Assembly: GCF_018977255.1 (NCBI RefSeq)
Contig: NW_024704743.1
Span: 3,100,001-3,164,000, forward strand
DNA: 64,000 nucleotides
Source: Callorhinchus milii
Taxonomy: Eukaryota
Direction: 5' to 3'
Below, piece after piece: positions 1 through 64,000 of the stretch. How positions within the stretch are numbered: the first letter of the stretch is position 1; the number at the start of each line of letters is the position of its first letter. The position numbers and the translations under genes are program-made. The notes under the pieces are model-generated. The model saw nothing but the letters and a program-made list of their open reading frames with translations. It was not told the origin of the DNA and ran no database searches.

Positions 1-1436
1 GAGGACACGGCCTGCGACTGAAGAGGGTAAATTCAGAAAAAATCTGCGGAAACACTACCTCAGTGAGCGAGCAGTAAACTTATGGAACAGGTTCCCTTGA
101 GAAACAGCCGGTGGAAGCAGAAGTTTTTGATCCTTTCAAGAACAAATTAAGATAGATTTCTGCTAGAAAATAATATCTCGGGATAGATTCAGGATACAGT
201 TTGGGACGCAACATGTCAAGCGACTGCCAGGATGGTGGAAGGCGAACGAGGTGGACCTCGGTCTTCTTTCGCCCGCAAATTCTTATGCTTTTATGAAATC
301 GCGGTTTCCCTCCCGCTCCCGCGCTCACTGTCGCACGTTTTAAAAGGACTGAGAGCTGACACACTGGGCACTGCCCAGAGGTGGAGAGAGAGCAACTACG
401 TACCGTGTGGGAAGCTCACGGCTGTGAATCATTAAAACCGAGTCCAGTAATAATAATAATACAAATTATTAACAGAGAATTATTCTGCCACTGACTGCCC
501 GACCAGCCTGGATCATCAACAAACACTTGGGAGGGGCAGACAGGAATTCTTCCCATTCAGCTCCGGTTAACCCTGCAAGCCAACACGCTAACGGGTAGGG
601 TGGTCCGAGCTGGACAAGCAGCGGGCAAGCTGGCCAGGCAGTGATATCAATGGCAAGCTGTGTGGTTTTAGCTGGTTAAACTCCGGCAGTCACCCCCAAC
701 GCGCACACTGGGTCCCACAAGCCTTGGCTCTTGCCATCCTTTGCCCAATAATCTCAGGAATTAGGTAAGCAGCGTGCTTCCCTCCAGGGAGAGAGTGCGC
801 ATTCCATTCCAACAACAGGGAAATTTCCAAGTACAGGGAACGTACATATGTTGAACTGTATTGGTTTGGATATCCTTAAGCTTGGTGATGAGTCAGACCC
901 CTACAGTCCACCTGAAGACGTCAGAGGATGGTCTCAGTTGAACGTTTCACCTGAAGGACATCACCCCTGACAATGCAGCGCTCTTTCTCACTCTCTCTCT
1001 CTCTGTCCCCCAGACCTGTGGTGGAGCGTCAACCCAGACTGCGAGCTCAGAGTCTCCGATGCTCTGCAAAGCTACTGAATTCAGCATCTGTGGCTCCTAA
1101 ACGCCAACTGATGAAATCAATAACACTGATTATTAGAGGCTCCTTCCCCAGAGAGAGGAACACAGTCTCCTGTACCAGGTTTCTGGGCAATATTCCCCCA
1201 GAATAACCACACACTCACTTTGTGGCTGTATGTGAGTGTACGTGTGTGTGTGTGTGTGTGTGCGAGTGTTTGTGAGCATGTGTGAGTGTGTACCCGAGCC
1301 TGAGAGAGAGACCCTGCTGTGCACAAATTGGGTGCCAAACTTGCCCTCAAATAGGCACTACAAATCAATAGCAATTCCTGTTTTGATGCTAAAACGGTTA
1401 GATCAGGTGAGAGGATTATTTTATCCCGACAGCCTG

Positions 1437-1890
1437 TGCAGCCTGGCGCAGTGATAGCACTCTTGCCTCTGAGTCAGAAGGTTGTGGGTGGGTTCAAGCC
1501 TCACACTGGGACTTGGAATCACATAGTCTAAGCAACGCTCCAATACAGTGCTGGGTGGAGTTGTTCTATTGTCAGAGATGGCGTCCTTAGGGATGCGACA
1601 TTAAACCGAGGCCCCCGTCTGTACCTGATCAGGTGTACGTTAAGAGATCCCGCTGCGCTAGTCGAAAAGAGACGGATGTTTCCTTTGCCGGTGGCCTGGC
1701 CGACAATCCCCCAGATCAAATTGGTCGCTCACTCCAAGGGCTTGTGGGACATTGCTGTACCCAATTGGGCTGCTGCGTTTCACCCACACAATACGCAGTC
1801 ACTACACTTTACAGTATATCCTGTGAAGCGCTTTGAGGCATCTCGACACGATAAGGCGCTATTTCATAGGCAAGGATTATTATTAATATT
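1437..1890 (+). mobile_element. Deu-domain SINE (SacSINE1/AmnSINE-like). Other copies: 21797-22170, 28740-29080, 34240-34705(-), 39620-39900, 62240-62485(-), 13200-13550(-)
   Basis: tRNA-like head followed by ...ATTAAACCGAGGCCCCCGTCTG...AAGAGATCCC...CCTGGCC, which I recognise as the Deu central domain; same L2-like tail. Confidence 0.75.
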
Positions 1891-3339
1891 AATATCATCA
1901 TCATCATCTCAGGGCTCCAGAATCTCAACTTTACAGCACACAGGAGGCATTCGGCCAGTAGTTACCGGCTGGCTCTCTGAAGCAGCTCGCCATTCAGGCC
2001 CTCTACCCTCCCGCCCCACCCCCACTTTTACATTTTTCCTTTTCAAATATTTATCCCTTTTGCATTTCAATTCAAATACAGATTGGGCTTTGGCCAGCGT
2101 TTTGGGTTAGGTGTTCCATGCATTAAACCCTCGGTGTAGAAACATTCTCCTAACCTCTGTGGTCTTGGTGAAACATAATCATCGTAAGCAATAATGATAA
2201 TAATCATCCTTGCAGTTGATACAGCGCCTTTCCCTTTTGGAGCACATCTCCACAAGCACCAGTAAGGTTTTCCTGTAAAGTGTAGTCACTGTGTGTTCTA
2301 TGGGCCAACATAGCAGCCAATTTGCACGCAGCATCTTCCCATAAACAGTATGGAGTGAGTAACCAATTCTATCTGGGGGATTGCTGGCCAGGACACCGGG
2401 GGAGAGAGAGAAACTCCCTTCTCTGTTCCAATACCGCCATGGAGTTGTAAAATTGCCACCATGTTTGCCTACGAAGGCAGTCACCACACCAGCCTGTGAA
2501 GCAAATTTAAGAGCATTTCAAATTGAGAGACAGTGGATCAAATGCATGTTGTTTCCTTCAAAATCCATCCCTCGATCAGCTGAGAGAAACGAGGGCTTCA
2601 GAGCTGACAAACGTAAGAAGGGAGATTGCTTCAGCCTCTGGATTCCTCTGTAACATGTAAACCCCGGGTTGTACTGCAGCTTTACAGATGATCAAAACTA
2701 AAATGGGGTCCTGTATCTTAGCGCTTGCCTCACAAGCGAGTGGACCTGGGTTTGATTCCTGGGCAGGGCAAATCGTTGGGCAAGTTTCCTTACTCGACAG
2801 GCCTCGGTTTATCTAGCAGTAGGTAGGAACCCGGTTGTTAGTCGATTGCTGGAGATGGCTTTTCATGAGGACAATAATCCCTTCAAACATATTTTAAAAA
2901 AGTGGTCACTCAATCCACGACTGTCCGTGACACCGCTGAGGGCAATTGGCTGCTGCCACAAAATGCAGCCACTGCACTTCACAGGACGTCCTCCCGACGT
3001 GAAAGGCGCTCTATAAATGGAATCTTGTTGTTGTTGTTGTATATTCTGTGAAGCGCTTTGGGGCTTCTCGACAATGTGCTCAGGCGCTACATCAAATGTA
3101 AGGAATATTATTATTATTAAAAGCGTGAACTTAACACAGCTCAGAGGTGACCACTTTAAACCCCTGGATGTGGAGACTGTTGAGCGCAGATAGACAGGGA
3201 CACAGTTCTCACACTCTCCCCCTTCTCAGCACTGTCTGAAGAGATTAGCTATGTGTGGCAGGAAAGAGGAGAGCCTGAGACACACACCAAACCACAGCCT
3301 CACCAGGCGAAAGACAGAGAGAGAGAGAGCTGCTGGGAC

Positions 3340-5119
3340 CTGAGGGAGAGAGAGCTGGAGAGGGAGGGGGAAAGAGGGGCGGGAAGAGGGAGATGGGGGC
3401 AAGAAGGAGTGGGGGGGAGAGGGACAGGGGAGACGACGGTGGGGGGGGCAAGGAGGCAGGGTGGGGAGGGGGGAAGAGGCCGGGGTGGGGTGGGGCGAAG
3501 AAGCTGGGGGGAAGAGGCGGGGGGGGAAGAGATTGGGGGGGAAGAGGAGGGAAGGGGGGGCAGGGTAGAGGCAGGGAGGGAGGGGAGAGGCAGGCAGGGA
3601 GAGGGGGGGAAGAGGCAGGCAGGGAGGGAGGGAGAGAAGGGGGGGAAGAGGCAGGCAGGGAGGGGGGAAGAGGCAGGGAGGGAGGAAAGAGGCAGGCAGG
3701 GAGAGGGGGGGGAAGAGGCAGGCAGGGAGGGAGGGAGAAGGGGGGGGGAAGAGGCAGGCAGGGAGGGGGGAAGAGGCAGGGAGGGGGGAAGAGGCAGGGA
3801 GGGAGGGGGGGAAGAGGCAGGGAGGGGGGGGGAAGAGGCAGGGAGGGAGGGGGGGAAGAGGCAGGGAGGGAGGGGGGAAGAGGCAGGGGAGGGGGAAGAG
3901 GCAGGGATGGAGGGGGGGGAAGAGGCAGGGAGGGAGGGGGGGAAGAGGCAGGGAGGGAGGGGGGAAGAGGCAGGGAGGGAGGGGGGAAGAGGCAGGGAGG
4001 GAGGGGGGAAGAGGCAGGGAGGGAGGGGGGAAGAGGCAGTCAGGGAGGGGGGAAGAGGCAGGCAGGGGAGGGGGGGAAGAGGCAGTCAGGGAGGGGGGAA
4101 GAGGCAGGCAGGGAGGGAGGGGGGGAAGAGGCAGTCAGGGAGGGGGGGAAGAGGCAGGCAGGGAGGGAGGGGGGGGGAAGAGGCAGGCAGGGAGGGGGGA
4201 AGAGGCAGGGAGGAGGGGGGGGAAGAGGCAGGGAGGGAGGGGGGGAAGAGGCAGGGAGGGAGGGGGGGGAAGAGGCAGGAGGGAGGGAGGGAGGGGGGAA
4301 GAGGGAGGGGGGGGAAGAGGAGGGGGGAAGAGGCAGGGAGGGAGGGGGGGGGAGAGGGAGGGAGGGGGGGGGGAGAGGCAGGGAGGGAGGGGGGAAGAGG
4401 GAGGGAGGGGGAAGAGGCGGGGGGGGAGAGGCAGGGAGGGAGGAGGGGGGAAGAGGGAGGGAGGGGAAGAGGCAGGGAGGGAGGGGGAAAAGGCAGGGAG
4501 GGAGGGGGGGAAGAAGCAGGGAGAGAGGNNNNNNNNNNNNNNNNNNNNNNNNNNNNNNNNNNNNNNNNNNNNNNNNNNNNNNNNNNNNNNNNNNNNNNNN
4601 NNNNNNNNNNNNNNNNNNNNNNNNNNNNNNNNNNNNNNNNNNNNNNNNNNNNNNNNNNNNNNNNNNNNNNNNNAAGAGGAGGGAGGGGGGAGAGGGAGGG
4701 GGGGGAAGAGGAGGGAGGGGGGGAGAGGAGGGAGAGAGGGAGGGGGGAGAGGGAGGGAGGGAGGGGAGAAGGGAGGAGGGGGGAAAGAGGAGGGAGGGGG
4801 GGGGAGAGGCAGGGAGGAGGGGGGGAAAGAGGAAGGAAGGGAGGGAAGAGGAAGGGGGAAGGAAGAGGTGGAAGAAAGAGGAGGAGGGTGGGGGAGAAGG
4901 GGGGAGGTGGGGGGAAGGAGAGATGGAGGGAGGGCGGGAAGAAGGAGGGAGGGAGGGAGGAGGGGAGTGGGAGGGAGGAGTGATGGAGTGAGGGAGGTGG
5001 GTGGGGGGAGAGAGTGAGGCGGGAAGCGGGCGGAGAGGGGGAGGGGGGTAGAGTGAGGGGGCGGAATGGGGAGGAAGAGTGATGGGGGTAGAAAGGGGGA
5101 GGCGGGAGAAGGGAAGGGA

Positions 5120-5155
<36 letters not shown>

Positions 5156-5200
5156 GGGGAGTGAGAGAAAGAAAGAAAGAAAGGAGAGAGACAGAGAGGA
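3340..5200 (+). repeat. Polypurine (G/A) degenerate minisatellite, core GGAAGAGGCAGGGAG(G)n, interrupted by a gap
   Basis: Directly visible tandem repetition; N-run 4529-4673. Confidence 0.9.
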
Positions 5201-5900
5201 GGGGGGAGAGGCCTGAGGCCTGCTGTGGCGCGGAGCCTGGGGCGGGGGGTAACTGCGGGGCCGCTCACCTGGCACCTCAGGCCTTTTCCCCGCTTTCCTC
5301 TCCTCCTTTTCTCTCTCTCTCTCTTTCTCTCTCTCTCCTCCTCCTCCTCCTCCCTCCACCACCACCTTCCCTCTCTCCTCTTCCTCCGGCTCCTCTCCGC
5401 GGGCAACGGCCGCCTCGCCTCACCTCCCAGCCTGCTCCGCGCCCTCCCCCGCCTCACCTCCCATCATCCCTCGCGCCACTTTTTCCCACACCCCCCCCCT
5501 CCCCCGAACACTCCTGCTTCAGGCCGCCTCACCTCCCGGCCTGCTCCGCGCCCCCACCCACCAGCCCGCCTCACCTCCCATCGTCCCTCGCGTCACTTTT
5601 TCCTCACTCCGCCTTACGCCGCCTCACCTCCCAGCCTGCCCCGCGCCACCGCCGCCTCACCTCCCAGCCTGCCCCGCGGACCCAGCGTCGGCAGCCTCAG
5701 GCGGTGAATCGCAGCTGCGAGGGGGCGGATCCGTTGGATTTGTTTGGGCGTTGCCCTGGGCAACGGCAACGGGAACAGCCTCGCAGCCTCGTCACGTACC
5801 AGGGTTCGAGCCCCCGCTGCCTCACGAGAAACACACGCACATCACTCTGCTCCAGTCCTGGCCAGCAATCACCGGCGTAAACTTGGCGCCTGGCGACCCG
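5200..5900 (-). promoter_or_regulatory. CpG island, X-box and probable first exon of an unidentified minus-strand gene
   Basis: CpG-rich; palindromic X-box GTTGCCCTGGGCAAC (5750-5764); minus-strand donor CAG|gtgagc at 5269/5268; no convincing CDS. Confidence 0.5.
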
Positions 5901-5929
5901 CCTTCACGGTCAACCACAGGGCCGCGCAG

Positions 5930-6258
5930 CGCTTAATAATAATAACCCTCGCATTCGATAGAGCGCTTTTCACGTCGGGAGAGGACGTCCCAAAGCGCTT
6001 CACGGAACACACTGTAAAGTGAATTGACTGTATATGTTTGTGGGCGAACGCGGCGGCCGATTGCGCACAGCGATGTCCCACAAACGGTCGTGGATTGAAA
6101 ATGACCAATTTATTATTGTTTTTGGTTTTGGAGGGATTATTATTAGGCTCTGTGTGGAGTAAGGAAACTTGCCCAAGGTTTCGCCCTCTGCCTGGGATTG
6201 AACTCAGGTCTCTCGCTTGCAAAGCGAGTGCTCTAACCGCTGAGCTACAGGACTCCAC
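5930..6258 (-). mobile_element. tRNA-derived SINE (tRNA-Ala-like head, L2-like tail ending (ATT)n), young short subfamily
   Basis: Head GGAGTCCTGTAGCTCAGCGGTTAGAGCACTCGC...GTTCAATCCC with A and B boxes; tail shared with dozens of copies in the window. Confidence 0.85.
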
Positions 6259-7314
6259 AGCGCGCGCTTGCGGGCAGCACGGAAACCCGACCGGAGGGGT
6301 TCACATCACGGGGGGGGGGGGGGAACGGCCAGAGGAAAGAGCGAACAAAGCCGGGTCGCAACGACTCGGTACGCTGCCTTGGGGAGGCGCGGGAGGTTGG
6401 AGGTGGTGCGGCGGCTGGAGAGTGGGAATAGGTCCAGGGGGAAGGTTTTTTTGAGGATGGGGGTGATGATAATCCCTCCAAAACCAAAAACGATCATTAA
6501 AAATTGGTCATTTTCAATCCACGACTGTTTGTGGGACATCGCTGTGCGCAATTGGCTGCCGCGTTCGCCCACAAATATACGGTCAATTCACTTTACAGTG
6601 TGTTCTGTGAACCGCTTTGGGACGTCCTCCCGACGTGAAAAGCGCTATATCAAATGCAAGGATTATTATTATTATTATGAAGCGCTTCGAGGGCATGACA
6701 AGGTACATCCAATGCAAGGATTAGTATGTTTCCAAACCAACTATATGGAACGTGGAAATTTCCTGTTGTCTGATATGGTATGAACACTGTATCCCCAAAC
6801 CCTGCCTTGAGGGTATGTGCCTATTCACTTAATCCTGGGAAACATGAAGCACAGGTTGGTGAGGATCCAAGGCTTAGGGGTGTACATTGGAGTAACTGCT
6901 GGCATTTAACCAGATAAAAGCAGGTAGCTTGACTTTGCCAATGCAAGTATTGTCTGGCAAGGTTACGCTGCTCGTTTGACACTGTACACATTAGGATTTT
7001 GGTTCATTGAATTAATAGGAGCTGAGCGGGATGATTCCTGCCCTGTTGCCTGGTCTGCACCTCAAAGTCCTGCCAATGAGCCAGGCTGGGCTGTCACCAG
7101 CAGTGCCCTGGAGTACTGTGGACCCGCCCGGTGCAGGAACTGGTCCAGTGACTGAGGTTCAACAATGGTGAATAGGACAGAGTGGAGTACCCAATGCATC
7201 TCTGCTGTATCTGCCCTGGAACATTTGACGCCGACAATGGGAACCTCCATTAGTGCCAATTTTGCACTCAGCAGTTGTACAGGTCTATGACTTAGCCAAA
7301 GAATGAGATGAAAT

Positions 7315-7648
7315 AATAATAATTACATTTGATAGGGCCTGATCACATCTTCGAGATGATTCGAAGTGCTTCACAGAATATACTATATAGTGGCTGCACA
7401 TTTTGCAGCCAATTGCGCACAGCAGTGTCCCACAAAAAATCGTGGGTTAAGTGACCAAATTACTATTTGTTTTTAAAGGGATTATTAACCCCAGAAAACG
7501 ATCCACCAATCGAGTTCCTACTTGCTGCTAAGCAAACAGAGGCATGTAGAGAAAGGAAACTTACCTAAGATTTTGCCCTGCCCAGGAAACGAACCCAGTT
7601 CCTCTGGCTTGCAAGGCGAGTGCTCTAACCACTATGCTACAGGACTTC
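7315..7648 (-). mobile_element. tRNA-derived SINE, full-length type. Other copies: 2707-3120, 10465-10822, 25030-25410, 28388-28720, 29165-29538, 35130-35446, 37260-37608, 39213-39577, 41952-42250, 49175-49513
   Basis: Shared head, central CCTTGGGCAAGTTTCCTTACTCCAC...AGTAGGAACC segment, and (ATT)n tail. Confidence 0.85.
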
Positions 7649-7739
7649 ATGCATGAAATGGCTTGAAGAGCTTCTCTCACTGAAGAGAAATCCTGGCCAA
7701 AGCTCCCAGCCATCAGTGCTTTCAGTGCATCGGCGCAGA

Positions 7740-7965
7740 CTCGATCAAGTGAGAACATTTTATTTCAAATAGCATACAAGATACAACAGTGAAGAGAGAC
7801 ACCCGTGGACAGCAACAAAATCACAGGTCGATAGTCAATGAAAATATACAAAGATCTATTGATTTTTAGTTTCTTTTACATCTTCTGTTTCCTTCAGCCT
7901 TCGCTGGTGAGTGAGAGAGTGTTGCTCGCAGGTCCTAGCTGTCATCCCACAGGGGCTGTTCACTA
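7740..7965 (-). other. CFAP20: Probable CFAP20 terminal exon (stop codon plus 3' UTR), with AATAAA at 7759-7764
   Basis: The minus strand reads ctcttccctttgattgcag|TAGTGA, followed by unique sequence and a poly(A) signal about 200 nt downstream. Confidence 0.6.
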
Positions 7966-10900
7966 CTGCAATCAAAGGGAAGAGATCATAGAATATTACA
8001 GCACAGAAGGCGGCCATTTGGCTCATCGTGCTGGCTCTTTGGAAGAGCTACCCAATCAGTCCCACTCCCCTGCTCTTTCCCAATATCCTTGCATTTTTTT
8101 CCTTTTGAAGTACCTGTCCAATTCCCTTTTGAAAGTTGTTATTGAATGTGTTTCCACCAGCCTTTCAGGCTGTGCATTCCAGAATGTAATAACTCTCTGT
8201 GTAAAAAAAAAGTCTCTCCTGATTTCCCTGCTGGTTCTTTTGCCAATTATCTTGAACCTTTGTCCCCTGGTTACCGACCCACCTGCCAGTGGTAACAGTT
8301 TCTCTCTATCTACTCTATCAAAACCCCTCATAACAACAACAAGATTACATTTGTATAGCGCCTTTCACGTCGGGAGGATATCCCAAGGCATTGGACAGTG
8401 TACAGCATTTCAGACCCAAGATGGGGTTGGGGGGGGAGAAGGGATATGCCTCTATTTATAAAGATGTGACTCTCTCCTCCACTCATCTCCATGCTGAGAC
8501 TCTCACTACAGCAGGAGATTTCCTAGCCCTCTCCACTGACCCCGAGGTCTCTGGAACTCCTCCCCAGAATCCCTCCATTCCGCACCCTCTCTCCAGGCCT
8601 TTCGCTTCTCTGCGAGTTTAAGGCCCATTCAATTCTGCCTCTTGGTTTAACGTTTCAACCGAGAGATAGCATCTGCAGTGCAACCCCAGCACTGCACCGG
8701 AGCGTCAGATTAGAGTGTATGAGCTCCAAGACTCAACTGTTTTTATATACATCTCAATCAGATCGGCACCCTTAACCTCCACAGCTCCAAGCAATAGAAT
8801 GCCAATTTACCCAGGCTCCGAGCATTACTAAATCCACACCCAATCCATTGATGCAGTGCGTGGTAGTGGGAGCCACCCTTCCCCCCTGCTGGCTGGCACA
8901 CAGCCCGACACATAGCACACAGCCTGATACACAGCAACCAGCCTCTCACACACCACACAGCCTGGCACACAGCACTCTACACAGCACAGAGCACGACACA
9001 CACCCCTATACACAGCCCACAGCCCTATACACAGCACAGAGCCCGGCACACGGCCCTATACATTGCACATAGCCCAGAAAACAGCCCCTCACGCAGCCCT
9101 AAACACATCATACAGCCTGGCACACAGCCTTACCTTAGACTTGTTCTGGACGGGTAAGTACAGCTTGAACTCCGCGGGCAGCTCGTCCTCCGAGTACAGT
9201 CTGTCCGAAAAGTAAACTCTCCGAATCCGGCAATTGGCGTGTATCTGAGAGGCAAACGGTATTAATGCTTTAATGGCAAACGTTTTACAAACCAACACTG
9301 CCGATTCCACCAACCATTTTCTGGCCACTCAGCCCTACACCCGACTGAGGCAGAGGAACTGAGAAGCACCAGTTGGATCAATTCTTGAGAGAAAATAATA
9401 TTAAGAGGCATCATGAATTTCAGTGCAGAGCTCCATTGGGAGAGCGAGCATCAGGATAAACACGATGGGGAGAGAGCAGGGAATGGGAATAGAGTAGAGA
9501 GGGTTATTATCCAATGGCTCCTGACTGGGGAAGGGGGCACCACGGGGAGAGGGTGGGTGGAGGGTTGGTGCCCGCACTGACCTGGACCCTCAGTGTCTCG
9601 ATGTAGTTGGTGCCGTACGCCCGTCGGGTGAAGTCCGACAGGTTGAACTGGATTTGGTTCCAGCCGTCGTCAAGCCGCATGGGCATTGTGCAGATAAAAG
9701 GCTTGACTCGCGTCGTGCTCTGGTAGTTACTTGCTCGGAAACGTCGACGCACATTCTTATCGTCCAACACCTGCAGAATGAGAGGGAAGGGCAGAGAGTG
9801 AGGGGGCAGAGAGGGAGAAAGGGGGTAGAGAGGGAAAGGGGGGCAGAGAGGGAGAGAGGGGGGGAGAGAGGGCAGGAGAGAGGAAGAGAAGGGGGGAGCG
9901 GGAGGGGGGGGTGGTGGAGAAGACGGGATAGAGAGAGGGAGGGAGAAAGGGGTAGAGAGAGAGAGAACAAAGAGAAATGAGAAAAAGGCAAAGAGAGTGG
10001 GTAGAGTGTGAGTGGGGAAAGAGACACAGGATGGAGGGGGAAAGCGAGAGGGGAGAAGAGGACATACAGTCACTACACTTTATAGCAATAATAATCCTTG
10101 CATTTGATATCATGTCTTCGAGACGTCTCACAGCAAACACAATAAAACAAAGTTGAGTCACTTTTTCTTACCTGAACCTCGAAGGTGAAATATTTCTTCA
10201 AGTTCTTGATGATCATGACGAGGAACGGCAACTTGATCCCGAGGGTTTTCTTGGGATCTGCCGGGCACGTGATGTAGGTGGTGCTGAGGGGCGGGGGGGG
10301 CATGTGGAGGGCAGGGGGGAAACAGGGTAAAGTAACATTAAAGCAGAGACATGACACCCAGAAACAGCGGCTTGTGACGTTCTCCTGACAGGAAACGCAC
10401 TGTATAACTGTAAATCTGTAATCTGTTTTCTAACTGGGTTGATCTGTATAAGGTGAACATCAGGAAGCCCATAGCTTAGTGGATAGCGGGCTCACCTCGC
10501 AAGCGAGACGACCTGGGTTTGATTACCGGGCAGGGCAAAACCTTAGGCAAGTTTCCTTACTCCACACGCCTCTGTTTACCTAGGAGTAAGTAGGAACCCG
10601 GTTATCATTCGATTGGTGGCTTTCTGGGAGTAATAATCCCTTCAAATAATGTTTTTAATTTTTTTTATAACCATTTGTGGGACACTGCTGTGCGCAATTG
10701 GTTTCCGGATTTCACTCGTGGAATACACAGTAAATTCACTTTAAAATATACTTGGGAAATCGCTTCGAGAAGTCTCAACGACGTGATAAAGTGCTATATC
10801 GCATGCAAAGATTATTATTAATATCAGACATTTGGGCAGGGGACCCAATTGAGATAGGACCTCATCGAGGGATTAGGGTTGGATTATATGGATGTTTCCA

Positions 10901-13405
10901 TTTATTGGTGAGTCTATAACTAGAGGATATAAACATACACAAGTCAGTAACAGATCTAACAGGGATTTTACGAGGAACGTTTTCATACAGAGGGTGGTGG
11001 CAGTGTGCAACTCACTGCCGGTGAGAAGCAGAAAGCATCAATGTGTTAAAGAGGAAACTTAACATGAAGGAGAGGGGAAAAGAGATAGTAATAAACACCG
11101 ACACATCCTAGTAGGCTTGGTCCATGTCATATCTCTATATGTAACTATACAACTTCTCTCCAACACAAGGGACATTGGGGAAAACTACTGTACTCTCGAC
11201 TGAGATCAGTAACTCAGCACAGATTTGGGTTTGAACTGGGAACCTTTTCATAGAATCACAGAATATTATAGGAGGCCATTTGGCCAAATTCTGCTCATCT
11301 CCCCTCTGGTTCTTTTGTCAATTATCTTAAATCCATGTCCCCTGGTTCCTGACCCACCTGTCAGAGGAAACAGTTTCTTCCTATCTACTCTATCAAAACC
11401 CATCATAATTTTGAACACCTGTATTAAATCTCCCCTCAACCATCTACGCTCTAAAGAGAAAAATCTCAGCTAGACAATCAGCAACCCTAGTCTGTATGGT
11501 CTTAATATACTCTCCCCAGGAGGGATGGAGGTGGTGATGAGAAGCATATTGAGAAACACAGACCTTACAGCCATTATTAGAGACTCACCTGACATTGGTG
11601 CCCTCCACCTCCAGCACCAGAGACTGGATGTCATTATCTGTGATCCTCTTTATGTGTCCATTTCTCACCTGAACACAAACAGATTGAGCTCAATCCACGA
11701 CTATTTGTGGGAGACTGCTGTGTGCAATTGGCTGCCATGTTTTGCCCACAAATTATATAGTCAATCCGCTTTACAGTATATTCTGTGAAGCGCTTTGAGA
11801 TGTCTCGAAGGCGTGATAATGTCAATTGCAAGAGGTCTTCAAAATGGTGAGAGGTTTTTAGAAGGTGATGAGAGAGAAACTCTTTCCACCCACCAGTCAC
11901 TAAGTCAGTATCTTGAGAGTATCAATTTAATATCCTCACCAAAACAACATAGCAAAGTTTGAATTTTACCAACGCAAACACAGTTAGTTATTTGCATGTA
12001 GAATACCTGACCAACCACAACAGTTGTTTTAAAATAAATTAACAATAATGATACTAATAATTGGAGACAGTGCGGGGAATGTTGAAACATCTGAAAGTAA
12101 TAATAATAATAATAATCCTTGCATTTGATATTGCGCCTTATCATGTCTTCTCGACATCTCAAAGTGCTTCACAGGATATACTGTAAAGTGAACTGGTTGT
12201 ATATTTTGTGGACAAAAGTGTCTCAAAGCAGCAATTGCTGTCAAGTGCAGTGACCTAACAGTATCTGTAGTGACTCGAGTATTCGAAGGCAGAAGCCATT
12301 TTGCACCCAGCAATGTCACCGACAGCCAGAAAATGTCAAGAACCATAACAACCCACAGCACCCTTCACACGGGCAGCGTGTCGAAAGCTGCGCTGTGACA
12401 AGGCTGGACGCCAAGCAAGGGAGAAGGAGAGGTGACCATAGGCGCGTTCAAAGAGGTGCGTCTTAAATTTGTTTTTTTGGGGGGTCATCCGGGTGTCTGA
12501 CATATGCGGAAACCAATCACCATGCGTCCCAACGACAATTTGAAATCCCAGAGATAGATAGTGCGAATGGAATACGCACTCTCTCCTGGAGGGATGTATC
12601 CAGCGTCCGGAGAGTAATAGGTGCAGGTTAGCAAAAGCCAAGGCTTGGGGACCCCAGAGTGTGCGTTGGGCTAACTGTTGGGAGTCTAAACCAGCTGAAT
12701 TCACACACCTCGCCATTGAGAACAACGTCTGGCCAGCATTCCCGCTGCTTATCCAGCAAGGACCACCCTCTCCGTGAGGGATTTGGCTTGCAGGGTGAAC
12801 GGGAGCCAAGTGGGAGGATTCCCTGCCCCAATGACTGGTCTGCCTTTCCAAGTCCAAGACGATGAGCCGGACTGTGTTGTGATCAGCAGTGCCCCGAAAT
12901 ACTGAGAACCTGCCCGGCTGAGGAATCGGACTACTGAGATCGCCACAGAAGGGCGGCTCGATTCAGATATTCCGTTGCCAAGCATCTCACCTTGAGCCGA
13001 TTCAACTCCAAGGAGACCCTGCTCACCTCGCCCTCTGACGCCCTCTGATACAGCGCTGGGCGGAGCGAGCGCTGCGTGGTTGGAGATGGCATCTTTCAGA
13101 TAACCGTCACAATAATGCAAGAACGATTACGATAAACAAACAACCCTTTCCGAGAGCCACGGGACAGGATCCAGTCTAACATGCGAAATCATTCTCGCGA
13201 TCCTTATACGCGACGCAGCGCCTTTCGCCTCAGGGGGGACGTCTCAAAGCTCTTCGCGGGAGGATTTACTGCACAGTGCGGCGGCCGTGCGTTTTGTGGG
13301 CAAACGCTGTGCGCGCGGCAACGTCCCACAAACAACCACGCAAGCGTGCGACCAATTTTAATCGGGGGAATTGTTGGCCAGGACACCAGGGGAGAGAGAG
13401 AGAGA

Positions 13406-13436
<31 letters not shown>

Positions 13437-13717
13437 GAACTCCCTTCTCTTTTCCAATGGCGCGGCGGGATCGTGAAGATCCACCCGGACAGGCGCAGAC
13501 CGGGCCCCTCGGTTTGACCTCTGGTCCGAAGGACGTGCGCCTCCGACGATTGCTGGGGGTGGGGGGTGGGGGGGGGGGGGGGTGGGGTCAATCTAACCCT
13601 CGGTGGGGTTTTGCCCACAAAATACGCGGTCGCTGCACCGTATGCGGTAAGATCGAAGCCGCGAAGCGCTTCGAGGTGTCTGAACGAGGCGATGAGGCGC
13701 TATCATCAAGTGCAGGG

Positions 13718-13758
<41 letters not shown>

Positions 13759-14536
13759 CTGTGTATATGTTGCTGTGAAGGTGGGGACCAACTGAGCATT
13801 TGGTCAAACGTTTCTATGAGATGTTATTTTGTCCCCCAAAATATCAGCCGCGTTTCACACACAGCACATGGCCTCCATCAAGGCCACACCCCCCCCCCCC
13901 CACCACCACCACCACCACCAGCCCTCTCTCTCGGACTCCCCCAGAGCCTGGGCCTAGGCTGCCCGCGCGCTCCCCCCGGGCTCGGGTACCTGGGCTCCTC
14001 GCTCTCCCCTCCCCTCCCCGGGGCCTGGGCTTAGGGCTCTCCCCTCCCCGGGAGGCCTGAGGCCCGGGGCTGCCCGCTCTCCCCTCCCCTCCTCCCCTCC
14101 CCTCCTCCCCCTCCTCGGGGGCCTGGGGCCCGGGGCTGCCCGCTCTCCCCTCCCCCCCACCCCGGGGCCCGGGCTCCCCGCCCTCCCCTCCCCGGGGCCC
14201 GGGGCTCCCCGCTCTCCCCTCCCCACCCCGGGGCCCGGGCTGCCCGCTCTCCCTCCCCTCCCTTCCCCGGGGCCCGGGGCTGTCCGCTCTCCCCTCCCCT
14301 CCCCGGGGCCCGGGGCTGCCCGCTCTCCCCTCCCCGGGGCCCGGGCTGCCCGCCCTCCCCTCCCCTCCCCGGGGCCCGGTCTGCCCGCCCTCCCCTCCCC
14401 TCCCCGGGGCCCGGGCTGCCCGCCCTCCCCCGCCCTCCCCGGGCTCGGGTACCTTCTTGTCCCAGATCTGGAGCGGTTTGCTGCCGATGCTGTACAGGAT
14501 GGAGAGGAAGCCGCTCTGGAAGGTGTTCTTGAACAT
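7963..14536 (-). CDS. CFAP20: Cilia- and flagella-associated protein 20 (CFAP20/BUG22); complement(join(7963..7965,9134..9244,9582..9770,10172..10283,11589..11668,14453..14536)), 192 aa
   Basis: The spliced translation [75 protein letters not shown]...[13 protein letters not shown] is nearly identical to vertebrate CFAP20 as I recall it. All introns are GT-AG and phase-consistent. The last (stop-only) exon is inferred. Confidence 0.97.
7985..8330 (-). mobile_element. CR1 LINE 3' fragment. Other copies: 1-230(+), 10850-11070, 11250-11470(-), 35645-36110(-), 44440-44650, 50040-50560(-), 59990-60460(-)
   Basis: ORF 8056..8331 reads TRGQRFKI...[17 protein letters not shown]...FKRELD, the typical CR1 ORF2 C-terminus. 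Confidence 0.85.
9134..9244 (-). CDS. CFAP20: CFAP20 exon 5 ([14 protein letters not shown]...VQNKSK)
   Basis: 111 nt; donor gtaagg. Confidence 0.95.
9582..9770 (-). CDS. CFAP20: CFAP20 exon 4 ([11 protein letters not shown]...ETLRVQ)
   Basis: 189 nt; long polypyrimidine acceptor; donor gtcagt. Confidence 0.96.
10172..10283 (-). CDS. CFAP20: CFAP20 exon 3 ([15 protein letters not shown]...FEVQ)
   Basis: 112 nt; within ORF 10073..10357; donor gtaaga. Confidence 0.96.
11589..11668 (-). CDS. CFAP20: CFAP20 exon 2 ([26 protein letters not shown])
   Basis: 80 nt; cag|GTG ... AG|gtgagt. Confidence 0.95.
14005..14447 (+). repeat. GC-rich minisatellite (about 30-35 bp, CCCCGGGGCCCGGGGCTGCCCGCTCTCCCCT) at the start of CFAP20 intron 1
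   Basis: About a dozen imperfect copies ending at the exon-1 donor. Confidence 0.9.
14453..14536 (-). CDS. CFAP20: CFAP20 coding exon 1 (MFKNTFQSG...WDKK)
   Basis: ATG at 14536; 84 nt; donor AAG|gtaccc. Confidence 0.96.
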
Positions 14537-14589
14537 GTCGCCGCCGCTCAGGGCTCCGCGGCCGCTGCTGCCCAGCGCCGGCCGGTTGC

Positions 14590-14720
14590 TGGGCTGGTCG
14601 CTAAGGCGGTTACCATGGCGCCGCTGCGGGGCGTTGCTAAGCGCGTTGCCATGGCACTCCCCCCCCCCCCCCCCGCCCCCCCCGGGTTCTGTTTGGGGAG
14701 CCACGTTACCCGGGTGATGC
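14590..14720. promoter_or_regulatory. CFAP20 CpG-island promoter with clustered RFX X-box-like motifs
   Basis: GTTACCATGGCGCC (14609-14622), GTTGCCATGGCACT (14645-14658) and GTTACCCGGGTGAT nearby. X-boxes are typical of ciliary gene promoters. Confidence 0.7.
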
Positions 14721-15584
14721 ACCCTTCCCAGGGGGGGGGGGGGGGGGGGGGGGGGGGTGACAGGTCATCGGGCAAAGAGGGTGCCGCACGCAGGAGTCCC
14801 GTCAGCTTTCCAACGGGGTTCGAGCCCCGCCCGGCCCCGCCCGCCCAGCCGGGGATCGGGTGGGGGGGGCGAAACGTTGGGCGGGCTTGCTTCGCTCGGC
14901 ACGTACCCCCCCCCCGCCCGGCCCCCGGCCCCCGGTCGCCCCGGTTTGTGGGAGGGGCGCGGCCGCCGGGTTCCGCCCGCAAAATGCGCGGTGGGTTCGC
15001 TTTGCGGCCCGTGCTGTGCGGCGCCTCGAGACGCCTCGAAGACGTGATAAGGCGCGACATCGAGTGCAAGGATTCTTACTGTTATTACCGAGTTACTGTA
15101 CACAGAGGGGATAGAGTCACTGTTCGGATCAGACGATAGGAACAGGAATAGGACATTCAGCCCCTCGAGCTGTTCCGCCATTCTGTAAGATTGTGGCTGA
15201 TCTGTACTTCAACTCCAATTATCTGTCTTTACTCCATATCCCTTGATACCCTTACCTAACAAATATCTATATATCTATTTTATATTAACATGGTCACTGT
15301 TAACATCAGGACTAACTCTAAACGTGAGATGGTGGATTTCCTCAAGTCCAAGATTCAGGGGATCCGCTCTGTTGCCTCCGTCCTTTCTATCTCCCTCTTT
15401 CCCCGGCTTCCACCTATCACTCCCTTTTGACCCTGTCACCCCCTCTACTCTCACCTCCATTATTTCCCAAATGTAGCCCATCACCTGCTCTCTTGACCCC
15501 ATGGCTACCCCTCTAACGTAGCTCCCAGCTCCACCTCCTTGTCGCCGTTTAATGGCACGGTACACACTCCTTTAAAAATCACCC

Positions 15585-16644
15585 CAGACACCCGCCGGTC
15601 ACGGTGACGGGTTTCCATGTGTGTCAGACACCCGCCCGGTCACGGTGACGGGTTTCCATGTGTGTCAGACACCCGCTGGTCACGGTGATGGGTTTCCATG
15701 TGTGTCAGACACCCGACCGGTCACGGTGACGGGTTTCCGTGTGTGTCAGACACCCGACCGGTCATGGTGACAGGTTTCCATGTGTGTCAGACACCCGACC
15801 GGTCACGGTGACAGGTTTCCATGTGTGTCAGACACCCGCCCGGTCACGGTGACGGGTTTCCATGTGTGTCAGACTCCCGCTGGTCACGGTGACGGGTTTC
15901 CATGTGTGTCAGACACCCGCTGGTCACGGTGATGGGTTTCCATGTGTGTCAGACAACCGACCGGTCACGGTGATGGGTTTCCATGTGTGTCAGACACCCG
16001 CTGGTCACGGTGACGGGTTTCCATGTGTGTCAGACACCCGACCGGTCATGGTGACGGGTTTCCATGCGTGTCAGACACCCGACCGGTCACGGTGACGGGT
16101 TTCCATGTGTGTCAGACACCCGCTGGTCACGGTGACGGGTTTCCATGTGTGTCAGACACCCGACCGGTCACGGTGATGGGTTTCCATGTGTGTCAGACAC
16201 CCGACCGGTCACGGTGATGGGTTTCCATGTGTGTCAGACACCCGACCGGTCACGGTGATGGGTTTCCATGTGTGTCAGACACCCGACCGGTCACGGTGAT
16301 GGGTTTCCATGTGTGTCAGACACCCGCTGGTCACGGTGACGGGTTTCCATGTGTGTCAGACACCCGCTGGTCACGGTGATGGGTTTCCATGTGTGTCAGA
16401 CACCCGCTGGTCACGGTGACGGGTTTCCCTGTGTGTCAGACACCCGCTGGTCACGGTGACGGGTTTCCCTGTGTGTCAGACACCCGCTGGTCACGGTGAC
16501 GGGTTTCCATGTGTGTCAGACACCCGCCGGTCACGGTGACGGTTTTCCGTGTGTGTCAGACACCCGGCTGGTCACGGTGACGGGTTTCCGTGTGTGTCAG
16601 ACATCCATAGGTCACGGTGACGGATTTCCGTGCGTGTCAGACAC
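15585..16644 (+). repeat. 40-41 bp minisatellite (CAGACACCCGCTGGTCACGGTGACGGGTTTCCATGTGTGT), about 26 copies
   Basis: Head-to-tail near-identical units without spacers. Confidence 0.97.
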
Positions 16645-16679
16645 TCAGTTGGTGGTGAGAAACTTCAGCCTCAGTGGCA

Positions 16680-16931
16680 GCGGACTACATCTCCCACGAT
16701 ACCTTGCGGTAGCTTCCGGTAGGTAGAGTTCGCGGAGGGAGGGGGGGGGAAGGGGGTGCGCGGCGGTGTCGCCTCACGTGACCAGCCAGCCAGCGCAGCT
16801 CCGCGCTCCGATTGGTCGGCCGCCGCGTCAATCGAGGCGGCGCGTCGGCTCGGCCCGCCTCCCCGCCGCCGCGCGCACGTGACCGTAACTTCCGGTGGCG
16901 GCGGCGGCGGCGCGTGCGGGCGGGCGGGTGG
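16680..16931 (+). promoter_or_regulatory. HGH1: HGH1 CpG-island promoter and non-coding exon 1 (donor GTGAGT at 16932)
   Basis: ZNF143/SBS-like ACTACATCTCCCACGATAC (16684-16702), two CACGTGAC E-boxes, an inverted CCAAT (GATTGG), two ETS CTTCCGG sites and a GC box. Confidence 0.7.
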
Positions 16932-17099
16932 GTGAGTGACGGTTGGAAATCAAATCTCTCGGCCGTTTAATGGCGGTTTGTAACCGTTAAAATTTTTTTT
17001 GTGTATATATATATATCTTTCTGACACGAGAGAGAGAGAGAGAGAGAGAAAGAGAGTCTGGTTCTCCGCCAACAGCGTAAGGTCAGCACTTGTATTATG

Positions 17100-17697
17100 A
17101 TAATAATAATAATAATAATAATAATAATCCTCGCATTTGATATAGCGCTTTTCACGTCGGGAGAGGACGTCCCAAAGCGCTTCGCGGAACACACTGTCGA
17201 GTGAATCGACTGTACGTTTGTGGGCGAACGCGGCAGCCGATTGCGCACAGCGACGCCCCACGGACAGTCGTGGGTTGAAGACGAGCAATTTTTATTCTTG
17301 GTTTTGGGTTTTCGGAGCGATTATTATTCGGGCTCCGCCTGTGCGGAGTAAGGAAACTTGCCCGAGGTTCGGCCCTCCGCCGGGGATTGAACCCGGGTCT
17401 CTCGCTCGCCACGTTTCCTTACTCCACACAGAGCCTCATAATAATCCCTCCAAAAAAACCAAAACAATAATAAATTGGTCATTTTCAATCCGCGACTGTT
17501 TGTGGGACATCGCTGTGTGCAATCGGCTGCCGCGTTCGCCCACAAATATACAGTCAATTCACTTTACAGTGTGTTCTGTGAAGCGCTTTGGGACGTCCTC
17601 TCCCGACCTGAAAAGCACTATATCAAATGCGAGGATTATTATTATTATTATTATTATTAAAGCGAGCGCTCTGTGACCGCTGAGCTGCAGGACTCCA
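17100..17697. mobile_element. Nested, oppositely oriented SINE pair in HGH1 intron 1
   Basis: A reverse copy (17100-17410, resuming 17659-17697) is interrupted by a forward copy (17413-17658). Confidence 0.85.
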
Positions 17698-17806
17698 TGT
17701 ACGCTCCTTGTATACTGCGTGAAGCCTAAGAATCAGAGGTATTTCTTCTCGTTGCAGAGTTTGGAGCGACGGTCGGGGGGAGCTGGAGCCAGGAGGAGGC
17801 TTTGCC

Positions 17807-18348
17807 ATGTTGGCTGAAGATCAGGCAAGGGAACTGCTATCTTTCCTGTCGCTGGACACACGGGCCGACGTGAAGGGCCAGGCCACGGGGTACCTGCTTG
17901 GGCTCACCGGCAGCAAGGATGGCTGCGAGTACTTGGGGCAGAGAGTGGACTTCCTGCGGGCGCTGCTGAGGCTAACCGAGGACCGCTCGCCTGCCGTGGT
18001 CAAGGATTGCTACTTCGTCCTCGTCAACCTGTCCGCGGAGGAGTCTGCCCACGACGCGCTGGTGAAGGGAGCAGGGCTGCTTCCAGTCCTCCTGAAAAAC
18101 TTACTGGACCCGGGCTACCAGTTTTCTGACCAGATCTGTTCCATTCTCTCCAATCTCTCCCGGAGAGAGGCCACATGTCCAGCGGTGTTGCGAGCCATCC
18201 AGACCGAAGAGATTGGTCTGGCCCGCATCGTGGAGATTTTTTGCACTGAGGGTTACAACAGGAAAGCTTCACTCCATTACTTGGGTCCCCTGCTCTCCAA
18301 TCTCACCCAGTTACCAGAGGCCAGGCATTTTGTCCTGGATAAGGACAG
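17807..18348 (+). CDS. HGH1: HGH1 first coding exon (acceptor at 17758, ATG 17807)
   Basis: N-terminal 180 codons of ORF 17807..18874; donor AG|gtcagt. Confidence 0.94.
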
Positions 18349-21300
18349 GTCAGTCATCTTTCCTTTGCCTCTAACTTGTAGTAAGGTTCAGGAATGTTTA
18401 AACATTAGATCTGTGCACTCAGCCGCCTCTACCCTCCCAACAGCTGCTTCCTCCCCATCTCCCCCCTACACACCAGCCCCTGCCCATCCCTCCCTCCACG
18501 CCTTCGAACCTGTCTCCCCTTCCTCTCTCACCACCATTATAACCCACTTGAAACCCACCAACTGCTCACCTCGACTCCATCCCGATCCTTATCTCCCAGC
18601 TCCATCTCTTTGTCCTTTTACTCATAGACCTCATCAACCTCTCCCTGTCCACTGGTACCGTTACCACCCCCTTATAAAAAGCCGTCATCACCCCTATTTT
18701 CAAAAAAAAATCCCTGCTCTCAAATTACTGCCCCATCTCCAACCTCCCTTTCCAAGGTCCTTGAACGAGTCGTTGCTTCCCAGCTTCGCTCCTTCATCTC
18801 GTGCCACTCCCGATACAAACCCTTCCAATCGGGTTTCCATGCTGCCCATAGGATTATTAACCCCGGAAAAGTGATCCGCCAATTGACTAACAACAGGGTT
18901 TCTACTTACTGCTAGGTAAACAGAGGCATGTGGAGTAAGGAAATTGGCCAACTTTTCGCCCTCCATGGGAATCGAACCCAGGTCCACTCGTTTGTGAGGC
19001 GAGGTGCTCTATCCACTAAGCTACAGGGCTGCACTGTATGTGGTGATGAGATGGGGGGAATTAACTGTCTCCCTGTGTCTGTCTAATGCAATGTCTGTGT
19101 TTGTATCACAGGTGTGTGGTTCAGCGGCTCCTGCCCTATACCCAGTTCCAGGACTCTACTGTGCGGAGAGGAGGTGTGGTGGGCACCCTCAGGAACTGCT
19201 GCTTTGACTATTGTGAGTCTTCTGCATGTTTTTATTATGCCCCTCTTTAGCTCATGTTCAGATTTGGGCTGGTGACAACTCTTGTCCAAGCTGTCCACCA
19301 ATGTCTCTGCTTTCTTTCACCTTCTTTCTCTGTGTTATTCTATCTTTAATCATTTCTATTTCCTTTTGGTCTCCATGAGCCCATATCCCCTCTGCCTTAT
19401 AAACTCTACTCTAATCCTATTCCCTGCTCTCTCTCCATCGTGTCTGTGCTGCTGCTCGCTCCCCCACTGGAACTCTCTACTCTAAACCCATTCCCTGCTC
19501 TCTCCCCATCATGTCTGTACTGGTGCTCACTCCCCCACGGAAGCTGGCTACTCCAGTACCATTCCCTGCTCTCTCCCCATTATGTCTGTGCTGGTGCTCA
19601 CTCCCCTCCGGAGCTCTCTACTTGAGTCCCAGGTAAGGTCGTAGTAGTACAAGTTCGTACCCACAGGAGAAGCAGGTCGAGGAATGCCATGTTTGCTTAG
19701 AAGATGAGCGATGCGGTTTGGCATTTGTCTCCTAAATGAACAAGTGATCTGCATGGATTACAGGGACAGCCCCTGCTTCCCCTCCCCCTTGTTTTATACC
19801 ATACAGTTAAAATATTATGTCTGTCTTAATCTCAGATATCTTCTTCCTTCCTATCAGCCTACCACTCGTGGCTGTTGAGCGATCAAGTGGACCTCCTGCC
19901 TTTCCTGCTGCTGCCGCTGGCAGGTCCTGAGGAATTAAGCGAGGATGAAATGGAAGGTAAGATCAGGCAGACTGCTTTGGCAAGAGTGCATGGGGGTAAC
20001 CAGCACCAAATCCTTCTCCGTTCTCTGCAGGCGGAGCAGTTGGGTTTACAGTTAGCCTCATTGTCGCCTGGGATATCATTTGCTGGGTGGTGAGGGTGTT
20101 GAGCTGACTGCCTGTGATGTGTGTTGGCTGTGCTGTGTGTGGGCTGTGCTTTATGTAGGCCAATTGCCTGTGCTGTGTATTACAGGGTTGCCTGTGGATC
20201 TCCAGTATCTGCCCGAGGACAAGCAGCGAGAGAAGGACCCAGATATCCGCAAAATGCTCATTGAGGCCATTAACCTTGTAAGTGATGGACGAGGTGGGGT
20301 GTCTGTGTTGTGGGGGTGTCTGTGTACTGGAATTCACAAATGAGGTCCTCTCTCTGTGTGAAAGGGTCCCTCTGCCTCCTTATCCTCCTTGATCTCTTCA
20401 CTTCTCTCAACATCATACCATTCTCCTCCACCGCCTCTCCTCCTGCAGCGTGTCCCTCACTCAGTGGAACCACATTCTACTGGTTCCAGCCCTACTTAAC
20501 TAAATGGCACTTTGTCATAGCACTTTGTCTCTGCAATGGAGTTCCAGAGGGTGGGAGCAGAACAACAAATTGTATTTATACAGCGTATTTTACGATAGGT
20601 TGACCTCCCAAGGCACTGGACCATAATTTGCATCTGACCTGGGGGTTGCGAAGCATCAGTGGTCGGATCTTCAGCCTTTCTGTTCCACCCTTTGGAACTC
20701 CATCCCTCAGTTCCTTTGCCTCGCTCCTTCCCTTGCTTCTTTCAAGGCACGTCTCAAGACTCATTCTCTTTGACAGTGCCTTCGGGCACCTTCCTACCCC
20801 CACATTTCCTGCCCTCCACCCACCCCGATCCCAACCCTTAGCTTGGGTCCAAATCCCTGACTGTCCAGCTCCTCGGGACGTCCTCCCGACGTGAAAAAAG
20901 CTATACACATGTAATTTGTTGTTAGACAGGTATCAGAAAGATTAGAGAGCTCAGGTGGGCTAATAGGGCTGAAGGAGGCGGTAGCAGCAGGGAAGGAGAG
21001 ACTGTGAAAGGATAGGAAGGTGCACGTGAGGATCTTGAAGCTGACGTGCTGGGGAACCAGTAATGTCACTTGAACATCAATCCCTTGCTCTTACCTCTCA
21101 GTTGACGGCGACTAAAAGTGGGCGAGAGCAAGTGCGGGAGAGGAATGCCTATGTGGTGGTGCGGGAACTGCACAAGTGGGAGCCGGAGCCGGACGTTCAA
21201 GCAGCCTGTGAGAAGCTAGTGCAGGTGGGAACACAGGAGCTCTGCTCTCTATCTCTCCCTTTCCCTGTCCCTTCCCATCACTGTGTGTCACTGCTCTCTC

Positions 21301-21730
21301 TTCCCCCCTCTCACCACTCACACACACATTCACTTACACACTCACTCACAATCACAAAAAGCCCCACTGTGTCCCACTGGTCTCTTTTCCTCCCTCCTGC
21401 ACAAAAAACTACTTTATTTTGGTCATGCAGGTGTCCAGCACAGACAGGAACCTAGTACCAGGCTTAAAAATACCCAAACCAGACAGAGTTCCACGAGTAT
21501 ATGCCACCTATGTATCTCTCCAGGTGCTGATATCAGACGAGCCCGAGGAGGGGATGGAGAATCTCCTAGAGGTGGAAGTGCCAGAAGAGATCGACGAGAA
21601 ACTAAGGCAGCAGGATGAGGAAGAGCAGCGGCTCATCGAGAAGGAACGAGAGGAGCTTCTGAAGAAGGAAGAAGAGAAGGAGAATGGGGAGAGAGCGCGA
21701 GGAGAAAGGCCAGCAGGACTGGGGAGATAA
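17807..21730 (+). CDS. HGH1: Protein HGH1 homolog (eEF2 chaperone, armadillo-like); join(17807..18348,19112..19212,19858..19956,20186..20277,21102..21224,21524..21730), 387 aa
   Basis: Motifs LVNLSA, HYLGPLLSNLTQLPEAR, VRRGGVVGTLRNCCF, LLPFLLLPLAGPEE, LPVDLQYLPEDKQRE, DEPEEGMENLLEVEVP. Exon phases add to 1164 nt ending in TAA. Confidence 0.95.
19112..19212 (+). CDS. HGH1: HGH1 coding exon 2 (CVVQRLLPYTQF...NCCFDY)
   Basis: 101 nt, GT-AG, phase 2 to phase 1. Confidence 0.93.
19400..19625 (-). repeat. Short tandem array of a unit of about 65 bp related to a CR1 3' end (also 26294-26410, 9420-9505, 45060-45190)
   Basis: Unit CCCTGCTCTCTCCCCATCATGTCTGTGCTGGTGCTCGCTCCCCCACTGGAGCTCTCTACTCTAA; near 45010-45190 it follows CR1-terminal sequence. 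Confidence 0.7.
19858..19956 (+). CDS. HGH1: HGH1 coding exon 3 (YHSWLLSDQVDLLPFLLLPLAGPEELSEDEME)
   Basis: 99 nt; donor gtaaga. Confidence 0.93.
20186..20277 (+). CDS. HGH1: HGH1 coding exon 4 (LPVDLQYLPEDKQREKDPDIRKMLIEAINL)
   Basis: 92 nt; donor gtaagt. Confidence 0.93.
21102..21224 (+). CDS. HGH1: HGH1 coding exon 5 (LTATKSGREQVR...ACEKLVQ)
   Basis: 123 nt, phase 0 at both ends. Confidence 0.93.
21524..21730 (+). CDS. HGH1: HGH1 last coding exon (VLISDEPEEGMENLLEV...GLGR*)
   Basis: 207 nt to TAA; acidic C-terminus; candidate AATAAA at 23121-23126. Confidence 0.92.
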   Translation: MLISDEPEEGMENLLEVEVPEEIDEKLRQQDEEEQRLIEKEREELLKKEEEKENGERARGERPAGLGR

Positions 21731-22449
21731 TGCTGTGCTGTGCTGTGCTGAAAGACTATACCAAGCTATGATACTGCTAATCCCTTTAATGTCAGGTCTC
21801 AGCTTGGCTCAGTTGGTCGTGCTCTTGTCACTGGGGTTAAAAAGTTGTGCGTTCAAGCCTCATGCCAGCAGTTGAGCTCCATCCAGCGCAGTAAAGGTGG
21901 AGCTCTGCATCAGCACAGGTGCAATCCTTCAGATGAGCTGTTAAAACAGATCTCAACTGTGCCTGTTCAGGTAGGACGGAAGTGAAAGATCCCGCGGTGG
22001 TATTCAAAAAAAAAAGAAGAGAGTTTGTCACAGTGTCCTGTCTGCTGTTCCTCCCGATTAATTTTGTCCACAAACTACACAATTCACTTTACTATATATC
22101 CTGTGAAGCGCTTTCAGACATCTCGAAGGCATGATAAGCGCTATATCAAACACAAGGATTATTATTAATTAATCATTCACCTCAAAGCTGTGTGTGTGCG
22201 TAACCTTGCTATGTACGAAATGGTCTTTGCTTACAAACACACTCGCTGCCTTTGACCGCATTGCTCTGAATCGCTTTGTGGTGTTTGGATGTGATCTAGT
22301 GCGATAGAAATGACCTTGTATGACTTAGCCTACATCTTTATGGAACCTTTCACAATGTGGAAGGAGTATGTGTGTGCCAGGCAGGTGCGGTGAGGTGGTG
22401 AGTGGGTGCTGCTATCGAGCCAAGGCAGTCCCCTCTCTGACATCTGCCA

Positions 22450-22870
22450 AATAAGTCCCTTCATAGAGTTCAAAAATCTTGCCTTCGCCTTCAAAGCCCT
22501 CCACGGCCTTGCTCCTTCCTACCCGTGACCTACTAACACCATTTCAACATCTCCGCTCAGCAGACTCCGGCCTGCTCCACGTCACCCAGCCCGCCCCACC
22601 ATTGGCAATTGGGCCTTCAGCCTCTCTGCCCCAACCCTTTGGAACTCCAGCCTACAGTTCATTCGCCTCGCGCTCTCCCTTACCTCCTTCAAAGCACGTC
22701 TCAAGACCCTCCTCTTTGACCGCACCTTTAGCCACTCTTCTAGCCCCACCCTCCCCATCCTCACCCCTCCTGATCCCAACCCCCAGCTCGGGTCCAAATC
22801 TCTGACTAGCCAGTGCATTGGGACATCCTGCTGATGTGAAAGGTGCTGTGTAAATGTAATTTGTTGTTAT
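22450..22870 (+). mobile_element. L2 LINE 3' fragment. Other copies: 18420-18850, 20340-20920, 30885-31135, 36700-37250(-), 40340-40565, 47350-47995, 50640-50945, 57470-58045, 62500-62885(-)
   Basis: Degenerate ORF2 C-terminal sequence (GPSAS/APTLWN..F.T.LKT.LF) and tail GGGACGTCCTCCCGACGTGAAAGGCGCTAT..AAATG..(GTT)n. Confidence 0.75.
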
Positions 22871-25821
22871 TCACTGCCTACAACAGGGTTTTCTCTGTGA
22901 CGGTCACTTCCAAGGGTGTAACACTGTAAACATAACCTGCTGGCCTGGTCTGCTGTGCTCTGGCATTTTTCCCAAAGGAGCAAGTGACCCGGTGGTGATG
23001 AGTCCCTTTGACTTCTCGCTCTCTTGCAGTGGAGCCTGAAAGTGAGACCATACGATCTAGTGAGCGTTGGAAAAGTGTGCGCGTGGTTTCTGAGCGATGC
23101 TGAGCTATGCTGATCTAATCAATAAAAAGAGCAAGTTATTGAGTGAAATCTTTATTATGTATCTAGAAACCAGAATGAAGAGTCTCAGCGCCATGTGAAA
23201 AGAGGAGAGATGTGAGATTTTCCATGAATTAGCATTAGCTAAGGCCAAGCTTGGAGTTTAAAAGCCTGTAGAGTATAAGAGGAAAGGAAGACTGAGGGAG
23301 GAGAGGAGCTCATGCCTTGATCCTGAACAAAAGAAGAGGTTTCAGTGTTAACCCAGAAGAGCGTATGGAAAGAGAAGACTAAAAGGACAGTTCAGAGAAA
23401 CTAAACCAAAGTCTTGTGGATAAACCAAAAAGGCAGGAAGTGTTGGGATGGAATCAGAGGATGGAATGGAATCAGAGGTCAGGGAGACATCACCTGTGAG
23501 AGGAGCTGGGAGAACCACCTGAGGTATGAGAACAACTTTCAATTCTTGGGTAGATTTGGGATTTTTTGCCATGGTGTGAGAGGGCCTGGCTCCCTATTGG
23601 AATGATTGTGTTTGGCTGGTGCTGGACTTGAGAATGGTGGGATTGTTTCCAAATGAGAAGCAGGTTTTGTGTGAAAACCAGAAGTCTCCTCTGCTGGTGA
23701 CAGAGAAAGTTACTGTGCTAATACTTACCAAACATTCTCACTCACTCACTCTTGACTCATTGCGAGAAATTCTTATTTAATACGAACTTGAACCTTACCA
23801 CTGTAGGTCTAGAACAAGGAAAGGCACCAACCCCACTCCTCCACTGGCGTAACGGAAACCCCATCACTTACAGTACGGTGTAAAACTGGTCACTCACTCA
23901 ATGGCTCTGCACAAATTGGCTGCCGTGTTTCTCCCACAAAATAGGCGCAGACACAAGCTCTTTACAGTATACCCTGTGAAATGCTTCGATAAGTCTCGGT
24001 GACATGGTAAGGCGTGATAGCAAATTAAAGGATTATTATTACTAAGTTTCAGTATTGCCCGACTCGTCAGGGGTCACTGATGCATCTACACCTCCAGGTT
24101 TTGTTGAGCCAAGTTGGATTCTCCTCAGCACTTGTCTGTCTCCTGATCCTCGGGAGATGATGCTTATCTGACAATGTTCTCCACGGCCCTGGTGGAGAGA
24201 TATTTTAGACATAAGCATTTTATTGGGTACAAAAAAGGTGATGGACCAAGTGGATCCACAGGATTCAAACCCAGTACATTCTGGTCGGGTGCAGTAGTCT
24301 TGCCTCACAGGTTTGGCTTTTGAGTTGAAATTAAAATCACTACAGCATTGGTCTCCTTTATTAAAGCTCTTTTCTCCTCTCAATGTCGCCCTGGAAACTA
24401 TTCCAGCACAAGTCTTTGACAAAGCTGAGGCACAAAGCTCTAACGGGTAGGATGGTTCTAGCTGGACAACCAGTGGGAAAGCTTGCCAGACTGTGATATC
24501 AATGGCAAGCTGTGTGGTTTTAGCTGGTTAGACTCCGGCAGTTACCCCAACATACGCTCTGGGGTCCCAAAGTCTTGGCCCTTGCCAACCTGCCCCCTAA
24601 TACTTTCTGGAATTAGGTAAGCAGGATGCATCCCTTCAGGGAGAGAGTGCGCCTTCCACTCCAATAATCAATCTCTGGAATTTCCATGTGGAGGTGGGAT
24701 GTACGGAAATCTCATCTTGGTTTGAATACTCTTAAGCATGGTGATGGGTTTCCGCATGCGTCAGACACCCGGCTGACCAAAAAAAAGGATATTTACTTCA
24801 TGGCTGTGTGTGGCACCTTGCTATATGTAAATTGGCAAGTACACTGTCACTAAACTTAACAGCAATGAGCTGTGAAGTGTTTCAAAATATTTCAACGTTC
24901 TAGGTGCTGTAGCAAGTGCAAGGGTTATTATAAACTTCCCTTTAAACTACAGTCGATCAACAGCCATTTGTGGCAAAGCATTCCACGTGTTACTAACACT
25001 GTGTGAAAAATTTCTTCTAGTCTCTAGCTGTAGTCCTGTAGCTTAATGGTTAGAGCACTAGCCTAGCAAGAGGACCTGGGTTTTTATTCCAGGGCAGGGT
25101 GAAACATTGGGCAAGTTTCCTTACTCCACATGACTCTGTTTACCTAGCAGTCAGTTGGAACCTGGTTGTTAGTCGATTGACGGATTGCTTTTCTGGGGAT
25201 AATAATCCCTTCAAGTAATAAAGAATTTTAATAATAATTATTTTCTCACTCATTCCGTGACTATTTGCGGGACACTGCTATGCGCAATTGGCTGCTGCGT
25301 TTCGCCCACAAAATATGCAATCAATTCACTTTACAGTATATTCTAGTGAAGCGCTTTGATTTGTCTCGAAGACGTGATAAGCCGATATATCAAATTCAAG
25401 GATTATATTATTGCCCTCTGCCCAGCTCTCCCAGTCTCCATTCCATCCTAAACCCACCTCACTCAAATCAATGTTCCCTGCTTATACTTTGCGAGGGTTG
25501 AGTTTTTATTTATTGAACAAATGTCAATCACCTCAGAAACCTCGGCCTATAAAACACTTATGGATTCGGATTAAAAAAATGTAGTGAGAGGGGTCGGGGC
25601 CATTCGGGGTTTGGGGCAGTGGGGGGTTGGCGAGAACACGAGAGATCAGGAGCCTCGGGCTAAGAGACTACTCGCTCCTGCACCTCTCTCCATTCTCAAA
25701 GTTTGAACACTAACAAGGAAACAAAGGCTAAACAGAGGATGAAAGTGAGAATTGGCCATCTGTCCCTGCCTCCAGCCACCCCACCTCCGCTCAGTCCTCC
25801 TGCCCTGGCCTGGCAGCTAGT

Positions 25822-26198
25822 TTATATCGGGCTTATTCTCTGGCAGGATCTGGCTTTACGCAATGGGAAAAGCCACTGCTCAATGACTGGACGCTTGCTC
25901 GGCAGCTGGGAGTCCCTGGGTGCGGCCGAGACTATGTATCTCCGAGCCGGGTCCCGGGGAGGTCTGGAGGTTGAAGGGGGTCTCGGCTTGTGGGTGAAGA
26001 GCTTGCTGGAATCCTTGGACTCTCTGTCTGCATCTTTGATGGGTCTGTCGAGTGCTTGTGGAGACTGACACCATACTGAGTCCAGGTCGAGGCCAGCCCA
26101 CTCCAGAGACTCCAGTTTGTGCATCGGTCCATTTGTCTTCAAATTATAGACAGCAACTCCCTTCGCCTTTGAGTTTCTGTTCCCTGATGCTTTTTCTC
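25822..26198 (-). CDS. TSSK5: TSSK5-like exon 8 (low-complexity C-terminal tail to stop)
   Basis: Acceptor ttctatcttcag|GA is in frame with ORF 25822..26142; minus-strand AATAAA near 25505. Confidence 0.7.
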
Positions 26199-29100
26199 CT
26201 GAAGATAGAAAACTATAGTTTTAAAGTGCTGGTGCTAGCAACCTAACATAATAACATACGATATGCGAGACAAAAAAAACAAGTATTTTCCGTGCTCTCT
26301 CTCCCCATCATGTCTGTGCTGGTGCTCGCTCCCCCACTGGAGCTCTCTACTCTAACCCCATTCCCTGCTCTCTCTCCCCATCGTGTCTGTGCTGATGCTC
26401 GCTCCTCCCATCTACTCTTAAGACCATTCCTCATATCTTTTAAAAATATTATGCTTCCAAAGTTTATCAAAGATAATTGTAAATGTTATGTCAGACTCTG
26501 CTTCAGTCACCACACGTTCCTCATCTTCAAATTCTTTGTTTCAAAACATGTTAACCTGTTCCTTTACACTTCTAATAATAGAAGTCCTGTAGTTTAATGG
26601 TTAGAGCACTTGCCTCGCAAGCGAGAGGACTTGGATTCGATTCCCGGGCAGGAGATTCCCGGAAAAGGTGCCAGACAGCAATATCAATGGCAAGCTATCC
26701 GGTTTTAGCTGGTTAGACTCCAGCAGTTACCCCCAACGCACACTTTGGGGTCCTCAAGCCTTGGCACTTGCCAACTTGTGCCTAATACTTTCCAGAATTA
26801 GGTAAGCAGGTTGCGTCTCTCCAGGGAGAGAGTACGCATACCATTCCAGCAATCTTTCTCTAAGATTTCCATTTCTAGGTGGGATGCATGGAAATCTCAG
26901 CTTGGATTGGATATGCTTAAGCATGGGGGTTTTCACAGGTGTTAGACCCCCGGCTGCGCACAAAAAAATGTCCTATAGACCCCAACTTCAGGATAGATTG
27001 AGATATTGGAAACGTCATTCGTCCTTCCCTACTTCTGTCCAGTAACAGTGTCTGGTTAGGCATGGGTCACGACACATACCTTTGCTGCTATTCCCTCGGT
27101 GTTGACTCCTGTCCGTGGAATCTGTGAGGATGTCTCTGACTCTCTGGAAGATGAAAGAGATGGCGGGGAGCATCCAGGGGTGGGCAAGGATCTGCGTCAG
27201 TTCTGGCCGTGCCGACGGGCACCACTGAAGGAGCTGGCTGATCAGATCCTGACATTCTGCAGTGAAGGAAACCCGGCACAGAACTGTTACCAGCATCGGC
27301 CGACAAATACAGTCACCATACATAATAATACTGTAATAATAATCCTTGCATTCGAGATAACCCCTATATAGTTGCACAGAGCAGTGTCCCACGACTGTTT
27401 ATGGGACATTGCTGTTTGCAATTAGCTGCCGCGTTTCACTGAAAAATACACGGTCAATCCATTTTACAGCATATCCTGTGGTGGGCTTTGAGACGTACCT
27501 AAGACGTGATGAGGCGCTATATCAAATACAAGGATTATTATTATGACTCTTATTCGTCTATCTTCCAGCTGAGTGTTTTACCTGGTGACAATTGCTGGTG
27601 GAACTTGATGCCTCGCTTTATGAGCTGCAGCATTTTCTGAGGTTGACATTCATTGAAGGGGAGCTTCCCGGTTACCATGGCATAGAGGATCACTCCCCTA
27701 GGAAAGAGCAATGTGTACGAACTGAGTGAGCAGAGCCTGAGACAACCCGAGCCCAAACCTGTCCACCCCAAGCAGCAGGGGAGGGACTACTGTAACTAAT
27801 TATACACCAAGAGAGGTTTATTATGCGCCACGTGTAAACTATGTGTAAAAACAGATCTATTATTCTGTTTCTTAATAATAATAATCCTTGCATTTGATGT
27901 AGCGCCTTATCACGTCGTTGAGACGTCTTCAAACTCTTCACAGAATATACTGTAAAGTGAGTTGACTATATTTTGTGGACGAAACGCCACAAAAATTCTC
28001 CTCATTTCCCTTCTGGTTCTTTTGCCAATTTATCTTGAATCCATGTCCCCAGGTGACATGTCCCTGATGCCCTCACTGTATCACAGTGCTTACATGCTCC
28101 AGATGTCTGCACGCTCCCCTTTGTAGCTCTGCTCAAGGAGAATCTCTGGTGCGGTGTAGGGGACTGAGCCACAGAAAGTGCTCATCAGACCTCTCTTGGT
28201 ACACCTGCCGGCCAAGCCGAAATCTGCAGGACAGCAAATGTTAGTTAGGATAATTGCAGAAGTGACAACAACGACAACAACAAAATTACATTTATAGAGC
28301 ACCTTTCACGTCGAGAGGATGTCCCAAAGCGCTGACCAGTTACCCAGCTGCGCACTCACACACACAGCTCACAGCTAGGAGGGAATGAATAATAATAATA
28401 ATAATACTTGCATTTGATGTAGCACCTTATCACGTCTTCGAGACATTTCAAAGCGCTTCACAGCATTTACTGTAAAGTGGGTTGACGATATTTTGTGGGC
28501 AAAACGCGGCAGCCAATTGCACACAGGAGTGTTCTACAAACAGTCGGGGATCGAGTGACCAAATTATTATTTTTGAAGAGATTATTAACCCCGGAAAAGC
28601 GATCCGCCAATCAATTAACAACCGGGTTCCTACTTACTGTTAGATAAACAGGCGTGTGGAGTAAGGAACTTGCCTAACGTTTCACCTTGCTCGGGAATCG
28701 AACCTAGGTCCACTCGCTTGCAGAAACCATGAGGGAAGTGTGTGTACTCCCAGTTGTCAGTTGGCCCAACGCATTGGTGGGGAGGTGCCGTCTTTTGAAT
28801 GAAACATTAAACCGAGGAGGTCCTGTCTGCCCGTTCAGTTGGATGTTAAAGATCCTGCGGCTATTGGAAAAGAGAAGGGGGTTTCTCTCTTCCAGTGTCC
28901 GGGCCAACAATCCCCGAAATAAAACTGGTCACTAACTTCATGGTTGTTTGTGGGATATTGCTGTGTGAAAATTGACTGCAATTTTCATCTACAAAATACC
29001 GCAGTCACTACACTTTACAGTATATCCCGTGAAGTGCTTTGAGATATTCTCCGGACTTGAAAGGCAGCTGCATCAAATGTTATCTGCATCTATTTTCAAC

Positions 29101-32100
29101 GTGTAATGCCAGCTCCTTCCAGTGGTGATAAAGGTATATTGCACAGTGGAACTGGGACATTGAAATAATAAGAATAATAATCCTTGCAATTGCTATAGCG
29201 CCTTATTACATTGTTGAAACTTCTCAAAGTGCTTCACAGAATATAGTGTAAAGTGAATTGATTGTATATTTTGTGGGCGAATCGCTACAGCTAATTGTGC
29301 AAAGCAGTCTCCCGCAACGTGATTGAGTGGCCAAATCATTATTATTTTAAATTTATTTTTTTGAAGGGGTCATTACCCCTGGAAAAACGATCCGCCAGTC
29401 GACTAACAACTGGGTTCCTAGGTAAACACAGGCATGTGGAGTAAAGAAACTTGCCCAACGTTTCGCCCTGCCGGGAATCAAACCCAGGTCCTCTTGCTTG
29501 TGAGGCGAGCGCTCTAACCACTGAGCTACAAGTCTCCGTCATGTCTTTATCATGAATTGCTTTTCCCCCACCCTCTTCCCCAGCAGCGTGCTAACCCCAC
29601 TGGGAGTGTGGCGAATCTTCCCCAGTTTTTATTCTGAAAAATTATCCTCTCTCACCTGTCAGCTTTATGGCTCCTTGTTCATCCAGTAAAATATTTTCAC
29701 ACTTCAGGTCTCTGTGTAAAGACAAATTATTACCAGTATCAATCACTCACCTTAATATCTGTGTCACTGTGTGACCAGGATAGGAAGGTCTGTGACAGCA
29801 TTCCAGGCCTAGCCATGGTATAAAGCTCCCTCTACACTGTGTGTCCACACTCCCAGGTCAGGGTTAGAGACACAGTAAAGCTGCCTCTACGCTGTCCATC
29901 CACACTCCCAGGTCAGCTACACATGTAATACACAATCAATACACTTGACAGCAATTCTCAGTTAAGCACTTTGACGTGTTAAGCGCAGTACCGAATGCAA
30001 GGTGGGTTATTAAAACAACAAGTTGCATTTATATAGAGCCCCTCGCGTAGGTTAACGTCCCAGAGTGCTTAAAACTTGGGACCGGGCAACAGGTGAATTT
30101 GGTCCTTTGTCCCATTTGATTTCCCTGCCAATAACTCCCCTCCCAATACAACATTCAGCTATTTCTTACATGAGTCCCAGTCTCCTGGCCACAACCACCT
30201 TTCCTGGTTTCCCCCCTTCTAGCTTTTATTAAAAAAAACCTTCCTGGCGTCATGACTTCAATCTTCCCCTCACACGTGTGACCCTTCAGCCAGGCTCCTC
30301 ATTGCGCGGATGCTTTGCTCTGGCCCCTGGTACCTGTGGACGATGTGATTGGTGTGACAGTGTGCCACGCCGCTGACCAGCTGGTGGAAGAGGTGCTGAG
30401 CCTCCTCCTCCCTCAGCCCCAGGTCCCGCTTGTTGGTGGCGATCCTGTTAATGTGGTCCAACAAGTCTCCTTTACATGCCAGCTCCAACACCAGGAACAG
30501 CTGGCTCGGGGAGCGAAAGGTCTCATACAGCTGGATCTGGGAAGGGTGAGAGGAACGAGAGGGACGTTTCAAATTAGTACACAGGAAGGAAAGAACAGGA
30601 AATGGAAAAACATAAACTAAACTTCTACAGCACCTTGCTTGTCGGGAGGACTTCTCAAGACGCTGGACAGTCAGGGATTTGGACCCGAACGGGCACGGAG
30701 GGATTTGAAGACGAGTGAGCGGATCTTGAAATCGATCCTGTACGGCCAGCGCTGCCTTTGCCCACCTGCCTATCACGAGGGGTTGTGACAATGAAGAGTT
30801 AAATGAGAAGCCATGGAGGCACTGAGCGTCTAGGATATGGGGGCTTTTCAAGGTCCAGTGAAACAAGCATCTATATCTGTGCCAATGACTGGCCATTCTG
30901 CACCCAACCTTTGGAACTTCATCCCGCAGTCCCTCCGTCTCGCCCCCTCCTTCGCCACCTTCAAGACCCACCTCAAGACCCTACTCTTCAACTGTGCTTT
31001 CGATCTCTCTGCTTCCCGCCCACCCTCCCCCACCCCGACCCTCAGCTTGGGTCCGTAACTCTGTCTGCCCAGCGCCTTGGGACGTCCTCCCAACGTGAAA
31101 GGCGCTATACAAATGTGTTGTTGTTGCTGTTGAGGGTCATAATTCCTGTGTCTGAAGCAGGTGCCCCACTGTATGTTACTGAGTGGCTGAAAAACTCAGC
31201 ACTTTTCCTTTTGTGGGACGCTGCTGTACCAATTGGCTGCCATGTTTCGCCCACAACAATACACAGTCAGTCCACTTTACAGTATATCCTGTGAAGCACT
31301 TTGAGACGTCTCGAAGACCAGATAAGGCGCTATATCAAATACAAGGAATATTATTATTATAATTCCTTCAAAAAATAATAATAATAATTTGTTCACTCAA
31401 TCCACGACTGTTTGTGGGCCCCAGCTGTGCGCAATTGGCTGCCGGGTTTCACTCACAAAATATAGTCAATTCACTTTACACTATATTCTGTGAAGCGCTT
31501 TGAGACGTCTCGAAGATATGATAAAGTGCTATATCAAATGTGAGGATCATTATTATTGTTGTGGTTGAGAAGGAGAAATTTAGTGGGAAACATTTCAGGT
31601 GTGAAAAGTAAGTCCTGAAAGTCCTACCACGTTGGGGTGCTTGTAGGTAGCATGTAAGGCATTGATCTCTCTGCTCAGGAACCTGCGGGACTGTTGGTAG
31701 GGATTCTGAGAGATATTCACAATTTTGATAGCGACCTAAGGAGAGGAGAAAGAACGAGAGAAAGGACTTTTTTTAATCAAACCTTCCTGACTTTTTCCAT
31801 CAGGTTCAAATTCAAATTGAATGCTCAATTTTTATTTGTTTGAGGCATCAAAGTGTAGCAACTAATCATTTCGCCCACAAAATACACAGTCAATTCACTT
31901 TACAGTTTGAAGCGCTTTTAGACATCTCAAAGACGTGATAAGACGCTATATCAACTGCAAGGATTATTATTATTATCAGGTACACTGATTGTTTTTGCAG
32001 CCATTTTACGCACAGCAAGTTTGGAAGATTAATTAACCAGGACACCGGAAGAAACTAACTAACTTCATGGGATCTTTAACATCTACAAGCCTTAGATAAG

Positions 32101-32939
32101 GTCTTAGTTTTAGTTTTAATGCCTCACCTGAAAGACGCCAACTCTGACAATACATTGGAAGATCCCCCAATACTGCGCTGGAGTATCAGCCTGGACGGTG
32201 AGCTCAACTTGTGATTGAACCCACACACCCGATAACTGACTATCGTGGTTTTCAGTCACTGGGGGCAGGCACTCAGCTCCTGTTAACTCTACAAGCCAAA
32301 GCCCCAACGGGTAGGGTGGTCCAAGCTTGCCAGACAGTGCTCTAAATGGTAAGCTGTGTGGTTTTAGCTGTTTAGACTCCAGCAGTCACCCCAAACCTTG
32401 GCTCTTGCCAACCTGCGCCTAATACTCTCCGGAATTAGGTAAGCAGGATGCGTCCCTCCAGGGAGAGAGAAATCTCTGGGATTTCCATGTGTAGGTGGGA
32501 TGCATGGAATTCTCGCTTTGGTTTGGAGACTCTTAAGCAGGGTGATGGGTTTCCACACGTGTCAGACACCGGCTGAGCAAAAACAAACTAAGCCATTGCG
32601 TACTGGACAGCCAGTGGACAAATGGCAGCAGGTTATGAATAATCTTACCACCTGCCCACATCAGAGCCAAAAGTTTGAGGTTTGGTGAGAGATCCGGCGG
32701 TGGAAGCCTATTGCCGGCTCCTGAACACTCACCATCTTGTTCCTCTTGGTCTGGAGGCCAGAAGCCAGGCGGAAGTTACGCTTCATTACTTCCTGGGTCG
32801 GGAGGCCCAGGTAAACGCTGGAAAAGCCTCCCGTCCCGATCCTCTTGGAGGTCAGCAGGTATCCGTGCACCTCGCACTCCTTCACCTCGTCCACGGTGAT
32901 CCTGTCTGTCTCCGAGGGCCTAGCTCTCGTGTCCGTCAT
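25822..32939 (-). CDS. TSSK5: Testis-specific serine/threonine kinase 5-like; complement(join(25822..26198,27080..27256,27582..27697,28094..28223,29656..29711,30334..30536,31628..31735,32733..32939)), about 457 aa
   Basis: Intact kinase motifs IGTGGFSSV, VAIK, HRDLKCENILL (TSSK-type), DFG, STFCGSVPYTAPE and DIWSMGVILYAMVTGKLPF. Multi-exon and next to HGH1, like mammalian Tssk5/TSSK5P. All phases are consistent. Confidence 0.9.
27080..27256 (-). CDS. TSSK5: TSSK5-like exon 7 (CQDLISQLLQWCPSARP...HPWM...)
   Basis: 177 nt; end of kinase domain. Confidence 0.88.
27582..27697 (-). CDS. TSSK5: TSSK5-like exon 6 (GVILYAMVTGKLPF...QLSP)
   Basis: 116 nt. Confidence 0.9.
28094..28223 (-). CDS. TSSK5: TSSK5-like exon 5 (DFGLAGRC...TFCGSVPYTAPE...DIWS)
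   Basis: 130 nt; activation segment. Confidence 0.9.
29656..29711 (-). CDS. TSSK5: TSSK5-like exon 4 (DLKCENILLDEQGAIKLT)
   Basis: 56 nt; catalytic loop. Confidence 0.9.
30334..30536 (-). CDS. TSSK5: TSSK5-like exon 3 (IQLYETF...HCHTNHIVH)
   Basis: 203 nt within ORF 30270..30971. Confidence 0.9.
31628..31735 (-). CDS. TSSK5: TSSK5-like exon 2 (VAIKIVN...REINALHATYKHPNV)
   Basis: 108 nt; translated by hand. Confidence 0.9.
32733..32939 (-). CDS. TSSK5: TSSK5-like exon 1 (MTDTRARP...GYLLTSKRIGTGGFSSVY...KRNKM)
   Basis: 207 nt; donor gtgagt. Confidence 0.88.
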
Positions 32940-33554
32940 TGCCAGCGGACATTCAGAGCAGCCACAACAAGAAAGGGGGAGAGAGAGAGAGAGAGAGAGA
33001 GAAAAACTCAACTGAACCCTGGCTGGCTCTTCATTTCTAAGAAATAGTTGTATTGAAATGCCATCATGACTGGGGGGGGGTGGGGGGAGTTATCTTGCTC
33101 TCTCAGTCCAGGACACGATGGTGTTCGGCTCACGTCTTGTGTGCGTGTGTGTGGTTTTTTTTTTGTCCCGAGACCTGAGCTGTGAGTTATCTCTGAGACC
33201 CGTAGAGAGCTTCTGCTGCAGAACCTGAGGGCGTCTGAGGTTCCACATTCCAGTCACGTTCTGTGATCTCACAGGGCTCCCTCGGCTCAGTCACACTCAG
33301 TCCGGCCTCAGAGGGGGCCACGGGGTAAGAAACCTTAGCAGTAGGAGGAGGCCATTCAGCCCCTCGAGCCTGTCCTGCCATTCTATAAGATCACGGCTGA
33401 TCTGTACCTCAACTCCAATCGCCCGCCCTTGCCCCGTGTCCCTTGATACCCCGACCTAACACATATCTCTCCACCTCAGTCTTGACAATGCGAATGGACC
33501 CGGCCCGCTTCAGAACGCATGAGTTGTGATCCTCAGGTAGTGATCGGCACAGAG

Positions 33555-34195
33555 ACGGAGGCTTGTTTCGCAACTCACTGGACCTTGAAAAGCCCCCATA
33601 TCGTCGATGCTGACGTGGCTGGTCATTTGACTCTTCATTGTCGCAAACGGGGTCTCCTTGGAGCTGAAGAGGCTCCAAGGTGACATCCTTGGCATTGGAA
33701 TATCGGAATCGAGCCACCCCTCTGTGACGGTCTCTGATCCGGGTCCTGAGACAGGCGAGTCCGTAGTATTCCAATTCACTGCTGATGGCAACACAGGTCA
33801 GGTTGGCTCATCTGTAGGACCTGGAAGGGCAAACCCCTTGGTGGCAGGGAGTCATCCCACTCAATTCCTGTTAACCCTGCAAGCCAAGGCCCTAACGGGT
33901 ATGATGGTCTTAGCTGGACAAGCAGTGGGAAAGCTTGCCGGACAGCGTTATCAATAGCAATCCATGTGGTTTTAGCTGGTTAGACACCATTAGTACACCA
34001 CTGCACACTCTGGGGTCCCTAAGCCTTGGCTCTTGCCAACCTGCGCGTAATACTCCTCGGAATTTGAGAAGCAGGATGCATCCCTCCAGGGAGAGCGTTC
34101 ATGTTCCATTCCAACAATCTATCTCTGGATTTCCAATTGGGTTTAGGTGGGCTGCATGGAAATCTCAGTTTGGTTTGGATACTCTTAAGCAGGTC
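33555..34195 (+). mobile_element. Unclassified non-coding, A-tailed, 5'-truncated retroposon. Other copies: 490-900, 6720-7160(-), 12465-13060(-), 21415-21510(-), 24430-24787, 26660-26968, 30760-30870(-), 32260-32588, 35450-35580, 40600-41060(-), 42780-43150(-), 46440-46620, 63150-63395
   Basis: Shared blocks GTTAACCCTGCAAGCC, GGTTTTAGCTGGTTAGACTCC, GGAATTAGGTAAGCAGG; common 3' end GGGTTTCC..GTCAGACACCCGGCTG plus A-rich tail; variable 5' ends. Confidence 0.75.
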
Positions 34196-36207
34196 CGTTG
34201 CTCAGGGGAGAGAGGATTCCATTCCAGACACAAGGAAATTTAATAATAATACCTGCATTTGATATTGCGCCTTATCATGTCGTTGAGACGTTTCAAAGCG
34301 ATTCACAGGATATACTGCAAAGTGGATTGACAATGGTCGAAACAAGGCAGCCAGTTGCCCACAGCAGTGTCCCACAAACATTCATGGAGTGAGTGACCAG
34401 GATTGTTGGCCAGGACAAGGGGAGAGTGAAACTCTCTTCTCTTTTCGAATAATGCCATGGGATCTTTAATATCCACTTCATCAGGTACTCGGGACCTCGG
34501 TTGAACATCTCATCTGAAGTGGTATCTCAAGCACTCCGGGACGCTACCCCGTGTGAAGGGCGCTATGCACATGCAAGTCGTTGTTCTTGTTGACGATGCA
34601 GAACACCCCTAGCATTGTATTGGAGCGTCAGCTTACACTGTTTGATTCCAAGTCCCGACGTGGAGCTTGAACCCACAACCTTCTGACTCAGATGCGAGAG
34701 TGCTACTGTCAGAGACACCCAAAACCACTTAGCAATGAAAGAGCTAACTAATTAAACCAATCACTCACTTTGAGAAAAAAACATTTCAACAAGATTACAA
34801 CAACTTGATATGTTTTAGTGAACAATAAAGAAATGAGATAGCAACGGTAAATAACTGATTATACAACAATACTAACTAACCCCATAAACATGTGGTGTTG
34901 ACACCAAACAATAAATCACAATGATCACATGAGTATTGGAGAAAAACATTGGTGATCATGTTAAATCTAATCTAAAAAAAACACGAGACCTGTGACTCAA
35001 TGATGATACATGGAAAAAAGATAATAAAGACCAACGATTGGAAGTAGTGGGGGCAGACTTAGGAGGAATGGTCCCGAGGTATGTTTACCTCTGTTTGCCT
35101 AACAGTAAGTAGGATCCTGGTTGTTAGTTGATAATAATAATAATAATCCTTGCATTTGATATAGCGCTTTTCACGTCTTCTCGACGTCTCAAAGCGCTTC
35201 ACAGAATATGCTGTAACATGAACTGACTGCATATTTGTGGGCGAAACGTGGCAGCCAATTGCGCAAAGCAGCGTCCCACAAACAATCGTGGATTGAAAAT
35301 GACCGATTTATTATTGTTTTGTTTTGGAGGGATTATTAATGGGTGTGTGGAGTAAGGAAACTTGCCCAAGGTTTCACCCTCTGCCTGGAATTGAACCCAG
35401 TGTCTCGCTTGCAAGGTGAGTGCTCTAACCACTGAGCTACAGGACTGATGCACCAGGCTGACACGGGGAAATTTCCACTTGTAGGTGGCATAAATATGTT
35501 TAACTCTCCGGTCTGGTTTGAATATTCTTAAGCGTGGTGATGGGTTTCCGCATGTGCCAGACCCCAGGCTGACAAACAAGAATCAGACCGACTGGTTAAT
35601 GACAGGGAAATGAAACACAGGGACTCTAGTGGAGTTTTCATCATTGAATATTACAGCACAGAAGGAGGCCATTTGGCCCATCGTGCCTGTGCCGGCTCTT
35701 TGAGAGAGCTACCAACTAGTCCCACTCACCAACTAGAGCTACCAACTAGTCCCACTGAGATAGAGTGAATCTATCTCACTCCATAGATTTGCAATTTTTT
35801 TTCCTTTTTAAGTCCCTATCCAATTCCTTTTTGAAAGCTATTATCGAATCTGCTTCCACCACCCTTTTAGGTTGTGCATTCCAGACCGTAACAACTCTTT
35901 TGCCAATTATCTAAAATCTGTGAGCTCTGGTTACCGATCCACCCACCAGAGGAAACAGCTTCTCCTTATTTAATCTATCAAAAACCGCTCATAATTTCAA
36001 GCACCTTTATTAAATCTCCCCTCAACCTTCTCTGCTCTAAGGAGAATAATCGCGGCCTCTCTAGTCTCACCACATAACTCAGCTCCCTCATCTCTGGTAT
36101 CATTCTTTTTATCTATTAAAGTGGTACTGCCACTAATGGTGAAATATCTGAAAGTGCTTTGCAGGAATTGCTTTTGTTGGCAAATGCAGAGGCAATGTTT
36201 CACACAC

Positions 36208-36232
36208 NNNNNNNNNNNNNNNNNNNNNNNNN
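36208..36232. other. Assembly gap (25 N) downstream of DGAT1 exon 3
   Basis: N-run. Confidence 0.99.
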
Positions 36233-36399
36233 GATCGGGTCCTGAGACAGGCGAGTCCGTAGTATTCCAATTCACTGCTGATGGCAACACAGGTCAGGTT
36301 GGCTCATCTGTAGGAATTATTATTAATACAGAACAGTACGTTTTACTAAATAGCAGTTATTGTGGAGGAGTTGAATGATTTAGTAAAAGCTGCACTTAC

Positions 36400-36440
36400 T
36401 TAATGAGATTCTCTAGAAAAAGACGGGCATTGCTCAAGAC
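36400..36440 (-). CDS. DGAT1: DGAT1 exon 3 ([13 protein letters not shown])
   Basis: 41 nt; ctttgcag|GTC ... AA|gtaagt. Confidence 0.92.
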
Positions 36441-39400
36441 CTGCAAAGAAAGGACAAGTTAATAAAACAGTACTAAAATGTGTCAGATGCAAAGTGTACT
36501 AATTGTAGGATAGCAGCCAATTGGCACACAGCAACGTCTAACACACAGCCACCATCTTTTTTTCTCTGGAGGATCGTTGGCCAGGACATTGAGAGAAACT
36601 CCCTCTATTTGATGAATACATGGGATCTTTAATATTCACCTGAATAGGCAGATGGGACCTTGGTTTCACGCACCTCGAACAATGCAATACAATTTACATT
36701 TATATAGTATCTTTCACGTTGGGAGAATGTCTCAAAGTGCTCAACAAATGCTGGCTGGGCAGCTGAGAGGGAAGGTCAAAGCGGTCTTGAGATGAATATT
36801 GAATGAGGAAGCAAGTCAGAGGGACTCCAGGATGGAGTTCCAGAGTGCGGGGGATGAAAGCCCACCTGACGATGGTAGGACAGATAACAAGAACAACAAA
36901 ATTACATTGCTATAGCGCCTTTCACATTGGAACGACGTACAGATACGGCGGGGCACATGATTCATAGCGGAGGGAGCAGCCCTGTTGGAATAGTTTGAGG
37001 TCTCAGAGGAAGCGGGGGGTGAGACCGAGAAGGGATTTGAAAGAAATGACCTTGAACTCAAACTGCCTGGGAAGCCAATCAAGAATGGGAGCATAAGAGT
37101 CTGTTGAGGGAGAGGACACGTCTGGATAGTCTGCAGCTTGTGTAGGTGAGATCGGGGAGACCGGCGAGCAGGGAGTTGGTGTAGTTGAGCCTGGATGTAC
37201 TAAAAGTGTAGAAGAGTGTCTTGGCGGGCTAAGGGGAGAGGTAGTGGCGGAAGCAGGCAATAATAATCCTTGCATTTGATTATAGCACCGTATCACATCT
37301 TTGAGACGTCTTATAAAGCGCTTCACTGAACATACTATGAAGTGAATTGACTGTATATTTTGCAGGAGAAATCCGGCGGCCAATTGCACACGGCAGTCGT
37401 GGATTGAGTCATCACATTATTATTATTTGAAGGGATTATTACCTCCAGAAAAGTGATCTGCCAATCGACTAACAACCAGGTTCCTAATTACTGCTAGGTA
37501 AACAGAGGCGAGTGGAGTGACAAAACTTGCCTGATATTACGCCCTGCTTGGGAATTGAGGCTAGGTCATCTCGCTTGCGAGATGAGCCTCTAACCCCTAA
37601 GCTACAACCACTGACATATTAACTCAACAGGCACACCCGTATCACACCCAGTCAATTCAATTCTCGGAATTATAACAAAAGGGCAGTTCATTACAAAATC
37701 GTCTCTGGAAAGTGCAACATAGCTCTTTATCCTGTGTGCAATGGGTTTCAAAGCACTTCACGGAACGAGTGTGAAGTGTCTACAAGCAAGTTGGTGTGTG
37801 TGTGTGTGTGGGGGGTGGGGGTGGGGAGAGAGAGACAAGGAAAGGAGGAAGAGACACCTGGGTTCAATTCCAGGCAGGGTGAAACCTTGGGCAAGTTTCC
37901 TTACTCCACACTCCTAAATAATAATCCCTACAAAACAAAAAAAAAAAAATTTTCAATCCACAATTGTTTGTGGGACGCTGCTGTGCGCAATTGGCTGCCG
38001 CGTTTCGCCCACAAATATACGGTCAATTCATGTTACAGGATATAGAAGATGTGAAAAGTGCTATATCAAATGCAAGGATTAATATTACTGTTAAGAGAAC
38101 AGGAAGAATAGTTGGAAATAGGTTAGAAAACAGGAAGAGGGTGTGTGGCAATTTCAGAGAGCGAGGGCATAGTGGAATTGAAAGTTTCCCACCGCGGAAG
38201 ACCACCCCGACCTTTTATTTGTGAGTGTAAAGGGTTAATCCGCTTCTCCTATAGTCAGAATATATCAGGGCTGCTTGAGCCACTTACTAATCAGAAAGGG
38301 TGCAGTTACGTGCAAAACTGAATGTAAATCACTTCTGAAAGTTTAATGATCATCAGTGTGTTGTCAGATTATTCCCAGTAACATGTCTGGCACTGCACGT
38401 ATCAAAGAACTACAAACCCATTAATAATAATAATAATCTGTGCATTTGATAGAGTACCTTATCACGTTGTTGATACGTCTCAAATCGCTTTACAGAATAT
38501 ATTGTAAATTGTAATGACTGTGTACTTTGTGGGCCAAACATGGCAGCCAATTGCAAACAGTAGTGTCCCACAAACAGCTGCGGATTGTGTGACCATTTTT
38601 CTTTTTGGCCTTGGTGCCCTGGCCTCAACCTCCCTTACTGGCGTTATATTCTGTGAAGACCTTTGAGACGTCTGGAAGACATAATAAGACGCCATATCAA
38701 ATGCAAGGATTATTATTAACAAAACTTGTTCCAATTAAAAAATTACCTTTTGGGTAATAATAATGCTTTCATTTTATATGGCACCTTATCACGTCTTCGA
38801 GATGTCTCAACGTACTTCACAGAATATACTGTAAAGTGGAGTGACTGTGTATTTTGTGGAAGGCTTCCATAATGAATTGGATCTGAACCATAGGTCACCG
38901 TAACTGGTTCCTTCCCAGGAACATCCACTTACTGGGGTTACATTACGACATGGCAGCAATAGGGCCAACAAAACAAGATCCTCTGCACCATAACCTTTCA
39001 ATTTTTCTCAAATTGCTTGCTGAGTCGCATTGAAGCTCCAGAAAGAGAACAGATGGCAGCTGCACTCTGCAGCAAACACAAGATAAACCGCCAAATCCCT
39101 TTTTCCTACACTCTCCACAGGAAATGGAAGGAAAACCGGCTGACACCGCACTCAATCACTGCAAGTTTTCAGGGCCCCTGTACTCCCCCAACTCCTGTGG
39201 CAATTGCACCAAATAATAATAAGAATCCTTGCATTGGATAAAGCAGCTTATCTCGTCATTGAGATGTCTCAAAGCGTTTCACAGGATATACTGTGAAGTG
39301 GATTGACTGTATATTTTACGGGCAAAACGCAGCAGCCAATTGCACACAGCAGCGCTCCACAAACAGTCGTGGATTGAATGACCAAATTATTATTGTATTA

Positions 39401-42400
39401 TTACCCCCAGAAAGCGATTCACCAATCGACTAACAACCGGGTTCCTAATTACTGCTAGGTAAATGGATGCGTGTGGAGTAAGGAAACTTGCCTAAGGTTT
39501 CACGTTGCCCAGGAATCAAACCCGGGTCCTCTCGCTTGCGAGGCGAGTGCTCTAACAAATACGCTACAGGACTCCACGATTACAAATATACCGTAAGACA
39601 GCCCAAACACATCATTGTGTCAGTTAGACTCAGTCAGTAGTGCTCATCTTTGGTCAGGAGTTTGTGGGTTTGAGCTCCAGGTTGAGGACTCTGAGCTCAT
39701 GGGTTCACACTCCAGCACAGTATGAAGGGGAGGGTGAGACGTGCTATCCTTCAGATAGGACGTTAAACTGAGGTCCCATTTGTGTCTGTTCAGGTAGATG
39801 TTAAACATCCTGTATGACAGAGACGGGAATTTTTCCCCAGTGCCCTGGCCAACAATCCAGACAAACATAAAAGTCAGTCTTTACTTCATGGCTGTTTGCA
39901 ACCAAAAGGCAAGAGTGCAGCTATCTGTGCCAGCTGACACCTGGTAGCAGCCATAGTGAATTTGTGCTCTGCTCGCTCAATGGTTCGGATATACATTCCA
40001 TAAACGAAAGCCCGCAATAGCAATGCTCCAGCCAGTGTGACATCTTGGGTAGGATTAGTCAAAGATTTCATTAGCAAATAAATGCTCCCTTGAATCTGTG
40101 GTTAACCCGTGGCCCTCAGAAATTGAGTCAACAACCCTCACAAGTGAAATGGTCAGAAATAAAACAGGAAGCAGAATGAAGATAACCTTCGTACCAGGCG
40201 ATTGATAAAGGCAACCTTTGTCTTGGTTTGATAGAACCAAAGTGTTGAAGGCAACATTCTTTACAATAGGTGGAGCAGCATAGCGCAATCGTTTAGGTGG
40301 AATAAAACCTAAACAGAAGGTAAAATATTTGGTATTATTGGTGGCCGCGCTTTCAGCCACTACGCCCCAAAACTCTGGAACACTCTTCCTCTAGCATCCT
40401 GCCTTGCCCCTTCCTTCCCCATCTTCACCTCGCGCCTAAAGACCTTCCTCTTCGACGGGGCCTTCGGTCAACTGCCACCCAGCTCGGCCTTGTGCTCAGC
40501 CAGTCAAGCGCTCTGGGACGCTACCCTGCGCGAGGGGCACTCTATAAGTGCAAGTTGTTGTTATAAAATGCTTCACAACTTTTTTTTTTAAAAAAATCAG
40601 CTGCAAACTCATCACCATGCTGGAGTATCCAAACCAGACAGAGTTCCACATAATGCCGTACTCATGGGGATTTCCCTGTGTCTGGAACGGAATATGTACT
40701 CTTTCTGGAGGGACACGCCCCACTTACTCAATCCCAGAAAGTGTCAGGCACAGATTTATGAGAGCCAAGGTGTGGCTGTCCTAGAGTGTACTGTTGGACT
40801 TTAACCAGCTAAAGCCATATAGTTTGTTATTAAGCGTTCCATTAGGGCTTGCAAGGTTAATGGGAGCAGATTGTGAAGAATCCCCTCCAAGGCCTGCCGA
40901 TGAACCAGGCTGAGTTGTGCTGTCATCAGCAGTGCCCTGGAGTACTGTGGACCTGCCTGGCTCAGGATCCAGACGAGAGACCGCACAGAGGGTAGACTGG
41001 ATTCCGGTATTCTGTTACCAAGCATGTCACCTTCGAGTTAGCCTAGTTCCAAGATGCCCTTGCCAACCCCACCCCCCCACACCCCACCCCGAAGCTCAAG
41101 CACTACTTGTATTTACATAATACCTTTTCCTGTTGATGTAACTCAGTAATTACAGTCAAGTAGTGTGTTTCATGAGCAAAAGCGACAAGCAGTTTCTGTG
41201 CTGCAAGATCCCACAAACTGCCAGGTGAATGACCAATAGACCAATAGATCTTGCGAGATCTTTAACAACCATTCCGACTAGGCACGGACAGGATGTAGGT
41301 TAAACCTCACCCAAAGGACAGCGCCTTTGACAATGCAGCAATCCCCTCAGTACTGAGTTGACAGTGGCAGCCTTGACCCGACTTGAACACAACCATTTGC
41401 CCCGAAAGGTGAGAGCAAGACCAAGTGAGCCAAGCAGAAACCAAAGCTAGTGTCAATCAGATGCCAAGTGCTGGAGTGCCAATGCTCTGCTTGCTGAAGA
41501 AAGCGGATGGTTAACCATAGAAAACTCCTTTGATACTGAAGGAAGCCTGCTACGTTGCTGGAATACAAAGTTCTTTTGCATTCGCTTTGACAGCAAGTGG
41601 CCTGTCTAGGCAATTGTCTTGCCTTTTGGTTGCCTTGACAATTAAAACAATCAATTTTAAACTGCGAGCATAAGGAAGCTTGCTAAATAGTGGCTTTAGT
41701 TAAAAGTCTAACCCAATAGTTGCAACTGCTAAATAATATGCCCTCCATTTGATATAACCAAACAACACTGAAAATTGGGTTTAAAAAGGCACACAGGAGT
41801 TGCCTCCGTTTAAATTTTCAGACAGGCTTCCGAGTCCTTCAGACCGGGAGCATTCATGATCTGATCACTGCTCAATGGAAGTGAAATCCCTGAATGAGGG
41901 AAGAAATGAATGGAATGTTTCACTCCCGATCCAAGCTTTGAAGGAAACTTTGGAGTCCTGTAGCGTAGTGGTTAGAGCACTCGCCTCGCAAGTGAGAGAA
42001 CCGGGGTCTGATTCCCGGGCAGGGTCAGGGTGAAACATTGGGCAAGTTTCCTTACTCCACATGCCTCTGTTTCATCTAGCAGCAAGTAGGAACTTAGATT
42101 GGTGGATCGCTTTTCCAGGGTAATAATCCCTTCAAAAAATAAAAATATAAAAATAATAATAATTTGGTCACTCAATCCATAACTGTTTTGGGACACTGCT
42201 GTGCGCAATTGGCAGCTGCGTTTCGCCAACAAAATGTACAGTCAATTCACGAGGCAGGCAACTGCACACAGCAGTGCCCCACAAACAGTTGCTGATTGAG
42301 TGAATATATTTGGCAATCGACTTGGAAGAATGTTGGCCAGTGTAGATGGTAAAGTTGAGACAAGAACTTGAGAAACAGCCCCCTGATTAACAGCTGTTGG

Positions 42401-45400
42401 GTCTTGCTCTTTGCCTCTCTCTCTCTCATCCACACCACACATGCACAACATTTCTTCCAAACACCAGAAGAACTGCTCTCAAAACACAAACTGCCTCCTC
42501 CTGCCTGCAAATCAGGAGGACGATGCCAGAGACAAATGGTAATGGTGACTAAAGGCAACACAAACAAATTTGGGATATTTCTCAAAAAACAGGCAACAGA
42601 CTATTTGTAGGCGAACACAGCAGCCAAATTTGCACAATGTAGTCCCACAAAACAATCACAAAGTGAGCGACCAATTTTATCTGGGGATTGTTGGCAAGGA
42701 TATCCAGGGAAATTTGTGTCTCTTTGAGTAGTACCAGGGGGCCTTTAAAATCCACTTGAGCAGGTTTAACACCTAATCAGATTGCACCTCCAAGAATGTA
42801 GCACAGGTTGACAAGAGCCAAGGCTTGGGGAGCCCAAAATGTGCACTGGGGTAACTGCTGGAGTCTAACCAGCTAAAACACCATTGCTTGCTGATATTAC
42901 TGTCCAGCAAGGTTTCCCACTGGTCCACCCTACCCATTAAGGCTTTGGCTTGCAGGGTTAACAGGAGCTGAGTGGGATGACTCCCTGCCCCAGTGAATGG
43001 TCTGCCCTTCCGATGAGCTAGGCTGGCTGTGCGGTAATCAGCAATGCCCTGGAATACCGAGGACCCACCTGGTTCAGGAACCGGTCTAGAAACCGCCAGA
43101 GGGCTGGCTCGATTCTGACATTCCATTGCCAGGTATCTCACCTTGAAGCTAGTAAAGGAGGAGTGAGGAGAAAACAATAAAATGGTATTTCCCAATTGTC
43201 TAACATTTCCCAAGACCTCTTGTAGTGGCATTTCACTACAGCACAGCCCACGGTGAAATAGAATTTATTTTGTAACACAGATGAAGAGAAAAAAAGATTT
43301 AAGACCCCATTCTTTAAGAAAGACTGGCAGCTCTCAAAGCGAGCAGTAGCAATGACCACATTCTCTACAGCCGTGAAATGTATGCATAATTTTCTTCGTG
43401 CACAAGTGACTTTTTAAATGCATGAGATTTTGTCTCGACTTTAGCACATTCTACTTGTGACTTTGCATTGCATCATAGGCTACAAGGAACAGAGGAAATG
43501 CAAAGTACTATTGCACTCCCTTGTCTGACACTATTCCCCTCCAGACTCAACTGTACTGTCAAATGTTTCCCCAAAATACCCCATTCAATCCTCTTCTGAA
43601 CTTATATATTTGCTAATCCTATATTTTGGAGTTCTTTTTGGCTCATCCATTCTCTTAGAATGAGAAATCTATGATCAGCAGAAGGCCATGCGATGCATTG
43701 TACAGAAATAATAATAATCTTCACATTTGATATAGCGCCTTATCATGTTTCACAGAATATATTGTAAAGCGGATTGACTGCATATTTTGTGGATGAAAGG
43801 TAGTAGCCAATTGCTTCTGTGAAGTGCCCTTTCAGACGTCTCGACGACATAAGGTGCTGCAAGGATTATTATATTATTGATTATTATCATTACTAGTCAA
43901 TCCATGACTGTTTGTGGGACCCCGCTGTTCGCAATTGGCGAGGATATCAATGTTCCCATCAACGATGAGATCATTGACAGAGAGAACTTATTGGAAAGGG
44001 AGCGTACATTTTGTAGGGCAATGACATGAAGATCCATCTCTTCGCAGCTGTTCTTTTGGTCACCGATACTGAACCTCAGCCCGCTCTTCCCCCCCACCCT
44101 GCCTGAGCTTGCATGAGCAGTCAGCTGTGTACAATGCCTTGAGATCCACCCCCCCACCCACAATGTGAAAGCCACTATATACATATGCATGCTTGTTGTT
44201 AGAGAAATAAGAGATGCCAGTTGTTAAGTCTGTCATTGAATTTTGTAAAGAAACACCACCCAGTTAGCTAATGCCATTGCAAAAGTTATTTGGGGTGAAT
44301 TATTTGCACAGGACAACTGTTCCTCATCAGAAGCAGAACCATAGCTAAAATTAGCAGGAAAATGACAACATTTTGGCAGCTACTTCAGCTGACACAATAC
44401 TAAAACGTCTGAAGCAATCAAAGAATAAATGGAAACCTGAAGCAAAATAAATGAGACTCCGGGAATCAATGAGTTGGGAAATCAGTGATAAAAGGTGTCG
44501 AAAACTGGGGAAAGAGGTCAGGAGGCATTTCTTCACTCAGAATCTTGTTAGTTAGGATATGGAATTGAGGCCAAATCAACAAAATTGTTCAAAAGAAAAC
44601 TGGAAAAGCAGCTGGGGAGAGAGGTGGTAAGTGGGATTAGTAATTCAGGGAAGAATTGATACAGGTTCCAGACTACTTAAATGCAAGTTGTTGTTTTCCA
44701 CCGGTTAATTCTTTATCTGGGTTCAAGAGTTAAGACCACAGCCTCCATTTCCCCGCTAGATAGTTCCGCTGTTGGAACATAACTCACCAGCATTACCACG
44801 CACCAGTTGAGGATTCCTCTGTAATTACTGTATCCACTTGCTGAGCTGAGCAACGACTCCTGCAGCCTGTGACAACTAGGACAGAGGAAAGCAAAAGTCA
44901 GTCCACATTTTCTTAACAGGAGCACGAAGATCCAGATGAGGTTTGACTAGACAACTGAGTAGCCAGGGGCAACTGTAACTACAATTCACAGATGCAGAGT
45001 AGTTAGCAGAATTTTAAATAAATACCTGAGGGAAGATATCAAAGAGTATGGAGACTGGAACTAGAGAGCTCTAGCGGGGGAGCGAGCACCATACTCTCTG
45101 ATGGGGAGAGAGCAGGGAACGGGATTACAGTAGAGCGCTCCAGTGGGAGAGCGAACACCAGCAGAGATGGCTTTCTGTGCTGGACAATACTCTAGGACAC
45201 TATAAACAATTGGGACTTAAATCCTTTGAACTGTACTAATCCCAACAAATAAATATTTTACAATTAGTTCTGCCCCTCATTGCCAATGTACAGCCGAATC
45301 CCCTTCCACCATAGGAGGTGGGGTGATAGGTCAGGATGATGTGAACAACGGTTTTTCCCACAAAATACAGTCAATCCTATTTGCAGTATATTCCATGAAG

Positions 45401-48400
45401 CGCTTTGAGACGTTTCAAAGACAGATAATAACAATTCTTGCGTTTGATATCGAAGTGCTATATCAAATGCAAGGATTAAATAGTTTCAAAGTTCATCACA
45501 GGGCAATGCATGTGTGCATTGTAGTTACGGTTGCCCCTGTGATGAACTGTGGTGAGTGACCATTTGCAGGCTGACATGGCAGTGCACAGAGGTGCACAGT
45601 CTAACTCTCTTGCCTCCAAGTCAAAAGCTGGAGTTGTAGCCCCACGATGGAATTTGAGCTCAGTCGAGGCTGACAATTCACAAAAAAAAAAGATTAATTT
45701 ATACAGGAAGCTTCACTTTTTCCCCACCAGACAGAGTGGTTGGCTCCATGCACAATTAATAAATAACTAAGTAGCTTCATAACAAATCACCAATGTCTGG
45801 GTTCAGCCACACCTTACACCAACCAGCATCTGGATGTAGTTACTAGAAAATAATACTTGCATATTAATATAGCGCCTTATCAAGTCTTCTAGATGTCTCA
45901 AAGCACTTCACAGGATATACCGTAAAGTAAATTGAATATATATTTTGTGGGCGCAAAGCAGCAACCAATTGCACACAGCAGAAACTTGCCTAACATCTTG
46001 CGATGCCTGGGAATCCAAACCAAGTCTTCTCGCTTGTGAGACGAATGCTCTAACCAATAAGCTACAGGATTCCGCTGCAGTTAAGCAATTAGATGGTGCT
46101 TTTCCATCTGTTGACCCTCACTGAGAAAGCCATGAATGAGTGCTCCAATGCTATCATTCCAATTACAGGAACATTTAAAGCTTTTTTTGCATCACAGAAG
46201 CCTTCAGACAGTTTAAAAAGAGAGAGATCACTAACAGACAGAAATATCAATCCATTCATTAAAAGCCATAGCTTACAAAACTGCTTATGGAAAACAAGAG
46301 GCTTATTATGTCTAGAACTCCTGTCCTAATGCGGGAAAGGGTCAATGCAATTCACAAGAACGCCAATGTAATGACTATCCTCTTAGGGCAGAAGAAAAGG
46401 TAACAGAATCTCCTTGGGCTCCTTGAACTGGCTTCAAGGCAACATGCATAGTAATGGAATATCAGAATCGAGCCCCACTCTATGGCCATCTCAGTCTGGT
46501 TCCTGAACTCTAGTCCAGGGCACTGCTGTTGACAGACCAGCCCACTATGGCTCATCGAGAGGACTTGGAGGGCCAGGGATTCCTGCCATTGCTCACTGGG
46601 GGTAGATTCTGCCCACTGATCTCTTGTTATAACAATAATAATAACCCTTGCATTTGATATAGTGCTTTTCACGTCTTCTAGACATCTCAAAGCGCTTCAC
46701 AGAAGACTAAAGTGAAACGACTGTATATTTGTGAGTGAAATGCAGCAGCCAATTGCGCACAGCAGCGTCCCACAAACAGTCGTGGATTGAAAATGACCAA
46801 TTTTTTTTGGAGGGACTATTATCAGGCGTGTGGAGTAAATAGAAAAAAGGTAATTTTTTTGCACGTTCCACAGAGCCTATCCCAATCAGATAAGCTTGCA
46901 CAAGACGGAGTTGATGTAAGCTTGAGTTGGCAAAGTCTGATTGGCCCCATTAGAGTGACTGCCTTAAGTATCACTCCTTTCAGGTCAAAACACCTCTAAG
47001 GGCTTGACATGTAATTATCATATTAATTCCATGTTTTAGTGGGCAAATGCAGTACAGTTTGAGTACAGTTAGGCTCCACAAACAGCTACAAAGTGAATTA
47101 TAATTCATCAGGAGGCATCGTCAGCCAGGATACCACCGAAAATAAAGTCCCTTCCCTTTTCCAATAGCGTCACAAATTGTGCAATATCCACCTGAACAGA
47201 CACAATCGTGAATCTCTGTTCAACTTCTCTTCTGAAGCACAGTACCTTCTACAACACAGCACTACAGCATTTTCAGTCTACCTTAAATTAACCAATGATT
47301 ATATGCACAGTACGAAGGTCAGTTGCAGAAAGAAAGGTTAACTAGCAACAACATTTGTATAGTGCCTTTCACGTCAGGAGGACGTTCCGAGGCGCAGTCA
47401 GTGTTTTGGACCCGAGCTGAGGGTCGGGAGTGGGGAGGGTGGAGGGCAGGGTGGGGGGGGGGGGGGGAGCAGGGTGATCGAAAGCACGGTTGAAGAGGAG
47501 GGTCTTGAAGGAGGCAAGAGAGGAGGTGAGGCAGAGGGACTGCGGGATGGAGTTCCAGAGGGTGGGGGCAGAGTGGCAGAAGGACTGCCCATAGTGGGGC
47601 GGGCGAGGCAGGAGACGTGAAGCAGTCCGGAGCCCGCTGAGCAGAGGGAGTGGGCAGGACGGTAGGGGGGTTAGGAGGTCACAGAAACCAATAGAAATAC
47701 TGATCTAAACAAAGGCTTGTGCCAAGATAGTAGAGTGCATCAGTACTTGGCCTTCTGCCCCTCTGGCCCCACTCTCTGGAACTCCATCCCACAGTCCTTC
47801 GCCTCACTCCCTCCCTTGTCTCCTTCAAGACCCTCCTCTTCAACTGTGCTTTCGATCCCCCTTTCCCCCCCCCCACCCTGCCCTCCACCCTCCAAAAATC
47901 CAACCCCCCCCCCCAGCTCGGGTCTGGAACTGACTGTCCAGTGCCTTGGGACGTCCTGCCGACGTGAAAGATGCTATACAAATGTAATTTTGTTCTCGTT
48001 GCATAATCCAGGATACGAAATTCATACCTTAAGCTGCCTTAAACAAGCACCGAAACCCTGCTTTCAACCCAAGCTTCACATGAATGTGAAATCACTACAC
48101 CAAGAAATTCCAACAAGAAGACATAGGTTTACAGTTTAGTGTAAAGAGCAATTTGAGAACATACATCAGGAAGTAGTTATTTACCCAGAGAGTAATTAAA
48201 GACCAGAACAGGCCAGGAAAGAAACTAGTGGCCATGACACGGAATTCGTTTAAAATAAATTTTTTATGAAATTCTGATGTGAAGACGGTAGGGTGTGGCT
48301 TTTTCATACCAAACCAGTCTTGAGAGAGAGAGGTAGAATGGTGAAGTGGTTTTGGAAGGGATTCCCAGAGGGTAGGGATGATGGCTACAGGCTTTACCAC

Positions 48401-51400
48401 CAGAATCAGAAGAAAGGAGTGGGAAATCAGCAACAGACTGCCAGAAGTGCAGAGGGTATATTAAAGTATATTCTGTGATGTGCATTTTGAAATGTCTAAA
48501 ACGTGATAAGGCGCTATATCAAATAATATAATAACAATCCTTGAATTTGATATAGCGCTTTTCACGTCTTCTAGACGTGAAAATTGTAAATTGCAGATTA
48601 AAGCTTAAAATGCATTTTAAGATTAAAGATTAAATTGCAAGATTATTATTATTGAATTGAATCTGAGTAGAGTTTACAGAACGTGTGTAATATTAACAGC
48701 ATCCTGTGGTCCTTGCTCAATAAGGCTGAGAATTCAGTACTACCTTTTGCTGTAGCAATTGGGCTAAGGTTGCTCTATACTCATTTACTTAAAACTTAAT
48801 GGCAACAGGGACGAATGGTAATGAGGCAGGAAAGGTTCAGATTCCGCTTATCTTTTGGGCCTTCAAAATAGCTCACAGACCTTGGATCCCTGGATATTTA
48901 TATCCCAAAACATGACATTTGTACTAGAAAACTTCTTTCCTCCCCCACAAATGAAAGGAAACCAGAGTGCAATTTGTTCCTATGAAGTCTGACCAGAGTG
49001 AAAGGAATTCCAACACCACAGGAAAGGGGGGGGGAGGGAGCAATTACACTCAGGCATGTTCACCGAAGAGAGACTGGGGAGAAAAGGGTAGGGGCACATT
49101 CAAGCCTTGCTGGAATTCACCTTGAAAAGCCTAAAATGTCACCTAAATGTCTTCACCTGAGATAATTTTGTCTTATAATAATAATCCTTGCATTTGATAA
49201 AGTGCCTTATCACATCCTTGAGACGTCTCGCAGTATACAGTGTAAAGTGGATTGATTGTATTTTGGGGACGAAGTACGGCAGCCCATTGAGCACAGCAGT
49301 GTCCCACAAACAGTCGTAGATTGCGTGACCAATTTTTTTTTAAAAAATATTTTTTTTCCCCCGGAAAGTGATCCACTAGTAATCAACTAGCAACTGTGTT
49401 CCTACTTGCTGCTAGATAAACAGAGGCGAGTGGAGAAAGGAAACTGCCTGGGAATCGAACCCGAGTCCTCTCGCTTGCAAGGCGAGTGTGCTAACCACTG
49501 CTCTGCAGGACTCTTAAAATGCAAGATCATATAGAATTGTGGAAAACGCTTAAACTTAGCATGAAATCGGTTTCTCTTAAAAAAAGAACCGGCTTTGAAA
49601 TTACAATTGAATTGTAGATATTAAACTCTGAGAAAAGATGGGGAACCCTTTCAGCAGTGAAGGCAGATGAACAATTAATCTCCAGCACAAGGGCTACTTT
49701 GCAGGCGGCAGTTTATAACTCCACCTCCTTTCACCACACTCCTAAAGAGACCTTTCCAAAACTCTGGCTTACCTGAATGTCTTCTGTTCTCTAACTTTCG
49801 TTCAACGTCTGGAGGCATGCTGAAGGTTACAATTCCTCAGAAAATCTGTGACCCTTACGTTGCTCCTTATGTGGATCTTGTGGCTGCTACTCTGATTACC
49901 GACACTATCGTTTATCTGCTCCCCCGAATGCTCCGACTCAACCCTTTTGGTCCTCACATGAGAACACAAACGTTTCGCATTGAAACAAGAAGAAGCTGTA
50001 TTTATGCGGGGTAGTGTCCCGGAGCACTTGATCAAAAGGCAACCCATTTGATCTCATTGTTTTAGAATTCCCACTCGACCATCCTCCCTTTATACCATCA
50101 AGCTGCTTTCTAAGAGAATCCAGTGTCCTGGTCTCAACCACTCGTCCTGGCATCTCCAGTCTAACTGTTAGTTGCCCCTTTTGTGGAAAGAAATACTTCC
50201 TGTCTTCTGTCCTCAAACTGCCCTTCAGGTAAGGGTTAAATGCAAGGATTATCGTTATTCATAACCTTGAAGCTGTTGCCTTGGTGTATCTCACTGTTAG
50301 CACTGTTCTGGGTTTACTTTCTCAAATCCATTTAAACTCTTACATACCTTTATAAGATACCCCCCCCCCCCCCCACCCCCCCCCCACCCCCGAGTCATTG
50401 TTCTTCGAGGCTAAAGAGCACGGTCTCATCTAAATTGTTCCTCATAGCACACCCGCTAACGCTGGGATTCACACTCACTGCTTGCCTCTGCATTGCACGG
50501 GCAATTTGAACCCTCCTATGTTACAGTGACATGGTCGAACTGATTCTGCAATATGATACAGCATTATATATTGCCATCTCATATTGTGTTGACATTGTGA
50601 GCAACAAATTAACTAACGTAAATAAAAGAGGGTAGAGTTCATAATCCTCCTGCTTGCTTCAAAGCCCTCCAAGACCTTGCTCCTCCCTACCTCTGTGACC
50701 TGATAACTCCATATAAGCATGTCCGTGCAGCGGGTCCTGGCCATGCTCCATGTCCCCTGTCCTGACTGCCCCACCACTCTTTGGAACTCTATCTCACATC
50801 CCTTCGACTCCCTCCGTCTCTGAACTCCTTCAAGACACTCCTCTACGATTGCGCCTCGATCACCCTCCTGATCCCAACCCCTGACTGTCCAGCGCCTTGG
50901 GATGTGAAAGGTACTATAAAATGTAATTTGTTGTTGTTGTTGACATCTCTACGGCTCTCAGCTTCTCCCCCCCTCAGCATGTACCCAAACACCCCATAAA
51001 TCCATAAGGTGTAAGAGCAGGAGTAGGCCATTCGGCCTCTCGAGCCTGCCCCATTATTTAATAAGATCATGGCTGTTCTTCTAACCTAATTCCATTTACC
51101 CGCCCTATCGCCATATCACTTAATCCCTCTATCCTTTAGAATAGCCCAAACCGCCCCCACCCCCCAACCCTACTTTTTATTTCTTAAGTGCAGTACCTTG
51201 CGTTTATCTGCATCACATCCACTGATACTGTTCATTCCTACTTCTCTCTAGTTGCTGGGATTTTACTGTTGCTATAGTCTCAGTGCTGTCTCGCTGGTAG
51301 GATGGGTCTTAACTGTCCGGAACGCTGAATCAATCTGCTGTGGTTACACTCATCTTTCCTCTTCATCTCTCCACTTTCTTACTGCTAATGGTACCTAAAC

Positions 51401-54400
51401 AGAACAGATGACTCATTTTTACAGAAGGTACGATCTCACACGGCTACCGTATTATAGCAAACTTTTTTCCCCCTTTCCCCGCCCCCCCCGTCTCCACGGT
51501 TGTTAACTCATTCTCCAAGTGTTGAGTTGGTTGGGAGGTTCCAGCAGTTGGTGTTCATTCCAAACTACAGCTTATTCTCGCGGTCCCATTTCTAGGCTTC
51601 TTCTGTCCCATTAACACAGGCACAGAATTGCACAGCAGCTCCAACATCTGGGTCAGTTAAATCTGGGCGCTCACTTCCAACCAGCTCGCCCTGCCGCAAT
51701 ACCCACACACTCCTCACTCACTCCCTGAAGCCCAGGCGTTGTGCACATAAGCATCCGGCAGTCCACAGCAAAGGCAACGTCCAGCCTTCACGCCGTGACA
51801 CACGATGAACCGGATCAGGCGCTCAATCCAACTGCCTTCAATGGGAAAGGCGAGGGCTGCACAACCCCGTCCACAGCGCGCACACGGGGAGGGGTATATC
51901 ACAGCGCGCACACGGGGAGGGGTATATCACAGCGCACACGGGGAGGGGTATATCACAGCGCGCACACGGGGAGGGGTATATCACAGCGCGCACGGGGAGG
52001 GGTATATCACAGCGCGCACGGGGAGGGGTATATCACAGCGCGCACACGGGGAGGGGTATATCACAGCACACACGGGGAGGGGTATATCACAGCGCGCACA
52101 CGGGGAGGGGTATATCACAGCGCGTACACGGGGAGGGGTATATCACAGCGCGTACACGGGGAGGGTATATCACAGCGCACACGGGGAGGGGTATATCACA
52201 GTGCGCACACGGGGAGGGGTATATCACAGCGTGTACACGGGGAGGGGTATATCACAGCGCGCACACGGGGAGGGGTATATCACAGCGCGCACACGGGGAG
52301 GGGTATATCACAGCGCGCACACGGGGAGGGGTATATCACAGCGCGCACACGGGGAGGGGTATATCACAGCGCGCACACGGGGAGGGGTATATCACAGCGC
52401 GCACACGGGGAGGGGTATATCACAGCGCGCACACGGGGAAGGGTATATCACAGCGCGCACACGGGGAAGGGTATATCACAGCGCGCACACGGGGAAGGGT
52501 ATATCACAGTGTGTACACGGGGAGGGGTATATCACAGTGTGTACACGGGGAGGGGTATATCACAGCACACACACGGGGAGGGGTATATCACAGCACACAC
52601 ACGGGGAAGGGTATATCACAGCGCGCACACGGGGAAGGGTATATCACAGCGCGCACACGGGGAAGGGTATATCACAGCGCGCACACGGGGAAGGGGAAAT
52701 CACAGTGCGCACACGGGGAGGGGTATATCACAGTGCGTACACGGGGAGGGGTATATCACAGTGTGTACACGGGGAGGGGTATATCACAGTGTGTACACGG
52801 GGAGGGGTATATCACAGTGCGCACACGGGGAGGGGTATATCACAGTGCACACACGGGGAGGGGTATATCACAGTGCGCACACGGGGAGGGGTATATCACA
52901 GTGCGCACACGGGGAGAGGTATATCACAGTGCGCACACGGGGAGGAGTATATCACAGCGCGCACACGGGGAGGGGTATATCACAGCGCGCACACGGGGAA
53001 GGGTATATCACAGCGCGCACACGGGGAAGGGTATATCACAGCGCGCACACGGGGAAGGGTATATCACAGTGTGTACACGGGGAGAGGTATATCACAGTGT
53101 GTACACGGGGAGGGGTATATCACAGCACACACACGGGGAGGGGTATATCACAGCACACATGGGGAGGGGTATATCACAGCACACACACGGGGAGGGGTAT
53201 ATCACAGCACACACACGGGGAAGGGTATATCACAGCGCGCACACGGGGAAGGGTATATCACAGCGCGCACACGGGGAAGGGTATATCACAGTGCGCACAC
53301 GGGGAGGGGTATATCACAGTGTGTACACGGGGAGGGGTATATCACAGTGTGTACACGGGGAGGGGTATATCACAGTGTGTACACGGGGAGGGGTATATCA
53401 CAGCACACACACGGGGAGGGGTATATCACAGCACACACGGGGAGGGGTATATCACAGCACACACGGGGAGGGGTATATCACAGCACACACACGGGGAGGG
53501 GTATATCACAGTGTGTACACGGGGAGGGGTATATCACAGCACACACGGGGAGGGGTATATCACAGCGCACACGGGGAGGGGTATATCACAGCGCACACGG
53601 GGAGGGGTACATCACAGTGTGTACACGGGGAGGGGTATATCACAGCACACACACGGGGAGGGGTATATCACAGCACACACACGGGGAGGGGTATATCACA
53701 GTGTGTACACGGGGAGGGGTATATCACAGCGTGTACACGGGGAGGGGTATATCACAGCACACACACGGGGAGGGGTATATCACAGCGCACACGGGGAGGG
53801 GTACATCACAGTGTGTACACGGGGAGGGGTACATCACAGCGTGTACACGGGGAGGGGTATATCACAGCGTGTACACGGGGAGGGGTATATCACAGCGCAC
53901 ACGGGGAGGGGTATATCACAGCGCACACGGGGAGGGGTACATCACAGTGTGTACACGGGGAGGGGTACATCACAGTGTGTACACGGGGAGGGGTACATCA
54001 CAGTGTGTACACGGGGAGGGGTACATCACAGAGTGTACACGGGGAGGGGTACATCACAGCGTGTACACGGGGAGGGGTATATCACAGCGTGTACACGGGG
54101 AGGGGTATATCACAGCGTGTACACGGGGAGGGGTATATCACAGCATGTACACGGGGAGGGGTATATCACAGCATGTACATGGGGAGGGGTATATCAAAGC
54201 ACACACACGGGGAGGGGTATATCACAGCGTGTACACGGAGAGGGGTATATTACAGCGCGCACACGGGGAGGTGTATATCACAGCGCGCACACGGGGAGGG
54301 GTATATCACAGCGCGCACACGGGGAGGGGTATATCACAGCGCGCACACGGGGAGGGGTATATCACAGCGCGCACACGGGGAGGGGTATATCACAGCGTGT

Positions 54401-55497
54401 ACACGGGGAGGGGTATATCACAGCGTGTACACGGGGAGGGGTATATCACAGCGTGTACACGGGGAGGGGTATATCACAGCGTGTACACGGGGAGGGGTAT
54501 ATCACAGCGTGTACACGGGGAGGGGTATATCACAGCACACACGGGGAGGGGTATATCACAGCACACACGGGGAGGGGTATATCACAGCGTGTACACGGGG
54601 AGGGGTATATCACAGCGTGTACAACGGGGAGGGGTATATCACAGCACACACGGGGATATCACAGCACACACGGGGAGGGGTATATCACAGCACACACGGG
54701 GAGGGGTATATCACAGCACACACGGGAGGGTATATCACAGCACACACGGGAGGGGTATATCACAGCACACACGGGGAGGGGTATATCACAGCGTGTACAC
54801 GGGGAGGGGTATATCACAGCGTGTACACGGGGAGGGGTATATCACAGCACACACGGGGAGGGGTATATCACAGTGTGTACACGGGGAGGGTATATCACAG
54901 CACACACGGGGAGGGGTATATCACAGCTTGTACACGGGGAGGGGTATATCACAGTGTGTACACGGGGAGGGTATATCACAGCACACACGGGGAGGGGTAT
55001 ATCACAGTGTGTACACGGGGAGGGTATATCACAGCACACACGGGGAGGGGTATATCACAGCGTGTACACGGGGAGGTGTATATCACAGCACACACGGGGA
55101 GGGGTATATCACAGTGTGTACACGGGGAGGGGTATATCACAGTGTGTACACGGGGAGGGGTATATCACAGCACACACACGGGGAGGTGTATATCACAGCA
55201 CAGGGAGGGGTATATCACAGTGTGTCACGGGGAGGGGTATATCACAGGACACGGGGAGGGGTATATCACAGCGCGCAACGGGAGGGGTATATCACAGCGT
55301 GTACACGGGGAGGGGTATATCACAGCACACACGGGGAGGGGTATATCGCAGTGTACATGGTGGTGGGGGGGGGCACGGGGGCAGTACCTGAGCCAGGCCG
55401 CCTGGCTGCCCTCCTCTGGCTTCCGCTCCTCCCGCCTCAGGCTGGGGCTCCTCGCCACCTTCGGAGCCGCCGCTCGCCTCTTGGCTGAGCCGCTCAT
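36400..55497 (-). CDS. DGAT1: Diacylglycerol O-acyltransferase 1, 5' part only; complement(join(<36400..36440,44788..44875,55388..55497))
   Basis: MSGSAKRR...[46 protein letters not shown](K) matches the DGAT1 N-terminus. Exon sizes 88 and 41 nt match mammalian DGAT1 exons 2 and 3 as I recall them. Later exons are not found in the window. Confidence 0.9.
44788..44875 (-). CDS. DGAT1: DGAT1 exon 2 ([29 protein letters not shown])
   Basis: 88 nt; GT-AG. Confidence 0.93.
51872..55360 (+). repeat. 26-28 bp minisatellite (ACAGCGCGCACACGGGGAGGGGTATATC), about 125 copies, at the start of DGAT1 intron 1
   Basis: Direct reading; the 28-aa period in all three + frames equals 3 x 28 nt. Confidence 0.97.
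55388..55497 (-). CDS. DGAT1: DGAT1 exon 1
   Basis: ATG 55497 in a CpG island; donor AG|gtactg; phase 2 matches exon 2. Confidence 0.8.
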
Positions 55498-55709
55498 GTC
55501 TTCTCCTCACCCTCTGGCCCGTGGGTGGGTGTGAGAGAGGGGGAACGATAACCGGCTCCGAAGAGCCCCTCTTCAGCGTCTTCGAGTCACTTCGAGTCTG
55601 AACCGAGTCTATCGGCAGCGTCTCTCCCGCGCGAGTCGTCGTCGCCGCCGCCGTTCTCCGCGAGGCGCTTTAACGGTTGGTTGGCTCTCGCGCTGCCCGC
55701 CCTCATCCC

Positions 55710-56005
55710 GCGCTCCCCTCACTGCGCGCGCACCCTCTACCACCGCTCCCCTCACTGCGCGCGCAGCCTCTACCCCACCCCCCGCCACCCCCGCGCTCCC
55801 CTCACTGCGCGCGCACCCTCTACCTCCGCTCCCCTCACTGCGCGCGCAGCCTCCACCCTCCCCCACTACCCGCCCGCGCTCCCCTCACTGCGCGCGCAGC
55901 CCCGATCCCAGCGTTTCCCCTCACTGCGCGCGCAGCATCTACCCCCGGGCTCCCCTCACTGCGCGCGCAGCCTCGACTTCCGGACACCCCTCGCTGCGCG
56001 CGCAG
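55710..56005 (+). repeat. About 8 spaced copies of CTCCCCTCACTGCGCGCGCA in the DGAT1 promoter
   Basis: Direct reading; CpG-island context upstream of DGAT1 exon 1. Confidence 0.85.
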
Positions 56006-58769
56006 CCGCTATCTTGCTTTGTGGGTGGGGCTGTGCAAGTGCAAGTTGTTTTTGTTGTTGAGAATTTTCGGCTGTCGCCCGGGCATAAAATCGGGCATTT
56101 GCCTTGCGGCTGTTTGTGGGCCCCCTCTTAATAATCCTCGCATTTGATATAATAATAATAATAATAATAATCCTCGCATTTGATATAGCGCTTTTCACGT
56201 CGGGAGAGGACGTCCCAAAGCGCTTCACAGAACACACTGTAGAGTGAATTGACTGTATGTTTGTGGGCGAACGCGGCAGCCAATTGCGCACAGCAATGTC
56301 CCACACACAAACAGGCGTGGGTTGAAAATGACCAATTTATTATCGTTTTGTTTTGGAGGGATTATTATAAGGACCCATTGCTTCGCTATCACTTTTTCAC
56401 TTTTTCTCTTTGACCGAGCCTTCAGCTCCCCTCTCGACTCTCTTCCCCCTCCTCGCTCCCTCCCTTCTCTCCCCTCACCCTGACCATTTCCCCCCTGCTC
56501 GGGTCATGACCCAACTGTGCAGCGCCTTGGGACGTCCTCCTGACGTGAAAGGCGCTTTATAAATGGAATCTTGTTGTTGTTGTTGTGGTATCACCACTTC
56601 CTTGAATCAGAGATTGCTAAGCCACAAGACTTTGAGAGATTTACATTTCCTGATCCAAAAGCTGCACGTACATTAGCTTCTGCTCGATCAGTCAGTCTTT
56701 CTTTACCTTTCTAAGAAAGATGCCACCTTTGTATCTTCTTAAATTGTTAATACTATTCGTAAATGAAGCCTGTCTGTCTGGTAACTGTCAGGTGGAGATA
56801 CAGAGCTCTGAGACGTTATCTTACACAAAGGGCGTTTCATATATATTGTAAGTCATGCATGTTACGCTTGTTAATCTCGAGGGAATAATAGTCCAGAATT
56901 AGACTGAGGTGGAGCAGTATTCCCATCAGTTACCGTCACAGATTTCCGAATTCTTAATTAAGAAATCTGTTCAGAAATACCGCAAAACTGACCTCAAAAA
57001 TAGAATTGTAACTGCTACAAGTGTACACCGTGTAAACATTGATTAGCTGCTGAACTATATTAAAGCTTGTGGCAGGATATGGAGCATGATGCTTTGGGGG
57101 GGGGGGGGGGGAATGGGCAATCCCATCCCTTGTGTTTGTGCAGGACTTGGAAAACAGGCATTCATACTTTGTGTGAGTCTCTGTTTGGATCCATGCTCAT
57201 CCAATCAATCTAGAATAAAATATAATAATCCTTGCATTTGATACAGCATGTTACCACATCCTTGAGACATCTCAAAGCCCTTCTCTGATTATACTCTTGC
57301 TGCGGCTCAGTGGCAAGAGCGCTCGTCCAGGCAAACCAAAGGACCCGGGTTCGTTTCCCGGACTGGGCAAGAAACGAGGGTTTCCTTCCGCCACGCACCT
57401 CGCTGGTCTTCCCTCGCTCCCCCCCGTACACAAAATACAACTAAATCAGAACTGCATCCCCTCCTCACCCGCACAAAACTCCATCACCCCCATCGCAGCG
57501 GTCCTCGCCGGGCTCCGCTGGTTCCAACAACAACAACAACAACAAGATTACATTTGTATCACGCCTTTCACGTCGGGAGTGCGTCACGAGGCGCTGGACA
57601 GTGCCTTTCAGACACCGAACAGTGTACAGAATTTTCCAATCACCGAATGGATCGGTTTCACGATACTCTCAGTCGTTTTCATATCATTTCATGCCCTCGC
57701 ACCTCCCCACCTCTCCGATTTGCTTGCTCCTCTCTCCGCTGCCTCCGCTTGGCTGCCTCCACCCACCGCCTCTTCGTCCCTCAGCTCCTCTGCTCCACCA
57801 TCGGCGGTTGCGCCTTCAGTCACTACGCCCCGAAACTTTGGAACTCTTTCCATCAATCCCTCCCTCTGCACTTTCAAATCACGCCTAAAGACTTTCCCTT
57901 TTGATCGTGATTACGGTCACCTCCCCCTTCCCTCTCCCCCGCCCCCCGGCTCGGGATCAGGCTCCGTCACTGTCAAGCGCTAACCCACGTGAAGGGCGCT
58001 ATAATGTATAAATATATATATATATAAATGCAACTTGTTGTTTGTCTCGCAGTAAGTAGGAACCCGGTTGTCAATCCACCGATTGGTGGATCGCTTTTCT
58101 GGGGGTAATAATCCCTCCTGAAAAAAAGAAATAATAATAATTTGGTCGCTCAGTCCACGACTGTTTGTGGCACGTCGCTGCATGCAATTGGCTGCCGCAT
58201 TTTCGCCCACAAAATACGACGACAACAACAGCAACGCGGATTTATACCGCGCCCTCCGCGCCGGACGGCGTCTCAGAGAGCGCTTCACAGTCACGGATCC
58301 CGGGGTCGAGCCGGGGGGTGGGGCGGGGGGTGGTGGGGGGGGGGTGGGGGAAGGTGACCAAAGGTGCGGTCGAAAATAATAATAATAATAATAATAATCC
58401 TTGCATTTGATATAGCGCTTTTCACGTCGGGAGAGGACGTCCCAAAGCGCTTCACAGAACACACTGTAAAGTGAATTGACTGTATATTTGTGGGCGAACG
58501 GAAAGAAAGGTCTTCAGCAGAGACCTGAAAATAGGAAGGGAGGGAGTGAGACGAAGGGAGTGAGGAAGGCAGTTCCAGAGCCTCGGGGCATAGTGGCTGA
58601 AGGCGCGGCCGCCGAGGGTGGAGCGGAGGGCTCGGGGGACCAGGAGGAGGCCAGACCCCGGGGGGTCACTGCACTTTACAGTCTGTCCCGTGAAGTGCTT
58701 TGAGAAGCCGCGAAGACGGGATAAGGCGTTGTATCAAATCATCATTGTTATTATTTCAGTGTCATCCCG

Positions 58770-59164
58770 ACCAAGGACTACAACCCCCAGAATGCTTGTC
58801 GCGCGCGCATGCTCCCTGCCTCGGGGCGAGAGGCGGGATGCGGACGATGCATTCCGACCCAATCCGGAGAGGAGCGCCAATGATCGACATCGTTCTAAAC
58901 CAATGAAAAGCGGATCCCGCCTCCCACAGGCCACCCCCCCCCCCCGCCAGTTGATTGACGTGAGTCCTGAGCAATCGGAACGAGACCCTGGTGGGTTGAC
59001 GTTGGATGGAACCAATCGAAATTCGAGACTGTGGCCACGCCCGGCGTTCTGTGGACCAATCAGAGTGGGAGGCGGGTCGCTCGCAGCCGCAGCCGCCGTT
59101 CGGGACGCGCGGGGCTTCAGTTGTCGCTCGTCTCTGACGGTGAAGTAAGTGACGGGCGGCGTCC
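58770..59164 (+). promoter_or_regulatory. TBC1D20-like CpG-island promoter and 5' UTR
   Basis: Canonical ZNF143 motif ACTACAACCCCCAGAATGC (58777-58795), NRF1-like GCGCGCGCATGC, five CCAAT boxes, TGACGTGA and a GC box. Confidence 0.7.
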
Positions 59165-59249
59165 ATGAGCGGGAGGAGAGGCCGGAGATCGAGTGCCGGT
59201 CATCATGGAGCCGCCGCCGCCGCTCTCCGTGATGGCAAAGCGGCCACAG
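59165..59249 (+). CDS. TBC1D20: TBC1D20-like exon 1 (MSGRRGRRSSAGHHGAAAAALRDGKAAT)
   Basis: 85 nt; donor G|gtatgg; phase matches exon 2. Confidence 0.75.
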
Positions 59250-62200
59250 GTATGGCTCCTTAAAGGGGAGGTTCAGGGGTGTTAAAGGGAAAGTCGTTCA
59301 GAGATTTAAAGGGGAGGTTCGGGGGTTTAAAGGGGAGGTTCGGGGTTTAAAGGGGAGGTTCGGGGTTTAAAGGAGGAGGTTCGGGGTTTAAAGGGGAGGT
59401 TCGGGGTTTAAAGGGGAGGTTCTGGGTTTAAAGGGGAGGTTCGGGGGTTTAAAGGGGGAGGTTCGGGGTTTAAGGGGGAGGTTCGGGGTTTAAAGGGGAG
59501 GTTCGGGGTCTAAAGGGGAGGTTCGGGGTTTAAAGGGGAGGTTCGGGGTTTAAAGGGGAGGTTCGGGGGTTTTAAAGGGGGAGGTTCGGGGTTTAAAGGG
59601 GAGGTTCTGGGTTTAAAGGGGAGGTTCGGGGGTTTAAAGGGGAGGTTCGGGGGTTTAAAGGGGAGGTTCGGGGTTTAAAGGGGAGGTTCGGGGTTTAAAG
59701 GGGAGGTTCGGGGTTTAAAGGGGAGGTTCGGGTTTAAAGGGGAGGTTCGGGGGTTTAAAGGGGGAGGTTCGGGGTTTAAAGGGGAGGTTCGGGGGTTTAA
59801 AGGGGAGGTTCGGGGGTTTAAAGAAGGAGGTTTGGGGGTTTAAAAGCGGAGGCTCAGTTATCTAAGCTGTGAACATGCTGCGGTGGTGCCTTTACACACT
59901 TAATAATAATAATAATAATAATAATTATTGCATTTGATGTAGCGGTTTTATCACATTTTGCTGACGTCCCGAAGCGCTTACGCAGAATTACATGGAAGAT
60001 ACAGCACAGAAACAGGCCATTCGGCCCAACTGGTCTACGCTCCACGTGAGCCTCCTCCTGCCCTCCCTCAACTAAACCTACCAGCACAACCTTCTATTCC
60101 TGTCTTCCTCTTGTGGTAGTCATACTAATTAATAAGAGTAATAATAATCCTTGCATTTGGTATAGCGCTTTTCACGTCTTCCAGAGGTACCTATTTCGCT
60201 TCCCCTTAAATGCATCTATGCCATTCGCCTCAACTACCCCTTGTGGCAGCAAGTTCCGCATTCCCACCACTCTCCGGGTAAATAAGTTTCTTCTGACTTC
60301 CCTATTTGATTTATTGCTATTTAATATATATATACACACACACATATATATATATATATTAATGGCCTCTGGTTTTGGTCTCCCCCACAAGTGGAAACAT
60401 CTTCTCCATGTCTACCCCTATCAAAACCTTTCATCATTTCAGAGACCTCTATCAGGTCACCAACTCACTGCTGTCCGCGACTGGCGGCCGCGTTTCACCC
60501 ACAAAATACACAGTCACCTCACTTTACAGTATCTCCTGCGAAGCGCTTTGAGACATCTCAATTGACGGGATAATGCAAGGATTACTATTACTTAATTTAA
60601 ATTCTTTCATCGCAGCCGACTGCAGTTGTGGTTCTTCTCCACCGATGGGGGGCACTCCGCTATTTGTTTTGCTCACATTAATAATCATTGCACTTATTCC
60701 CCCCAAGGTGAAGGGCGCGCCATAAATGTAATTTTGTTGTTGTTCTGCTTTTGTTGTAATTTCCCACCCCCCCCCCTTTTTGCACTATTAACATCTCTTT
60801 TCCCCTGGTTTGTTGCAATTGCCCCCATTGTTTTGCATCATTAACACCTCTTTCACCCATCATCCCCTGTTTACCCCATGTTCTCCGTCCCTTGCCTCCC
60901 CTGTTGTGGACCCGAGACGTTGATTCACTTTCCTTTTTCCATAGGTGCTGCCTGACCTGCTGAGTGTTCCCAGCGACTTCTGCTACTCCACTTATTCATA
61001 GATTGGCTGCCGCTTTTCACTCACAAAATATACTTTACAGTATGTACTGTGAAGCGCTTTGAGACATCTCGATGATGTGATAAGGCACTATATCAAATGC
61101 ACGGATTATTATAATTATTATAAAGTCCCGATGTAAAGTTTGAATCCACAACCTCTTACCTAGAGCTAGAATATCCTCTCTGTTCGAAATGCAGTACAGA
61201 GTATTTACTTGTATTCACTGTGTTTCTATCTCAGTGGATCCTGGGGCCAGAAAGCGCCTGAAGCTGCTGGAAATCCATCGGGCCCTGAACGCTGACCCTG
61301 TGGACGTGGAGGCCTTGCGGAGGGCGGCAGTCAGTGAGGGGGGGTTGCTGACCAACGAGATCCGCAGGAAGGTCTGGCCCAAGCTGCTAAATGTCAATGT
61401 TTACAATCTACCTCCCAAACCAGGTAACATGTGTGTGCGTGTGTGTGCATGTGTCAATGTGTGCATGCAGGCTGTTCCTGTGTGTGTGTGTGTCAGTGTG
61501 TGCATGCACGCTGTCCCAGTGTGTGTGTGTGTCAATGTCTATGTGTGCGTTAGTGTGTGCATGCAGGTTGTATGTGTGGGGGTCAGGAGGAGGAAATTGG
61601 TGGGTGTGTATGCCTGTGTCTATGTGTGCTTCCAGGGAAGCACGTGCATCGATCTGTATGTGTACGGTATGTGTGTTTGTGAGGGGCACGTTTGTGTGTG
61701 AGCGGTGCGTGTAGGTGCGATGGAGGGCTATGTTGGTGAAAGGGCGGTGCGTGTGTGAGGGAGGTGTTTGTGAGGTTATGTGTGTGTAAGGGGTGTGCGC
61801 GCGTGCGAGGTGGTATGTGAAGTGTGTACGTGAGGTTGTGTGCGTGTGTATACGTGTGAGGGAGATGTGTGTATGTGTGTGGGAGATGTGTGTGTAAGGG
61901 AGCTTGAATTTTATAGCAGCTTAATATCAAATGTCTCGAAGCGCTTCAGATTATTATGTCAATAATAATCCCTCCAAAACAAAACAATAATAAGTTGGTC
62001 ATTTTCAATCGACGACTGTTTGTGGGACATTGCTGTGCGCAATTGGCCGCCGCGTTTCGCCCACAAATATACAGTCAAATCACTTTACAGACTATTCTTT
62101 GAAGCGCTTTGAGACGTCGCGACGACGTGAAAAGCACTATATCAAATGCAAGGATTACTATATATTATAAGTGTAGTGATTGTTTTTACGGGCAAATAAG

Positions 62201-64000
62201 TCAGTCATTTTGGGGCAAAACAACACCCTTGAAACATAAGTGGCCAATCAATAGGGGAATGTTGGCCAGGACACCGGGAGAGAGAAACTCGCTTCTCTTT
62301 TCCAATAGTGCCACGGGATCTTTAACATCCACTGGAGAAGGCACAGACGGGAGCTCAGTTTAGTGGTTAATGTTTCATCTGAAGGACGGCGCCTTTGACA
62401 ATAAAGTGCTCCCCCCAGTACTTGGCTGCGGTGTCAACCTGGACTGTGAGCTCAAAGTCCGCTTGTGGGACTTGAAACCTTCTGACAACAAACAATAGAT
62501 TACATTTACACAGAGCCTTTCACGGTGGGAGGACGTCCCAAGGGGCTGGACAGTCAGGGATTTGGACCCGAGGGTAGAGGTAGGAGGGTGGCCGAAGGCG
62601 CGATCGAAGAGGAGGGTCTTGAGATGGGCCTTGAAGGAGGCAAAGGAGGGGGCGAGGCAAAGAGACTGTGGGATAGAGTTCCAAAGGGTGGGGGCAGAAA
62701 GGCTGAAGGTTCGATTGCCGATGGTGGGGCGGGCTGGATGGGGGACGTGGAGCAGGCCGGAGCCTGCTGAGCGGAGGGAGTGGACAGGTTGATATGGGGT
62801 GAGCAGGTCATAGAGGTAGGGAGGAGCAAGGCCGTGGATGGCTTTGAAGACGAGGACGAGAATTTTGAACTCTATCCTCTAACCCAAAGGAAAAAAGCAA
62901 CAGACTTTCTCTTGTGTAATGGTGTTGGTGTAGGGTATGAGAGCAGAGAAGGTTGTTAGAGGAGTTAGAGGAGCCTGTGATGTGACCACTCATTTCTACA
63001 GGTAAAGCTGTAAGAACAAACCACAAGGACTACAACCAGGTGCTGATGGACGTGAAGAGGTCACTGAGCAGGTTCCCACAAGGTGAGCGTCAGACAGAAA
63101 GTTAAGGAAGTTAATGAGTAGCATCCTCGCACGTGTTACAGCACCTTGTCGCATTACCGAAAGGGTTTCATACGCAAACCACAACAACTGTGGGGTCCCC
63201 GAGTCTTGGCCAACTCTTGCCAACCCGCGCCTAATACTTTTTCGGAATTAGGTAAGCGGGATGCGTCCCACCAGGGAGAGAGAGAGCGCATTCCAGTCCA
63301 ACAATCTGTCTCTGGGATTTCCATGTGTAGGTGGGATGCGTGGAATTCTCAGTTTGGTTTGGAGACTCTTAAGCAAAAAAAAAAAAAAAAAAAATTTAAT
63401 GGCAAATTTTATCTGGGGGATCGTTGGCCAGGACACCCGGAGAGAGAAACTTCCTGCCCTTTCTGAAGAGCGCCGCGGGATCTTTAACGTCCACGGAATA
63501 GGCAACAGGATCTCGGTTTAACAACTCGTATAAATGATTGACTGAATGACCCAACATTTTTGGAGGCGAGTGGGGTGGGTAGGTGCAGCTATGTGTACCT
63601 TTCTGGCTCTCTATGTTGCCGTCTACTGGAACACGTGCAGCACTGCTGGGTCCAACAGCTGTTATTTCTGCCAATGAATCTGCAGGAATACTGCACACAG
63701 GTCTGGCCAGAGGTAAAGGAAAGCTGGGTTGGTATTTACTTTGGGCCGGGTGGATGGGGTGAGATGAGTTGATCTCCGGCAGGTGTCAAGTAAAAGAGGC
63801 CGCAGACATGGAAAAAAAAATCCTGCTCATGTGTTATCCTGGGGACCTGGATCGTTGCAGGAATTCGGGCCATCGAATCATAGAAAGTCCATCGCAGACA
63901 GAGGCCATTCAACGCCGGAGCGCTGTGCTCTCTCTCCCCGTCGTGTCAGTGCTGGCTGGCTAAATGGCTGTGTTGTGTTATGTTGGGGACAGGCATGCGA
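59165..64000 (+). CDS. TBC1D20: TBC1 domain family member 20-like RabGAP, 5' part; join(59165..59249,61235..61423,63002..63082,63993..>64000)
   Basis: KRLKLLEIHRALNADPVDVEALRRAAVSEGGLLTNEIRRKVWPKLLNVNV and KDYNQVLMDVKRSLSRFP-GM match the TBC1D20 family; all junctions are phase 1. May be a paralog rather than the ortholog. Confidence 0.88.
59258..59850 (+). repeat. 20-21 bp G-rich minisatellite (AAAGGGGAGGTTCGGGGTTT), about 28 copies, at the start of TBC1D20-like intron 1
   Basis: Direct reading; starts within about 10 nt of the donor. Confidence 0.95.
61235..61423 (+). CDS. TBC1D20: TBC1D20-like exon 2
   Basis: 189 nt within ORF 61189..61701; donor gtaaca. Confidence 0.92.
63002..63082 (+). 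CDS. TBC1D20: TBC1D20-like exon 3 (KAVRTNHKDYNQVLMDVKRSLSRFPQ)
   Basis: 81 nt; DxxRS arginine-finger motif. Confidence 0.92.
63993..64000 (+). CDS. TBC1D20: TBC1D20-like exon 4 start (G-M-R), truncated by the window end
   Basis: gacag|GC ATG CGA continues ...FPQG-M as expected. Confidence 0.65.

Follow-up and report, generated by a model that had tools for sequence, protein, structure and literature searches.

Probable conversion of an old SINE into CpG-island promoter sequence by GC-biased gene conversion in Callorhinchus milii

In mice and humans, PRDM9 steers recombination away from promoters. GC-biased gene conversion (gBGC) at promoters is a process known also in birds. In the dog, where PRDM9 has been lost, changes from A/T to G/C (W>S) are reported to be raised at unmethylated CpG islands, with gBGC creating island sequence (PMC4350167). 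Placental mammals that keep PRDM9 are described as having PRDM9-independent hotspots beside it (PMC11161765; review PMC13186367), and the same coexistence is cited for snakes in PMC11161765 and PMC11323403. Passages of PMC11323403 describe a GC peak at vertebrate transcription start sites (TSSs) and propose recombination at TSSs as its source. They include a 5' GC peak in shark and lamprey, whose cause is said there to need verification, and cite teleosts as being without strong gBGC. In the elephant shark, TSS methylation is reported to be inverse to expression (PMC5437953).

Here, we analyse a locus of Callorhinchus milii where a near full-length old SINE in the island promoter of a CFAP20-like gene has probably been rewritten from A/T to G/C by gBGC, at a promoter-centred hotspot operating alongside an apparently intact PRDM9. 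The case is like that reported for the dog in its W>S excess at unmethylated islands and in gBGC turning sequence into island. It is unlike it in that the dog is without functional PRDM9, whereas C. milii has several PRDM9-like copies; furthermore, the ancestral state is taken here from a SINE consensus and in the dog study from related genomes (PMC4350167). As described for placental mammals in PMC11161765, including bovids with multiple copies, GC* peaks at hypomethylated promoter-like sites despite PRDM9. In contrast to those mammals, the species is a cartilaginous fish and not an amniote, the footprint is one of substitutions, and the PRDM9-like copies are known from sequence. Our proposal of recombination at TSSs as the GC source agrees with that of PMC11323403, where the shark data given concern composition only, the flanks being close to the genome in GC; here, SINEs in the flanks allow substitutions to be polarised. 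The mechanism is well known, and the cartilaginous-fish case is apparently unreported: our literature search, which left most subscription papers outside its reach, returned nothing on gBGC at promoters or on a cluster of PRDM9 genes in this group.

The window (the whole stretch of 64,000 nucleotides that was analysed) starts 3.1 Mb from the start of its contig, which is 125.6 Mb long, in a genome assembly of 991.5 Mb. It holds 71 matches to one SINE family, whose subfamilies range from old through intermediate to young. This SINE resembles the CmiSINEs (SINE2-1_CM type), an identity based on structural description and not on a comparison of consensuses. Like SINE2-1_CM and SINE2B-1_CM as presented in PMC5499810, it has a tRNA-like head, a length of ~350 nt, a microsatellite tail and a high copy number, and shares its 3' end with older elements. 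The SINE2-1_CM type is described there with a tRNA-Ala head, a CORE body and an L2-2_CM tail, and the term 'GC content' has no occurrence in the main text of that paper. Our search profile, built from 100 long copies, gave 600 matches in the window and 80 promoter loci together. The reference consensus was derived from 290 copies that have no promoter motif within 2 kb and served as the ancestral state in place of an outgroup; only columns common to all subfamily consensuses and well supported in the alignment were counted.

The focal SINE sits between two divergent first coding exons, of a CFAP20-like gene on the minus strand and an HGH1-like gene on the plus strand. The features of the locus are as follows.

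14351..15050, no strand: CpG island, promoter region of the CFAP20-like gene, called with SINE matches and tandem repeats masked
14453..14536, minus strand: first coding exon of the CFAP20-like gene (PF05018, E=1.9e-8; ATG at 14536)
16551..17100, no strand: CpG island upstream of the HGH1-like exon, from the island call
17807..18349, plus strand: first coding exon of the HGH1-like gene (Pfam DUF383, E=1.4e-16)

HGH1 is the name that we assume for the DUF383 gene at 17807..18349, and the island at 16551..17100 is likely its promoter. The SINE head had not been detected when the island at 14351..15050 was called and was hence left unmasked; it lies ~280 bp from the CFAP20-like ATG. Rfam gave no matches in 12500-18500. 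Minisatellites that are GC-rich or contain CpG adjoin four promoter islands of the window (14000-14450, 15580-16640, 51880-55340 and 59290-59830); minisatellite growth is often tied to recombination. Two more island promoters lie at 55380-55560 and 59100-59250 and have apparent first exons on opposite strands.

A sequence-only reading had placed the SINE at 14940..15085. The element is present there, but it is longer, and its head had been missed. We divide it into three parts.

14815..14903, plus strand: tRNA-derived SINE head, strongly G/C-shifted (16 W>S, 0 S>W, 8 W>W or S>S, 11 gap columns)
14904..14960, plus strand: SINE middle, with the A/T-rich linker lost or unrecognisable; the alignment is unreliable and holds most of the 93 gap columns of the element
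14961..15085, plus strand: SINE 3' region of the old subfamily with its short ATT-type tail (27 W>S, no genuine S>W)

The head aligns with a score of 47.4, reached by 0 of 2000 shuffles (maximum 44.3) and by 0 of 132 promoter-core controls; its B-box-like word is degraded and it carries new GC-box-like words. No target-site duplication stood out among the direct repeats around the copy.

Changes in the focal copy run in one direction. Against the consensus of the 290 far copies, the 20 differences counted earlier at 14981-15035 are reproduced, as 19 W>S, one C>G and no S>W. The 115 aligned sites of 14961-15077 show 27 W>S (22 transitions and 5 transversions), 2 S>S and 0 W>W; a single C>A falls at a subfamily-diagnostic column and disappears when the old-type consensus is used, which gives 28 W>S and 0 S>W. 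Over the whole element (14815-15077), we count 191 identities, 54 W>S, 0 S>W and 12 neutral changes. The copy is now 75% GC with 39 CpG, compared with 47% GC and 23 CpG in the consensus. At strictly non-CpG-prone positions (those with no C before and no G after them), the copy has changed at 8 of 26 W sites, where far old-type copies have changed at 4.7% (binomial p=1.6e-5), and the shared columns give 19 of 46 W sites against 5.0% expected. The copy was chosen post hoc, for being extreme, and its W>S fraction is exceeded by one of the 371 promoter-set copies with at least 30 W sites. It is not simply older, because its neutral changes (2 in 115 sites) have accumulated about as fast as those of far old-type copies. 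Expressed as B, the 8-10-fold excess of W>S would be roughly 8-10 for this copy, whereas the extra B near promoters averages ~1.2.

Similar shifts had been noted earlier elsewhere in the window. They are clear at 13190-13400, 13440-13730 and 17115-17420, but only weak or mixed at 57-58.7 kb, where the ratios of W>S to S>W are 10:4 at 57290-57420 (with 6 neutral changes), 12:8 at 58030-58225, 8:1 at 58225-58330, 0:0 at 58393-58498 and 12:4 at 58640-58750. The same reading saw no shift in mid-intron copies, and in line with it W>S exceeds S>W in only 2 of 42 mid-gene copies (19.1-50 kb). The clear cases and one neighbouring copy are listed here with their W>S:S>W ratios.

13200..13376, minus strand: older SINE copy in intron 1 of the CFAP20-like gene, 29:4
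13607..13723, plus strand: older SINE tail in intron 1, 19:0 (tail only)
17123..17412, minus strand: young-subfamily SINE copy, 31:0, a few of which may reflect imprecision of the consensus
17408..17640, plus strand: neighbouring young copy, farther from the island, 8:3

The last two adjoin each other at 17123-17640 in inverted orientation and are sharply unequal in their shift, which is stronger in the copy nearer the island. As a whole, the young subfamily shows little shift (GC* 0.54 near vs 0.45 far, on few counts), and signs of recent activity come from single copies only, such as 17123-17412 and 5941-6239 (12:0). Among contigs of four other sequencing runs matched to 16660-17790, other SINE copies prevailed in their thousands, and two unpolarised variants came from outside the SINEs.

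To locate promoters elsewhere in the genome without reference to SINEs, we used a YY1-type motif, taken as a promoter marker, with 180 matches against 1 in the reversed control. The YY1 set comprises 80 of 100 listed sites and 529 SINE matches. The 20 omitted sites are 14 in two tandem arrays and 6 close neighbours of kept sites, and 80 further motif matches were unlisted. A ZNF143 set was built similarly: a long ZNF143-type pattern gave 11 sites and was swapped for a shorter pattern, which has 159 sites compared with 19 for its reversed control. Of these, 60 of 100 listed sites with 326 SINE matches were used, 40 listed sites being omitted and 59 further sites unlisted. Island-like sites number 65 of 80 in the YY1 set and 26 of 60 in the ZNF143 set.

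In the YY1 set, non-CpG GC* is 0.73, 0.69 and 0.63 at 0-250, 250-500 and 500-1000 bp from the motif, 0.41 at 1-1.5 kb and 0.36-0.39 beyond. Tests of near against far copies omitted those at 1-1.5 kb (62 in the YY1 set, 53 in the ZNF143 set). The 122 near and 345 far copies of the YY1 set differ in GC* by 0.29, a value reached by 0 of 5000 within-locus permutations, with the same sign in 49 of the 60 loci that have both. The ZNF143 set repeats the gradient more weakly (0.55-0.57 near vs 0.38-0.42 far; 6 of 5000 permutations), and its motif sites without a CpG island are shifted too (0.51 vs 0.40). Old-type copies alone show the gradient, with GC* 0.77 vs 0.38 at chromosome ends and on small chromosomes. 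Relative to 34 de novo islands in 264 kb around the window, GC* is 0.55-0.66 up to 1 kb away and 0.35 at distances of more than 8 kb. These genome-wide estimates are probably conservative, because the profile search missed the focal head.

The classes of change behind this gradient were scaled by W>W plus S>S in the YY1 set. Near promoters, W>S transitions rise 2.06-fold and W>S transversions 2.13-fold, while S>W transitions fall to 0.62 and S>W transversions to 0.72; a fixation bias of matching size (extra B 1.18) predicts factors of 1.70 for W>S and 0.52 for S>W. The W>W and S>S changes are not raised, their rate being 0.72-fold that of far copies, which makes the near copies somewhat younger or less diverged. 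Upstream and downstream copies show the same pattern, and there is no clear strand asymmetry. The footprint expected of gBGC is found in several respects: a non-CpG W>S excess with an S>W deficit and W>W/S>S unaffected in both sets, transversions shifted as transitions are and no strand asymmetry in the YY1 set, and a peak at islands that is gone within 1-2 kb. The sequence-only reading held that CpG retention alone would not suffice, and the bias persists with CpG-prone sites removed in the focal copy and in both sets. It had also ascribed the shift to gBGC; the substitution spectrum fits this, and neither CpG removal nor the subfamily comparison refutes it, while the promoter-centred recombination with fixation bias that it calls for is what we infer.

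Recombination is generally higher at chromosome ends and on small chromosomes. With chromosome position as a proxy for recombination, pooled near-promoter GC* is 0.66-0.71 in these regions, compared with 0.45-0.48 in the interiors of macrochromosomes, where transversion counts are few. Interiors are lower in both motif sets, and the interaction of promoter distance with region reached significance in the YY1 set (p=0.006) without being replicated in the ZNF143 set (p=0.28). In the mechanism that we propose, unmethylated open promoter chromatin would draw meiotic breaks, mismatches in heteroduplex would be repaired toward G/C, and new CpGs would last because they are not methylated, so that a SINE with a consensus of 47% GC could become island sequence of 75% GC. 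The strength of the shift would follow regional recombination, and the promoter hotspot would operate alongside the PRDM9 genes.

A local mutation bias with no fixation bias, in which promoter DNA that is unmethylated or transcribed would lose G/C by mutation more rarely and gain it more often, is an unlikely source of the whole pattern, although part of it is visible. CpG decay, from which alone hypomethylation at islands is read, drops from ~0.24 away from promoters to 0.12-0.16 near them in the YY1 set (0.12 closest), and CpG-creating W>S changes rise most (2-3-fold, vs 1.4-1.5-fold for other W>S in that set; TG>CG 0.142 near vs 0.045 far, CA>CG 0.081 vs 0.040). Methylation therefore shapes part of the signal and of the raw count. 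Human TSSs are reported to have a mutation peak of their own, but as described in PMC13712754 it hits all mutation types with a net loss of G/C. The joint rise of non-CpG W>S and fall of S>W, transversions included, with neutral classes not raised and no clear strand asymmetry, argues against mutation bias, as does the comparison of chromosome interiors with ends, which are nearly equal in CpG decay (0.17 vs 0.14) and very unequal in GC* (0.49 vs 0.73). Selection for G/C, CpG or GC boxes in promoters, with the SINE co-opted into the CFAP20-like promoter, would fit the loss of the A/T-rich SINE middle and the six GC-box words of the focal copy (compared with 0 in the consensus and an expected 2.05 from dinucleotide shuffling; 9 of 1000 shuffles, in a single post hoc test). 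As the general cause it is improbable: many copies are shifted, up to 1 kb on both sides of the motif, W>S changes occur across 57 of 58 W columns, and the shift varies with chromosomal position. Selection on the focal copy could nevertheless have acted on top of gBGC, and this copy, with its GC-box words, may not be the neutral reporter that the sequence-only reading saw in the SINE.

An artefact, be it a promoter-preferring GC-rich subfamily, alignments over-extended into GC-rich flanks or an assembly error, seems very unlikely. The family does have several subfamilies, with a promoter-enriched EM cluster at K=6, the young subfamily supplies a somewhat larger share of the near copies (21 of 122) than of the far ones (38 of 345), and the focal letters are those of one assembly. 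The counts, however, use only the shared, well-supported columns described above, and over-extension would not yield G/C sites fully kept with ~40% of A/T sites changed. A GC-rich subfamily as the source of the focal copy, which the sequence-only reading had named as a way to refute gBGC, was rejected: among 40 scored of 1785 candidates, the best genomic match is 79% identical, and the focal copy has at most 8 of its 19 changes in common with any near-promoter copy. Among 72 near-promoter old-type copies, no W column is changed in more than 33%.

The best 29 look-alikes of the focal copy in the genome are enriched beside islands (8 of 29 vs 11 of 160 control pieces, Fisher p=0.003). The other 21, likewise selected for likeness, have no island within 1.5 kb, yet reach a GC* of 0.71; shifted copies are therefore not confined to promoters. 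Those without islands may point to other hotspots or to islands that are weak. Many of the GC-shifted look-alikes, located in the outer ~5 Mb of contigs and away from called islands, are candidate non-promoter hotspots. For the young copy at 17480-17635, 16 of its 29 nearest matches have a CpG island no more than 1.5 kb away, compared with 11 of 160 controls; the GC shifts may be parallel ones, the young subfamily may insert preferentially at promoters, or both may apply.

If the mention of PRDM9-independent hotspots in the sequence-only reading meant a species without PRDM9, C. milii is not such a species, having several PRDM9-like copies with all domain types. A search for SSXRD gave 7 matches on small contigs (C668, C737, C936, C969, C1143, C1226 and C1362), 5 of them over the Pfam cut-off. 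In six contigs, SSXRD precedes an exon with a zinc knuckle and PR/SET, a further pair of SET exons and an array of zinc fingers; in C969, the two middle SET exons are absent from the assembly. The three SET exons and the zinc-finger exon are in frame in C668, C936 and C1362. The SET exons are closest to PRDM9 in PDB (E=1e-25, 3e-20), and alignments show tyrosines kept at the human PRDM9 catalytic positions. We take these three SET tyrosines to be the catalytic residues of PRDM9. Supplement 1 of PMC5519329 lists the catalytic residues as Y,Y,Y.

Six identical KRAB-like exons were found (Pfam KRAB E=0.042, below the cut-off); C1096 and C1419 are also among the contigs with KRAB-like exons. One exon precedes SSXRD by 11 kb on C969 and three follow a finger array, an arrangement that suggests a head-to-tail cluster of the predicted genes. 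The order KRAB-SSXRD-SET-ZF is present together with the tyrosines, but it is assembled across contigs, no single contig holding a whole gene. The six compared copies represent about three sequence groups, and the zinc-finger arrays of the cluster differ, with 4-8 fingers each. Indel errors or frameshifts are seen in several contigs, and some contigs are near-duplicates differing by indels, so the copy number is only approximate. The zinc fingers are 91-93% alike in DNA. In four arrays, the share of diversity at DNA-contact columns (those used in PMC5519329) is 0.23-0.46, compared with 0.314 for C. milii and at least 0.459 for complete orthologs in an excerpt of the published table. A ZCWPW2-like zf-CW exon is located at C2:46037431-46037574 (PDB E=2e-18); no ZCWPW1-like exon was identified among the 6 zf-CW matches, which is no proof of absence.

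PMC5519329 describes two C. milii PRDM9 copies as KRAB-SET with slow fingers and expression undetected, while PMC8892340 calls the C. milii ortholog complete. Callorhinchus is unmentioned in one supplement of the latter, whose Table S4 may already list PRDM9 copies and domains; PMC11600626 has nothing on sharks. The cluster may alter the published domain call for the lineage (KRAB-SET, two copies, PMC5519329). Judged from these gene models, PRDM9 loss is not the cause of the promoter GC shift, and the PRDM9-like genes may be active.

A wider reading is only tentative. It holds that C. milii combines an expanded tandem cluster of complete PRDM9 genes (including SSXRD, reported missing in 2017) with strong promoter recombination, that promoter hotspots with strong gBGC alongside PRDM9 are the ancestral jawed-vertebrate state, and that SINEs can be used as a recombination map. 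If true, several hundred thousand SINE copies would provide a dated single-genome map of past recombination and of the conversion of SINEs to CpG islands, and promoter-centred gBGC would be neither amniote-specific nor dependent on PRDM9 loss. The result would then bear on the point about shark and lamprey that PMC11323403, in the passages cited, leaves open. The SINE family offers a cheap test, in which GC* is obtained as a function of distance and element age from a single genome plus a consensus.

Finally, two tandem arrays have the YY1-type motif within their repeat unit, at C3:76279298-76279445 and C8:7818543-7818814.
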